Positions 1 through 26,648 of a DNA stretch of 26,648 bases are shown here, one piece after another (positions within the stretch are counted from its first letter, which is position 1; each line of letters starts with the position of its first letter). A model generated the notes under the pieces. It worked only from the letters and a program-made list of their open reading frames with translations. It was not told the DNA's origin and did no database searches. The DNA is taken from the IMG/VR virus record IMGVR_UViG_2531839149_000016. One strand, given 5' to 3'. The position numbers and the translations under genes are program-made. The DNA is from a virus (taxonomy: Duplodnaviria; Heunggongvirae; Uroviricota; Caudoviricetes).

Positions 1-1284
1 TTACTTCTTCGCCTCTGCAACCACTTTACTACCCACGCCGCGGTTATTGTATTCCCACATGCGGTTGTAGTTAGTGTCATTCAGATTGCGCTGTATTTCG
101 TCGTTATCATCTACGCTGCCGGTATTACCCGCAAACGGACGATTAGAGATCACCGCATCGGCCCACGGTTTAGCCGTGTTAAAACCTTCGTTGATGGCGC
201 TATCACGGATCACCACCTGACCGTTGGTATTGGCATCAACATCCAGCGAGCGGCCCAGTTGCGCCACACCATCACCGAAAGCATTGAAACGGCTGTTTAC
301 GGCGAGGAAACCGTAGTAAATGTTGGACAGCGTAGCCGGTGCAAACACATACGCTTCTTGCTGAGTACGTGAGTTCACCACGCGGAATTCGGTGTTATCG
401 AACACCACTGCGCCGCGACCAGAAACGATATCCACATCCCCTTCAATGTAGCTGTTGGTCACCAGCGTACGCGGCTGACGATTCGTTTCCAGACGGTTCT
501 GCACACCGCTGTTGGTGACAAAGAAGGTGTTCTGACGACCGAGAATGTTAACGTTGTTAATCTGTACCTGGTCACCATCAGTACGCAGTGCCACCGCCGG
601 ATGGTTACCTGCATCTACGCTATCGCCCAGCGTGTTTTCGATGGTCAGATTTTGCAGTTGCAGGCCATTGTTTTGTGACCAGAAGACCGCAGAGCAGAGA
701 ACACCGATACTGTCGCTGCGTTTGCTCTGGCAGCTATCGTACATATACCACGCTGGTTTACCTGGCATATATTTGCCGCGCGGGTTGACGTCGTGACGCC
801 AGTCGGCAGGGCTCATGCCACCATCAAGGGAAAGCCCAATCTTCACATCAATCGGTTTTTCACCTGTACCGTACAGAGTAATTCCACCCGGAGCGGCAGG
901 GACATATACCGTTCCCTGATACTCACCAGGCATCACGGCAATATACTGGCGCTTGTTGGTACGCTTGATAATTGCCGCATCTACCGCCGCCTGAATCGTG
1001 GTATGCGTTACACCTTGAGTGCCCGCCGGGCCGACAACAAAGTCAGGTTGCGCAGGCAGGGTAATCGGGGAAGGATTCCACGCTGCTGCACCTGGTGTCA
1101 GGGATGCAAAATAGTGTTGAGCATCGAAATTCTGCGCTTCTTTTGCCGACAGAATCGGGCGAGAAGAGGTACCAGGCGCGGTTTGATCAGAAGGACGTTG
1201 ATCGGGCGGGGTTGAGCTACAGGCGGTCAGCGTCACGCCAAAAGCCAATGCCAGCGCCAGACGGGAAACTGAAAATGTGTTCAC
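1..1284 (-). CDS. ybhC: YbhC, outer-membrane lipoprotein of the pectinesterase-like / acyl-CoA thioesterase family (host gene flanking attB-lambda)
   Basis: Full 427-aa ORF with signal peptide and lipobox (LTAC); sequence matches E. coli YbhC as I recall it; sits immediately left of the lambda att core, as ybhC does in E. coli. Confidence 0.9.
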   Translation of the reverse strand: MNTFSVSRLALALAFGVTLTACSSTPPDQRPSDQTAPGTSSRPILSAKEAQNFDAQHYFASLTPGAAAWNPSPITLPAQPDFVVGPAGTQGVTHTTIQAAVDAAIIKRTNKRQYIAVMPGEYQGTVYVPAAPGGITLYGTGEKPIDVKIGLSLDGGMSPADWRHDVNPRGKYMPGKPAWYMYDSCQSKRSDSIGVLCSAVFWSQNNGLQLQNLTIENTLGDSVDAGNHPAVALRTDGDQVQINNVNILGRQNTFFVTNSGVQNRLETNRQPRTLVTNSYIEGDVDIVSGRGAVVFDNTEFRVVNSRTQQEAYVFAPATLSNIYYGFLAVNSRFNAFGDGVAQLGRSLDVDANTNGQVVIRDSAINEGFNTAKPWADAVISNRPFAGNTGSVDDNDEIQRNLNDTNYNRMWEYNNRGVGSKVVAEAKK

Positions 1285-1330
1285 AGGTTGCTCCGGGCTA
1301 TGAAATAGAAAAATGAATCCGTTGAAGCCT

Positions 1331-1418
1331 GCTTTTTTATACTAAGTTGGCATTATAAAAAAGCATTGCTTATCAATTTGTTGCAACAAACAGGTCACTA
1401 TCAGTCAAAATAAAATCA
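1331..1418. other. attL: attL: lambda att common core (GCTTTTTTATACTAA, 1331-1345) followed by the phage P' arm with Int arm-type sites
   Basis: Exact 15-bp lambda core; bacterial-type sequence to the left and lambda P'-arm sequence (…CATTATAAAAAAGCATTGCTTATCAATTTGTTGCAAC…) running into the int 3' end. Confidence 0.85.
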
Positions 1419-2489
1419 TTATTTGATTTCAATTTTGTCCCACTCCCTGCCTCTGTCATCACGATACTGTGATGCCATGGTGTCCGACTTATGCCCGAGA
1501 AGATGTTGAGCAAACTTATCGCTTATCTGCTTCTCATAGAGTCTTGCAGACAAACTGCGCAACTCGTGAAAGGTAGGCGGATCCCCTTCGAAGGAAAGAC
1601 CTGATGCTTTTCGTGCGCGCATAAAATACCTTGATACTGTGCCGGATGAAAGCGGTTCGCGACGAGTAGATGCAATTATGGTTTCTCCGCCAAGAATCTC
1701 TTTGCATTTATCAAGTGTTTCCTTCATTGATATTCCGAGAGCATCAACATGCAATACTGTTGGGATGGCAATTTTTACGCCTGTTTTGCTTTGCTCGACA
1801 TAAAGATATCCATCTACGATATCAGACCACTTCATTTCGCATAAATCACCAACTCGTTGCCCGGTAACAACAGCCAGTTCCATTGCAAGTCTGAGCCAAC
1901 ATGGTGATGATTCTGCTGCTTGATAAATTTTCAGGTATTCGTCAGCCGTAAGTCTTGATCTCCTTACCTCTGATTTTGCTGCGCGAGTGGCAGCGACAGG
2001 GTTTGTTGTTATATGGCCTTCAGCTATTGCCTCTCGGAATGCATCGCTCAGTGTTGATCTGATTAACTTGGCTGACGCCGCCTTGCCCTCGTCTATGTAT
2101 CCATTGAGCATTGCCGCAATTTCTTTTGTGGTGATGTCTTCAAGTGGAGCATCAGGCAGACCCCTCCTTATTGCTTTAATTTTGCTCATGTAATTTATGA
2201 GTGTCTTCTGCTTGATTCCTCTGCTGGCCAGGATTTTTTCGTAGCGATAAAGCCATGAATGTAACGTAACGGAATTATCACTGTTGATTCTCGCTGTCAG
2301 AGGCTTGTGTTTGTGTCCTGAAAATAACTCAATGTTGGCCTGTATAGCTTCAGTGATTGCGATTCGCCTGTCTCGGCCTAATCCAAACTCTTTACCCGTC
2401 CTTGGGTCCCTGTAGCAGTAATATCCATTGTTTCTTATATAAAGGTTAGGGGGTAAATCCCGGCGCTCATGACTTCGCCTTCTTCCCAT
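1419..2489 (-). CDS. int: Lambda-type integrase (tyrosine recombinase)
   Basis: 356-aa ORF; near-identical to lambda Int as I recall it (MGRRRSHERRDLPPNLYIRNNGYYCYRDPRTGKEF…DKIEIK); adjacent to attL. Confidence 0.97.
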   Translation of the reverse strand: MGRRRSHERRDLPPNLYIRNNGYYCYRDPRTGKEFGLGRDRRIAITEAIQANIELFSGHKHKPLTARINSDNSVTLHSWLYRYEKILASRGIKQKTLINYMSKIKAIRRGLPDAPLEDITTKEIAAMLNGYIDEGKAASAKLIRSTLSDAFREAIAEGHITTNPVAATRAAKSEVRRSRLTADEYLKIYQAAESSPCWLRLAMELAVVTGQRVGDLCEMKWSDIVDGYLYVEQSKTGVKIAIPTVLHVDALGISMKETLDKCKEILGGETIIASTRREPLSSGTVSRYFMRARKASGLSFEGDPPTFHELRSLSARLYEKQISDKFAQHLLGHKSDTMASQYRDDRGREWDKIEIK

Positions 2490-2685
2490 TTCTGATCCTC
2501 TTCAAAAGGCTACCTGTTACTGGTCGATTTAAGTCAACCTTTACCGCTGATTCGTGGAACAGATATTCTCTTCCATCCTTAACCGGAGGAGGGAATATCC
2601 TGCATTCGCGCACCCATCGACGAACTGTTTCAAGGCTTCTTGGGCGTCGCTGGCGAGCGTTCCACTCCTGAAGTGTCAAGTACAT
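2467..2685 (-). CDS. xis: Lambda-type excisionase
   Basis: 72-aa ORF MYLTLQEWNARQRRPRSLETVRRWVRE… matching lambda Xis; overlaps the int start as in lambda. Confidence 0.95.
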   Translation of the reverse strand: MYLTLQEWNARQRRPRSLETVRRWVRECRIFPPPVKDGREYLFHESAVKVDLNRPVTGSLLKRIRNGKKAKS

Positions 2686-2724
2686 CGCAAAGTCTCCGCA
2701 ATTACACGCAAGAAAAAACCGCCA

Positions 2725-2892
2725 TCAGGCGGCTTGGTGTTCTTTCAGTTCTTCAATTCGAATATTGGTTACGTCTGCATGTGCTATCTGCGCCCACAGC
2801 ATCCAGTGGTCATAGCAGTCGCTGATGTTCTCGGCTTCGATAACTCTGTTGAATGGTTCTCCATTCCATTCACCTGTGACTCGGAAGTGCAT
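2725..2892 (-). CDS. Small hypothetical protein at the position of lambda orf55 (55 aa, MHFRVTGEWNGEPFNRVIEAENISD…)
   Basis: ORF read by eye (below the 60-aa cutoff of the track); same strand and position as the small ORF downstream of xis in lambda. Confidence 0.5.
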   Translation of the reverse strand: MHFRVTGEWNGEPFNRVIEAENISDCYDHWMLWAQIAHADVTNIRIEELKEHQAA

Positions 2893-3134
2893 TTATCATC
2901 TCCAAAAAAAAAACCCCGCCGTAGCGAGTTCAGATAAAAGAAATCCTCGTCAGTGCGAGGATGCTGTTCATTGCTGCTATACACTTTTTTGCTCTCAACG
3001 TAAGCGGTAGCCCATTCTGTTGGGTTGGTGCAGTTGCTTTTAGGAAATGCTATTTACCCCTTAAATGTCGGCTGAAAGAGCTAAAATCCATGCAAAAAAT
3101 TTACGCAATTTTGTGTATTATTGTGCAGTAAGTA

Positions 3135-3737
3135 ATGAGCTATTTTCTGCGCAAAAAATGGATGGTAAATTTGTCCGGGTCAGGAAAAATTTTATGGGCG
3201 CTAAACATGAAAAAAGATTCGTATCCTTATTTGATTTGCATGACAGTTTCAGGGCTGATCTTTATTTTCCTTTTCTTCTGGTGGCGGGCAGATATCTACA
3301 GGGTCACGTTTCTTAATCAGAGTATATCCCACTATTACATTCTGTTTAGCATGGGAATAGCTTTTCTGTTATCTCTGTTTTGGGTTAAGAAGGGGATAGT
3401 AAAACAAAGCGGCTGGAAGAGTCTGTCAGCATACCTTAAGGTTTATGCAGGGATGTGCATATTTGCTGGATTTTTTCTGATTATACCCCTTACGACACTA
3501 ACTTATTTTTTGCCTGGAGAGACATCGTCTTATGTTGCACCGTATCGGTATACTTCCGGTAGTTCAAAAAGTTGTTCTGGAGCTGAGGTGGATGACCCCG
3601 ATCTACATGAGAATATTCGCATTTGCTATCCGTATGGCAATTATGAGTACGATAATATTATCTATGTTGAAAAGAAAATTAATATATTAGGTGCGGTAGT
3701 GACATATGCACAGACCGCGCGTGATGATACTGAATGA
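3135..3737 (+). CDS. Hypothetical integral membrane protein (about 3 predicted TM helices plus a C-terminal soluble domain); low-GC moron on the opposite strand to the surrounding genes
   Basis: 200-aa ORF with hydrophobic segments (LICMTVSGLIFIFLFFWW, ILFSMGIAFLLSLFWV, GMCIFAGFFLIIPLTTLTYFL); alternative starts at 3162 or 3207; AT-rich relative to flanking DNA; hairpin terminator downstream. Confidence 0.55.
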   Translation: MSYFLRKKWMVNLSGSGKILWALNMKKDSYPYLICMTVSGLIFIFLFFWWRADIYRVTFLNQSISHYYILFSMGIAFLLSLFWVKKGIVKQSGWKSLSAYLKVYAGMCIFAGFFLIIPLTTLTYFLPGETSSYVAPYRYTSGSSKSCSGAEVDDPDLHENIRICYPYGNYEYDNIIYVEKKINILGAVVTYAQTARDDTE

Positions 3738-3772
3738 TATAGTATATAGCGGGCAAGTTTTAGTTAATTTAT

Positions 3773-3805
3773 CGAGGTAATATAATTTACCTCGACTCGT
3801 TTGTT
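3773..3805 (+). terminator. Candidate intrinsic terminator (stem CGAGGTAA / TTACCTCG, then T-rich tail)
   Basis: Perfect 8-bp inverted repeat with a 6-nt loop downstream of the membrane-protein ORF. Confidence 0.4.
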
Positions 3806-3947
3806 CTGGTATTAATATTTCGCTTTACGACCGATTTTTATCTGATGATATCATGCGGTTTTCATATACTGACTTACTGTCTTTTCTCCGTTAGCGATTT
3901 TCTCCTGCTCAGCGATGATTTTATCTTTGGCTTCTAGTTAATTTCGC

Positions 3948-4169
3948 TCACTTCGAACCTCTCTGTTTACTGATAAGCTCCAGATCTTGCTGGCAACTGG
4001 CACAAGTCCGACAACCCTGAACGGCCAGTCGTCTTCGTTCATCTATCGGATCGCCACACTCACAACAATGAGTGGCAGATATAGCCTGGTGGTTCAGGCG
4101 GCGCATTTTTATTGCTGTGTTGCGCTGTAATTCTTCAATTTCTGATGCTGAATCAATTATGTCTGCCAT
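3948..4169 (-). CDS. TraR/DksA-family C4 zinc-finger protein
   Basis: 73-aa ORF with a CxxC…CxxC motif (CCECGDPI…CRTCASC); common small protein of lambdoid early-left regions. Confidence 0.75.
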   Translation of the reverse strand: MADIIDSASEIEELQRNTAIKMRRLNHQAISATHCCECGDPIDERRRLAVQGCRTCASCQQDLELISKQRGSK

Positions 4170-4267
4170 CTTTCATTAATCCCTGAATTGTTGGTTAATA
4201 CGCTTGAGGGTGAATGCGAATAATAAAAAAGGAGCCTGTAGCTCCCTGATGATTTTGCTTTTCATGT

Positions 4268-4483
4268 TCACCGTTCCTTAAAGACGCCGTTCAACATGCC
4301 GATCGCCAGGCTTAAATGAGTCGGTGTGAATCCCATCAGCGTTACCGTTTCGCGGTGCTTCTTTAGTACGCTACGGCAAATGTCATCGACGTTTTTATCC
4401 GGAAACTGCTGTCTGGCTTTTTTGATTTCAGAATTAGCCTGACGGGCAATGCTGCGAAGGGCGTTTTCTTGCTGAGGTGTCAT
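4268..4483 (-). CDS. Hypothetical phage early protein (position of lambda orf61)
   Basis: ORF starting MTPQQENALRSIARQ… (71 aa from the internal ATG; the track ORF extends to 4549); same strand as exo/bet. Confidence 0.5.
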   Translation of the reverse strand: MTPQQENALRSIARQANSEIKKARQQFPDKNVDDICRSVLKKHRETVTLMGFTPTHLSLAIGMLNGVFKER

Positions 4484-4559
4484 TGAACAAGCCCCATGTC
4501 GGCAAGCATAAGCACACAGAATATGAAGCCCGCTGCCAGAAAAATGCATTCAGTGGTTG

Positions 4560-4751
4560 TCATACCTGGTCTCTCTCATCTGCTTCTGCTTTCGCCACCA
4601 TCATTTCCAGCTTTTGTGAAAGGAATGCGGCTAACGTATGAAATTCTTCGTCTGTTTCTACTGGTATTGGCACAAACCTGACTCCAATTTGAGCGAGGCT
4701 ATGTGCCATCTCGATACTCGTTCTTAACTCAACGGGAGATGCTTTGTGCAT
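4560..4751 (-). CDS. Hypothetical phage early protein (position of lambda orf63)
   Basis: 63-aa ORF directly downstream of the orf60a-like gene in the leftward operon. Confidence 0.5.
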   Translation of the reverse strand: MHKASPVELRTSIEMAHSLAQIGVRFVPIPVETDEEFHTLAAFLSQKLEMMVAKAEADERDQV

Positions 4752-4906
4752 ACAGCTCCCCGTTTATTATTTATCTCCTCAGCCAGCCGCTGTGCTTTCA
4801 GGGGATTTCTGATAACAGAAAGGCCGGGAAATACCCAGCCTCGCTTTGTAACGGAGTAGACGAAAGTGATCGCACCTACCCGGATATTATCGTGAGGATG
4901 CGTCAT
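4724..4906 (-). CDS. Hypothetical phage early protein (position of lambda orf60a)
   Basis: 60-aa ORF whose ATG overlaps the exo stop in an ATGA arrangement, as orf60a does in lambda. Confidence 0.5.
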
Positions 4907-5583
4907 CGCCATTGCTCCCCAAATACAAAACCAATTTCAGCCAGTGCCTCGTCCATTTTTTCGATGAACTCCGGCACCATCTCGTCAAAACTCGCCATGT
5001 ACTTTTCATCCCGCTCAACCACGACATAATGCAGGCCTTCACGCTTCATGCGCGGGTCATAGTTGGCAAAGTACCAGGCATCTTTTCGCGTCACCCACAT
5101 GCTGTACTGCACCTGGGCCATGTAAGCCGATTTTATTGCCTCGAAACCACCGAGCCGGAATTTCATGAAATCCCGGGAGGTAAACGGGCATTTCAGTTCA
5201 AGGCCGTTGCCGTCACTGCATAAACCATCGGGAGAGCAGGCGGTGCGCATATTTTCGTCGCGATAGATGATCGGGGATTCAGTAATATTCACGCTGGAAG
5301 TGAATTCAAACAGGGTTCTGGCGTCGTTCTCGTACTGTTTTCCCCAGGCCAGCGCCTTAGCATTAACTTCCGGAGCCACACCGGTGCAAACCTCAGCCAG
5401 CAGGGTGTGGAAGTAGGACATTTTCATGTCAGGCCACTTCTTTCCTGAGCGGGGCTTTGCTATCACGTTGTGAACTTCTGAAGCGGTGATGACGCCGAGC
5501 CGTAATTTGTGCCATGCATCATCCCCCTGTTCGACAGCTCTCACGTCGATCCCGGTACGCTGCAGGATAATGTCCGGTGTCAT
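4903..5583 (-). CDS. exo: Lambda exonuclease (Red alpha)
   Basis: 226-aa ORF matching lambda Exo ([40 protein letters not shown]…GEQWR). Confidence 0.97.
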
Positions 5584-6365
5584 GCTGCCACCTTCTGCTC
5601 AGTGGCTTTCTGTTTAAGGAATCCAAGAGCTTTCACTGCTTCGGCCTGTGTCAGTTCTGACGATGCGCGAATGTCGCGGCGAAATATCTGGGAACAGAGC
5701 GGCAATAAGTCGTCATCCCATGTTTTATCCAGGGCGATCAGCAGAGTGTTAATCTCCTGCATGGTTTCATCGTTAACCGGAGTGATGTCGCGTTCCGGCT
5801 GACGTTCTGCAGTGTATGCAGTATTTTCGACAATGCGCTCGGCTTCATCCTTGTCATAGATACCAGCAAATCCGAAGGCCAGACGGGCACACTGAATCAT
5901 GGCTTTATGCCGTAACATCCGTTTGGGATGCGACTGCCACGGCCCCGTGATTTCTCTGCCTTCGCGGGTTTTGAATGGTTCGCGGCGGCATTCATCCATC
6001 CATTCGGTAACGCAGATCGGATGATTACGGTCCTTGCGGTAAATCCGGCATGTACAGGATTCATTGTCCTGCTCAAAGTCCATGCCATCAAACTGCTGGT
6101 TTTCATTGATGATGCGGGACCAGCCATCAACGCCCACCACCGGAACAATGCCGTTCTGCTTATCAGGGAAGGCGTAAATTTCTTTCGTCCACGGATTAAG
6201 GCCGTACTGGTTGGCGACGATCAGCAATGCGATGAACTGCGCATCGCTGGCATCACCTTTAAATGCCGTCTGGCGAAGAGGGGTGATCAGTTCCTGTGGG
6301 TCGACAGAATCCATGCCGACACGTTCAGCCAGCTTCCCAGCCAGCGTTGCGAGTGCTGTACTCAT
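5580..6365 (-). CDS. bet: Lambda Bet single-strand annealing protein (Red beta)
   Basis: 261-aa ORF matching lambda Bet ([261 protein letters not shown] from memory, near-identical here); ATGA overlap with exo. Confidence 0.97.
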
Positions 6366-6370
6366 CCGTT

Positions 6371-6667
6371 TTATACCTCTGAATCAATATCAACCTGGTG
6401 GTGAGCAATGGTTTCAACCATGTACCGGATGTGTTCTGCCATGCGCTCCTGAAACTCAACATCGTCATCAAACGCACGGGTAATGGCTTTTTTGCTGGCC
6501 CCGTGGCGTTGCAAATGATCGATGCATAGCGATTCAAACAGGTGCTGGGGCAGGCCTTTTTCCATGTCGTCTGCCAGTTCTGCCTCTTTCTCTTCACGGG
6601 CGATCTGCTGGTAGTGACGCGCCCAGCTCTGAGCCTCAAGACGATCCTGAATGTAATAAGCGTTCAT
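6371..6667 (-). CDS. gam: Lambda Gam (short form, RecBCD inhibitor)
   Basis: 98-aa ORF matching lambda GamS ([21 protein letters not shown]…VDIDSEV); the upstream extension that would give the long form runs into a stop 19 codons upstream. Confidence 0.95.
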
Positions 6668-6742
6668 GGCTGACCTCCTGAAAATGGCTGTGAAAATATC
6701 GCCCGCGAAATGCCAGGCTGATTAGGAAAACAGGAAAGGGGA

Positions 6743-7033
6743 TTAGTGATTCAGGCCGTTACCGCGTCCGTCGAGAAAAACTTCCACGAGCAAATCACGG
6801 GTATAAGTGCGCTCGATGCCGCGATGCAGATAAAGCCGTCCGCGTAAATTAGCTGATGCAGTCCAGGTACCATCTTTGTGTTTGACCAGCATTCCTGGCA
6901 TGACCGCGCCGCGATTAACGGTCTGCGTTCCGTAATGTTGATGAACCATAAAAACTCCTGCCCGTAAGCTGGGCTGCTGAACATATAGAGACTTCTGCGC
7001 GTATTCAGGCGGTGGATGGCCGCCGGTTGTCAT
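6743..7033 (-). CDS. ORF at the position and frame of lambda kil (possible Kil-like host division inhibitor); start uncertain
   Basis: Stop lies where lambda kil ends relative to gam; the track gives 96 aa, with internal ATGs at about 6901 and 6892 that would give a roughly 50-aa product; I could not reconcile the first few codons of the track ORF with the printed bases near 7020 by eye; no cIII-like coding sequence follows. Confidence 0.4.
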
Positions 7034-7226
7034 AACTAAGCCGCCTCGTTGAAGCGACTAAGGTATGAAATGTTGAGTTGATTTCAGCTGGTCACACCGA
7101 CGTTCACGCGTCCGTTTCACCCCTCGCACTCCCCGAAGCCTGCTGAAATTCAAACTGCGGATCTAAGCGGTCATCGCAACGGTGAATCAGGTGGTTGCCG
7201 TATCGTTGTGTTGTTGCGATGAACCT

Positions 7227-7255
7227 ATTTAAAACTATAGTTGTTTTACCGTCAA
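7227..7255 (-). promoter_or_regulatory. Candidate pL promoter with overlapping operator (-35 TTGACG, 17-bp spacer, -10 TTAAAT on the minus strand) within an array of GTTGTT(TTA) repeats
   Basis: Minus-strand sequence GTTGTTGACGGTAAAACAACTATAGTTTTAAAT closely parallels the pR region GTTGTTGACTAAAAACAACCATAGTTTTAATCT at 9870-9904; direct repeats AGTTGTTTTA at 7239, 7263 and 7275. Confidence 0.4.
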
Positions 7256-7393
7256 CAACAAAAGTTGTTTTATTGGTTGTTTTAGATATAACTGGTTGTA
7301 TTTAGGATGGATTTATTTTGTGACTTGAATCGCATAGCGATAACTGAAGCGAGGTTATGGTGGTTTTTTGAGCGGTTTGTGTGATGAGGGGAG

Positions 7394-7424
7394 GCAAAAG
7401 AAAACCCGGCACGGTGGCCGGGTT
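7394..7424 (-). terminator. Intrinsic terminator ending the cI / kinase-like / DUF3037 transcript (stem AACCCGGC / GCCGGGTT, then TTTTCTTTT on the minus strand)
   Basis: Perfect 8-bp GC-rich inverted repeat with a 6-nt loop followed by a T-tract, just downstream of the DUF3037 stop. Confidence 0.6.
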
Positions 7425-7457
7425 ATTAATAAGGAATATCACATACAAAAATAAATT

Positions 7458-8285
7458 TTAAACTTGGGGAAGTATTTTTTTTGCAAAATCAATAGTTTCT
7501 TTGTGGTTGGATGCAGGTATATGATTTATTTTCTTAGCATCCATAGTTCTCTTTATGATGTCAATAACTTTGCTTTGGCCTGAGTTTGGTGATTCAGGAG
7601 TTTCAATTGTGAATAAAATGTCATCAAGTGAAAGCAGGTTTTCTTCTGCTGCTCGAGTTATTCTCATCACCCAAGTATCACTATGCTCCATCATTTTTCC
7701 TGGTTCAGCTTGAGTGAATGCCAGAGGTTTGATGGCACATTGGATCCTGTCATGCTTCTTGGCGACCAATGGCATTGAGAACTTTGCGAAATACCCATCA
7801 ATGGTTGCTTGTTTGAAGACGTTCTTCAATCCATCTATTCTATCGATACTTCGTTTTAGCTCTCTGGCTAGAACATCTTCACGGCGCTCTTTTGTGTAGT
7901 CAGAGTGGTTTACATATTTATTGTAAATGCGGGCCAGCTCTTCTTTTGGGTTTTCGCTGAGAATCACTCTCGTAGAACTGAACTGAAAAATTGATTCTTT
8001 TTTGTTTGTAAAATATCTGAAGAATTGTGCAAGTTGTTGATGTCCAACAATCTGGGTCGCATGCATTTTTGCGAACTGTAGTTCTCTTTGTATTGAGTCT
8101 TTTGCTACAGGGAAAATACAATCATCATGGAAAAAATTCTTTACACGAGAGTCATTTCGCTTTGTGAGCTGGAAATCAAAGTAATTTTCTTTTGGCGCGC
8201 ACAGAAGTACGCCTATGTTTGCGAATTCTTCAGTCTCCGCATAAGGCGCATAGCGAACGATGCTATATAGGCATGGAGTTGTCAT
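7458..8285 (-). CDS. DUF3037-family protein
   Basis: ORF starting MTTPCLYSIVRYAPYAETEEFANIGVLL…, the characteristic N-terminal signature of DUF3037 proteins as I recall it; its ATG overlaps the upstream gene's stop (ATGA), implying translational coupling; the track ORF extends to 8300 from a non-ATG start. Confidence 0.75.
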   Translation of the reverse strand: MTTPCLYSIVRYAPYAETEEFANIGVLLCAPKENYFDFQLTKRNDSRVKNFFHDDCIFPVAKDSIQRELQFAKMHATQIVGHQQLAQFFRYFTNKKESIFQFSSTRVILSENPKEELARIYNKYVNHSDYTKERREDVLARELKRSIDRIDGLKNVFKQATIDGYFAKFSMPLVAKKHDRIQCAIKPLAFTQAEPGKMMEHSDTWVMRITRAAEENLLSLDDILFTIETPESPNSGQSKVIDIIKRTMDAKKINHIPASNHKETIDFAKKILPQV

Positions 8286-9031
8286 TCTATTGCGCTCCAA
8301 AATTCATCACAATCACCTTTGTCTAGCGTAGTGCAGACAAAAGGTAAAAACTCCTCATCTACTATCCACTCTTCTGGAATTTCGTCAAGGATAGCAGGAA
8401 GCTTGTGTAAACTGTTAACGACCCTCTGGCGGTACTCTACGCGATCCACTAAATCATATTGCCATTTGCGGTTACCAGGGCCGTACACGTGCACAGAAAA
8501 ATCTTCAGGTCCAGCATTCTGATCAAATGAGAGATTATGGTCAATCAGATAATACTTATCGTTACTGATGTCATAAAGGATGTTAACGTTTCCACCTTTG
8601 TCAGTAAGCGTTCTGTCTGCATTTAATATCCATTTATCAAAAACATAGATTAATTTTTGCTGTTCGACTGGGATGATCGTTTCGTTTCTTGACTGCGTAA
8701 ACGTTAACGCTATTGCACCGTCAATGAACAATGAAGCAAAGGCATATCCTGTACAAATTTGTTGCTGCAGATCAGGTGAGTACTCTATAAGTTCCTCTGG
8801 CACAAATACGATTTTAAAGTCAGGTAAAGGAAGGCCGATATCATTAGCCAAACACGCCGAAATGAACTCAGCTAAGAGATTTTTCGGGGGCATTGATGGT
8901 TTTGACTTCAAAACATACAACTGCCCATCATCACATTTGCAAAGAAATGGCTGAGTGGAACCTTCATTGATGCGACGTATTACTTCAACGACATTAGGTA
9001 TTGCACTATTGCTGCTCGCTACGCACTCCAT
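8282..9031 (-). CDS. Small HipA-like / protein-kinase-like-fold protein (putative Ser/Thr kinase)
   Basis: About 250 aa; kinase-like motifs readable in the translation: beta3-Lys (YVLKSK), catalytic-loop-like ILNADRTLTDKGGNVNIL (D…N), and a DFG-like LIDHNLSF; AAGGG RBS 6 nt upstream of the ATG at 9031. Confidence 0.65.
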   Translation of the reverse strand: MECVASSNSAIPNVVEVIRRINEGSTQPFLCKCDDGQLYVLKSKPSMPPKNLLAEFISACLANDIGLPLPDFKIVFVPEELIEYSPDLQQQICTGYAFASLFIDGAIALTFTQSRNETIIPVEQQKLIYVFDKWILNADRTLTDKGGNVNILYDISNDKYYLIDHNLSFDQNAGPEDFSVHVYGPGNRKWQYDLVDRVEYRQRVVNSLHKLPAILDEIPEEWIVDEEFLPFVCTTLDKGDCDEFWSAIE

Positions 9032-9153
9032 CACTAACCCTTATGTGATTCAAGTCTTCCATCTCATTACTCCGCATCTCAAAGAGCGGTTTAACACTGC
9101 GTGTTTAAAGAAAAACAACAGGCCTATTGCTGTAACTGTTTTTTAGCCTCACT

Positions 9154-9843
9154 TTAACCATGCTTCCTATATGTCTGCGGCATGCTCCCAATAACCTTAC
9201 CGAAGATGAACACCCGGTTCATCTCGTCTTTCTCGATCGGGTCCCACGGTGAGTAGCTTTTGTTATCAGAGATGACCAGCAGCTTATCCTTCATCATTTG
9301 CAGGCGCTTTACATGGGCTGTGTCGTCGTACAGAAACGCATAGATACCATCACCGTCGAAAGATTTAACTGTGATATCAACGAACAGCAGATCACCTGGT
9401 TCGATCGTTCCTGACATGCTGTCACCACGCACGTTAATGATGCGGATATTTTCCGCCTTCCTACCATCGAACATGTGACGAGCATCGTCAAACGAGTACT
9501 CAACCGAGCGTAGAACTTCTACAAACTCACGGTTGATGACTCCCGGCCCAGCACTGACTTCTATATCAAGAACGTCAATCTTGAAGTATTTGGAATGGCT
9601 GACAGTTGATTGTATTGGTTGCACTGTACTGTCTGACATATTTCCAACGCCAGAAGATAACCATTCTGCGCGCACACCCAAAGCGTTCGCGATCTCCACG
9701 ATTTTAGTTGTTTGATTAGCTTTCCCTGTTTCGATTTTCTGAATAGCAGCTTGGCTAACCCCGACCAAATCCCCAAGCGCCTTTTGTGTAAGGCCTCGCG
9801 CTAATCTGGCTTCTTTAAGTCTTTCTGAGAGTGTTGTTTTCAT
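9154..9843 (-). CDS. cI: CI-like prophage repressor (N-terminal XRE HTH + C-terminal S24 LexA-like autopeptidase domain)
   Basis: 229 aa from MKTTLSERLKEARLARGLTQKALGDLVGVSQAAIQKIETGK…; C-terminal GDSM…K motif typical of S24 self-cleaving repressors; divergent from cro. Confidence 0.9.
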   Translation of the reverse strand: MKTTLSERLKEARLARGLTQKALGDLVGVSQAAIQKIETGKANQTTKIVEIANALGVRAEWLSSGVGNMSDSTVQPIQSTVSHSKYFKIDVLDIEVSAGPGVINREFVEVLRSVEYSFDDARHMFDGRKAENIRIINVRGDSMSGTIEPGDLLFVDITVKSFDGDGIYAFLYDDTAHVKRLQMMKDKLLVISDNKSYSPWDPIEKDEMNRVFIFGKVIGSMPQTYRKHG

Positions 9844-9947
9844 AGTCCAAATGTACAACCAAGGTTTTATTCCATCAAACGAAAATGGTTGTTGACTAAA
9901 AACAACCATAGTTTTAATCTTGATTCAAATTAACCACGGAGGTTGTT
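9844..9947. promoter_or_regulatory. oR / pR / pRM divergent promoter-operator region
   Basis: pR candidate: -35 TTGACT, 17-bp spacer, -10 TAATCT, then GGAGG and the cro ATG; palindrome ATGGTTGTTGACTAAAAACAACCAT overlaps the -35; on the opposite strand TTGATG-17-TACATT lies just upstream of the cI ATG (near-leaderless, as for lambda pRM). Confidence 0.6.
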
Positions 9948-10178
9948 ATGAACCCAGCTATCAAAACAGCGATCAATATCGTTGGTTCACAAAAGAAACT
10001 GGGCGCTGCTTGCGAAGTTTCACAGCAGGCCGTCTATAAGTGGCTTCACAACAAAGCAAAGGTATCCCCTGAACATGTCGGCAGCATTGTTACGGCTACT
10101 GGTGGAGTAGTGAAGGCATACCAGATTCGCCCGGATCTTCCGAAGTTGTTTCCACACACCGAAAAGAACGCAGCTTAA
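9948..10178 (+). CDS. cro: Cro-like HTH regulator (YdaS/Cro family)
   Basis: 76-aa ORF divergent from cI, with an HTH (KKLGAACEVSQQAVYKWLHNK). Confidence 0.8.
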   Translation: MNPAIKTAINIVGSQKKLGAACEVSQQAVYKWLHNKAKVSPEHVGSIVTATGGVVKAYQIRPDLPKLFPHTEKNAA

Positions 10179-10247
10179 ATTTCCATTTCACGCTCTTTAA
10201 CAATAAGCAATCAACTTAACAGTCAATTCAAACTAAAGGAGTCAATT

Positions 10248-10787
10248 ATGCAACCACTTACATACCAACAGACTAGCGGATTTAGCCCGACTGCGGTGAT
10301 AAATCGTTCTCAAACAAAACAGGTGCCAGGCCACGAAAAAATCCGTGATGCCGTCCGCGCCTGGTCGGCTGAAGATAATCAGGATGTCGTTGCCACACTC
10401 ATTGTGAATGAGTATCGGGAGCAGGGCGGCGGCACTATCGATTTCCCTGATGATGTCAGCCGTGCACGCCAGAAGCTGTTCCGCTTCCTCGATAACAAAT
10501 TCGATTCTGAAAAATACCGAAATAACGTGCGTGAACTGACCCCGGCAATTCTGGCGGTACTACCGCTGGAATATCGCGGTTACCTGGTTGAGCAGGATAG
10601 CTTCATGGCTAGGTTGGCTGAAATGGAAAAGGAACTCAGTGAGGCAAAACAGGCTGTCATTCTCAACGCACCACGCCACCAGAAACTGAAGGAAATTAGT
10701 GAAGGTATTGTGTCGATGTTTCGTGTGGACCCAGATCTGGCTGGTCCATTGATGGCGATGGTTACTACCATGCTGGGGGCGATATGA
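10248..10787 (+). CDS. YdaT-family protein (occupies the cII position)
   Basis: 179-aa ORF; segments EYREQGGG and LTPAILAVLPLEYRGYL resemble Rac YdaT as I recall it; directly downstream of cro with an AAAGGAG RBS. Confidence 0.6.
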   Translation: MQPLTYQQTSGFSPTAVINRSQTKQVPGHEKIRDAVRAWSAEDNQDVVATLIVNEYREQGGGTIDFPDDVSRARQKLFRFLDNKFDSEKYRNNVRELTPAILAVLPLEYRGYLVEQDSFMARLAEMEKELSEAKQAVILNAPRHQKLKEISEGIVSMFRVDPDLAGPLMAMVTTMLGAI

Positions 10788-10873
10788 CAGGTTCAGAAAT
10801 GGCGAAAGCCGGTCTGCTGGAACAGAACCGACTTTCAGGTGCAAATCGTAACACACTCATTGCGGGAGGAATT

Positions 10874-11362
10874 ATGGCAAACACTGCTGAGATATTCAAT
10901 TTTCCAGTGCCGGATGCGGCACAAAAGGAGCCGCGCGTGGCAGATCTCGATGATGGTTATACGCGCATTGCAAATGAGTTGCTGGAAGCTGTAATGCTGG
11001 CCGGATTAACACAGCACCAGCTTCTGGTCTTTCTGGCTGTCATGCGCAAAACATATGGCTTTAATAAAAAACTGGATTGGGTTAGCAACGAGCAACTTTC
11101 CGAATTAACCGGGATATTGCCGCACAAGTGTTCTGCTGCAAAAAGTGTTCTGGTAAAGCGTGGGATTTTTATTCAGAGCGGGCGGAATATCGGCATCAAT
11201 AATGTGGTCAGTGAATGGTCAACATTACCCGAATCGGGTAAGAAAAATAAAGTTTACCTGAAAGAGGTAAATTTACCTGAATCAGGTAAGAAAAGTTTAC
11301 CTAAATCAGGTAAAGGCGTTTACCCGAATCAGGTAAACACAAAAGACAAACTAACAAGGTAA
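10874..11362 (+). CDS. O: Replication initiator O, N-terminal iteron-binding domain (lambda O-like); terminated by an in-frame TAA
   Basis: MANTAEIFNFPVPDAAQKEPRVADLDDGYTRIANELLEA… aligns with the lambda O N-terminus (…NVADLDDGYARLSNMLLEA…); GGGAGGA RBS upstream; the coding region contains the iterons. Confidence 0.8.
   Translation: MANTAEIFNFPVPDAAQKEPRVADLDDGYTRIANELLEAVMLAGLTQHQLLVFLAVMRKTYGFNKKLDWVSNEQLSELTGILPHKCSAAKSVLVKRGIFIQSGRNIGINNVVSEWSTLPESGKKNKVYLKEVNLPESGKKSLPKSGKGVYPNQVNTKDKLTR
11225..11336. repeat. ori: Origin of replication iterons: five near-palindromic repeats of about 17 bp, consensus TTACCTGAATCAGGTAA
   Basis: Repeats at about 11225, 11255, 11273, 11297 and 11320, inside the O gene and followed by an AT-rich stretch, the same architecture as lambda ori. 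Confidence 0.75.
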
Positions 11363-11383
11363 TGCTGCCAACTTACTGATTTA

Positions 11384-11824
11384 GTGTATGATGGTGATTT
11401 TAAGGTGCTTGCGTGGCTTCCATTTCCATCAGATGTCCTTCCTGCTCCGCTACTGAAAGCGGATGCTGCGATTCAGAACGGCAGCAAGTGGGGGACAGCA
11501 GAAGACCTGACCGCCGCAGAGTGGATGTTTGACATGGTGAAGACCATCGCGCCATCAGCCAGAAAACCGAATTTTGCAGGGTGGGCTAACGATATCCGTC
11601 TGATGCGTGAACGTGATGGACGTAACCACCGCGACATGTGTGTACTGTTCCGCTGGGCCTGCCAGGACAACTTCTGGTCCGGTAACGTGCTGAGTCCGGC
11701 CAAACTCCGCGACAAGTGGACCCAGCTCGAAATCAACCGAAACAAGCAACAGGCTGGCGTGACAGCCGGCAAACCAAAACTCGACCTGACGAACACTGAC
11801 TGGATTTACGGGGTGGATTTATGA
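11384..11824 (+). pseudogene. O: Replication protein O, C-terminal (P-interacting) portion, same frame as the N-terminal part but separated from it by a TAA at 11360-11362
   Basis: ORF ends …TNTDWIYGVDL with an ATGA overlap onto P, as the lambda O C-terminus does; it has only a GTG start and no RBS of its own; in-frame with the upstream O ORF. Confidence 0.6.
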
Positions 11825-12522
11825 AAAACATCGCCGCACAGATGGTTAACTTTGACCGTGAGCAGATGTGCCGGATCGCCAATAACATGCCGGAACAGTA
11901 CGACGAAAAGCCGCAGGTACAGCAGGTAGCGCAGATAATCAACGGTGTATTCAGCCAGTTACTGGCAACTTTCCCAGCGAGCCTGGCTAACCGGGACCAG
12001 AACGAACTGAACGAAATCCGCCGCCAGTGGGTGCTGGCTTTTCGGGAAAACGGGATCACCACAATGGAACAGGTTAACGCTGGAATGCGCGTAGCCCGTC
12101 GGCAGAATCGACCATTCCTGCCATCACCCGGGCAGTTTGTTGCATGGTGCCGGGAAGAAGCATCCGTTATCGCCGGACTGCCAAACGTCAGCGAGCTGGT
12201 TGATATGGTTTACGAGTATTGCCGGAAGCGAGGCCTGTATCCGGATGCGGAGTCTTATCCGTGGAAATCAAACGCGCACTACTGGCTGGTTACCAACCTG
12301 TATCAGAACATGCGGGCCAATGCGCTTACTGATGCGGAATTACGCCGTAAGGCCGCAGATGAGCTTGTCCATATGACTGCGAGAATTAACCGTGGTGAGG
12401 CGATCCCTGAACCAGTAAAACAACTTCCTGTCATGGGCGGTAGACCTCTAAATCGTGCACAGGCTCTGGCGAAGATTGCAGAAATCAAAGCTAAGTTCGG
12501 ACTGAAAGGAGCCAGTGTATGA
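11821..12522 (+). CDS. P: Lambda replication protein P (DnaB helicase loader)
   Basis: 233-aa ORF near-identical to lambda P (MKNIAAQMVNFDREQM…KFGLKGASV). Confidence 0.97.
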   Translation: MKNIAAQMVNFDREQMCRIANNMPEQYDEKPQVQQVAQIINGVFSQLLATFPASLANRDQNELNEIRRQWVLAFRENGITTMEQVNAGMRVARRQNRPFLPSPGQFVAWCREEASVIAGLPNVSELVDMVYEYCRKRGLYPDAESYPWKSNAHYWLVTNLYQNMRANALTDAELRRKAADELVHMTARINRGEAIPEPVKQLPVMGGRPLNRAQALAKIAEIKAKFGLKGASV

Positions 12523-12812
12523 CGGGAAAAGAAGCAATTATTCATTACCTGGGGACGCATAAGAGCTTCTGTGCGCAGGACGTTGCTGCGGTAACAGGCG
12601 CAACAGTAACCAGCATAAACCAGGCTGCGGCTAAAATGGCGCGGACAGGAATCTTAGTTATTGATGGTAAGGTCTGGCGAACGGTGTATTACCGGTTCGC
12701 TACCAGGGAAGAACGGGAAGGAAAGGTGAGCACGAATCTGATTTTCAAGGAGTGTCGCCAGAGTGCCGCGATGAAGCGGGTGTTGGCATTTTATCGCGGC
12801 AATTTTCAATAG
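12519..12812 (+). CDS. ren: Lambda Ren
   Basis: 97-aa ORF MTGKEAIIHYLGTH… matching lambda Ren; ATGA overlap with P. Confidence 0.9.
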   Translation: MTGKEAIIHYLGTHKSFCAQDVAAVTGATVTSINQAAAKMARTGILVIDGKVWRTVYYRFATREEREGKVSTNLIFKECRQSAAMKRVLAFYRGNFQ

Positions 12813-12848
12813 ACTATGTACATAAAAATATCATTTTTTAATACATGT

Positions 12849-13040
12849 CTAATTATTGGACGAAATTGGTTTTTGCTTTGGTTTAGTTAGCCTAGCAATC
12901 AAGCCAGAGGCAATAATGATGATCCAAGCAATTTGATGCAATGCTACTCCAATATAAGAACCTTTATAGATAATAAAGGCATAGATCGCTAGAAACGAAA
13001 TAAATATCCATAACGAAAGTTGATAAATTTTGGCGCGCAT
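12849..13040 (-). CDS. Possible small 2-TM membrane protein (63 aa)
   Basis: Hydrophobic ORF in AT-rich DNA; no clear RBS; speculative. Confidence 0.3.
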   Translation of the reverse strand: MRAKIYQLSLWIFISFLAIYAFIIYKGSYIGVALHQIAWIIIIASGLIARLTKPKQKPISSNN

Positions 13041-13296
13041 ATTTAATCCAATCAATCAGAAAGACGAGTAATCATAGAGGTACTATCACCCGGGTAACTA
13101 TTGCTATTATGAACGGATAGGATAGAGGCTTCAATAACATATGCATCAAGTATGATGGAATATGTAGATGAAAATGACTTGTGTCAAATTTGTGGAAATG
13201 AGTACCATGTTTCTCTGAAATTGATGTCGTTAATGGCTAGTGATAGTGAACTTTTTTACTTTATAATTCCTTTGGTTATAACAATAAGGTAAATTT

Positions 13297-13857
13297 ATGA
13301 AGAAGATAATATTATTAGCCATGATTATTGGTTCTTTAACAGGTTGCGCTAGTGTGCCACCATTGAATTTTTCAACACCTAACGTGGGAGTTAGCCAGAA
13401 AAAAATAGATGCTGAAATTAAGTCATTAACGGTATCACTTGCTCGTCCAGATGAGCAGAAAGGGGATATCACTGCTGGTATGGAGGCTATAACTCCAATT
13501 TGGCGTGAATCTTTGCAGGAAGCACTCGACCGAATGACTATTTTTCGTGATAGTTCACCAAATACGGTTAGCTTAAATGTTAAAGTGTTGGCTCTTGACG
13601 TTCCTGCTTTTGGTGTTTCAATGACAACTAAAGCAATTGCAAGGTATGAAATAATCAACCGTGCGAATGGTGATATTATATATACGCAGGATATTGAGTC
13701 TACCGGTACTGTTCCAGCCAGTTACGCATTCTACGGTATTGTTCGAGCACGCGAATCTGTTAATCGCGCGGTGCAAAACAACATAACGCAGTTCTTGCAA
13801 GCATTAGAAAGTGTTGATCTTTCTCGTCCAATGTTTCCTGTTAGGGTAGCTAAATGA
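13297..13857 (+). CDS. Hypothetical lipoprotein
   Basis: Signal peptide with lipobox (MKKIILLAMIIGSLTGC); 186 aa; stop overlaps the start of the next lipoprotein gene (ATGA). Confidence 0.7.
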   Translation: MKKIILLAMIIGSLTGCASVPPLNFSTPNVGVSQKKIDAEIKSLTVSLARPDEQKGDITAGMEAITPIWRESLQEALDRMTIFRDSSPNTVSLNVKVLALDVPAFGVSMTTKAIARYEIINRANGDIIYTQDIESTGTVPASYAFYGIVRARESVNRAVQNNITQFLQALESVDLSRPMFPVRVAK

Positions 13858-14306
13858 AGCGATTATTCGTAATTGCTCCACTCTTAGTGTTGGTTGGATG
13901 CGCACAAAATATATCGCCAAATAGTTATTCTGTTGGCTCTGTGGGCATGGTTAATCGAACTATCGCTGGTACAGTTATTAGTGCCAGGGGGGTTGATATC
14001 AGTGGGACTTCCGCGTTAGGCGGGACTGCTGGGGCTGCCGTGGGGGCAACCGCTGGTTCTGCGCTTGGTGGGGGAGTTCGTTCTAATATCGTTGGTGCCG
14101 TTGGTGGTGCAGTCATTGGTGGTATTGCCGGGGCAGCAATCGAATCTTCAGCAACAAAACAAACAGGCATGGAATATGTTGTCGAAACTGAGAATGGGAA
14201 TTTAATGACCATTGTTCAAGGCAAAGATCCGTTATTTACTCAAGGAAGTAAGGTCCTTGTTTTATACGGAAACCCTTCTCGCATAATAACAGACCCGCGT
14301 CACTAA
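13854..14306 (+). CDS. Glycine-zipper lipoprotein (SlyB/Pcp-like, 17-kDa-antigen-type)
   Basis: Lipobox (LLVLVGC) followed by a Gly/Ala-rich segment (GGTAGAAVGATAGSALGGG…GAVGGAVIGGIAGAAI) typical of glycine-zipper outer-membrane lipoproteins. Confidence 0.7.
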   Translation: MKRLFVIAPLLVLVGCAQNISPNSYSVGSVGMVNRTIAGTVISARGVDISGTSALGGTAGAAVGATAGSALGGGVRSNIVGAVGGAVIGGIAGAAIESSATKQTGMEYVVETENGNLMTIVQGKDPLFTQGSKVLVLYGNPSRIITDPRH

Positions 14307-14496
14307 CATACCTTTTGATTTTGTAAAATCAATTCGTAATAATAAAGTCATCGGAGCTTGAACAACTCCGGTGACTTCTGCGCTAAACGGGGACGTTTAT
14401 GCGCACATACAATCCAAACTCTCTTCTCCCTTCACAGATGCAGAAATGCACCTGCGATTTTTTGCATCCTGCGTTTGACCTCTGCGGAGGTGAAGC

Positions 14497-14952
14497 GTGA
14501 ACCTACCACAAGATGGCATCAAATTACATCGCGGCAACTTCACCGCTATCGGCCAGCAGATCCAGCCTTATCTGGAGGACGGAAAATGCTTTCGCATGGT
14601 GCTTAAACCGTGGCGTGAGAAACGCAGTCTTTCCCAGAATGCACTCAGCCACATGTGGTACAGCGAAATCAGTGAATACCTTATCAGCAGGGGGAAATCG
14701 TTCGCTACCGCAGCATGGGTAAAAGAAGCTCTCAAACACACATACCTCGGTTATGAAACCAAAGAACTGGTTGATGTCGTAACCGGTGAAATCACCACTA
14801 TCCAGTCGTTACGCCATACCTCCGATCTTGATGCCGGAGAGATGTATGTCTTCCTGTGTAAGGTTGAAGCCTGGGCGATGAATATTGGCTGCCACCTGAC
14901 TATTCCGCAGAGCTGCGAGTTCCAGCTGCTGCGCGACAAGCAGGAGGCGTAA
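14497..14952 (+). CDS. NinB/YbcN-family protein
   Basis: 151-aa ORF with GTG start after GGAGG; contains an RSLSQN motif shared with NinB-type proteins; the gene order ybcN-ninE-ybcO-rusA-ylcG-Q matches the DLP12 nin region as I recall it. Confidence 0.65.
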
Positions 14953-15122
14953 TGGCTACACCGCTTATTCGTGTCATGAACGGACACATCTACAGAGTAC
15001 CAAATCGTCGTAAGCGTAAACCTGAGCTGAAGCCATCCGAAATACCAACACTGCTCGGATATACCGCCAGCCTGGTTGATAAAAAATGGTTGCGACTGGC
15101 AGCAAGGAGGAATCATGGCTGA
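14952..15122 (+). CDS. ninE: NinE-like small protein
   Basis: 56-aa ORF read by eye ([32 protein letters not shown]…), overlapping the ybcN-like stop. Confidence 0.55.
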   Translation: MATPLIRVMNGHIYRVPNRRKRKPELKPSEIPTLLGYTASLVDKKWLRLAARRNHG

Positions 15123-15405
15123 TTTGAGAAAAGCAGCGCGTGGTCGGGAATGCCAGGTAAGAACCCCTGGCGTATGTAATGGCAACCCTGAAACGTCTGT
15201 ACTGGCACATATCCGGCTGACTGGATTGTGCGGCACCGGTACCAAACCGCCAGACCTGATTGCCACCATTGCATGTTCTGCCTGCCACGACGAAATCGAC
15301 CGCCGCACACATTTTGTCGATGCCGCATATGCAAAAGAATGCGCGCTGGAAGGTATGGCGAGAACGCAGGTTATCTGGATGAAAGAGGGGGTAATCAAGG
15401 CGTGA
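15115..15405 (+). CDS. YbcO-like (DUF1364) zinc-binding protein
   Basis: 96 aa from [15 protein letters not shown]… with a Cys cluster (CNGNPET…CSACHDEID). Confidence 0.65.
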
Positions 15406-15764
15406 ATACCTACAACATCACATTACCCTGGCCTCCGAGCAATAATCGCTATTACCGCCATAATCGCGGGCGCACGCACGTCAGCGCAGAGGGGCAGGCA
15501 TACCGCGATAACGTCGCCCGAATCATTAAAAACGCAATGCTGGATATCGGCCTGGCTATGCCTGTGAAAATCCGCATTGAGTGCCACATGCCGGATCGCC
15601 GTCGCCGTGACCTGGATAATCTGCAAAAAGCCGCTTTTGACGCACTCACTAAAGCAGGTTTCTGGCTGGATGATGCTCAGGTCGTTGATTACCGCGTTGT
15701 GAAGATGCCTGTTACCAAAGGTGGGAGGCTGGAACTGACCATCACCGAAATGGGGAATGAATGA
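15402..15764 (+). CDS. rusA: RusA Holliday-junction resolvase
   Basis: 120 aa (GTG start overlapping the ybcO stop) [46 protein letters not shown]…, matching E. coli RusA as I recall it. Confidence 0.93.
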
Positions 15765-15901
15765 TGTTTGAGTTTTATATGGCAGAACTTCTTCGCCACC
15801 GCTGGGGGCATCTGCGCTTATATCGTTTCCCCGGTTCTGTTTTGACCGATTACCGAATACTGAAGAATTACGCCAAAACCCTGACAGGAGCAGGAGTATG
15901 A
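15761..15901 (+). CDS. YlcG-like small protein (46 aa)
   Basis: [49 protein letters not shown] read by eye; overlaps the rusA stop, as ylcG does in DLP12. Confidence 0.55.
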
Positions 15902-15986
15902 AGTCAGAGATAACAATCAACTAATACTGTTTTGTTGATTTTTGCTTGTGATTGGCGTTCTGGTCTGATTTTTGTGGAGTAAGTTG

Positions 15987-16364
15987 ATGCGTGATATTCA
16001 GATGGTTCTTGAGCGTTGGGGAGCGTGGGCGGCTAATAATCATGAAGATGTGACTTGGTCGTCCATTGCCGCCGGTTTTAAGGGATTAATTCCTTCAAAA
16101 GTAAAATCTCGCCCGCAATGTTGTGACGATGATGCGATGATCATTTGCGGGTGCATGGCCCGTCTGAAAAAGAACAACAGCGATTTGCATGATTTATTGG
16201 TGGACTATTATGTCGGCGGCATGACTTTTATGGCGCTTGCACGTAAGCATGGGCGATCTGATTGTTGGGTTGGCAGGATGCTTCAGAAAGCTGAGGGCGT
16301 AGTGGAGGGTATGCTGATGGTGTTGGATCTCCGATTGGAGATGGATGCTGATTGTTCGAAATAA
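15987..16364 (+). CDS. Q: Late-gene antiterminator Q (QuuD / phage-21-type)
   Basis: [62 protein letters not shown]… matches DLP12 QuuD as I recall it; the track ORF begins slightly upstream at a TTG. Confidence 0.85.
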
Positions 16365-16464
16365 TTAAAGGAAAAGTTGCTGTCTGATTGTCATTAGTCT
16401 AACATTTTAAATGTTGGAATCACAACGTAGTTATTATCATATAACAGCTTGTTTCCTGATTTAG

Positions 16465-16491
16465 CCAGCCTCCCCAAAGGCTGGTTTTTTT
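16465..16491 (+). terminator. tR'-like intrinsic terminator of the short late-promoter transcript (stem CCAGCC / GGCTGG, then TTTTTTT)
   Basis: Hairpin plus 7-T tract about 100 bp downstream of Q, where pR'/qut/tR' sit in lambdoid phages. Confidence 0.6.
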
Positions 16492-16519
16492 CTAATAAGT
16501 ATTATTTCGGGTAGGGATT

Positions 16520-17044
16520 TTATTGTTTAACCCATAATAATTCATTGACATTGAATCCCAACTTTTGAGCGGTTCGCACATAGTCTGCTTTTACTTTATC
16601 TGGAATAGTTGGGGTCCTTGCCAGAATCCATAGGTATTCTCTGTTCGGACCACTGACAAGAGCATACTTATACTCATCATCCAGTTTGATTACATTATAG
16701 CCACCATAGAAGGGGCCAAAAAACGAAACCTTCAATGCTGCAGTTTTAGTATCTCCAGTAAAGTATGCTTTACCTTCGCTCTCGCTCCATTTATTTTTCG
16801 TTGGATCGTATCCACGGTTAAGTACACGAATCCCTCCGTCGTTCCGTTTTCCATAAGTAGCGCTGACCTGTTCCAGACCACGTTCGAACCGGTTCTCGAG
16901 GCGAGCTATTTCATACCATTTTCCGAGGTAGCGGTTGGCGTCAAAATTTGTAATCGGCTGCACACCTTTAGGTGGTGTCGGGGCCTTACATGCTATAAGA
17001 GTGAAAGAGAGTGCAATGCCAGTCAACACAGGCCATAACTTCAT
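16520..17044 (-). CDS. Blc-like outer-membrane lipocalin (lipoprotein)
   Basis: 174-aa ORF with lipobox (LIAC) and strong resemblance to E. coli Blc (…NFDANRYLGKWYEIARLENRFERGLEQVSATY…FFGPFYGGYNVI…EYLWILARTPT…), but clearly divergent from the chromosomal blc. Confidence 0.85.
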   Translation of the reverse strand: MKLWPVLTGIALSFTLIACKAPTPPKGVQPITNFDANRYLGKWYEIARLENRFERGLEQVSATYGKRNDGGIRVLNRGYDPTKNKWSESEGKAYFTGDTKTAALKVSFFGPFYGGYNVIKLDDEYKYALVSGPNREYLWILARTPTIPDKVKADYVRTAQKLGFNVNELLWVKQ

Positions 17045-17236
17045 AATAAATCCTGTACTTTTGATAGTTGAGAGTAAGTATGAAAGATAGATGATTACGA
17101 CCGATCACTTAAAGAACTTTCATACTATATTAGGAATAGTCCATAACAGAAAAATTGTCAGTGATGACGCCAGAAAGGCAATTTATTCCGTGCACTACAC
17201 AGTTTATGTGTTAATGAATTAGTCAAGGGGGAGAAT

Positions 17237-26648: not shown

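Follow-up and report, generated by a model that had tools for sequence, protein, structure and literature searches.

What is a gene for a small membrane protein doing in the early-left region of a lambdoid prophage, on the strand opposite to all of its neighbours? The question is raised by a stretch of viral DNA analysed here over its whole length of 26,648 nucleotides (the window; IMG/VR record IMGVR_UViG_2531839149_000016), which starts with the host gene ybhC and continues into the prophage. A sequence-only reading had described the gene as antisense to the early-left operon, and every neighbour from int to kil was indeed found on the minus strand. The setting of the gene, which itself lies on the plus strand, comprises the following features:

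1419-2489, minus strand: int
2467-2685, minus strand: xis
2725-2892, minus strand: an ORF of 55 codons
2915-2962, minus strand: two leftward terminator hairpins (tL4 of phage 434, and a GC hairpin followed by U9), directly to the left of the cassette described below and outside it
3948-4169, minus strand: a TraR/DksA-like gene
after the TraR/DksA-like gene and up to approx. 7033, minus strand: homologues of orf63/orf60a, exo, bet, gam and kil

The protein, which had not been recognised from the sequence alone, is the product of a known phage 434 gene, CPT_434_36, already deposited and uncharacterised. Positions 3000-3850 share 98.6-99.9% identity with phages 434, 2B8 and mEp332, in all of which the gene is annotated as a 'putative membrane protein', and an older 434 fragment names its beginning 'ORF-22+'. 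The same stretch was found in 915 of 5426 complete Escherichia coli genomes, i.e. in about one in six, and was chromosomal every time (in 906 of the 915, at least 80% of the 851-bp query was covered). The gene is not mentioned in the 434 genome announcement or listed in the DefensePredictor supplements, and literature searches by accession, on exclusion by 434 lysogens and on mEp332 found no paper on it. Phage 434, a founding model of molecular genetics, carries a gene that is without name, family or phenotype.

Comparison by BLAST with two sister lambdoid prophages (L114 and L115), integrated at the same ybhC-side attachment site, revealed that the gene occupies a variable slot:

2989-3934, no strand: variable cargo slot
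3893-3937, minus strand: remnant of an ead/Ea22-like gene, 15 codons (LEAKDKIIAEQEKIA), detected by tblastn

The left flank common to the three prophages ends at 2988, and the right flank resumes at 3935 (L115) or 3958 (L114). In the sister prophages the slot holds a leftward ASCH-domain gene or an intact, likewise leftward ead/Ea22-like gene. The remnant corresponds to residues 84-98 of the Ea22-like protein of prophage L020 (73% identity; E = 0.53, in a small search), and its DNA is 77% identical over 44 bp to prophages L019 and L020. This match is weak alone and is consistent with the synteny in L115; it agrees with the earlier placement of the gene where lambda carries ea22.

The DNA of the slot is AT-rich, as had been pointed out: the GC content is 0.375 for positions 3070-3827 and 0.392 for the ORF, compared with 0.505 for the adjacent early-left genes (3948-7033), 46-50% for the neighbours overall and 0.448 for the whole window. 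A single high-scoring pair aligned this low-GC segment (3070-3827) with positions 6165-6920 of L019, a P2/P88-like E. coli prophage, with 76% identity over 761 bp. Comparison of L019 with the cassette-less L020 showed that relatives lacking the cassette have an intact Ea22-like gene, whose 3′ end is replaced by the cassette in L019. Salmonella P2-like prophages carry more divergent alleles (59-71% protein identity) in the same place.

The segment is best described as a self-contained moron, a mobile accessory cassette of approx. 0.8 kb, as the sequence-only reading had proposed. This reading is supported by the replacement of the slot in sister prophages, the deviant base composition, the opposite orientation, the terminator-like hairpin after the stop codon, the −10-like element upstream of the gene and the occurrence of the same cassette in the unrelated P2/P88-like family. 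Classical lambdoid morons include HK97 gp15, which reportedly blocks DNA entry, and lambda bor/lom. Like these, the gene is an addition that relatives lack, with an atypical composition, putative signals of its own and a predicted membrane location for its product; unlike them, it belongs to an unrelated sequence family and lies convergent with pL in the early-left region instead of among the late genes.

Inspection of the left part of the slot indicated where the cassette came from:

3039-3128, plus strand: diverged relic of a P88-like (P2-family) cos/genome-termini junction, with approx. 105 bp deleted

Phages of the P88 group match this part of the window, in which the direct repeats (TTGTGCA) of the right P88 end are also found. 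Joining the two termini of the linear P88_4B11 record yields GGAAGGGCA followed by AAAATTCG, where the window has GAAAGAGCTA followed by AAATCC. The homology with L019 runs for 59 bp into P88-type backbone that is also found in L020.

Relatives of the gene occupy the corresponding position in P2-like genomes. Three of them (P0039, P0043 and P0048) were located between the genes for the portal protein gpQ and the replication protein gpA, next to cos. This gpA-gpQ locus has been defined as a defence hotspot, occupied in P2 by old and tin, and only approx. one third of the hotspot candidates that were cloned gave anti-phage activity (PMC9122126). The E. coli allele WP_000711113 appears in supplementary file 6 of that study as 'hypothetical'; as far as the text shows, the family is not among the cloned systems, nor is it among those tested or named (PMC9122126). 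Relatives sit exactly there in P2-like prophages of E. coli and Salmonella; the window copy lies in a lambdoid early-left region but still carries a piece of the cos flank.

Among 90 loci, 65 were lambdoid, 14 P2-like and 11 neither. The lambdoid alleles are 97-100% identical, and the P2-like alleles are 45-80% identical, to the window protein. In a DNA search the P2-type allele was present in 77 complete genomes, in 62 of which coverage of the 371-bp 3′ segment used in the search reached 80% or more. The cos relic, together with this allele pattern, shows that the lambdoid lineage acquired the gene from a P2-family hotspot, probably once and recently. The route from a P2 cos hotspot to a lambdoid early-left region is now documented.

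The origin of the junction also bears on how the gene might be regulated. The TTGTGCA repeats (3100-3130) had been considered as sites at which CII, DnaA or an OmpR-type regulator might bind; this reading was dropped because P88-like genomes have these repeats as their right end whether they carry the cassette or not. The 434 GenBank record annotates a CII site at the position corresponding to 3111-3124, and the gene could accordingly be a phage life-cycle gene, expressed transiently and in a CII-dependent manner during the establishment of lysogeny. The sequence TTGTGTATTATTGT does fit TTGY-N6-TTGY, but this pattern occurs in the window about as often as chance predicts (9 times against 7.5), and the same sequence is part of the P88-like right genome end, where it is present even without the cassette. 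P88-like phages are without lambda CII, and copies of the gene persist in P2-like and chromosomal settings as well. A lambda CII promoter would be expected to have TTGC-N6-TTGC repeats flanking the −35 of a weak promoter, above chance and specific to CII-bearing phages; the pattern at 3111-3124 is present, but it is neither above chance nor specific to such phages. We regard CII control as very improbable.

A further annotated reading frame, a 56-aa ORF (2961-3131) present in the 434 and mEp332 records, runs across this part of the window. It was not accepted as a gene, because it spans the tL4 terminator, the junction and the cos relic, gives no PHROG match and is broken by the 105-bp indel in the P2-like sequence.

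The plus-strand ORF of the cassette (3135-3737) encodes 200 aa, close to the earlier estimate. The ORF itself stands; the size of the protein does not, since comparison with relatives places the true start 24 codons downstream:

3207-3737, plus strand: coding sequence of the 176-aa protein, stop codon included (defined from the ORF, the starts of relatives, structure prediction and constraint)

Three starts are in circulation, giving 200 aa in RefSeq, 188 aa from a TTG codon in the 434 record, and 176 aa in other records. We assign the start to the ATG at 3207 because the closer relatives begin at a Met, invariant among them, that corresponds to residue 25 of the 200-aa reading, and because in-frame stop codons lie close upstream: in 9 of 13 homologous loci, counted in addition to the 434 copy, there is one 6-45 nt 5′ of this Met and no alternative start. 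In addition, the candidate promoter described below would yield a leader of approx. 29 nt from a start near 3178, which would exclude the upstream start codons. The starts at 3135 and at the TTG (3171) were therefore dropped.

The gene is real and under strong purifying selection. In comparisons with the P2-type E. coli allele and the Salmonella alleles, pS was 0.57-0.72 and pN 0.11-0.25, which corresponds to a dN/dS of 0.09-0.16, with the synonymous sites of the relatives near saturation. The gene might still be seen as a decaying passenger, functionless and unexpressed, given its weak Shine-Dalgarno sequence, the weak consensus of its promoter and the lack of any literature. We consider this hardly credible in view of strong purifying selection over saturated synonymous divergence, an architecture conserved down to 16% identity and its presence in so large a share (915) of the E. 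coli genomes.

The predicted architecture of the 176-aa protein is as follows:

N-terminus: cytoplasm
residues 5-29: transmembrane helix TM1
residues 30-37: periplasmic loop (loop 1)
residues 38-61: transmembrane helix TM2
residues 62-69: Lys-rich cytoplasmic loop (loop 2)
residues 70-101: transmembrane helix TM3
residues 105-171: periplasmic five-strand barrel

The three transmembrane helices counted by the sequence-only reading are borne out by two predictions. Kyte-Doolittle analysis identified hydrophobic segments at residues 5-28, 40-61 and 74-103, and the AlphaFold model contains helices at 5-29, 38-61 and 70-101, followed by five strands (mean pLDDT 85 overall, and 88 when the C-domain is taken alone). 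The hydrophilic C-terminal domain, estimated at roughly 70 aa with several Cys and Tyr, comprises 74 residues with 9 Tyr; in place of several Cys there are exactly two.

Loop 2 has a mean net charge of +3.7, and its Lys+Arg content is above that of loop 1 in 32 of 33 members. According to the positive-inside rule, the N-terminus and loop 2 are predicted to be cytoplasmic, and loop 1 and the barrel periplasmic. The two cysteines, Cys123 and Cys140, are placed on either side of the second and third strands. They are the only residues invariant across the 33 members, down to 16% identity, and 32 of the 33 have exactly two Cys in the C-domain; in the predicted periplasmic location this pair could form a disulfide. 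In the model loop 1 forms a strand (residues 34-36), which may pair with the barrel.

Conservation is highest in the periplasmic module (0.56) and lowest in TM2 and TM3 (0.34-0.38), neither of which contains conserved polar residues. With the module best kept and TM2/TM3 least, the helices look like anchors, which points to a function in binding outside the membrane rather than in forming a pore. That the module is so well conserved further suggests that its target is a conserved one of the host and not a phage protein evolving rapidly.

The same pattern bears on another possible role, abortive infection, in which the protein would sense infection at the envelope, its helices would oligomerise and depolarise the membrane, and the infected cell would be killed. 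Single-gene membrane proteins are known as effectors of abortive systems. The hotspot location of the relatives fits such a role, and a '2TM beta-strand rich effector' was among the weak matches in the BFVD structure search (E = 0.38). This search gave nothing significant, however (best E = 8e-3, with a TM-score of 0.30), PADLOC gave no match, and TM2 and TM3, which would have to do the killing, are the least conserved parts and lack conserved polar residues. Taken together, these data make abortive infection distinctly unlikely.

The C-domain is predicted to have an OB-like fold with no convincing relative. Short NfeD proteins (E. coli YbbJ) likewise consist of a few transmembrane helices followed by an OB-like β-barrel of approx. 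60-70 residues, and a protein with an 'NfeD-like C-terminal domain' was another weak BFVD match (E = 0.22). An NfeD assignment was rejected: Pfam gave no NfeD match, hhalign against YbbJ returned a probability of 0.2%, and no neighbouring stomatin/SPFH gene was found in the contexts examined. The barrel of the window protein also differs from that of short NfeD in being predicted to be periplasmic and disulfide-bonded. The small β-barrel proteins of the DUF1093/YxeA-like type (PDB 3npp and 2k5q) are also among the closest known systems, and a PDB sequence search gave no link to any solved structure.

Candidate expression signals of the cassette, a promoter and a terminator, were identified:

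3143-3171, plus strand: candidate promoter, with a weak −35-like hexamer TTTTCT (3143-3148), a 17-nt spacer and an extended −10
3163-3164 and 3166-3171, plus strand: TG and TAAATT, forming the extended −10
3772-3795, plus strand: terminator-like hairpin, 35 nt after the stop codon

Transcription from the candidate promoter is predicted to start near 3177-3179. Of 9 phage-borne copies, 6 contain the motif TGnTAwwwT at a distance of 44-48 nt 5′ of the ATG (chance 0.4-1.9% per locus); these six include L015, whose upstream DNA is not aligned to the window by BLAST, and L023, whose upstream DNA has no evident similarity to it. A generic σ70 consensus scan upstream of the gene found no promoter. 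A weak extended −10 promoter of this kind would probably drive the gene in the lysogen.

The hairpin had been called a clean terminator. It is a stable hairpin, with a 9-bp stem and a folding energy of −12.9 kcal/mol (z = −3.8; 1 of 200 shuffled sequences folds as well), and the P2-like copy L019 has a weaker one in the equivalent position. To call it clean is somewhat generous, in that its tail (ACUCGUUUGUUCUGG) is poor in U and the U-tract is imperfect; we class it, from its sequence, as terminator-like and not textbook. An Rfam search of positions 2850-3960 gave no match.

With respect to the leftward int/xis/exo/bet genes and the pL operon, the gene is convergent. N-antiterminated leftward transcription would therefore be expected to run antisense through it.

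Database searches defined a narrow family. The family profile was matched by 61 representatives (50% clustering) among 1.84 billion proteins, and the identified members all belong to Enterobacteriaceae (Escherichia, Shigella, Salmonella, Citrobacter, Enterobacter, Klebsiella, Cedecea and Pseudescherichia). Scans of the protein against Pfam and NCBIfam assigned it to no family, PADLOC returned no model at E ≤ 1, and the sole PHROG match, over the last 88 residues, was to phrog_1416, of unknown function.

Not all members are borne by phages. Species of the Enterobacter cloacae complex share a syntenic chromosomal orthologue outside any recognisable prophage, with 64-97% identity among species and a dN/dS of 0.28-0.35, and Klebsiella has a chromosomal copy too. 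No conserved gene partner was detected across the contexts examined.

What, then, does the protein do? We tentatively favour a block of phage DNA entry, i.e. superinfection exclusion, exerted from the periplasmic side of the inner membrane. This choice is based on the position of the relatives in the hotspot, the autonomy of a single gene in very different contexts, the architecture of an anchor plus a periplasmic binder, and the precedent of P22 SieA. The earlier suggestion of superinfection exclusion or lysogenic conversion has become more plausible because relatives lie in the P2 gpA-gpQ defence hotspot.

The proposed explanation is as follows. A 434-type lambdoid phage took up the approx. 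0.8-kb cassette from the cos-adjacent defence hotspot of a P2/P88-like phage. The cassette encodes a 176-aa inner-membrane protein with three anchoring helices, predicted to expose a disulfide-stapled OB-like barrel and a conserved first loop on the periplasmic face. In the lysogen the gene would be transcribed from its own weak extended −10 promoter, and during lytic growth it would be opposed by transcription from pL. The periplasmic module may bind a conserved partner on the outer side of the inner membrane, either a host protein of this membrane that serves genome entry or the entry apparatus of the incoming phage, and this binding would block the delivery of superinfecting phage DNA in a manner analogous to that of P22 SieA.

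SieA is a prophage accessory gene product expressed from its own promoter, an inner-membrane protein of 162-164 aa with three predicted transmembrane helices, which blocks phage DNA delivery (PMC10883804). The window protein is likewise predicted to be a small inner-membrane protein with three transmembrane helices, and SieA offers the best functional analogy. It is not a homologue: hhalign of the family profile against SieA (type A, the one compared of types A, B and C) gave a probability of 0.2%. In SieA a soluble helical segment separates TM1 from TM2, and there is neither a C-terminal β domain nor a conserved cysteine; the genome positions of the two differ as well.

Several observations run counter to the entry-block model. 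Besides the lack of a sequence relation to SieA, these include the modest share of cloned hotspot candidates, approx. one third, that proved active against phages. Conservation of the periplasmic domain is unusual for an arms-race partner of phage proteins, and the chromosomal copies in Enterobacter and Klebsiella fit a role in cell physiology as well. The cassette as such has against it the negative result of the plain σ70 scan, the poor U-tract of the terminator and the lack of a PADLOC model.

The chromosomal copies keep in play a host-physiology factor of lysogenic conversion, in which the periplasmic domain would bind a component of the host envelope and alter stress tolerance, signalling, transport or colonisation, with no direct anti-phage role. 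Former prophage defence genes often become fixed in the chromosome, however, most of the allele diversity is found in the phage defence hotspot, and no gene partner is conserved across contexts. On balance we consider a purely physiological role unlikely.

The protein could also be an orphan immunity protein that neutralises, at the outer face of the inner membrane, a toxin acting on the periplasm or membrane (a colicin, a bacteriocin, or a contact-dependent or type VI effector). The E. cloacae-complex orthologue keeps this role alive. Against it, no toxin gene is adjacent in any context examined, and to known immunity families the sequence gave no match and the fold no convincing one; toxin immunity seems quite improbable.

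The entry-block reading can be extended to a bolder one. The family would constitute a new group of one-protein entry-blocking factors, confined to Enterobacteriaceae and acting on the periplasmic side of the inner membrane, whose disulfide-stapled OB-like domain binds a conserved host entry component and thereby excludes several phage families at once; it would shuttle between P2-type cos hotspots and lambdoid early regions and would have been domesticated in Enterobacter. We put this forward as doubtful in its full extent.

If exclusion is the true function, a compact periplasm-acting mechanism would join the few exclusion proteins whose action is understood, with consequences for phage-therapy cocktails directed against common clinical lineages of E. 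coli and Salmonella. The locus would then also represent a documented move of defence cargo from a P2-type cos hotspot to a lambdoid genome, cos scar included. Should the role be another one, the conservation of the periplasmic module still points to some interaction at the inner membrane of enterobacteria.

One sequence was set aside when the family was delimited. The giant repeat protein P0121 gave nine matches to the family profile, which we judged to be a compositional match to a Cys motif.

To the left of the gene for the predicted inner-membrane protein lies the remnant of a genome-termini (cos) junction, which is present within the lambdoid prophage and also in phage 434:

3039-3128, fossil of a P88/P2-type cos junction, with approx. 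105 bp deleted

The direct TTGTGCA repeats located inside this fossil correspond to the right end of P88-like genomes and, at a guess, could be terminase recognition elements. The public records of phages 434 and mEp332 carry a 56-aa "putative membrane protein" at 2961-3131 (plus strand), an ORF that looks spurious, with a terminator, a junction and the cos relic all falling within its span. The CII binding site annotated in the 434 record at 3111-3124 looks spurious as well, its pattern occurring in the window at a frequency at the level of chance.

An additional ATG lies shortly before the membrane-protein gene:

3182-3196, good Shine-Dalgarno sequence AGGA (3182-3185) followed by an out-of-frame ATG (3194)

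This ATG, 13 nt upstream of the real start of the main gene, opens an overlapping frame of 40 codons, which may act as a short upstream ORF with an influence on how the main gene, itself weakly initiated, is translated. The arrangement is kept in the P2-type copy of E. coli, not in Salmonella.

The P2-like prophages of Salmonella carry two additional small, overlapping and co-oriented genes, which separate the portal gene from the membrane-protein gene (coordinates of each locus):

L004 and L007, 5284-5888
L016, 5106-5836
L015, 5227-5831

Their products (one of 81 or 123 aa, the other of 119 aa) gave no match in Pfam. Since the pair is missing from the other copies of the membrane-protein locus, it presumably represents separate cargo of the P2-family defence hotspot.

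An orthologue of the membrane-protein gene also occurs in species of the Enterobacter cloacae complex, at a syntenic place in the chromosome, next to the genes for a HAMP-GGDEF protein and an AI-2E transporter:

6001-6510 in each of the loci L008, L024-L027 and L031, chromosomal orthologue

The left flank of this locus is variable (a LysR gene is found in some cases and is missing in others), and the orthologue has evolved faster than its neighbours. The profile search with the membrane-protein family also produced nine matches in a 3074-aa repeat protein, P0121, to profile positions 122-158 (the Cys...Cys segment; E = 1e-7), which probably reflect the composition of a repeated Cys-x-Cys motif instead of homology.

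Elsewhere in the window, a pair of genes of low GC content (35-43% across 7458-9034) adjoins the repressor gene:

7458-8300, minus strand, DUF3037 protein gene
8282-9034, minus strand, HipA_2-family kinase gene
9154-9909, cI-like repressor gene

The pair occupies the position of rexAB in lambda and is therefore a candidate toxin or defence module.

Genes atypical of phages were found in the right part of the window:

16520-19278 and 25365-26648, atypical genes

They encode a Blc-like lipocalin, a 2-thiouracil desulfurase/DUF1722 protein, an AraC-type regulator and, in an incomplete gene that runs past the window end, an MFS transporter. This may mean that the prophage is truncated or, alternatively, that a large cargo region is part of it.

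Follow-up and report, generated by a model that had tools for sequence, protein, structure and literature searches.

A covarying pseudoknotted RNA at the start of the early-left transcript of N-less lambdoid prophages, a candidate for a new class of cis-acting anti-termination RNA

The put RNA of phage HK022 acts without the help of phage proteins, through the zinc-binding domain of the β' subunit of RNA polymerase, and its action is blocked by rpoC mutations. In Bacillus subtilis, the eps-associated RNA (EAR) is a protein-independent, cis-acting processive antiterminator RNA. To our knowledge, put and EAR are the only two natural examples of elongation control by RNA alone, and put is the only one of both for which we know of a structure on the polymerase. 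In its fold, put combines a short triplex with two stem-loops (PMC9378689). Other lambdoid phages, such as lambda and phi80, possess an N gene together with a leader containing boxA and boxB (the N-nut system), and a further type of site, the rrn-type boxA, works with NusB, NusE, NusA, NusG and SuhB. Here, we describe an RNA, further called Element A, that resembles put of HK022 and HK639 in being a structured RNA of about 70-100 nt at the start of the pL transcript of an N-less phage with terminators downstream. It shares with EAR the proposal that a cis-acting structured RNA renders the polymerase terminator-resistant, but EAR belongs to another phylum and genomic context and no Rfam family, EAR included if it is in Rfam, matched our sequence. 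Unlike the rrn-type site, Element A lacks a consensus boxA.

Element A was found in a stretch of 26,648 nt (IMG/VR record IMGVR_UViG_2531839149_000016; further called the window), which is a lambdoid prophage (Table 1). A gap of 424 bp (7034-7457), with the DUF3037 gene on one side and an ORF of 96 aa on the other, contains, besides the terminator that ends the cI operon, a long leader and a pL promoter whose operator repeats recur at pR, the only ORFs inside the gap being 31, 36 and 48 aa long. The same gene layout is present in PhiR5_1, a near-identical phage (99.8% over 6700-7500), and in the hand-annotated phage Perceval. A previous reading of this DNA, made from the letters alone (the sequence-only reading), had stated that N, cIII, ral and sieB are missing; the ORF list of the window, which holds none of them between pL and gam, and the annotations of PhiR5_1 and Perceval, which list none, agree with this. 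At the rexAB position downstream of cI, the minus strand encodes a HipA_2-family kinase and a DUF3037 protein, a pair annotated in PhiR5_1 as HipA toxin and HipD antitoxin, and the cargo of relatives at this position comprises GevT/GevA, a lipoprotein and membrane proteins. Homology with phages that have other genes at the rex position reaches as far as the intrinsic terminator of this operon.

Table 1. Features of the early control regions and flanking genes, with positions in the window
Feature	Position	Strand	Remarks
Strong left-operon terminators	4247-4229, 2962-2943, 2928-2915, 2735-2716	minus	before xis/int
exo	4903-5583	minus	
bet	5580-6365	minus	
gam	6371-6667	minus	
kil (KilR-type cell-division inhibitor, 68 aa)	6743-6949	minus	probable start ATG 6949
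Kil-family ORF, 96 aa as listed	6743-7033	minus	
Element B, conserved non-coding module	6950-7072	minus	sequence conservation, covarying hairpin
Element B, hairpin by kil Shine-Dalgarno	6974-6960	minus	adjoins AGGAG 6959-6955
Element B, box GCGCAGAAGUCU	7000-6989	minus	conserved in all three reading frames
Element B, hairpin B2	7024-7008	minus	
Element B, invariant 26-mer UUAUGACAACCGGCGGCCAUCCACCG	7035-7010	minus	uORF start ATG 7033
Element B, hairpin B1	7059-7054/7044-7039	minus	loop UUCAACGAG
TAG codon splitting apparent 125-139-aa ORF	7058-7060	minus	minority allele
Element A, ~90-nt pseudoknotted RNA	7082-7172	minus	covariance model R1, covariation
Element A, invariant GUGACCA	7095-7089	minus	
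Element A, irregular hairpin P3	7121-7090	minus	conserved 1x1 internal loops
Element A, invariant core GAGUGCGAGGGGU	7131-7119	minus	
Element A, helix b	7148-7142 with 7088-7082	minus	crosses helix a, giving the pseudoknot
Element A, helix a	7160-7155 with 7138-7133	minus	
Element A, invariant motif GACCGCUUAGA	7172-7162	minus	
5'-terminal hairpin of pL transcript	7173-7220	minus	ATCGCAAC...GTTGCGAT
pL candidate	7227-7255	minus	-35 TTGACG 7255-7250, 17-bp spacer, -10 TTAAAT 7232-7227
Operator region OL	7229-7285	minus	AAAACAAC at 7283-7276, 7271-7264, 7247-7240
Intrinsic terminator of cI / HipA-like kinase / DUF3037 operon	7403-7424	minus	AACCCGGCCACCGTGCCGGGTT then TTCTTTTGCC
DUF3037 gene	7458-8300	minus	
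HipA_2-type kinase	8282-9034	minus	
cI-like repressor	9154-9909 as listed	minus	
pR	9885-9920	plus	-35 TTGACT 9892-9897, palindromic operator ATGGTTGTTGACTAAAAACAACCAT, 19-nt site common with pL
Cro/YdaS-like gene	9948-10178	plus	
Consensus boxA CGCTCTTTAACAA	10191-10203	plus	directly 3' of cro, nutR position, no boxB hairpin
YdaT-like gene	10248-10787	plus	O and P next

The pL candidate, omitted by a simple consensus scan because its -10 has a T instead of an A at position 2, has its predicted +1 at A7220. Its -10 lies 6 nt upstream of the conserved transcript start ...ATCG, a spacing between -10 and CATCG that equals the one at the annotated pL of phi80 (TTTAAT-N6-ATCG). Among related loci, 40 have a different immunity region, and their homology to the window sets in at 7219/7220, which coincides with the predicted +1 and would be the expected outcome of a mosaic joint at that position. 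The octamer AAAACAAC is present in nine copies in the window compared to 1.74 expected (0 of 100 shuffles reached nine), three of them at pL (7240-7283) and two at pR/pRM, while an inverted GTTGTT spans the -35 of pL. Moreover, a 19-nt site is shared by pL (7229-7247) and pR (9899-9917) in inverted orientation, with 95% complementarity between the two copies. These octamer copies and the shared site bear out the claim of a pL-like promoter with a pR-type operator architecture, and the direct repeats that had been noticed at pL were recovered as one direct-repeat family. An additional copy of the octamer (9112-9119, plus strand) lies outside OL and OR, about 35 bp past the stop codon of cI. The listed start of cI at 9909 falls within the -35 of pR; the true start is probably ATG 9843 (MKTTLSERL..., minus strand, region 9843-9909). 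A pRM-like promoter (TTGATG, 17 bp, TACATT) would have its +1 at or adjacent to this ATG, and given this placement the cI mRNA would be leaderless as in lambda.

The pL transcript opens with a hairpin whose local stem CATCG/CGATG covaries in other subtypes (CATTG/CAATG in a Trabulsiella prophage, L099), followed by Element A. All Element A subtypes have in common the motifs GACCGCUU(A/U)GA, (G/A)AG(U/C)GCGAGGGGU and GUGACCA; the intervening sequences differ, yet they pair. Helix a, which begins 1 nt past the first motif and stops 1 nt short of the second, is found as CCGCAG/CUUCGG, CUACGA/UCGUAG, CCCCAG/CUGGGG, CACCG/CGGUG, UCACA/UGUGA and CCAUGA/UUGUGG. Helix b, in which the loop of helix a pairs with a stretch 3' of GUGACCA, is found as UUUCAGC/GCUGAAA, AUCUCAA/UUGAGAU, UAUCAG/CUGAUA and CACCGG/CCGGGUG.

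Covariation was evaluated on an alignment of 22 distinct Element A sequences representing about seven subtypes. In this alignment, in which the registers of helix b and of the padding were chosen by hand, which favours pairing, 92.0% of the cells assigned to pairs were paired compared to 71.7% in shuffles, and 18 of the 23 pairs showed double (compensatory) changes. The covariation score was 0.528 versus 0.157 (0 of 500 shuffles as high), and controls in which the partner strand was slid were paired for only 25-39%. Helix a and P3 were anchored to the invariant motifs, and the register of helix a was not a matter of choice, since it lies at a fixed offset from these motifs; RNAalifold, run on the untouched MAFFT alignment, independently predicts helix a and P3. 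The G-U pairs of Element A are compatible with the minus strand only. The frequent polymorphisms within the window type are situated in loops, fall on the one mismatch of helix a or turn A-U into G-U pairs. The minimum free energy of the whole 283-nt leader, in a calculation that is blind to pseudoknots, was not below that of shuffles (z -0.2). Element A is very probably a functional structured RNA: the conserved fold sought in the leader by structure prediction and covariation analysis was found with a score that none of the shuffles matched, and the suspicion that the leader hides a cis-acting RNA has been borne out in sequence, structure and genomic context.

The first homologues of Element A came from Scandinavium (L095), Enterobacter (L103) and Trabulsiella (L099) prophages, and pattern scans of IMG/VR extended the family to its approximately seven subtypes, with Escherichia, Enterobacter, Scandinavium and Trabulsiella as hosts. 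One loose pattern scan returned mostly chance matches, a metagenome scan for subtypes other than that of the window added just one true copy, and no named host emerged when two rare subtypes were compared with deposited phages by BLAST. The covariance model of Element A (R1) scored 115.6 bits at 7082-7172, the sole copy in the window; a second copy, analogous to putR, was found nowhere in it, the rightward operon included. A search of the whole window against Rfam 15 at the gathering threshold yielded no match, and a permissive search of 6900-7500 gave chance-level matches only (24 bits or less, E-values of 0.66 or more), none of them on Element A. Element A is common: of 5426 complete E. coli genomes, 2210 (about 40%) carry it, 95-100% identical to the window type and in no case annotated. 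Public records either leave it without annotation or wrongly include it in Kil as an N-terminal extension. The literature that was searched on put-like elements, HK639 and the motifs contained no description of Element A; an earlier one may exist, the likeliest place for it being King et al. 2011, reportedly the first description of put-like RNAs in other phages.

Element A does not belong to the put RNAs. The best match in the window to R2, a covariance model derived from 16 put sequences, lay at 566-622, outside the leader, with 10.4 bits and an E-value of 0.39, and the Element A model did not match HK022, HK639, phi80, HK225 or lambda. Alignment of the leader to those of HK022, HK639 and phi80 revealed no significant similarity beyond the first ~20 nt of the transcript. 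In place of the two stem-loops of put, Element A has a pseudoknot and a long irregular hairpin, with other invariant motifs. HK022 carries both putL and putR as opposed to the single copy of Element A in the window, although HK639 resembles the window in having an annotated element leftward only (putL; 5 kb of the record inspected). Identification of Element A as put was therefore rejected, as there is no covariance-model or sequence similarity in either direction and no second copy.

The position of Element A, on the other hand, is the one expected of put, 3' of an early promoter and 5' of terminators in an N-less phage. HK639-like prophages have either Element A or putL as a cassette in one and the same slot: L103 carries Element A flanked by ...GCCAGCGGCGAAGTGGAG and TTTACCAGCAGCTCTTTGCGAGGGGCTGACGG..., which also enclose putL in HK639, and these flanks (also given as ...GCCAGCGGCGAAGUGGAG and UUUACCAGCAGCUCUUUGCGAGGGGCUGACGG...) are near-identical to those of HK639 putL. 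The slot that holds Element A in L103 is occupied by the nutL boxA in phi80, and another prophage (L226) combines the pL and operators of phi80 with Element A instead of nutL and N. Every subtype of Element A lies 10-60 nt downstream of an operator-flanked promoter. The two RNAs also appear to avoid each other, the put model having no match in 100 loci that carry Element A and the Element A model none in 100 loci retrieved with a sequence pattern for put, of which just a part have a confirmed put. The proposal that anti-termination is RNA-based as in HK022 thus stands as far as the slot is concerned, Element A sitting where putL or nutL would be, and falls as far as the put RNA itself is meant; the function we infer. 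A sequence shared downstream of putL in HK639 (L111, 1410-1445) and downstream of Element A in L103 (1385-1420), L226 and L138, CAGCAGCTCTTTGCGAGGGGCTGACGG, resembles the core of Element A (CAGCAGG...GCGAGGGGTGAAACGG) in a shortened form and falls within the 126-nt putL-like RNA feature of the HK639 record.

The first genes after Element A are variable cargo, coding for an HNH endonuclease, anti-restriction functions or proteins of unknown function, and among those examined no N-like gene was found beside Element A in any subtype. Where such genes lie between Element A and a second conserved module, Element B, they are followed by a canonical intrinsic terminator in all ten distinct loci, with six different hairpins, upstream of Element B and the kil and recombination genes. 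The window type (171 loci) lacks the terminator hairpin found upstream of Element B elsewhere, so that the nearest need for anti-termination lies 3 kb downstream, which weighs against such a role; strong terminators are found in its left operon before xis/int. Taken together, the slot, the position, the terminators, the lack of a partner and the mutual exclusivity follow the genomic logic of a cis-acting antiterminator.

Element B is 80-97% identical in phi80, HK639, HK225 and some 18 prophages from Citrobacter, Enterobacter, Scandinavium, Trabulsiella and others, the Kil proteins of these carriers being only ~38% identical. Its hairpin B1 covaries, with six different stems, all six pairs formed in 14 of 16 distinct sequences and a loop conserved as UUCAMMGAG. 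Element B lies downstream of N and the terminator tL1A in phi80, in an old record of which the region is part of the "t-L1 regulatory signal", and it overlaps an annotated terminator in HK639. It is preceded by a canonical hairpin and T6 tract everywhere but in the window type, where homology begins at TTTCATACC, just past the expected site of the tL1 hairpin. Its company varies, being nutL and N in phi80, put in HK639 and Element A in other phages, and it is hence independent of the type of anti-termination. The uORF opened by the invariant 26-mer at ATG 7033 encodes MTTGGHPPP, in the family MTTGGHPP(P), which is a polyproline stall motif. Further copies of Element B are situated in L110 (2500-2640), L111 (2480-2620) and L093-L109.

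How Element A would work can be proposed as follows. Upon removal of the repressor, pL would fire at ~7220 and the first 140 nt of the transcript would fold into the 5' hairpin and then Element A, in which helices a and b would cross and the invariant strands GACCGCUUAGA, GAGUGCGAGGGGU and GUGACCA would frame P3. The nascent element may then act in cis on its own RNA polymerase, either alone or with host Nus factors, making it terminator-resistant as put RNA of HK022 and HK639 or N-nutL do. The leftward operon could then be expressed without N protein, through kil, gam, bet and exo and beyond the terminators at 4247-4229 and 2962-2716 as far as xis/int. We consider it somewhat more probable than its opposite that Element A is a cis-acting anti-termination RNA of a new structural class. 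The stricter version, in which it would be a truly protein-independent processive antiterminator that replaces N and forms a third class after put and EAR, is proposed more tentatively and falls short of an even chance. Against the anti-termination reading, any mechanistic analogy to put comes down to position, sequence and model similarity being absent, and Element A has a single copy, unlike in HK022. Its invariant single-stranded motifs could moreover be a binding site for a protein.

The rightward operon offers a point of comparison. The consensus boxA without a boxB hairpin at the nutR position suggests that a Nus-factor-dependent, boxA-only type of anti-termination may operate there, and an rrn-type complex may act on this operon through that boxA. 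Gene O (10784-11824, plus strand) contains an in-frame stop at 11360-11362 after ...KDKLTR and a divergent linker compared to the intact 340-aa O of PhiR5_1, and because of these this copy of the prophage may be replication-defective. The replication origin is presumed to lie in the same gene, where iteron-like repeats (TTACCYGAATCRGGTAA) stand in four to five copies (11225-11341, plus strand).

The main rival to RNA-only anti-termination is a nut-like, factor-dependent site. Element A would then combine a boxA-like GACCGCUUAGA with a structured equivalent of boxB and recruit a protein complex that modifies the polymerase, a possibility that we regard as unlikely though not negligible. The protein would be, at the same low probability, an unrecognised phage antiterminator encoded elsewhere or the host Nus factors in an rrn-like complex. 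By our own comparison, the invariant motif CGCUUAGA loosely resembles lambda boxA CGCUCUUA, the slot of Element A is that of phi80 nutL, giving it the same place in the operon, and the perfect boxA at the nutR position makes it seem that the phage uses Nus factors rightward. In addition, Element A (7146-7092) shows a weak but above-chance similarity to the lambda N leader 3' of the nutL boxB (L515, 2655-2710, minus strand; CAGAAGGCTTTGGGGTGTGTGATACGAAACGAAGC...), with an alignment score of 29.5 compared to 19.2 +/- 2.9 (reached by 2 of 500 shuffles). However, lambda and phi80 have the N gene, and no N-like ORF accompanies Element A in any of its subtypes or annotated relatives. Within 7034-7226, not one match to CGCTCTTTA with up to one mismatch exists and the leader lacks a boxB-type hairpin, so that a search for boxA/boxB or put-like elements, as advised by the sequence-only reading, came out negative for both. 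Finally, the large pseudoknotted fold is far from the 15-nt hairpins of boxB.

Somewhat less probable again is that Element A is another kind of regulatory 5' UTR, such as a riboswitch, a thermosensor or an element for stability or processing, unrelated to termination. Like ligand- and protein-binding RNAs, Element A is conserved in an elaborate fold and has unpaired nucleotides that do not vary, and a terminator directly after it is missing in the window type. An expression platform is nonetheless absent, as neither an alternative terminator nor a helix that sequesters a Shine-Dalgarno sequence is linked to Element A; the next gene varies by subtype, which means that Element A is not the regulator of one particular gene; and the interchange of Element A, putL and nutL between shared flanks would be left unexplained.

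A third explanation is that the leader is coding. The leader runs ~187 nt from the +1 of pL to ATG 7033, in line with the initial estimate of about 190 nt running straight into the first gene, but kil most likely starts at 6949 and not at 7033, with Element B in between. The phrog_294 (Kil/KilR) profile matches residues 1-68 of the 68-aa product (E 1.3e-37), covering just the last 68-77 residues of the longer forms, ATG 6949 is preceded by the Shine-Dalgarno AGGAG, and variation 3' of this ATG is almost wholly synonymous at third positions, which is not the case 5' of it. Kil versions of 68 aa do exist among deposited annotations, and the leader accordingly becomes ~271 nt long. A single TAG is all that stands between the 96-aa ORF and an arginine-rich ORF of 31 aa in the same frame (7153-7058, ...VKRTRERRCDQLK...), and this TAG is CAG in 57 of 61 distinct relatives, which leaves the frame open from 7162 (or GTG 7120) to 6743 and gives 125-139 aa, annotated as Kil in several records (Perceval, PhiR26_1 and PhiR47_2). 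An N-like arginine-rich part (MKRTRERRCDQLK...) fused to Kil would then be the true first gene, the window having an amber mutation, a scenario that we hold to be highly improbable. The ORF was considered as an N gene because its KRTRERR resembles the arginine-rich motif TRRxERR of lambda and P22 N, and six of 11 common polymorphisms are synonymous. These synonymous-looking sites are unpaired or wobble-tolerant RNA positions, which explains their appearance. In divergent prophages of Enterobacteriaceae the nucleotides of the ORF are found again 0.4-2 kb away from kil, in different frames and interrupted by stops, and across the family Element A has stops in nearly every reading frame. GTG 7120 is located inside P3, the nucleotides of Element B are conserved whichever of the three frames is considered, the Kil profile begins only near residue 49-58 of the long ORF, and PhiR5_1 and PhiR68_2 are viable phages with the TAG. 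An overlooked N-like ORF, although open in most relatives, was thus rejected as N (MKRTRERR...), given the stops in divergent members and its coincidence with RNA helices, and the arginine-rich ORF is an artefact of RNA constraints. That the conservation merely reflects a recent horizontal spread of one mosaic module with functionless helices is just as improbable, for although the window type is 95-100% identical in so many E. coli genomes that most copies must be recent, the compensatory changes already contradict it, seven or so subtypes with wholly different helix sequences retaining the same pairing and invariant motifs across four genera.

If Element A is indeed an anti-termination RNA, it would add a third unrelated fold acting on the best-studied RNA polymerase and would show how many RNA solutions exist to curb pausing and termination, and it could be tested with existing E. 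coli tools. It would moreover explain how the early-left genes are expressed in the very common family of N-less lambdoid prophages, to which Perceval (from LF82, a Crohn's-associated strain), the PhiR phages and the Bievrevirus phages belong.

Follow-up and report, generated by a model that had tools for sequence, protein, structure and literature searches.

Results

The locus and its surroundings

The window, i.e. the whole stretch of 26,648 nucleotides of viral DNA that was analysed, carries on its minus strand two adjacent genes lying downstream of a phage repressor. The first, hipA (8282..9031), encodes a 249-aa HipA_2-family Ser/Thr-kinase-like toxin, as indicated by Pfam, PADLOC, identity to DS-6A and AlphaFold2/Foldseek; the second, hipD (7458..8285), encodes a 275-aa DUF3037 protein, proposed to be an antitoxin or a sensor. 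The hipA frame ends at 8282 and can start at ATG 9031 or at an in-frame GTG at 9034, which would add one residue; ATG 9031, the start used in both RefSeq and GenBank, is the likely one. The hipD frame runs from 8285 to 7458 and begins MTTPCLYSIVRYAPY. Direct reading of the sequence places an exact ATGA on the minus strand at 8282..8285, where the hipD ATG (8285-8283) overlaps the hipA TGA (8284-8282), and because of this overlap the two genes are considered translationally coupled.

Upstream of the pair lies the cI repressor gene (9154..9843, minus strand, 690 nt), assigned by its HTH_3 and Peptidase_S24 domains in Pfam. In the identical prophage of E. coli 042, RefSeq annotates the gene with the same 690 nt; the protein that it calls has 229 aa and starts at ATG 9843, while the open frame extends to 9909. 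A minus-strand spacer of 122 nt (9032..9153) leads from the cI stop codon to the hipA start. Neither a terminator-like element nor a match to a consensus sigma-70 promoter was found on the minus strand of this spacer, whose folding is weaker than that of shuffled sequence (z +1.19). Downstream of hipD, at the position of lambda tIMM, the immunity operon is closed by an intrinsic terminator (7394..7424, minus strand), whose stem (7424-7403) counts 8 bp, 6 of them G-C, followed by the U-tract UUUUCUUUU, and which folds at -14.7 kcal/mol (z -2.4). On the other side of cI, the OR / pRM-pR region (9844..9947) contains GTTGTT/AACAAC operator half-sites, including a perfect 25-bp palindrome at 9885-9909, and is followed by cro on the plus strand (9948-10178). 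A cluster of the same half-sites at 7229..7300, having 9-10-mers in common with OR, marks the probable OL/pL region; since it lies beyond the terminator, hipAD is placed inside the immunity region. Between pL and kil, searches returned neither an N-gene ORF nor an Rfam antitermination RNA, and this region is not unusually structured.

A preliminary description, made from the bare sequence, had recognised most of this anatomy. It had proposed a translationally coupled pair with an ATGA overlap directly after cI and on the same strand, in the position of rexAB, with no strong terminator towards cI and an intrinsic terminator 3' of the pair; all of these elements are borne out by the confirmed reading frames, by the unstructured spacer, by the terminator stem and by the location of the pair, which is co-oriented with cI and separates it from the immunity terminator and OL. 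Its span of 7458-9153 counted in the 122-nt spacer between cI and hipA.

An exchangeable cassette in a defective prophage

Comparison by blastn with three sibling phages, PhiR34_1, PhiR47_2 and PhiR26_1, revealed breakpoints at 7422/7423 and 9154/9155, with homology resuming at 7422/7423. These define on the minus strand an exchangeable cargo cassette (7423..9153), which comprises everything from the cI stop codon to the common terminator and has a GC content of 40%, compared with 44.8% for the whole window. In the siblings, the same slot is occupied by GevTA, by a lipoprotein gene or by no cargo at all (122 bp), and the empty site of PhiR34_1 holds a near-identical terminator hairpin.

The whole left 23.6 kb of the window matches a defective E. 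coli 042-type prophage at 99.8-99.99% identity. The prophage, a lambdoid one, sits at the ybhC site, where lambda attaches, and carries hipAD as cargo in its immunity region. Identification of the window with phage PhiR5_1 was rejected, the match being confined to 3935-4465, 4749-12787 and 14339-16030.

On a broader scale, the DNA of this locus was found in 284 of 5426 complete E. coli genomes, always as a single copy, and it reaches an identity of at least 99% in 282 genomes. In prophages of E. coli and Proteus, homologues with 48-49% identity are flanked by N and by an S24 cI that differs from the one here; others were found in Yersinia, within a P4-like satellite, and in Novosphingobium, where a P2-like prophage carries them next to its portal gene. 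The adjacency of kinase and DUF3037 genes, together with the 4-nt overlap, was kept in all of the distinct homologous gene contexts examined (8/8), and the overlapping pair reaches Pseudomonas, Idiomarina and Novosphingobium. Being recurrent in E. coli genomes and conserved to distant genera, the pair is not a chance association.

The kinase and its DUF3037 partner

The hipA product matches HipA_2 in Pfam (PF20613, E 9.9e-77, residues 15-248) and PDC-M66A in PADLOC (E 5.8e-15). In an alignment of 43 homologues, the invariant columns include K42 (YVLKSK), E55, N137/D139/R140 (ILNADR), G146-G147-N148/N150 and D164-H165-N166 (IDHNLSF). The AlphaFold2 model (pLDDT 90.6, pTM 0.89) was matched by Foldseek to the kinases PI4K-II, CtkA, HipA and HipT, with E from 2e-6 to 3e-3. 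Taken together, these results show that the hipA product is a minimal protein kinase of the HipA/PI3-4-kinase fold. Sequence searches of HipA and HipD against solved structures gave nothing meaningful (the best E values, 0.24-0.79, were to unrelated proteins), and NCBIfam holds no model for either.

HipD matches DUF3037 in Pfam (PF11236, E 7.6e-24, residues 7-125) and PDC-M66B in PADLOC (E 3.8e-16), and no HTH family. The protein is laid out as an N-terminal DUF3037 domain (about 1-125), a linker helix and a C-terminal alpha/beta domain (about 155-275), an architecture kept at full length in 2046 cluster representatives. The C-terminal half looks like a restriction-endonuclease fold from which the catalytic acidic residues are absent: if the motifs are mapped by the order of secondary-structure elements, the acidic residues of PD and ExK are replaced family-wide by P172-L and A184-I185-K186 (60 homologues), and only E136 and K186 are invariant. 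A DUF1829 nuclease assignment for this half was discarded, because HMMER, run on this part alone for five diverse homologues, returned no match and no nuclease family, and because the catalytic residues are absent.

The minimal HipA-like kinase of the preliminary description is accordingly upheld by the HipA_2 and fold matches. The kinase motifs it had pointed out (YVLKSK, ILNADR and IDHNLSF) all fall on invariant columns of the 43-homologue alignment, and its assignment of the 275-aa protein to DUF3037 was correct.

Identity with HipAD and the defence phenotype

String comparison with the sequences in the DS-6 supplement showed that both window proteins are identical to published ones, over 249/249 and 275/275 residues; the corresponding accessions, both at 100% identity, are WP_000389051.1 for HipA (DS-6A) and WP_000210934.1 for HipD. 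The pair was cloned as DS-6 and "renamed HipAD" in the DefensePredictor study (Science 2026, PMC13092281), whose main text credits an independent discovery of HipAD to Brenes & Laub (2025, Cell Host Microbe). PhiR5_1 (PV340545.1) is 99.9% identical to the window across the hipAD region, and its GenBank labels read "HipA toxin" and "HipD antitoxin". Furthermore, the search for the same gene pair in defence catalogues, suggested in the preliminary description, found it in PADLOC as candidate PDC-M66, both profiles of which match. The pair is therefore the HipAD (DS-6, PADLOC PDC-M66) defence system, and the finding is correct but not new, because identical proteins had already been cloned, tested and named in 2025-2026. 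The novelty implied by the preliminary description, which knew of no characterised function for such a pair, does not hold; a pair already named and characterised was among the outcomes that it had counted as refuting.

In the DefensePredictor study, DS-6 protected E. coli MG1655 against phage Bas1 with a -log EOP of 3.9 in the screen and reduced plaque size as well as EOP; in a follow-up, -log EOP was 5.18 for the wild type and 0.88 for D139A (PMC13092281). The substitution affects the same D of the ILNADR motif that the preliminary description had proposed to mutate, and its effect, a drop in protection from 5.2 to 0.9 logs, shows that defence against Bas1 by the identical proteins needs the catalytic Asp139 of the kinase. 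Among the screen rows listed in part 1 of 9 of Table S7, DS-6 appears only against Bas1 (PMC13092281), so that its phage range may be narrow.

A homologous HipA/DUF3037 pair has been described in the Retron-Sda1 locus, where deletion of HipA abolishes defence and deletion of DUF3037 is toxic (PLoS Biol 2025, PMC12548924). By analogy with this pair, the HipAD kinase would be the toxic component and its DUF3037 partner the neutralising one. The defence or toxin-antitoxin-like module foreseen in the preliminary description is thus supported, by the protection that identical proteins confer against Bas1 and by the toxin-antitoxin-like behaviour of the homologous pair.

Discussion

Expression, proposed mechanism and alternatives

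As a whole, the locus is very probably a HipAD defence module that a defective lambdoid prophage carries as immunity-region cargo; it is based on a kinase, which HipD would restrain, and would be made mainly from pRM. In the lysogen, hipAD would be expressed at all times, chiefly at the 3' end of the cI transcript that starts at pRM, given that the cassette fills exactly the stretch from the cI stop to the common terminator and that no terminator intervenes. On the anatomy, transcription purely by pRM read-through is plausible. The main competing view, possible and yet the less probable of the two, is that hipAD is expressed chiefly from a promoter of its own, situated in or near the 3' end of cI or in the spacer. 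The lambda rexB gene, which has a secondary promoter, offers a parallel. In opposition to such a promoter, no sigma-70 consensus match occurs on the minus strand of 9032-9153, and both the cassette edge exactly at the cI stop and a terminator common to all cargo variants suit the design of a passenger on the cI transcript. DS-6 was nevertheless functional on a low-copy plasmid with only the "predicted native promoter region" (PMC13092281), so pRM read-through is not required for expression, and an internal hipAD promoter may exist despite the absent consensus match.

Once produced, HipD would bind HipA and keep the kinase inactive; AlphaFold3 predictions in the DefensePredictor study gave an ipTM of 0.76-0.79 for contacts between A and B and of 0.67 for B with DNA (PMC13092281). 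Infection by a sensitive phage would then relieve the inhibition, and the freed HipA would phosphorylate an essential host factor, leading to cell arrest and aborted phage growth. The target would most likely be a component of translation, for instance an aminoacyl-tRNA synthetase, by analogy with HipA and HipT, whose substrates are GltX and TrpS, respectively. As for the C-terminal domain of HipD, it would represent a catalytically dead restriction-endonuclease-like module, which may bind DNA for autoregulation or sensing. A more speculative proposal, which is rather unlikely to be right, sees in HipD the sensor of the system and not a passive antitoxin, whose degenerate domain would recognise either a DNA structure peculiar to the phage or a phage protein bound to DNA, and would so release the kinase; separately, the exact boundary from cI stop to terminator could reflect a dedicated mechanism that enables lambdoid phages to exchange defence cargo while leaving immunity intact.

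Direct, non-abortive exclusion, in which the substrate phosphorylated by HipA is a phage protein, or a host factor that the phage needs, and infection is blocked without cell death, is distinctly unlikely. Such exclusion is known from phage 933W, whose Stk kinase acts against HK97, and the slot beside cI is that of other lysogen-expressed exclusion genes; against this, all characterised HipA-family kinases act, to our knowledge, on host translation factors (HipA on GltX, HipT on TrpS). The joint reduction of Bas1 plaque size and EOP in the DefensePredictor study (PMC13092281) would also agree with direct exclusion, but loss of the DUF3037 partner of the homologous kinase is toxic without phage (PMC12548924), which points to host targets of the kinase.

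The same toxicity bears on a further reading, according to which the pair is an addiction or stabilisation toxin-antitoxin system that keeps the prophage, or a hipBA-like persistence module, and defence is a side effect. The homologous pair does behave as toxin and antitoxin (PMC12548924), and a defective prophage has been retained, with the DNA of this locus at an identity of at least 99% in 282 genomes. This reading is nonetheless very improbable in view of the kinase-dependent defence of 4-5 logs (PMC13092281), of the occurrence of the module in four unrelated types of mobile element, at sites recognised as hotspots for defence cargo, and of the sibling slot that holds GevTA, likewise annotated as toxin and antitoxin. 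Finally, the idea that HipD is no antitoxin but the effector itself, a working PD-(D/E)xK nuclease that HipA activates by phosphorylation, can scarcely be credited when the expected metal-binding D/E positions are P172-L and A184 (A-I-K) across 60 homologues, HMMER finds no nuclease family, and deletion of DUF3037 in the homologous pair is toxic and not harmless (PMC12548924).

Significance

As a discovery, the locus adds little, since the system is named, is catalogued as candidate PDC-M66 and has been validated experimentally with the same proteins. Some value lies in its use as a control, in which a reading of raw sequence without tools predicted the function, the logic of the slot and even the informative mutation. 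What is new are the cassette boundaries, the 48-49% homologues in the same cI-to-N slot and the apparently dead nuclease-like domain of HipD. The boundaries in particular constitute a clean natural experiment on the exchange of cargo in immunity regions, the same cI and the same terminator carrying HipAD, GevTA, a lipoprotein gene or nothing.

Comparison with known systems

Prophage-encoded Ser/Thr kinases which act as exclusion systems are represented by Stk of Stx phage 933W, Stk2 and PD-T4-6. HipAD resembles these Stk-type systems as a prophage-encoded protein kinase protecting lysogens, whereas they are single Hanks-type (eukaryotic-like) proteins without a DUF3037 partner.

HipAD occupies the slot of lambda RexAB: both are co-oriented with cI, follow it and precede the immunity terminator and OL/pL. 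Expression in the lysogen, predicted in the case of HipAD, and action against superinfecting phages are further points in common. The two are unrelated in sequence and fold: matches of HipAD in Pfam, PHROGs and PADLOC are only to the HipA_2 and DUF3037 families, with no RexA or RexB homology. In addition, the effector of HipAD is a protein kinase, while in RexAB a membrane ion channel, RexB, is activated by RexA.

The canonical type II toxin-antitoxin systems HipBA and HipBST share with HipAD a kinase of HipA/PI3-4-kinase-like fold, in which the catalytic Asp, the Mg-binding Asn/Asp and the ATP-binding Lys are equivalent. A further common point, for HipAD by analogy, is that the kinase is toxic and that a second protein neutralises it. 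Unlike canonical HipA (about 440 aa), the 249-aa kinase lacks the N-terminal domains and belongs to HipA_2 and not to HipA_C; the Pfam search gave no HipA_N, Couple_hipA or HipA_C match, and the structural match to canonical HipA covers the kinase core only (TM-score about 0.29 when normalised by HipA length). The partner also differs, being a downstream 275-aa DUF3037 protein in place of the upstream Xre-HTH HipB, or of HipS; the gene upstream of hipA is here the phage cI.

The Retron-Sda1 pair (PMC12548924) belongs to the same two families, provides stand-alone defence, requires the kinase and becomes toxic on loss of DUF3037, but it is a distant homologue inside a retron operon and was tested against Bas51. 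In HipAD/DS-6, instead, the proteins, the gene order, the 4-nt overlap and the prophage immunity-region context (PhiR5_1) are those of the window, whose copy differs in residing in a defective chromosomal prophage and not in an inducible phage.

Identity of the gene pair with HipAD

Two overlapping minus-strand open reading frames lie immediately downstream of the cI repressor gene (9154-9843, minus strand, in an open frame extending to 9909), as the preliminary description had stated. The first, hipA, encodes 249 aa (9031 to 8282, minus strand) and the second, hipD, 275 aa (8285 to 7458, minus strand); the hipD ATG overlaps the hipA TGA in the ATGA at 8282-8285. Positions 7424-7394 hold a GC-rich hairpin of 8 bp and, after it, UUUUCUUUU (-14.7 kcal/mol, z -2.4). 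The kinase gene is present as described, with a small correction: its annotated start is the ATG at 9031, an in-frame GTG being found at 9034.

The two proteins match, one each, the two PADLOC profiles of the phage-defence candidate PDC-M66, as well as PHROGs of unknown function, and NCBIfam holds no model for either. Among phage records searched by megablast, Escherichia phage PhiR5_1 (PV340545.1) is 99.9% identical over 7300-9950 and labels the pair 'HipA toxin' and 'HipD antitoxin'. The DefensePredictor study (Science 2026, PMC13092281) describes DS-6, a HipA-related kinase with a DUF3037/DUF1829 protein, 'renamed HipAD', for which it hypothesises a toxin-antitoxin-like, possibly abortive mechanism and credits independent discovery to Brenes & Laub (Cell Host Microbe 2025). 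According to its supplement, the DS-6 proteins are WP_000389051.1 and WP_000210934.1, from one E. coli assembly of a 69-strain, mainly ECOR, set, and string comparison found HipA and HipD of the window identical to them over their whole length. DS-6 gave a -log EOP of 3.9 in the screen with Bas1, the only phage matched with it among the screen rows covered (part 1 of 9); in the follow-up, defence was lost in the catalytic mutant (5.18 for the wild type vs 0.88 for D139A). D139 is the Asp of the ILNADR motif to which attention had been drawn beforehand. A second group reported that a distant HipA/DUF3037 pair next to Retron-Sda1 defends on its own, that the kinase is needed for this and that deletion of the DUF3037 gene is toxic; it also pointed to the PDC-M66 label (PMC12548924).

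By identity, the module belongs to HipAD/DS-6/PDC-M66. The earlier interpretation as a defence module is thus supported, since identical proteins confer D139-dependent defence against Bas1 (PMC13092281), while its novelty is gone, the pair being already a named, characterised system, an outcome that had been listed beforehand as refuting. The interest that is left concerns the kinase substrate, the trigger, HipD's dead-nuclease-like domain and the well-delimited site of cassette exchange.

Protein families and predicted structures

HipA matches Pfam HipA_2 over its full length (PF20613, E 1e-76), and its AlphaFold2 model (pLDDT 90.6, pTM 0.89) matches type II PI4-kinases, Helicobacter pylori CtkA, Shewanella and E. 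coli HipA, and Legionella HipT. On account of these structural matches, the modelled fold is assigned to the HipA/PI3-4-kinase branch of the protein-kinase-like fold, cut down to the catalytic core; the kinase or HipA-like fold proposed for the protein is borne out by family and model alike. K42, E55, N137/D139/R140, G146-G147-N148/N150 and D164-H165-N166, which cover the kinase motifs previously picked out, are invariant in an alignment of 43 homologues; model and alignment together show that the kinase fold has its catalytic residues intact.

The expected DUF3037 domain was found at residues 7-125 of HipD (PF11236, E 8e-24). The HipD model combines high local confidence with a low pTM (pLDDT 91.5, pTM 0.56), which indicates two domains linked by a helix; Foldseek returned no significant match for it. 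Across 60 homologues, E136, P172 and A184-I185-K186 are kept in the C-terminal half; of the motifs 'PD' and 'ExK', Pro and Lys survive, without either of the metal-binding acidic residues. No Pfam family was detected by HMMER with isolated C-terminal halves. We infer, with moderate strength, that this domain is probably a non-catalytic descendant of the PD-(D/E)xK fold. The full-length HipD profile is matched by 2046 cluster representatives, 331 of them with an E of 1e-30 or better; among the best 150, all but two are about 260-310 aa long, and 149 match in a single stretch spanning most or all of the profile.

An exchangeable cassette in the immunity region

Three sibling phages (PhiR34_1, PhiR47_2 and PhiR26_1) share cI, cro, cII and the left arm with the window. 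Their homology to it ends at 9154/9155, the cI stop codon, and returns at 7422/7423, inside the terminator stem; the breakpoints are identical in all three, which are otherwise 95-99% identical here. Between them, PhiR34_1 has 122 bp and no cargo (L007, 1625-1746), PhiR47_2 genes annotated as GevT toxin and GevA antitoxin (L008, 1631-3059), and PhiR26_1 a putative lipoprotein gene (L009, 1631-2011). Because the breakpoints coincide and the cargo differs, HipAD is, from these alignments, one of the alleles of an exchangeable cassette, which spans 7423-9153 and has a GC content of 40% (44.8% for the window). The cI-to-terminator slot is a sharply bounded cargo-exchange site, and any cargo placed there would form the 3' part of the cI transcript and use the terminator shared by all.

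Two clusters of operator-like GTTGTT/AACAAC half-sites, one at 9888-9947 (OR) and one at 7240-7281, have 9-10-mers in common. On this evidence the probable OL/pL lies left of the terminator, which gives a lambda-like order, OR-cI-rexA-rexB-tIMM-OL, with HipAD in place of rexA-rexB; the rexAB position originally claimed for the pair therefore holds. A perfect 25-bp palindrome, ATGGTTGTTGACTAAAAACAACCAT, at 9885-9909 looks like an OR operator. The long cI frame of the PhiR5_1 annotation (251 aa) starts within this palindrome and is probably wrong; RefSeq starts at 9843 (229 aa). From the probable OL/pL (about 7229-7300) to kil (start 7033), neither an N-like ORF nor an Rfam match was found in 7034-7300, a region without unusual structure overall; in two prophages with diverged HipAD (L010 and L012), N directly follows the module. 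Roughly at 7170-7220 there is a hairpin, whose stem (UCAUCGCAAC...GUUGCGAUGA) is about 10 bp long. The gene at the cII position (10248-10787, 179 aa) is an 'activator protein cII' in PhiR5_1 vs a 'toxin YdaT domain-containing protein' in RefSeq, and its product differs from lambda-type CII.

Host prophage and prevalence

Identification of the window with PhiR5_1 was rejected, as its left 23.6 kb is 99.8-99.99% identical to the ybhC-adjacent prophage of E. coli 042. Positions 1-23642 are a chromosomal lambdoid prophage beside ybhC, the lambda attachment site, without the IS2 of E. coli 042. A small-terminase-like gene (186 aa, 22223-22783) directly precedes a tail-fibre C-terminal fragment (22864-23436), and all head and tail genes are absent. 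Because the former runs directly into the latter, the prophage type is, judged by gene content, defective; with head and tail genes missing, cI and hipAD are kept by a cryptic prophage.

DNA of hipAD was present in 284 of 5426 complete E. coli genomes, in one copy each, always chromosomal and with at least 99% identity in 282. Other non-phage-like cargo comprises, in the nin region, a YajG-family lipoprotein gene with a hypothetical one (13297-14306) and, immediately following Q but on the other strand, a lipocalin-family gene (16520-17044); these names follow the E. coli 042 annotation, with positions converted from that record.

Diverged homologues

HipD homologues of only 48-49% identity, each with a neighbouring HipA_2 gene, occupy the cI-to-N slot behind other S24 repressors, in an E. 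coli prophage with lambdoid/P22-type early genes and in Proteus prophages. Further copies were found in a P4-like satellite of Yersinia, next to the portal gene in a P2-like Novosphingobium prophage, and in chromosomal contexts of Idiomarina and Pseudomonas. The 4-nt hipA-hipD overlap recurs in every homologous context examined.

In the Proteus prophage L013, which carries a diverged HipAD, a 375-aa RelA_SpoT-domain gene just after N (7571-8698) may be further defence cargo in the early-left operon; its sibling L012 carries a ClpP-like protease gene at that position on the opposite strand. In the Idiomarina locus (L003, 5911-9257), HipAD adjoins two genes on the opposite strand, one AAA/KAP-NTPase-like (608 aa) and one without a Pfam hit (488 aa), in surroundings that look like a defence island.

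Proposed mechanism

HipAD would be expressed constitutively in the lysogen, in one operon with cI. The 122-nt minus-strand spacer between the cI stop and hipA has less structure than shuffled controls, and no terminator-like or promoter-like consensus was found in it. An internal promoter is a possible alternative, because DS-6 was functional on a plasmid with only its 'predicted native promoter region' (PMC13092281). HipD would bind and neutralise HipA until infection releases the kinase, which would then phosphorylate an essential host factor and arrest growth. HipA targets GltX and HipT targets TrpS; by analogy, the substrate may be a translation factor.

Comparison with known systems

HipAD resembles HipBA in combining a HipA-fold kinase, probably toxic, with a partner protein that would inhibit it. 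A canonical hipBA or hipBST module it is not: its kinase lacks the HipA N-terminal domains, an HTH HipB is missing, the two genes stand in the opposite order and the partner comes from another family. With lambda RexAB it shares the slot, but neither protein is homologous to RexA or RexB.

Follow-up and report, generated by a model that had tools for sequence, protein, structure and literature searches.

The C-terminal domain of the phage λ replication initiator O is the P-binding part of the protein and recruits P-DnaB. The origin, oriλ (39034-39160), consists of four iterons and a 38-bp segment of high A+T content, whose strand separation is suggested to provide single-stranded DNA for the loading of DnaB (PMC3349717). 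The mobile element IS1F is 768 bp long and has terminal repeats of about 30 bp as well as insA and insAB' reading frames with a programmed -1 frameshift. In IS1, insA begins at +56 of the element (PMC12428005).

Here we analysed the O gene and origin of a lambdoid prophage in a 26,648-nucleotide stretch of DNA (IMG/VR virus record IMGVR_UViG_2531839149_000016), which is referred to as the window. Like λ O/oriλ the locus has a Phage_rep_O domain, iterons within the gene, an A+T-rich segment, and a near-identical C-terminal part and P. It differs from λ in that its N-terminal domain and iterons are of another specificity type, with five iterons instead of four, and in that its frame is interrupted while the right half of the A+T-rich segment is deleted together with linker codons.

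Organization of the split O gene and its origin

The replication genes and origin elements of the window are as follows:

10874-11362, plus strand: O', the truncated O gene, 162 codons and a stop (Pfam PF04492 Phage_rep_O, E=2e-34; GenBank product EMU71482.1)
11225-11337: five intact origin iterons of the TTACC-YRAANNR-GGTAA type, with regular-expression matches starting at 11225, 11253, 11272, 11296 and 11319, which align with the λ ITN1-4 region
11338-11357: left 20 bp of the A+T-rich segment of the origin, still present and equivalent to about 39120-39139 of λ in the alignment with λ and intact O
11458-11824, plus strand: 3' part of O coding for the λ-type C-terminal domain, 122 codons with no start of their own, aligned with λ O
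11821-12522, plus strand: intact λ-type P gene (Pfam PF06992, E=5e-62)

Both the winged-helix origin-binding domain and the segment encoded by the iterons lie in O'. An in-frame ATG at 10784, upstream of 10874, extends it to a mechanical ORF of 192 amino acids (10784-11362); the alignment of O' with λ O starts at 10874, and the ATG at this position is preceded by the Shine-Dalgarno sequence GGGAGG. Translation of 10874-11824 yields exactly one stop, the TAA at 11360-11362, and together with the Phage_rep_O match confirms the original prediction that two O reading frames (10874-11362 and 11384-11824) lie in the same frame and are split by a single TAA. Its description of the downstream ORF as starting with a GTG without a ribosome-binding site is correct as well, as no Shine-Dalgarno sequence precedes the GTG at 11384. 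The first 24 codons of this ORF, including the GTG, are IS1F sequence, and its predicted product comprises 146 amino acids.

Protein identity to λ amounts to 48.7% for the N-terminal domain of O, 97.5% (119/122) for its C-terminal part and 98.7% (230/233) for P, bearing out the proposed distinction between a non-λ N-terminal domain and a λ-type C-terminal domain and P. The λ-type C-terminal domain (11458-11824), although very widespread in lambdoid phages, matches no Pfam-A family at E<=0.01. The five iterons could likewise be confirmed, the last one ending at 11337, shortly before the stop.

At the DNA level, λ-type identity starts at ACACAAAAGACA, right after the last iteron (about 11337) and 20 bp before the break. 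This N/C mosaic boundary is real and a normal property of intact O genes. Isolated phages (PhiR30_1, 4A7, 1W, Perceval and others) contain the same O type without interruption and with about 97% identity over all 1,020 bp, and some other phages match O only from position about 541-554 onward. Since all intact homologues, including isolated phages, have the joint in an uninterrupted O, the joint is not the cause of the break. Thus, of the earlier proposal that the stop sits at or near a mosaic joint, the position stands, the joint being located about 20 bp upstream, but the joint is not what made the stop.

An IS1F end in place of 78 bp of O

The TAA codon that splits O is the tip of a 100-base leftover of IS1F and not a point mutation. 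The comparison with intact alleles, i.e. those of E. coli AR437 and YD786, which carry the same prophage with an intact O (930/1020 bp), and those of isolated lambdoid phages, allowed us to place both junctions to the exact base. Outside the scar the window and YD786 differ by 26 mismatches over about 23.5 kb. The elements of the scar are:

11358-11457, plus strand: IS1F nt 1-100, 100/100 bases identical to annotated IS1F, replacing 78 bp of O
11360-11362, plus strand: TAA stop, nt 3-5 of IS1F in the terminal repeat GGTAATG
11365-11392: promoter-like site in the IS1F end
11413-11532, plus strand: insA' stub, beginning with the GTG at IS1F nt 56 and 15 InsA codons and running out of frame into O, 39 codons and then a stop
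11454-11457: TGAA microhomology at the right IS1F/O junction, common to IS1F nt 97-100 and O, with 7/8 bases shared over TGAA-R-GCG in the ungapped three-way registration

On the left, the window departs from intact O right after ...CAAACTAACAA (11357); on the right, intact O resumes at TGAA (11454-11457), followed by AGCGGATGC. Compared with the intact alleles, 99 bp of IS1F stand in for 78 bp of O, so that 26 O codons are exchanged for 33 IS1F-derived codons. The two O pieces are still in frame because the net change is +21 bp, and this shared frame is a one-in-three coincidence due to chance. In λ coordinates the break follows the equivalent of 39139 and the missing DNA runs to that of 39214, which means that the right half of the unwinding segment and 26 linker codons have been removed. 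In the window the O gene thus holds the five iterons together with only 20 bp of the A+T-rich segment, and the frame from the N-terminal domain to the P-interacting C-terminal domain ends at the TAA.

The fragment shows the features expected of an IS1 end, namely the left terminal inverted repeat (GGTRATG), the adjacent promoter-like site overlapping this repeat, and the start of insA with its first 15 codons. It is also 100% identical to the IS1F copy of a prophage remnant in AR437 (see below), and 11358-11461 matches IS1F-type elements at 99%. While the window shares nt 1-100 exactly with IS1F, it retains only 13% of the complete element. A full 768-bp IS1 with a right terminal repeat is absent, as blastn of the full IS1 against the window matched only 11358-11461; transposase coding capacity (insA/insAB') is absent from the window except for the 15 insA codons; and no 9-bp target-site duplication is present in the window, where the right flank is deleted. 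What is left is an immobile solo-end scar, a lone IS1 end being incapable of transposing. A blastn search found no second IS1 piece anywhere in the window, and hence neither a local inversion nor a second copy explains the fragment.

When 10784-11900 was compared with complete E. coli genomes by megablast, about 76,000 matches were returned with a median of 10 per genome, indicating that part of this query is a repeated element. One record contains an IS1 transposase annotated within the match; in the others the match consists of two parts and spans 21 bp less than the query does. Two ORFs of 427 amino acids at the window ends were considered as repeated or IS genes and rejected, since they are unrelated, the left one corresponding to ybhC as annotated in YD786 and the right one lying in the ydfJ transporter region.

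If O were otherwise intact, a substitution creating a nonsense codon at 11360-11362, or an error in base calling there, would account for a single stop between the two ORFs. However, IS1F sequence makes up 99 bp surrounding and following the stop, and O lacks 78 bp. The registration against IS1F and intact O therefore refutes a point mutation and leaves this explanation with practically no probability. The doubt raised previously about a single codon or its sequencing can be dropped, as can the assumption that O is continuous apart from the TAA. O is indeed continuous in the intact homologues, the comparison that had been suggested, but the difference is a stretch of IS1F for 78 bp of O and not one codon. 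Neither the resequencing of one codon nor a search for readthrough is warranted, and the main value of the analysis lies in this correction: the mobile-element scar gives the impression of a clean in-frame nonsense codon or of an exotic split initiator.

In E. coli AH21C062 (L001:3575-4342) another IS1 isoform, in opposite orientation, occupies exactly this base in the same O type. The isoform shows 90% identity over the first 104 nt, and its insertion is flanked by the 9-bp duplication AACTAACAA and is unique among 5,426 genomes. Together with the IS1F event, this makes two hits by IS1, independent of each other, at a single position within the A+T-rich segment of the origin. IS1 has struck the unwinding segment of a lambdoid origin no fewer than two times at the same base.

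A second lambdoid remnant with the same junction

The exact O/IS1F left junction (100% over 11258-11457) is present in 194 complete E. coli genomes at another chromosomal site. In AR437 this copy (4.27 Mb) is part of a second, heavily decayed lambdoid remnant with the order IS100, xis, DGQHR protein gene, exo, partial bet and cro, YdaT gene, O', complete 768-bp IS1F and unrelated DNA, and RefSeq lists it as an incomplete 'replication protein' beside an 'IS1 family transposase'. The remnant and the window are identical in the left junction and the flanking variants (100% over 200 bp). In the remnant, however, IS1F is full length and followed by unrelated DNA, whereas in the window 100 nt of the element are followed by the 3' part of O, P and ren. 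In the remnant of AR437 (L011:6869-7100) the IS1F has no target duplication, and its right flank contains a partial recombinase gene, genes for an AAA ATPase and McrC, an icd fragment and iraM. The missing duplication and the unrelated right flank indicate that the remnant was itself cut at IS1F, perhaps by an IS1-mediated deletion or by IS1-IS1 recombination.

In related genomes the O 5' copies of the attλ prophage and of the remnant are 98.4% identical, and a three-way SNP map of the window, the attλ prophage and the remnant distinguishes the two alleles. From 10580 to 10993 the window has the attλ-prophage allele at 18/18 sites that differ from the remnant, and from 11032 to 11319, up to the IS1F junction, it has the remnant allele at 11/11 informative sites. 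The SNP map thus delimits one further feature:

11032-11457: patch with remnant alleles, a putative gene-conversion tract, left limit between 10994 and 11031

As the variants beside the junction are all of the remnant type and those further left are of the attλ type, the paralogous remnant was probably the source from which the patch was copied into the attλ prophage and, given the scar, a single conversion event is the reading we favour. In this event about 330-360 bp of remnant O 5' sequence together with IS1F nt 1-100 would have been transferred non-reciprocally, with a homologous crossover on the left (10994-11031) and an illegitimate join at TGAA on the right. Ectopic gene conversion and homology-facilitated illegitimate recombination are known to act between co-resident lambdoid prophages. 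The patch resembles their products, as one of its ends lies in homologous sequence and a 4-bp microhomology marks the other; in contrast to the known process, the event is deduced here from sequence only, and the donor is a putative resident of the same genome. The remnant-type variants could also have come by a separate, earlier conversion.

A history within the attλ prophage was our first model and was downgraded after the paralogous donor and the allele mosaic had emerged. It is conceivable, albeit clearly less probable than the transfer from the remnant, that IS1F transposed into O of this prophage and that a spontaneous deletion of about 751 bp between TGAA repeats followed. That deletion would have removed 74 bp of O along with the 9-bp duplication and nt 101-768 of IS1F. 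The geometry of the junction fits this history equally well, and the history retains some probability because the site is a demonstrable IS1 target, hit at the same base by the AH21C062 isoform with the duplication AACTAACAA. However, it needs the same isoform, base and orientation as in a paralogous remnant of the same lineage, as well as an unrelated conversion for the 11/11 remnant-type variants abutting the junction, and a full IS1F in the attλ copy is seen in no complete genome. Megablast detected no window allele in complete E. coli genomes, the best coverage (95%) coming from the AH21C062 type.

Only one assembly, GCA_000354595.1, was found to carry the deletion allele. Its draft contig AQCM01000019.1 shows no difference from the window over 6,579 bp and has the only junction-specific 146-aa ORF on record; the product is named as one of E. 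coli MP021552.12. An exact scan for the right junction CTCCGCTACTGAAAGCGGATGCTGCGATTC gave no hit in species-representative genomes and JGI metagenome contigs. Occurring in a single contig of a draft assembly, the TGAA right junction is without independent sequence confirmation. The source being a draft, a chimeric short-read contig that wandered between the near-identical O 5' regions might be suspected, all the more as the right junction is unique to one record and the right end of the window is also joined to a distant locus. We consider such an assembly artefact very unlikely, as the join between IS1F nt 100 and O extends over 4 bp (7/8), far less than any assembler overlap or k-mer, and as three contigs of other samples independently have hybrid attλ/remnant alleles running into IS1F.

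These three contigs, from metagenome or read assemblies (L006, L007 and L008), share the left junction and end inside IS1F. Compared with 10035-11357 of the window, each has its own mix of attλ and remnant variants, the switch being located at 11107-11191 in L007 and at 10932-10993 in L008, while L006 is patchy. Judging by these variants, the two paralogous O regions seem to have undergone gene conversion repeatedly in the lineage. Paralogous prophage remnants would exchange sequence in this E. coli lineage, a process that can bring a partial IS into an intact gene.

Functional consequences and further observations in the window

Taken together, the O gene of the window is very probably an IS1-scarred pseudogene with a damaged origin inside it, in an attλ prophage that was already defective. 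The pseudogene proposed in the original prediction is thereby supported and had even been understated, since the cis-acting origin is damaged in addition to the gene. The architecture of the locus suggests that O and origin function are both lost. O' would still have its iteron-binding domain but no λ-type C-terminal domain to recruit P-DnaB, the origin would retain five iterons but half of its A+T-rich unwinding segment, and the 3' part of O would be promoterless, devoid of a ribosome-binding site and without a credible start. P is intact as a gene, yet its translation may suffer because its start overlaps the stop of O (ATGA). The prophage copies in relatives with intact O already lack head and tail genes, and the scar therefore takes the decay of this cryptic element one step further.

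The other possibility raised at the outset was that the N- and C-terminal domains of O are expressed as two polypeptides that cooperate with P. In its favour, the two pieces share a frame, both the C-terminal part and P are undamaged and resemble those of λ, and the IS1 end contributes a promoter-like site. On the other hand, the downstream start is a GTG without ribosome-binding site that is supplied by IS1F, half of the A+T-rich origin segment is missing, and the allele with its right junction occurs in one assembly, in contrast to a continuous O in more than 2,000 genomes and in isolated phages. In addition, no C-terminal part of O follows this stop in its widespread copy: in none of the 194 genomes is there a downstream O part that could have a proper start and ribosome-binding site. 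Separate expression of the domains thus finds no support, and we regard a functional split initiator as extremely improbable.

There is also a slim chance that O' is retained because it is useful: once expressed, it might block iterons of its own specificity type and thereby keep the defective resident prophage from replicating, which would avert replicative killing, or do the same to superinfecting phages that share this origin type. In that case, and with as little probability, gene conversion would spread an 'origin-silencing' allele between prophages. The presence of the O' stump in 194 complete genomes and the recurrence of hybrid alleles are compatible with such a role and do not demonstrate it.

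With regard to annotation, a single O pseudogene should be entered with the two fragments 10874-11362 and 11458-11824, 11358-11457 should be labelled as a partial IS1F, and the prophage should be scored as replication-defective both in trans (O) and in cis (the origin). Lesions of this kind are well known, and at the sister locus RefSeq already gives the replication protein as incomplete, with an IS1 transposase beside it.

Three further regions of the window were noted. The segment 23606-26648 belongs to the cryptic ybhC-side prophage until 23642, and from 23643 onward to the neighbourhood of the ydfJ transporter gene with tail-fibre and 'pyocin knob' genes, which is located about 0.9 Mb away in related complete genomes. 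The breakpoint at about 23606-23642 reflects either a rearrangement of prophage remnants via tail-fibre-assembly homology (an 88% block at 23474-23606) or a misjoin in the draft.

On the minus strand, 7458-9034 encodes a HipA_2-type kinase (250 amino acids) and a DUF3037 protein (280 amino acids) as a two-gene cassette beside the repressor gene, on the side away from cro. The cassette matches both components of the PADLOC candidate defence system PDC-M66 (A, E=6e-15; B, E=4e-16). On the plus strand, two overlapping ORFs of 186 and 150 amino acids (13297-14306), hypothetical in RefSeq and without a PADLOC match, lie between ren and ybcN. The first one starts with a lipoprotein-like signal and the second is rich in Gly and Ala, and the pair may be a moron cassette.

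Follow-up and report, generated by a model that had tools for sequence, protein, structure and literature searches.

The locus raises the question of whether a run of short palindromes inside a phage replication-initiator gene forms an origin of distinct specificity, as an initial annotation proposed, and whether this copy of that origin could still fire. We analysed the whole stretch of 26,648 nucleotides from the virus IMGVR_UViG_2531839149_000016, hereafter the window, with all positions counted from its first letter. The reading that we regard as very probable is that the palindromes are putative binding sites of the locus's own lambda-O-family initiator, and that the window origin is dead through a scar left by the insertion sequence IS1. 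The genes concerned are the following.

10874 to 11362, + strand: O', a truncated replication-initiator gene of 162 codons plus TAA, from the list of open reading frames
11458 to 11824, + strand: 'O, a remnant of the lambda-type C-terminal (P-binding) domain, in frame with O' and cut off from it by the TAA
11821 to 12522, + strand: P, a lambda-type DnaB helicase loader (Pfam Phage_lambda_P, PF06992, E 5e-62)

O' encodes the N-terminal origin-binding domain and the iteron-encoded linker. Its ATG at 10874 has a GGGAGG ribosome-binding site, aligns with Met1 of lambda O and is the RefSeq start in strain YD786; a longer frame of 192 aa is also open from an upstream ATG at 10784. RefSeq starts differ between near-identical alleles of this gene, which is given as 1020 bp in AR437 and as 930 bp in YD786. 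In the 192-aa frame, Phage_rep_O (Pfam PF04492, E 3e-34) covers residues 51–145 and the iterons begin at codon 148, and the array sits inside the initiator gene, directly 3' of that domain. The DNA-binding role of the O N-terminal domain is not in doubt; a PDB sequence search with O' returned no significant match and hence gave no structural support for a binding mode. The initial annotation embedded the iterons in an O coding region, and they do lie within the frame of the Phage_rep_O gene, but that frame is not continuous: it ends at TAA 11360–11362, 24 nt past iteron 5. The lambda-like C-terminal half of O stays open in the same frame from about 11384 to 11824. Intact alleles of this O encode 309 or 339 aa in one polypeptide, and the window copy is split by the TAA. 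P, the partner of the O C-terminal domain, lies directly downstream and is intact, and the records of relatives call it replication protein P.

The five repeats are located as follows.

11225 to 11241: iteron 1, TTACCCGAATCGGGTAA, self-complementary at 16 of 17 positions and found at the same position in 77 of 80 related viral loci
11254 to 11270: iteron 2, TTACCTGAAAGAGGTAA, with the most degenerate centre
11273 to 11289: iteron 3, TTACCTGAATCAGGTAA
11297 to 11313: iteron 4, TTACCTAAATCAGGTAA
11320 to 11336: iteron 5, TTACCCGAATCAGGTAA, adjoining the unwinding tract

All five are 17-bp near-palindromes of the form TTACC-N7-GGTAA with zero half-site mismatches in the pattern alignment; they are self-complementary at 12–16 of 17 positions and start 29, 19, 24 and 23 bp apart, roughly two helical turns. 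The tandem array reported earlier at 11225–11336 was thus reproduced at exactly those coordinates. A degenerate pattern, searched over the 26.6 kb with up to three mismatches, finds the five iteron sites only (10 hits over both strands), against 0.21 hits expected from shuffles, and 0 of 100 shuffles reached 10.

Iterons 1, 3 and 4 share one reading frame and are translated as LPESGKK, LPESGKK and LPKSGKG, while iterons 2 and 5 are read in another frame as VYLKEVN and VYPNQVN (frame offsets over the five copies 0, 2, 0, 0, 2). The repeated PESGKK peptide ascribed to the array therefore holds for three copies, the fourth iteron in variant form, and not for the other two. The LPESGKK-like repeats do lie in a Lys/Ser/Pro-rich linker, as they would if the array were a low-complexity peptide linker with no function at the DNA level. 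We give that reading next to no credence: two of the five copies are out of frame with the others and yield other peptides, all copies are inverted repeats, half-sites are nearly invariant and spacing is fixed across E. coli and Klebsiella relatives at ~80% DNA identity, and all O types examined have a palindrome of their own there. Furthermore, among 80 IMG/VR viral loci with N-terminal domains 83–100% identical to that of the window O, 77 have exactly five iterons with a spacing of 29, 19, 24 and 23 and near-invariant half-sites, and most variation among the 80 falls at central positions. All five window iterons are intact and agree with the consensus of this population. Because the copies are read in two frames, the conservation is one of DNA, which suggests that selection acts on the iteron DNA and not on the peptide.

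The lambda-like architecture that had been described is borne out by the comparison with lambda. In both, the iterons follow directly on the Phage_rep_O domain inside the initiator gene and are 17–19-bp dyads; the lambda spacings of 20, 24 and 23 (four 18-bp iterons, ITN1–4) are close to the last three of the window, 19, 24 and 23; a homologous AT-rich tract starts with ACACAAAAGAC, 38 bp in lambda; and the O C-terminal half is ~97% identical, with a lambda-type P gene downstream. The aligned lambda O protein becomes near-identical to the intact allele from residue 171 (BLASTP). The differences are equally plain. Lambda has four copies of TCCCTC-N5-GAGGGA, whereas the window has five of TTACC-N7-GGTAA, with an extra copy upstream; the N-terminal domain is 49% identical; and in the window both the tract and the gene are interrupted by the IS1 scar. 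The pairing of a non-lambda iteron (lambda's being TCCCTCAAAACGAGGGA) with a non-lambda N-terminal domain, at 49% identity to lambda O against ~97% in the C-terminal part, is accordingly upheld.

To place the iteron among related initiators, we compared nine other O-type genes with N-terminal identities of 39–83%, which makes ten types with the window's own. Their N-terminal identities to the window O and their repeats are as follows.

Klebsiella GZ7: 83%; TTACC-N7-GGTAA, five copies with identical spacing
P22 gene 18: 65%; TTACC-N5/6-GGTAA
SEN34: 61%; TTAGC-N7-GCTAA
Yersinia phage 21.09: 60%; TTAGC-N7-GCTAA
Morganella phage: 50%; GAGACA/TGTCTC arms
lambda: 49%; TCCCTCAAAACGAGGGA
HK544: 48%; TTAGC-N7-GCTAA
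phi80: 40%; TTCCCGAAAACGGGAA
Sf101: 39%; GTCACCAAAACGGTGAC

Each of the 10 types has a palindrome of its own at this position, with ACACAAAAGA after it, and database records for lambda, phi80 and P22 annotate the equivalent sites as iterons, initiator-binding sites or origin. O binds each lambda iteron as a dimer (PMC6022878). We infer O binding in the window from the co-variation of N-terminal type and iteron across the ten types and from the conservation described above, which together indirectly support cognate binding of O to the window iterons.

The specificity called distinct by the initial annotation is so in part. The iteron differs from those of lambda, phi80 and P22, but its half-sites are shared with P22, and those of SEN34 and HK544 (TTAGC-N7-GCTAA) are one base per half-site away. 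On these alignments the P22 type is the nearest other type to the window iteron. The P22 gene 18 origin (rep_origin 32840–32984, BK000583) has TTACC/GGTAA half-sites, an N-terminal domain 65% identical and an ACACAAAAGACAATA tract after the sites; it differs in its spacer of 5–6 nt instead of 7, in having four sites, and in that the gp18 C-terminus pairs with the DnaB-like helicase gp12 and not with lambda P. Klebsiella GZ7, and likewise ST11-VIM1phi8.2, shares the iteron type, the five copies, the spacing of 29, 19, 24 and 23 and an N-terminal domain 83% identical, but has an unrelated C-terminal half (~50% DNA identity) and a DnaC/DnaI-type loader instead of lambda P. The Stx phages 933W and P27 carry six lambda-type iterons and N-terminal domains 48% identical to the window's. 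Among Stx origins, iteron number ranges from 4 to 6 within one specificity, and extra promoter-proximal iterons add residues to O (PMC7466680); the window's extra iteron 1 is comparable to these.

The mosaic structure points the same way. Compared piecewise at the DNA level, the intact allele is 50–68% identical to lambda over O nt 1–480 and 88–96% thereafter, and 73–88% identical to GZ7 over O nt 1–480 and ~50% thereafter. With the iterons at O nt 352–463, the mosaic breakpoints fall just past the iterons in two independent comparisons. In lambda/phi80/82 hybrids, the O N-terminal domain binds DNA and the C-terminal domain binds P, with a flexible linker between them (PMC6022878, citing Furth and Yates 1978, Wickner and Zahn 1986, Tsurimoto and Matsubara). 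Judged from these alignments, N-terminal domain and iterons match in specificity and recombine together as one module; its partner is lambda P in the window and a DnaC/DnaI-type loader in GZ7, and the P22 version goes with a DnaB-type helicase. The proposal of a cognate initiator–origin pair on a mosaic segment is supported by an own palindrome for each N-terminal type and by the switch of identity between lambda and GZ7 past the iterons, and the principle is a textbook one. Past the last iteron, ACACAAAAGA(C/A)A is conserved in the ten O-type loci (L003, L004, L006–L013) despite unrelated C-termini. The ACACAAAAGA tract coincides with the mosaic breakpoint and may serve both as the start of the unwinding tract and as a recombination joint.

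The origin type itself is common. The O gene, at a coverage of at least 80% of the query, is present in 2175 of 5426 complete E. coli genomes (~40%) and in 15 deposited phage genomes (e.g. 4A7, Lambda_4C10, Perceval and the PhiR series). The 16 phage records ranked highest, among them all 15 with coverage of most of the query, include none named 82. Comparison with other lambdoid origins, which had been suggested as a check, shows the window type to differ from the origins of lambda, phi80 and P22; the allele is far from rare. A literature string search found no paper containing the iteron string, and for the TTACC-N7-GGTAA iteron type we found no description in the searchable literature; the kind of feature is a textbook one.

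Shortly past the last iteron, the window departs from its intact relatives.

11337 to 11357: surviving AT-rich tract, 21 bp, ACACAAAAGACAAACTAACAA, of ~38 bp, homologous to that of lambda (alignment and stability)
11358 to 11457, + strand: IS1 left-end remnant, 100 bp, in which 77 nt follow the terminal inverted repeat GGTAATGCTGCCAACTTACTGAT; it lacks a transposase
11454 to 11457: TGAA, deletion-junction microhomology between IS1 positions 97–100 and O (three-way alignment)

E. coli AR437 has a complete 768-bp IS1 whose opening 100 nt agree with 11358–11457 at 100 of 100 positions; for the IS1 of AH21C062 the agreement is 91 of 100. At 11358–11380 lies an exact match to the IS1 terminal inverted repeat, GGTRATG..CCAACTTAYTGAT, the single one in the window, with 0 expected by chance. 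A query containing the IS1 DNA matches a median of 10 places per E. coli genome, as an insertion-sequence fragment would. A complete IS1 has 768 bp and makes a 9-bp target duplication. The window holds IS1 positions 1–100 only, with neither a second IS1 end nor the insA/insB transposase genes, and the right-hand copy of the 9-bp duplication is missing from the window, having been deleted; around the complete IS1 of AH21C062, AACTAACAA is duplicated. The IS1 DNA of the window is a scar and not an element.

Compared with the intact PhiR34_1 and AR437 same-site alleles, IS1 DNA stands in place of AAGACAATATAAAACC...CCTTCCTGTGG, a 75-bp piece of O that comprises ~17 bp at the distal end of the AT-rich tract and 58 bp of linker. 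Beyond the TGAA junction, the window matches intact O without a mismatch, and the 'O remnant has 0 mismatches to the intact AR437 allele. IS1 bases 3–5 (GG-TAA-TG) supply the in-frame stop at 11360–11362. The net length change from the scar is +21 nt; the O frame is therefore preserved, and the IS1-supplied TAA is the only block to it. A single base change in TAA 11360–11362 would give a full-length O with a 32-residue IS1-derived linker. Retention of the frame across the scar may be chance (one in three).

AT-rich DNA after the iterons had also been noted. It is there for 21 bp (11337–11357), the surviving stretch terminating at the IS1 target AACTAACAA (11349–11357), and from 11358 the DNA is the IS1 remnant. 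In intact alleles, the tract after the last iteron, ACACAAAAGACAAACTAACAAAAGACAATATAAAACC, is homologous to lambda ACACAAAAGACACTATTACAAAAGAAAAAAGAAAAGA, and a contiguous AT-rich tract of ~38–40 bp is present in these alleles and absent from the window copy. The 38 nt past the last iteron are 63% AT with a dG of −48.1 kcal/mol in the window, compared with 74% and −43.4 kcal/mol in intact relatives and 76% and −42.5 kcal/mol in lambda. The window value is close to the local mean of −49.6 kcal/mol, and the low-stability signature is lost. Over the first 40 nt past the last iteron the window is 62% AT, the IS1 end itself being 60–65% AT.

By analogy with lambda, the intact allele would work in four steps. 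An O N-terminal dimer would bind each TTACC-N7-GGTAA site; with all five bound, the dimers would form an 'O-some' by wrapping the DNA; next to it, the AT-rich tract of ~38 bp would open; and the O C-terminal domain would recruit P–DnaB, whereupon replication would start. In the window DNA, IS1 inserted at AACTAACAA inside the AT-rich tract, and a later deletion from IS1 position 100 to TGAA in O left the 100-bp scar, at a cost of 75 bp of O including the distal half of the tract. The IS1 end thereby places a stop between the DNA-binding and the P-recruiting domains of O. The iterons can probably still be bound, as O' keeps the whole DNA-binding domain. We infer loss of firing from two separate defects: with O split in trans and the tract damaged in cis, the window origin should not fire. 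Neither defect figured in the initial annotation, and its implied working origin does not hold for this copy, in which the IS1 scar takes half of the AT-rich tract and the stop splits O.

The same evidence bears on whether the locus could be a functional origin of distinct specificity, working in an element with its own O. Its five iterons are intact and at consensus, P is intact, and the C-terminal part of O is in frame with 0 mismatches to the intact allele, all of which such an origin would have. Nevertheless, we consider it very unlikely, given that TAA 11360 ends O after 162 residues and that equivalent lambda ambers are null: Oam317, which leaves 160 residues, and Oam205, which leaves 294 of 299, are both O-null (PMC6022878). 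The lambda O trans function does tolerate some internal in-frame deletions (PMC6022878). In addition, the 75 bp lost to IS1 DNA include half of the AT-rich tract, and in lambda the loss of 12 bp (r95) or 15 bp (r96) from that tract makes the ori defective (PMC6022878). Finally, the junction occurs in 0 of 80 viral loci and 0 of 5426 E. coli genomes, and a working configuration would be expected to recur.

A full-length O could also come from elsewhere. This O type is present twice in AR437-like genomes, unwinding in lambda takes at minimum two iterons plus the AT-rich tract (PMC7466680), and the first 40 nt here are still 62% AT. If another prophage in the cell furnished O of this type in trans, the remaining 21 bp might unwind together with the IS1 end. 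Such residual unwinding and firing are unlikely, though a small chance is conceded. The low stability of the tract is lost (−48.1 against a local mean of −49.6 kcal/mol), small deletions of the lambda tract abolish ori function in cis (PMC6022878), and a prophage with no morphogenesis genes would have no productive outcome.

The iteron array, with or without O', could act as a decoy or dominant-negative against superinfecting phages of the same replication type. Plasmid-borne lambda iterons block rep-lambda phages, with iterons 3–4 required and the AT-rich tract dispensable (PMC3349717; PMC4488673), and O' retains the entire DNA-binding domain. The lambda effects, however, needed multicopy plasmids and in one study also oop RNA (PMC3349717; PMC4488673); the window array is single-copy, and an Rfam scan of the whole window detected no oop-like or other RNA. 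O' moreover lies downstream of a repressor-controlled early promoter region, and the scar is unique to the window with flanks free of divergence, as befits a recent accident and not a maintained trait. A single copy, repressor control and a recent, unique scar make a decoy highly improbable; if true, it would be a single-copy natural analogue of the lambda plasmid-borne 'inhibition phenotype'. A promoter and terminator scan around the origin gave counts not above those of shuffles, with a lone + strand hit in the IS1 end.

In AH21C062, a complete IS1 stands at exactly the position of the window scar in opposite orientation, flanked by the 9-bp duplication AACTAACAA (L002, 2075–2845), and this opposite-orientation junction is unique to AH21C062. 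As that insertion differs in orientation and IS1 variant, the AT-rich tract has been struck by IS1 at least two times independently, which suggests an IS1 hotspot in AT-rich origin DNA, at AACTAACAA. Junction matches of ~87–90% look like IS1 ends beside other flanks and are probably not further IS1 insertions here.

The left junction of the window, with the same IS1 variant and orientation, is present in 193 complete genomes. Its carrier there is a second prophage remnant, which is heavily deleted and has a full IS1 but lacks the O C-terminus. We compared the SNP pattern around the scar with this O::IS1 allele and with the intact allele at the ybhC site, both from AR437, and one tract stands out.

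10994 to 11457: tract sharing descent with the O::IS1 allele of the second prophage remnant (SNP pattern)

Specifically, 10994–11357 has 0 mismatches to the O::IS1 allele (AR437 L005) compared with 10 to the intact allele (L003), whereas the upstream 9948–10993 has 22 mismatches to the O::IS1 allele compared with 2 to the intact ybhC-site allele (L003), and 11458–12812 has 0 mismatches to the latter. The left crossover of this gene-conversion-like patch falls within 10994–11031. The SNP pattern means that the disrupted tract shares descent with the O::IS1 allele; it rules out a plain IS1 insertion followed by internal deletion in situ and calls for a step of recombination or conversion. Most likely, prophage copies residing in one cell recombined and the disrupted tract was thereby carried over; the proposed route has a crossover in homologous DNA on the left and a junction at microhomology on the right. 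The exact deletion junction is absent from 5426 complete E. coli genomes and from the GTDB species representative genomes, and an IS1-like end follows the iterons in 0 of 80 related viral loci. With no divergence to its right, the junction appears to be recent and confined to one strain.

The surrounding prophage adjoins ybhC. Its genes extend from int, by way of the lysis genes, to Nu1 (22223–22783), after which comes a truncated tail-fibre fragment (22864–23436); beyond that fragment, no head or tail genes are found in the window prophage. Sister strains, 99.9% identical over 1–23642, have an intact O and likewise lack head and tail genes. By its gene content, the prophage is defective regardless of the O scar.

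Several neighbouring genes depart from the lambda plan. Between a cI-like repressor and kil/gam/bet/exo, genes for a kinase of the HipA_2 family (250 aa, E 1e-76) and a DUF3037 protein (280 aa) overlap on the − strand at 7458–9034, and the same pair is present in sister strains. In lambda this position is occupied by rexAB, and the HipA_2/DUF3037 pair could be a prophage-borne toxin or defence pair. On the + strand at 9948–10787, the cro and cII positions hold a YdaS-like (76 aa) and a YdaT-like (179 aa) gene, not lambda-type Cro and CII; the YdaT-like gene is labelled 'cII' in some phage records. At 16520–18196, between the Q antiterminator and the lysis genes, lie a − strand gene of the lipocalin family, so named in the sister strains, and a YbgA-family gene (+ strand; 2-thiouracil desulfurase plus DUF1722), both in the manner of moron cargo. 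The right end of the window, 23643–26648, has no match to the sister strains and ends in an MFS transporter gene (25365–26648), where the sister strains have a methyltransferase, a GGDEF gene, IS1 and ybhB; this points to a further rearrangement or deletion at the right prophage border. An inverted duplication of the window ends, considered because both end genes encode 427 aa, was dismissed, as the two genes are unrelated.

For annotation, the prophage should be called replication-defective and its O gene a pseudogene with an IS1 scar interrupting it; beyond annotation, the locus itself matters little. It nonetheless illustrates cleanly what is known of lambdoid initiators, whose N-terminal domains co-evolve with the iterons and are swapped together with them as one module. 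The TTACC-N7-GGTAA iteron is widespread in E. coli prophages and forms a graded series with the P22 (N5–6) and SEN34/HK544 types, a series of related iterons that could be useful for studying how specificity changes in winged-helix-type initiators.

Follow-up and report, generated by a model that had tools for sequence, protein, structure and literature searches.

A SlyB paralogue, encoded by gene B, and an uncharacterised lipoprotein of predicted LptE-type fold, encoded by gene A, constitute a new self-contained module that occurs across the Proteobacteria and has repeatedly been captured by phages. The copy analysed here lies in a 26,648-nucleotide stretch of viral DNA (IMGVR_UViG_2531839149_000016), referred to below as the window. 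We propose that A is the dedicated partner of B within a mobile outer-membrane module of the SlyB type, carried as a moron that alters the outer membrane of the lysogen. This reading is tentative, and its probability is put at roughly 45%. A search of the literature on the two proteins, on phage PhiR30_1 and on phage-borne SlyB-like proteins found nothing that mentions the A-B pair. The prophage cassette is present in about 5% of complete E. coli genomes, clinical isolates included. If it were to strengthen the outer membrane or block phage entry, it would be relevant to phage therapy, to lysogenic conversion and to how bacteria resist membrane-active drugs.

Two coupled lipoprotein genes in an inserted cassette

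The initial annotation described a translationally coupled pair of lipoprotein genes joined by an ATGA overlap, and both open reading frames, both lipoboxes and the overlap were found (Table 1). The N terminus of A reads MKKIILLAMIIGSLTG up to the cleavage site, and the next residue is the cysteine of a canonical lipobox. The N terminus of B reads MKRLFVIAPLLVLVG ahead of its cysteine; this lipobox is canonical as well, with LVG before the cleavage site and C-A-Q after it. Cys17 of A is invariant and Gly16 nearly invariant in an alignment of 48 A homologues, and Cys16 of B is invariant among 38 aligned B homologues. Alanine occupies position +2 in both proteins, and neither has the Asp inner-membrane retention signal. 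Under the established sorting rule, an alanine after the lipidated cysteine sends a lipoprotein to the outer membrane, which is therefore the predicted destination of both A and B.

Table 1. Features of the cassette, with positions counted from the first nucleotide of the window.
Feature	Position	Strand	Description
Inserted cassette (moron)	12788-14313		Between lambda-type ren and phage-82/DLP12-type ybcN; from homology breaks and GC content
ORF S	12849-13040	-	63 aa (68 aa from TTG at 13055); two hydrophobic stretches
46-aa ORF	13152-13292		Overlaps candidate promoter; no family match
Candidate promoter	13240-13267	+	Promoter-like GTGATA-16-TATAAT, 30 nt before A start; 10/12 consensus matches
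Gene A	13297-13857	+	186 aa; predicted outer-membrane lipoprotein of an unnamed family, predicted LptE/PqiC-type fold
A signal peptide and lipobox	13297-13347	+	Cys17 codon 13345-13347; read from sequence
Gene B	13854-14306	+	150 aa; SlyB-family glycine-zipper lipoprotein, predicted outer-membrane
B signal peptide and lipobox	13854-13901	+	Cys16 codon 13899-13901; read from sequence
ATGA overlap	13854-13857	+	Stop of A and start of B; translational coupling; overlap kept in related loci
Glycine-zipper helical hairpin of B	14004-14156	+	About residues 51-101; aligns with the SlyB hairpin

Megablast was used to compare the region with phage genomes. Homology to lambda-type P/ren stops at about position 12787 (query position 588), inside the end of ren, and homology to phage-82/DLP12-type ybcN/ninE restarts at 14310-14314 (query positions 2111-2115). 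The limits of the insert (~1.5 kb) were placed where the flanking phage homology breaks off. The GC content is 32-44% within the insert, and 32-42% over 12800-13800, compared to 50-55% in the flanks. The cassette is a discrete insertion with deviant base composition, a defining mark of a moron, and its boundaries match those given in the initial annotation for an AT-rich insertion where ren gives way to ybcN-type DNA.

The signals for expression were read from the same DNA. A Shine-Dalgarno-like AAGG lies upstream of A. Promoter-like sites are no more frequent in the region than in shuffled sequence, and because shuffled sequence gives as many such sites, the one ahead of A is listed as a candidate only. 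Short motifs upstream of A that are common to the enterobacterial relatives are partly kept in the window. No clear terminator was seen 3' of B in the window, and the sequence beyond 14313 matches a putative promoter and an inverted repeat annotated in phage 82.

ORF S had been put forward as a possible small membrane protein. The ORF exists, but a search of 5.8 billion proteins returned only E. coli copies of at least 86% identity and no diverged homologues, which leaves it unsupported as a gene. It is absent from every other locus with the A-B pair; the annotation of phage PhiR30_1 includes it, and that of RefSeq strain 042 does not. AT-rich DNA readily gives rise to hydrophobic ORFs such as this one. 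For this reason ORF S is treated as an orphan that is probably not part of the system.

Distribution of the pair in bacteria and phages

A scan of one genome per species (185,579 species) located A in 71 species, which belong to the alpha-, beta- and gamma-proteobacteria and include one Desulfobulbaceae MAG. The carriers are mostly environmental bacteria (e.g., Stenotrophomonas, Xanthomonas, Luteimonas, Comamonas and Azospirillum), and in most of the species genomes the pair lies in an ordinary chromosomal, non-phage context. In about 65 of the 71 A loci, the gene that comes directly after A on the same strand is B. Both ends were resolved in 62 loci; in 51 of these the stop codon of A shares 4 or 1 nt with the start codon of B, and all gaps are 17 nt or shorter. 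An overlap kept at this frequency, with no longer gap, is not a chance arrangement. Copies of the pair from three classes of Proteobacteria retain 46-85% identity. The pairwise distance matrices of A and B are correlated with r = 0.87, a value reached by 0 of 2000 Mantel permutations.

Clustering of the ORFs from the 71 species loci recovered A, B and their antisense shadows and no other conserved neighbour. The 130 nearest neighbours are spread over 120 different Pfam families. Conserved adjacency combined with translational coupling across classes is a standard sign of joint action, and it argues that A and B act together. The gene arrangement indicates that they probably do so in fixed proportion. 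The partnership is not absolute: Photorhabdus and Budvicia have A but no B, and the zipper is missing from one B homologue. Oxalobacter has a degraded copy, and no SlyB-like gene adjoins the more distant A-like genes of Vibrio and Skermanella plasmids.

Viral sequences carry the pair at several positions. In IMG/VR, A occurs on 36 viral contigs, of which 21 are of the E. coli type and 15 are diverged; nearly all have B after A. The A proteins most similar to that of E. coli (87%, 77% and 73% identity) are encoded in lambda-like phages, between the genes for the tape measure and for the minor tail protein gpM. In one of these relatives (L117), B is immediately followed by a strong terminator-like hairpin within the tail operon. 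A high-GC phage has the pair between its large terminase and portal genes. Together with the ren/nin position in E. coli, these are three unrelated phage insertion sites, the behaviour expected of a moron kept for its usefulness, and comparison of the loci indicates that unrelated phages captured the module independently at each. The initial annotation had suggested a moron; the discrete insert, the relatives inserted in other phages and the terminator after B in one of them all agree with that view. The pair may also remodel the cell surface, as the initial annotation suggested.

Of 5,426 complete E. coli genomes, 280 carry the insert, always as one chromosomal copy and at 99% identity or more. 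The ren-insert-ybcN junction is identical in all 280 carriers, and at least one flank was found in 3,738 genomes. The A and B frames are intact in 280 of 280 genomes. The carriers differ in the immunity region, as illustrated by strain 042 versus phage PhiR30_1. Among 50,697 GenBank phage records the pair occurs in one, that of PhiR30_1 itself (host, E. coli C). The single copy type and single junction point to one acquisition in E. coli and a later spread with a lambdoid prophage.

Relationship of B to SlyB and the predicted fold of A

B was initially taken for a SlyB-like glycine-zipper protein, an assignment borne out by phmmer and by full-length BLASTP homology. The phmmer search aligned B residues 2-149 with residues 3-155 of SlyB (PDB 7ojf) at E = 1.3e-14, and a profile of 38 B homologues matched the same SlyB entry at E = 2.9e-15. 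Full-length BLASTP against K-12 SlyB gave 33% identity (E = 7e-13). The Pfam matches were below the gathering score: PF05433 covered residues 55-97 with E = 3e-4 and 21.1 bits (cutoff 24.2), and PF13488 scored 16.9 bits (cutoff 25). Many B homologues carry PF13488 in a precomputed table. The 38 aligned members share 63-77% mutual identity and an invariant C-terminal LYG.P.R...DPR. On these comparisons B is a full-length SlyB homologue and belongs to a separate SlyB subfamily, as a paralogue. B is far closer to SlyB than to YfgH, the other zipper lipoprotein of E. coli; the E value was 0.009 for YfgH versus 7e-13 for SlyB.

An AF2 model of B, of moderate confidence (pLDDT 70), has helices at residues 55-71 and 75-101 between β strands. 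Foldseek matched this model to 7ojf_A over 138 of 138 residues (E = 1.4e-8, probability 1.00), the only significant match in the PDB; the next match had E = 0.06. The modelled B thus shares a SlyB-like fold. B and SlyB are alike in length and in architecture, which consists of a lipobox, an N-terminal β segment, the glycine-zipper hairpin and a C-terminal β domain. Their genetic settings differ. SlyB of E. coli and Salmonella (PDB 7ojf/7ojg) is PhoPQ-regulated. B is found on mobile elements, and slyB in E. coli K-12 has no adjoining partner lipoprotein gene annotated, whereas B almost always lies directly after A.

A belongs to an unnamed family. There was no match in Pfam, NCBIfam (E ≤ 0.1) or PADLOC, and searches against PDB sequences, with A as a single sequence and as a profile, gave nothing useful. 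A word-indexed search retrieved 512 homologues at 55-99% identity, and an exhaustive profile search retrieved 975 cluster representatives. Longer proteins with the A domain (P0247, P0250, P0297 and P0322) have no informative fused Pfam domains. A is assigned to phrog_12521 and B to phrog_13877, both labelled as "unknown function".

The AF2 model of A is confident (pLDDT 86, pTM 0.79) and consists of a β-α-β-β-β-α domain. The modelled two-layer α/β sandwich superposes on members with the LptE/PqiC/PelC/CsgG/TraT core. The structural match scores were 13.4 for XCC0632 (DUF330), 10.4 for PelC, 9.9 for LptE, 9.5 for PqiC, 9.2 for CsgG and 7.1 for TraT, at a sequence identity of just 8-15%. A is therefore predicted, from its model, to carry the LptE/PqiC/PelC/CsgG-type lipoprotein fold. 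Matches to viral structures (BFVD) were poor, with TM-scores of 0.37 or less. A differs from LptE, PqiC, PelC, CsgG and YajG in having no Pfam match to any of these families, and no MCE/Pqi, Lpt, Pel or curli genes are its neighbours. The best-conserved parts of A include a flexible N-terminal linker, PPLNFSVPNVG, and a C-terminal tail, KPMFP, and their conservation suggests that both may be binding motifs.

Three other identities for A were rejected. Homologues of A are frequently labelled "UDP-N-acetylglucosamine acyltransferase", a label with no Pfam or NCBIfam acyltransferase match and no support from the fold. An MCE auxiliary of the PqiC/DUF330 type would be at odds with the missing Pfam match and with the 71 loci, where B is the one conserved neighbour. 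RefSeq labels A as a YajG member in some genomes, and A had no match to PF03923 or PRK11627 at E ≤ 0.1; E. coli YajG itself scores 176.8 bits against PF03923 (Lipoprotein_16) and 372 bits against PRK11627. Alignment of the A profile (48 homologues) with YajG by hhalign was weakly positive (probability 75%, E = 2.4e-5, 120 columns including the signal peptide). YajG is the nearest sequence relative of A.

Proposed role at the outer membrane and rival explanations

According to papers that cite Janssens et al. (2024), SlyB assembles under stress into rings with outer-membrane proteins and lipid inside. By homology to SlyB, the glycine-zipper hairpin of B would insert in the membrane, and B would oligomerise into rings around outer-membrane proteins and lipid. 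Translational coupling would keep A at a fixed ratio to B, and A, anchored in the same leaflet, could contact the B ring as its adaptor, cap or cargo. A may also tether the ring to some conserved part of the envelope. Such strong conservation across classes speaks for a universal target and against a variable phage receptor. In a published pull-down, SlyB and YajG were both recovered with LptDE, which is no more than a hint here. The most likely phenotype of the lysogen would be a higher tolerance of outer-membrane stress from chelators, detergents or bile, and cationic peptides. As a plausible second effect, other phages would reach their outer-membrane receptors less readily. A SlyB paralogue with a co-translated partner lipoprotein would offer a small, portable entry to the question of how such rings are partnered and targeted.

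Llp (T5), Cor, Rtp45 and Bor are also phage-encoded outer-membrane lipoproteins, and relatives of A-B are found among tail genes. The pair could on this precedent mediate receptor-specific superinfection exclusion of the Llp/Cor/Rtp45 type. It would bind the periplasmic face of the outer-membrane protein that serves this phage, or a competitor, as receptor; adsorption or DNA entry would then be prevented in the lysogen and, after lysis, on debris. Exclusion genes are often located in the tape-measure/gpM region of phage genomes. The closest A relatives sit there in lambda-like tail operons, and the reported ability of SlyB-type rings to physically enclose outer-membrane proteins would fit the same role. 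The initial annotation had invoked Llp, Cor and Bor, but the comparison did not extend to kinship: A and B are without homology to Llp, Cor or Rtp45, no Bor or other Pfam match was found beyond the weak glycine-zipper, and neither PHROG has an assigned function. Each known exclusion lipoprotein (Llp, Rtp45) is one small protein of ~6 kDa with narrow specificity for a single receptor, whereas A-B is a non-homologous two-protein module widespread in chromosomes. Conservation of 46-85% over three classes, mostly outside prophages, is hard to square with one variable receptor and argues for a general outer-membrane function over single-receptor blocking. Few of the nearest neighbours match PADLOC defence models, none of them systematically, and A, B and the small ORFs have no PADLOC match. 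Receptor-specific exclusion is considered unlikely.

Pathogenic lysogens would benefit if the pair were a virulence or serum-resistance factor like Bor or TraT, an outer-membrane lipoprotein assembly that lessens complement killing or blocks DNA transfer from cell to cell. Neither A nor B matches the Pfam models for TraT (PF05818, E ≤ 0.1) or Bor, TraT is matched weakly by structure (Foldseek E = 0.06), and the carriers are mostly environmental bacteria, in which serum resistance is irrelevant; a role of this kind is highly improbable. The pair might also be a passenger that hitch-hikes and gives E. coli no relevant phenotype, derived from one insertion that spread clonally with a successful prophage. 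Such a history would suit the near-identity (at least 99%) and shared junction of all E. coli copies, the presence of the pair in a single GenBank phage record, and a promoter upstream of A that is no more than a candidate. It accords poorly with two frames intact in every one of the 280 genomes, with independent capture at three phage sites and with the strong conservation of A and B across classes, and we give it very little weight.

The mobile SlyB-type module altering the lysogen outer membrane remains the preferred reading. A further possibility, regarded as quite unlikely, is that A and B build one hetero-oligomeric outer-membrane ring, in which B would form a SlyB-type cage and A its LptE-like adaptor, and that phages deploy it as general entry exclusion or armour on a conserved machine such as LptDE or BamA. 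A ring of this kind would explain both the cross-class conservation and the repeated phage capture. TraT of IncF plasmids, which functions in surface exclusion and serum resistance, is a mobile-element outer-membrane lipoprotein with an LptE-like core and a transmembrane helical hairpin, and it assembles into a decameric ring. A and B together would supply the parts of TraT on two chains instead of one polypeptide; with no sequence homology and weak structural matches, the likeness to TraT is an analogy only.

The yfgH-yfgI operon was rejected as an analogue of the pair, as A is unrelated to YfgI (DUF5384). In E. coli, yfgH-yfgI is likewise a two-gene lipoprotein operon with a SlyB-like protein, implicated in outer-membrane stability, and its gene order is the reverse of A-B.

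Upstream region and genomic setting of the lipoprotein pair

Short motifs upstream of A, the gene for the outer-membrane lipoprotein with a predicted LptE/PqiC-type fold, are common to phage-borne and chromosomal enterobacterial copies. Loci L116 and L008 both have TGATTAAAATCA and GTTAGGATG in this region, and GATAGGATGT(T/A)ACCG is common to L100 and L010. Of the upstream motifs, just GTGATAG survives in the E. coli copy. Because the motifs are found in both phage-borne and chromosomal settings, the cassette of A and B, the adjoining SlyB-family glycine-zipper lipoprotein gene, seems to carry its own upstream region along when it moves. The pair, in three related lambda-like phages (L117, L116 and L100), is an insertion flanked by the tape-measure gene and gpM. 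It is followed in L117, inside the tail operon, by a strong terminator-like hairpin at 9047-9066 (AAACCCGC-TCCG-GCGGGTTT plus a T run). A is present without B in Photorhabdus (L052 and L055) and Budvicia (L057), and the B homologue of L065 is a 109-residue protein without the glycine zipper. Translated repeats that resemble a CRISPR array in appearance lie downstream of A in Photorhabdus.

Other cargo genes of the prophage

A lipocalin gene of the Blc subfamily downstream of the Q antiterminator is the third lipoprotein cargo gene of the prophage. Its product scores 313.8 bits against the NCBIfam model (cutoff 267) and has the lipobox LIA|C. With this gene in addition to A-B, the prophage therefore has relatives of three host outer-membrane lipoproteins, namely SlyB, Blc and possibly YajG. 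One published study found the host's SlyB, Blc and YajG among the proteins that co-purify with LptDE. Genes for a HipA_2-type kinase and a DUF3037 protein directly adjoin the S24/HTH repressor gene, at the place held by rexAB in lambda, and possibly form a pair with a toxin or defence role.

Cargo and repressor-adjoining genes in the window
Feature	Position	Strand	Family model
DUF3037 gene	7458-8300	-	
HipA_2-type kinase gene	8282-9034	-	
S24/HTH repressor gene	9154-9909	-	
Blc-subfamily lipocalin gene	16520-17044	-	NCBIfam NF007786

Family relationships and names

The Pfam TraT model matched E. coli K-12 YfgH (yfgH, L119 3793-4311) on the glycine-zipper region with E=2e-6, which is below the cutoff. 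This match points to a possible relationship between the TraT transmembrane helices and the zipper hairpins of SlyB and YfgH. Many entries for A homologues in GenBank and UniRef are named 'UDP-N-acetylglucosamine acyltransferase'. The name seems to be an annotation error that has spread from entry to entry, as the proteins are lipoproteins with a predicted LptE-type fold and no acyltransferase domain.

Follow-up and report, generated by a model that had tools for sequence, protein, structure and literature searches.

The closest described relatives of the locus examined here belong to lambda-like coliphages of the infant gut (1H12, Lambda_2E9, Lambda_ev058 and others), where more than half of the lambda phages are listed with blc as a moron (Mathieu et al. 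2020, PMC6969025). That study gives the gene its name, without experiments on it or discussion of where it came from. In these phages a lipocalin gene lies behind the late-gene antiterminator gene Q on the minus strand and is followed, on the plus strand, by ybgA/rudS, an AraC-like regulator gene and the holin gene. The first of these neighbours has a known activity: RudS strips the UVA-sensitive base 4-thiouridine (s4U) from tRNA, rudS genes occur in LitR/MerR light-responsive operons, and the RudS_vir of phage 1H12 reduces tRNA s4U in vivo (PMC11417400). A second described occupant of the slot is nmpC of the prophage DLP12, an outer-membrane protein moron that is likewise antisense to late transcription. 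The lc porin gene of phage PA-2 is another outer-membrane moron situated between Q and the lysis genes. The Blc protein of E. coli itself (b4149; structures 1QWD, 2ACO and 3MBT) is the product of a core gene in a gdx-blc-ampC-frd locus. Blc-family lipocalins are also mobile in another setting, as blc copies beside ampC-type beta-lactamase genes in 364 plasmid places in E. coli. These copies, which presumably derive from Citrobacter freundii, are about 67% identical in nucleotide sequence to the phage gene and differ from it in travelling with a resistance gene and without a phage.

The gene order of the infant-gut phages recurs in the window, by which we mean the whole stretch of 26,648 nucleotides that was analysed. 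The window's phage is a defective prophage that occupies the lambda attachment site and is flanked by ybhC and the bio operon. Its backbone is that of DLP12, with 95% nucleotide identity on the Q side and 93% on the other, but homology to DLP12 stops at position 16346 and resumes at 19455. Where DLP12 carries a porin gene, the intervening 3.1 kb (16347-19454) hold three cargo genes, encoding a lipocalin, RudS and an AraC-like regulator; the two prophages are also unlike between the end of Q and the terminator. The cassette is 89% identical in nucleotide sequence to that of the infant-gut phages, whose lipocalin is 97% identical in amino acids, and 99% identical to that of phage IdasGreatGrand. 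The window's copy differs from the infant-gut phages in lying in a defective prophage with a frameshifted AraC-like gene.

On the upstream side, the cargo is bordered by the gene for a QuuD-like Q protein of 125 residues (15987-16364, plus strand; Pfam Phage_antitermQ, PF06530, E = 2.5e-51), for which the RefSeq annotation of a 99.9% identical prophage gives the same CDS. On the downstream side the late operon resumes with its first lysis gene, which encodes an EssD-like holin (19466-19681, plus strand; Pfam Phage_holin_2_1, E = 2e-35; essD in RefSeq). As expected of a moron, the lipocalin gene lies between two conserved modules, Q and holin, and its place is taken by nmpC on the same backbone in DLP12. 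The G+C content is about 36-48% for the lipocalin and rudS genes, 30-34% for the AraC-like gene and about 50% for the Nin region and the lysis genes; for the lipocalin gene the departure from the flanks is modest.

The first-pass annotation of this DNA had described phage cargo in the slot behind Q and a terminator, running antisense to late transcription, and both statements agree with the positions of Q (15987-16364), the terminator (16463-16493) and the lipocalin gene (16520-17044, minus strand). The antisense orientation is ordinary for the slot, the nmpC gene of DLP12 being antisense too. The interval that it gave for the feature, 16365-17100, does contain the gene, but the coding sequence proper occupies only 16520-17044, so that the interval also takes in the Q-lipocalin intergenic region and part of the upstream region. 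It overlooked the three-gene extent of the cargo and the neighbouring rudS, a gene with an experimentally shown function (PMC11417400).

The neighbouring rudS gene (17237-18196, plus strand) encodes a ybgA-like fusion of TudS/DUF523 and DUF1722 domains (Pfam 2-thiour_desulf and DUF1722), a tRNA 4-thiouridine desulfidase of 319 residues. Compared with the Lambda_2E9 copy, its sequence is 93% identical, and residues Cys12, Cys44 and Cys110 are retained. The YbgA protein of K-12, which is 48% identical, consists of the DUF1722 domain only, and the E. coli chromosome has no full-length rudS counterpart. The third cargo gene, an AT-rich, YdeO/GadX-like regulator gene of the AraC family (18548-19278, plus strand), is a frameshifted pseudogene; RefSeq calls it "frameshifted" in the 99.9% identical prophage, and both reading frames are visible. 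In its intact form, a protein of 243 residues in Lambda_2E9, the matches to YdeO and GadX fall below the cut-offs.

Of 5426 complete E. coli genomes, 1146 contain the lipocalin region, and 992 cover the cargo segment to 80% or more. In 21 of 24 sampled records the cargo segment lies behind a Q gene, the rest being truncated matches. As part of the same cassette, the gene is also present in 12 sequenced lambda-like phages, in 11 of which it is annotated as "Lipocalin Blc". The lipocalin is therefore a common, already published phage passenger gene, and the earlier view that a phage-borne lipocalin is unusual does not survive the 1146 genomes, the 12 phages and the published moron (PMC6969025).

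The spacer between Q and the terminator (16365-16462, plus strand) is where the late promoter pR' would be expected, and it contains a block, ATATAACAG, common to DLP12 and Lambda_2E9. A consensus scan of 16365-16462 returned no pR' site of 9/12 or better; by eye, a weak candidate can be made out, with TTGCTG (16377-16382) and TAACAT (16400-16405) separated by a 17-nt spacer. Next comes an intrinsic, tR'-like terminator (16463-16493, plus strand), recognised by a terminator scan and by folding, in which the hairpin AGCCAGCC..GGCTGGTT, with a G+C-rich stem of 9 bp, is followed by T7. It is the sole terminator-like site across 15900-19500 and is kept in Lambda_2E9; a 96-nt sequence that includes it has a folding energy of -26.5 kcal/mol (z = -4.8). 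For the minus strand, z is -0.5 and the hairpin is not followed by a U tail, which indicates that it terminates plus-strand transcription only. An Rfam scan of 15500-20000 at permissive E-values gave just two sub-threshold chance matches; the one to "Betaproteobacteria toxic sRNA", which reached 28.6 bits where the gathering score is 50, is the terminator hairpin itself.

The lipocalin gene converges on Q and tR', with a gap of 26 nt to the latter, and the sole hairpin 3' of the gene, when read on the lipocalin strand, is not followed by a U tail. This arrangement could mean that it is the orientation that matters, with lipocalin transcription toward Q, pR' and tR' damping late read-through in the lysogen and the protein being secondary. 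The close convergence on tR' would suit such a role, as would the like direction of nmpC in DLP12; moreover, because the minus-strand hairpin lacks a U tail, lipocalin transcripts could extend past it and reach the pR' region and Q. However, a purely transcriptional role needs no strong purifying selection on the amino acid sequence, the terminator is strong by itself, and the chromosomal gene is equally constrained where there is no late operon. We regard this explanation as very improbable.

The lipocalin gene itself (16520-17044, minus strand; identified from the ORF list and family matches) encodes 174 residues from an ATG start and falls into a paralogous lineage that we call lineage A. 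Pfam Lipocalin_2 (PF08212) matches the whole protein (E = 7e-44; 149.7 bits against a cut-off of 24). The NCBIfam model NF007786, "outer membrane lipoprotein Blc", gives 316 bits over positions 1-174 of 176, above its curated cut-off of 267, and the nearest solved structures are those of E. coli Blc (3MBT, 1QWD and 2ACO; E about 1e-68). As read from the translation, the N-terminus MKLWPVLTGIALSFTLIAC|K forms a lipoprotein signal peptide (16988-17044, minus strand) with the lipobox L-I-A-C, a Cys19 that is predicted to be acylated, and Lys20 at position +2, a non-Asp residue consistent with outer-membrane sorting. Its alignment to the ..FLVVAC-S of Blc is gapless, with a position-for-position match through the signal peptide and Cys19. 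These matches bear out the initial identification of a Blc-like lipoprotein lipocalin: the ORF is a real Blc-type lipocalin and, judged from its sequence, is predicted to be lipid-anchored on the periplasmic face of the outer membrane.

Is the gene still under selection for its product? We defined the ligand pocket by the Blc residues that lie no more than 4 A from heme, in a cavity shared with vaccenic acid (PMC8177097). Eighteen of these 19 residues are identical in the phage lipocalin, and the remaining one is a K77 to R replacement; the pocket is near-invariant in both lipocalin paralogue lineages. Between two phage alleles (dS = 0.19), dN/dS is 0.065, comparably low to the values for Q and holin. 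The conserved pocket and the low dN/dS together argue that the lipocalin gene is functional. They also bear on whether the lipocalin might be a passive hitch-hiker, with selection acting on rudS or on the AraC-like regulator instead. That idea is reasonable insofar as the activity of RudS has been demonstrated and is missing in E. coli, the three cargo genes occur together in 992 genomes, and the promoter of the lipocalin gene went unconfirmed in a consensus scan. Yet the dN/dS of the lipocalin gene is below the 0.11 of rudS, and its pocket is intact. Furthermore, T7Express, a derivative of E. coli B, keeps the lipocalin gene whole and has rudS truncated beside an IS3 element, and in the window it is the AraC-like gene that has decayed and the lipocalin gene that has not. 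We consider passive carriage quite unlikely.

We then compared the phage gene with its chromosomal relatives. With E. coli Blc it shares its length, the lipobox Cys19, an ungapped alignment and the fold family, but only 104 of 174 residues are identical to K-12 Blc (60%), with 66% nucleotide identity across 363 nt. The closest chromosomal lipocalins, from Enterobacter, Leclercia, Cedecea, Buttiauxella and Serratia, are 77-81% identical. In a neighbour-joining bootstrap tree built on p-distance/Kimura distances, from which one locus with a 3-residue translation (L031) was left out, the phage and module lipocalins are split from the frd/gdx-linked Blc group with 98.7% bootstrap support, and at 7 of 7 discriminating positions the phage lipocalin has the residue of the module type. 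The phage gene has no frd, gdx or efp neighbours and lies on the opposite side of the tree from the blc orthologues; conversely, merR, rudS and the operon described below are absent from the neighbourhoods of all 11 frd/gdx-linked Blc loci. The two genes also differ in their distribution, host blc being a separate core gene present in 5425 of 5426 E. coli genomes and the phage gene being prophage-borne and present in about one fifth. From these comparisons, the phage lipocalin lineage is distinct from host blc.

Identity to the host blc locus had been named at the outset as the sign of a chromosomal rearrangement in place of phage cargo; the two are not identical (60% in amino acids, 66% in nucleotides), and host blc is a separate gene. 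The earlier description of the lipocalin as related to but divergent from Blc is right about the divergence, but what it implicitly took for a diverged copy is a member of a separate paralogous lineage. A diverged duplicate of E. coli blc, acquired through aberrant excision or rearrangement, would likewise pass the NCBIfam cut-off for "outer membrane lipoprotein Blc" and have E. coli Blc as its top solved-structure match. Against such an origin stand the lower identity to K-12 blc than to the lipocalins of other genera, the bootstrap-supported split from frd/gdx-linked Blc with non-Blc residues at all seven discriminating positions, and the adjacent rudS, to which nothing of full length corresponds in the E. 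coli chromosome. In addition, Buttiauxella izardii has both lipocalin paralogues at separate loci. We consider descent from host blc effectively refuted.

The genomic contexts of the closest chromosomal homologues are of two kinds: these genes adjoin either merR and rudS, or merR and a SnoaL2-SDR-amine oxidase-DUF1365-CMAS-DUF2878 operon. Lipocalin-merR-rudS modules are found in Enterobacter, Leclercia, Buttiauxella, Raoultella and Serratia rubidaea, and clusters of the second kind, in which the CMAS is UfaM-like, in Cedecea and Scandinavium; across them, identity to the phage proteins is 74-81% for the lipocalin and 69-73% for RudS. The layout of the chromosomal module is a lipocalin gene, a divergent merR gene (MlrA/LitR-like) and then rudS, often next to a UfaM-type fatty-acid-modification operon, which E. 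coli lacks. In the phage the lipocalin gene is divergent from rudS, an orientation that matches the chromosomal loci L009, L011-L017, L019 and L020, and the lipocalin upstream regions of phage and modules are colinear as well. Unlike the phage, however, the modules possess merR and an inverted-repeat operator upstream of rudS, the sequence ACTTGGACAAA-N8/9-TTGTGTAAGT being conserved in L003, L004, L006 and L011-L020. A search of the phage for ACTTGGACAAA-N8-TTGTGTAAGT found only degenerate half-site-like strings with shortened spacing, and a tblastn search (E <= 10) of the intergenic region of the window and of Lambda_2E9 found no merR remnant. Because both the merR gene and its operator are missing from the phage, any light regulation would have been lost.

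We propose that an ancestral phage took the lipocalin and rudS genes jointly from a lipocalin-merR-rudS module and subsequently lost the regulator gene. A blastn search of the cargo against 90 loci, aimed at finding a donor, yielded none: nucleotide identity was only 65-74% and was confined to coding sequence, so none of the sampled module genomes is the direct donor. With no close donor (74% at most), the case for co-capture is built on the shared neighbourhood and on the similar divergence of the two genes, each of which is 65-74% identical in nucleotide sequence to its chromosomal copies, and not on a continuous homologous segment.

Several observations link these modules to light stress. 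In Pseudomonas, an SDR-FAD oxidoreductase-UfaM cluster is light-inducible, with no mention of a lipocalin (PMC9758184), and in Chryseobacterium a light-induced lipocalin lies beside crt genes (PMC7064467). Among the loci examined here, two distant lipocalin loci (L067 and L089) abut photolyase genes. Drawing solely on the Pseudomonas and Thermus literature, we infer that the chromosomal modules may be induced by blue/UVA light. In the literature we found nothing that joins a lipocalin with ybgA and MerR, or with DUF1365.

The lipocalin and rudS genes diverge from an intergenic region (17045-17236) that is colinear with the sequences upstream of lineage-A lipocalin genes and appears to be what is left of the stretch between lipocalin and merR in the chromosomal modules. 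On the lipocalin side it contains a -10-like CATACT (17082-17077, minus strand), and a TATATT (17126-17131, plus strand) points to rudS. Two boxes, AATATAnTAnGAA and (C/T)A(C/T)ACTT, stand at equal distances from the ATG in the phage and lineage-A lipocalin genes. The -10-like CTACACT of K-12 blc, whose distance from the ATG is comparable to that in the phage gene, aligns with the second box, and the module lipocalin genes also have CTACACT there. The E. coli blc promoter is reportedly RpoS-dependent, a finding attributed to Bishop and colleagues in 1995. The promoter search that the first-pass annotation had suggested came back empty, as a sigma-70 consensus scan of the minus strand upstream of the lipocalin gene found no promoter and left only the -10-like CATACT; statements about the promoter consequently rest on alignment to relatives. 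The CATACT is without the -13 C typical of sigma-S promoters, and no -35 element is evident.

With these features in hand, we can outline how the cargo might be expressed. In the lysogen, the lipocalin gene would be transcribed toward Q from its own weak promoter, of a -10-only, sigma-S-like kind, while tR' would shield it from constitutive transcription from pR'. Upon induction, Q-modified RNA polymerase would pass tR' and run antisense over the lipocalin gene, and in the sense direction through rudS and the lysis genes. Given this antisense late read-through, the lipocalin would be a lysogen-phase product, and rudS could be expressed in the lytic phase too. Both genes would now be driven by leftover, regulator-independent promoters.

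What might the lipocalin do in the lysogen? To judge from its sequence, it most likely acts as a second Blc, expressed in the lysogen, with envelope lipids or tetrapyrroles as the molecules that it handles. As Blc does, it would bind lysophospholipids, fatty acids or tetrapyrroles in its beta-barrel cavity, and the lysogen would gain a second, differently regulated dose of Blc activity for envelope maintenance under stress. Given the source module of the gene, photo-oxidative stress may be part of this. The gene's presence on a phage had at first suggested selection for a function in the envelope or in lipid handling, and this is plausible, with purifying selection and the conserved pocket in its support. 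Taken as a whole, the reading that this is a functional moron of lambda-like prophages, encoding a lysogen-expressed, module-derived Blc-type lipocalin with Blc-like ligand binding, has in our estimate a probability of roughly three in four. The literature on Blc counts against it to some degree, as the role of Blc itself is read in two ways, one centred on lysophospholipids and the other on heme/tetrapyrrole (PMC8177097). A "Blc" (UniProt A0A7U9G1P7) is up-regulated in membrane proteomes of STEC (PMC9731836), and this may be either paralogue.

Alternatively, the lipoprotein could serve the phage, by blocking a receptor or changing the envelope so as to exclude superinfecting phages, in the manner of Llp of T5 and Cor of phi80. 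FhuA-blocking lipoproteins of the outer membrane are well known from prophages. The lipocalin gene is on the lysogen-phase strand, and among lambda morons, which often encode membrane proteins, exclusion genes are some of the commonest (PMC6969025). On the other hand, Blc is not known to be linked to any phage receptor, and the phage protein is constrained in the same way as its relatives on chromosomes outside phages: both lineages have a near-invariant pocket, and phage copies diverge from module lipocalins no more than the latter do among themselves. These shared constraints favour ancestral ligand binding over a new protein-protein interaction, and we give superinfection exclusion little credence.

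Beyond second-Blc activity in the lysogen lies a bolder possibility, which we put forward tentatively and think rather unlikely as a whole: that the lipocalin and RudS form a regulator-less, portable photoprotection kit that lambda-like phages have spread through about one fifth of E. coli. RudS would remove s4U, and at the outer membrane the lipocalin would sequester or clear either tetrapyrroles that act as photosensitisers or lipids in photo-oxidised or lyso form. As late transcription reads rudS in the sense direction, RudS would also guard translation in UV-triggered prophage induction. The E. coli chromosome has neither a full-length RudS nor a lipocalin of the phage-type lineage.

As found, there is nothing out of the ordinary about the lipocalin gene, a phage passenger that has already been catalogued. 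Its practical bearing extends to laboratory B strains in common use, which carry the lipocalin together with a truncated rudS, a matter of consequence where they serve as null backgrounds. The statement that E. coli lacks RudS (PMC11417400) is true of the core genome and false for the roughly 18-21% of strains with the prophage cargo. Finally, the phage "blc" is routinely taken for a copy of host Blc, whereas our analysis shows it to be the other enterobacterial lipocalin paralogue. Its co-capture with RudS from a MerR-controlled, light/UVA-linked cluster would provide a testable context for the Blc/ApoD/TIL family, whose bacterial function has been debated since 1995.

The region that the first-pass annotation had assigned to an antisense, divergent Blc-like lipocalin (16365-17100) contains one real gene, and its coding sequence is narrower: 174 codons at 16520-17044 on the minus strand. 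A Pfam Lipocalin_2 match spans the whole product (E = 7e-44), the score against the NCBIfam model "outer membrane lipoprotein Blc" is 316 bits (curated cut-off 267), and the best solved-structure matches are E. coli Blc entries 3MBT, 1QWD and 2ACO (E ~1e-68). The N-terminus, MKLWPVLTGIALSFTLIAC-K, has a lipobox, Cys19 and a Lys at +2, the same layout as in Blc. The antiterminator gene Q (PF06530) lies at 15987-16364 on the plus strand, and between its stop codon and that of the lipocalin gene we found a G+C-rich hairpin followed by seven Ts (T7; 16463-16493, plus strand). This was the sole terminator-like site within 15900-19500; its fold scored z = -4.8 against shuffles on the plus strand only, and the minus-strand reading lacks a U tail. 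The open reading frame, the family and structure matches and the hairpin together bear out an antisense lipocalin gene located beyond Q and its terminator.

One explanation for such a gene is that it is a diverged copy of host blc. Aligned with chromosomal blc of K-12, it proved not to be identical: the proteins share 60% amino acid identity (104/174; 63% across the mature part) and the genes 66% over 363 nt. The nearest proteins outside E. coli, 77-82% identical, come from Enterobacter, Leclercia, Cedecea, Scandinavium, Buttiauxella, Huaxiibacter, Kosakonia and Serratia rubidaea. At ten species-representative loci (L009, L011-L017, L019 and L020), the lipocalin gene is adjoined by a divergent MerR-family gene encoding MlrA-type domains and, beyond that, a rudS/ybgA-like gene, an arrangement that we refer to as the module. 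An operon of SnoaL2, SDR, amine oxidase, DUF1365, CMAS and DUF2878 genes comes after the same lipocalin-merR pair in Cedecea and Scandinavium. An operon of the SnoaL2-CMAS type in Citrobacter braakii ends in a DUF3833 gene and a rudS-like gene, and no other named relative is closer to the phage rudS than this last gene (76%). Lipocalins that are 57-61% identical to the phage protein occupy the frd-(ampC)-blc-gdx-efp locus at 11 loci, as E. coli blc does, and module genes were found at none of these 11. Buttiauxella izardii encodes one lipocalin of each type. A neighbor-joining tree (300 bootstraps) separated the phage copies and all module-linked lipocalins from all frd/gdx-linked Blc proteins and the outgroups with 98.7% support, and the phage protein is module-type at all seven alignment positions by which the two groups can be told apart. 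The tree split, these residues, the gene neighborhoods and the 60% identity rule out a diverged copy of host blc. The description "Blc-related but divergent" was thus right that the protein differs from host Blc, but the sequence relationships place it in a second enterobacterial lipocalin lineage rather than among divergent Blc copies.

We found the lipocalin region in 1146 of 5426 complete E. coli genomes, and 992 of the 5426 had at least 80% of the 3.1-kb cargo covered. The cargo match also covers a Q gene in 21 of 24 sampled records, the other 3 being truncated matches. Because host blc was found in 5425 of the 5426 genomes, the prophage gene is truly a second lipocalin. The exact protein is encoded on at least 1000 contigs, and the cassette occurs in 12 sequenced phage genomes; that of IdasGreatGrand is 99% identical to the window's, while those of 1H12, Lambda_2E9 and the Lambda_ev series are 89% identical and annotated "Lipocalin Blc". 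Of the infant-gut lambda phages of Mathieu et al. (2020; PMC6969025), more than half carry blc, which is listed there as a moron. A phage-borne lipocalin had been considered unusual, a view that these counts, annotations and that publication do not sustain. The gene is indeed phage cargo and does differ from host blc, but it is a common, annotated and published moron of low novelty. Our literature search found no experimental work on the phage lipocalin.

Among the other matches, a 2113-bp contig (L010, JARKOR010000135.1) from a "Candidatus Nanosynbacter sp." MAG, a Saccharibacteria bin, is 99% identical to the prophage segment from the end of Q through the lipocalin gene to the start of rudS, and is almost certainly a binning contaminant. 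On a 66-kb E. coli plasmid (NZ_CP056038.1, match H44), positions 36624-36952 match the first 329 nt of the phage lipocalin gene at 73.6%, compared with a lower 67% for the usual plasmid blc copies; this plasmid lipocalin gene may belong to the module type.

The cargo comprises three genes, two of which run divergently from the lipocalin gene beyond its start. The first is rudS (17237-18196, plus strand), whose 319 codons specify a TudS/DUF523 domain fused to DUF1722. The second, an AraC-family gene (18548-19278, plus strand), is AT-rich (30-34% G+C), frameshifted in the window and intact in Lambda_2E9 (243 aa). Its product resembles YdeO, GadX and HilD, scoring below their family cut-offs, and the gene and the lipocalin-rudS pair probably joined the cargo in separate events. 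Prophage-encoded acid-resistance regulators of this kind are known from EHEC (PatE and PsrA/B). A holin gene follows from 19466. The window shares its backbone with DLP12, a cryptic prophage of K-12: a 95% block runs from upstream of ybcN via ninE, ybcO, rusA and ylcG into Q, and a second common block, at 93% identity, runs through essD and rrrD into rzpD. Homology stops at 16346 and restarts at 19455, and we therefore define the cargo segment as 16347-19454. In DLP12 the slot holds nmpC, which is likewise antisense to the late operon, so antisense cargo at this position is ordinary.

As a whole, the window represents a defective lambda-like prophage that sits between ybhC and the bio operon, at the E. 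coli lambda attachment site. A stretch of NZ_CP031653.1 is 99.8-99.9% identical to it, and the only parts without alignment to that prophage are a ~96-bp piece within the replication-gene region (11358-11453) and the last 3 kb (23643-26648), where an ORF that starts at 25365 is still open after 427 aa and runs off the end. Between ren and the ybcN/NinB-like gene lie a second ORF and a gene (13854-14306, plus strand) for a predicted 150-aa lipoprotein that starts MKRLFVIAPLLVLVGC; it matches the glycine-zipper family Rick_17kDa_Anti weakly and below threshold (E = 3e-4), and is possibly a further membrane moron of this prophage. A HipA-family kinase and DUF3037 gene pair at ~7458-9031 on the minus strand (coordinates converted from L001, the annotated 99.9% identical prophage) adjoins the S24-peptidase repressor gene, and is possibly toxin or defense cargo in the immunity region.

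The phage lipocalin and rudS genes each share 65-74% DNA identity with their chromosomal copies, confined to coding sequence, which suggests that the donor is unsampled or that the capture is old. Their equal divergence and retained divergent arrangement point to joint capture. We argue from these comparisons that the lipocalin gene probably arrived with rudS from a MerR-controlled module and that the regulator was lost; no trace of merR was found in the phage. A chromosomal version without merR also exists in Huaxiibacter. An inverted repeat, ACTTGGACAAA-N8/9-TTGTGTAAGT, is conserved before chromosomal rudS genes and SnoaL2-CMAS operons and absent from the phage. It is found, also in the form ACTTGGACAAA-N8/9-TTGTGTAAGTTTTA, ~60-100 nt upstream at L003, L004, L006 and L011-L020, and is likely the operator of the adjacent MlrA/LitR-like MerR regulator. 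No description of it was found in the papers searched.

The 192-bp region upstream of the phage lipocalin gene is colinear with the chromosomal lipocalin-merR intergenic region, and a box, AATATAnTAnGAA, and a -10-like box stand at the same distances from the ATG in phage and modules. The latter reads CATACT in the phage (17082-17077, minus strand) and CTACACT in the modules and K-12 blc. On its other strand, the first box reads TATATT (17126-17131, plus strand), which points at rudS in the phage and would be the merR promoter in chromosomes. A consensus scan called neither site, and both are therefore weak, -10-only candidates. Bishop et al. reportedly found in 1995 that blc is sigma-S dependent; such dependence cannot be asserted for the phage lipocalin. 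For pR' there is a weak candidate (TTGCTG-17-TAACAT, 16377-16405) and a conserved ATATAACAG block, and we are not confident of the promoter's position. In a lysogen, constitutive pR' transcripts would end at the 16463-16493 hairpin and the lipocalin would be made from its own promoter. After induction, Q-modified polymerase would pass the terminator, and late transcription would run antisense over the lipocalin gene and in the sense direction through rudS and the lysis genes.

Between two phage alleles, those of the window and Lambda_2E9 (dS = 0.19), we obtained dN/dS values of 0.065 for the lipocalin, 0.11 for rudS, 0.085 for Q and 0.074 for the holin. In T7Express, a derivative of E. coli B, the lipocalin gene is intact and rudS is cut to its first 147 nt beside an IS3 element. 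The dN/dS values, this loss of rudS and the decay of the AraC-like gene in the window all indicate that the lipocalin is maintained in its own right, and it is under purifying selection. The T7Express_Crystal locus (L093, NZ_CP053594.1, 2141-4730) runs from Q through the lipocalin gene and the rudS remnant to IS3, in a Qin-like prophage (hokD, rem). T7Express-type strains hence retain the lipocalin gene and provide natural rudS-minus, lipocalin-plus backgrounds.

At the residues that contact heme in the Blc co-crystal (<=4 A), the phage lipocalin is identical at 18 of 19, the other being a Lys to Arg change; the heme cavity of Blc is also its vaccenic acid cavity (PMC8177097). Because the pocket is essentially invariant across both paralogue lineages, the two most likely bind the same ligand class, with regulation and context rather than chemistry setting them apart. 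Candidate in vivo ligands of Blc itself are, on one view, lysophospholipids and fatty acids and, on another, heme or a different tetrapyrrole.

Published work links gene sets of this kind to light. TudS-DUF1722 fusions, named RudS, strip 4-thiouridine (s4U) from tRNA; RudS_vir of Escherichia phage 1H12 was among the enzymes tested, overexpression of RudS genes lowered tRNA s4U 4.7- to 26-fold, and a Pseudomonas RudS made the UVA-induced growth delay shorter (PMC11417400). The window RudS is 93% identical to the Lambda_2E9 copy and keeps the cluster cysteines Cys12, Cys44 and Cys110. The same study states that E. coli has no RudS homologues, whereas the cargo, with full-length prophage RudS, occurs in ~18-21% of complete E. 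coli genomes. It also places rudS genes in light-responsive operons under MerR-family LitR regulators and, in Enterobacter cloacae, beside a MerR gene (PMC11417400). In Pseudomonas, an SDR-FAD oxidoreductase-UfaM cluster is light-inducible under a class II LitR (PMC9758184), and a Chryseobacterium lipocalin gene beside carotenoid genes is light-induced (PMC7064467). A second, independent association of lipocalin and light-response genes is seen in a Crocinitomicaceae MAG (L067, 8584-9849) and a Bacteroidales MAG (L089, 8682-9944), in each of which a photolyase homologue ends just upstream of a Blc-family lipocalin gene. That the lipocalin and RudS form a photoprotection kit, spread by phages without its regulator, seems to us unlikely. 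Gene context and the literature on these other genera make a neighborhood for light or photo-oxidative stress a plausible chromosomal home for this lipocalin lineage.
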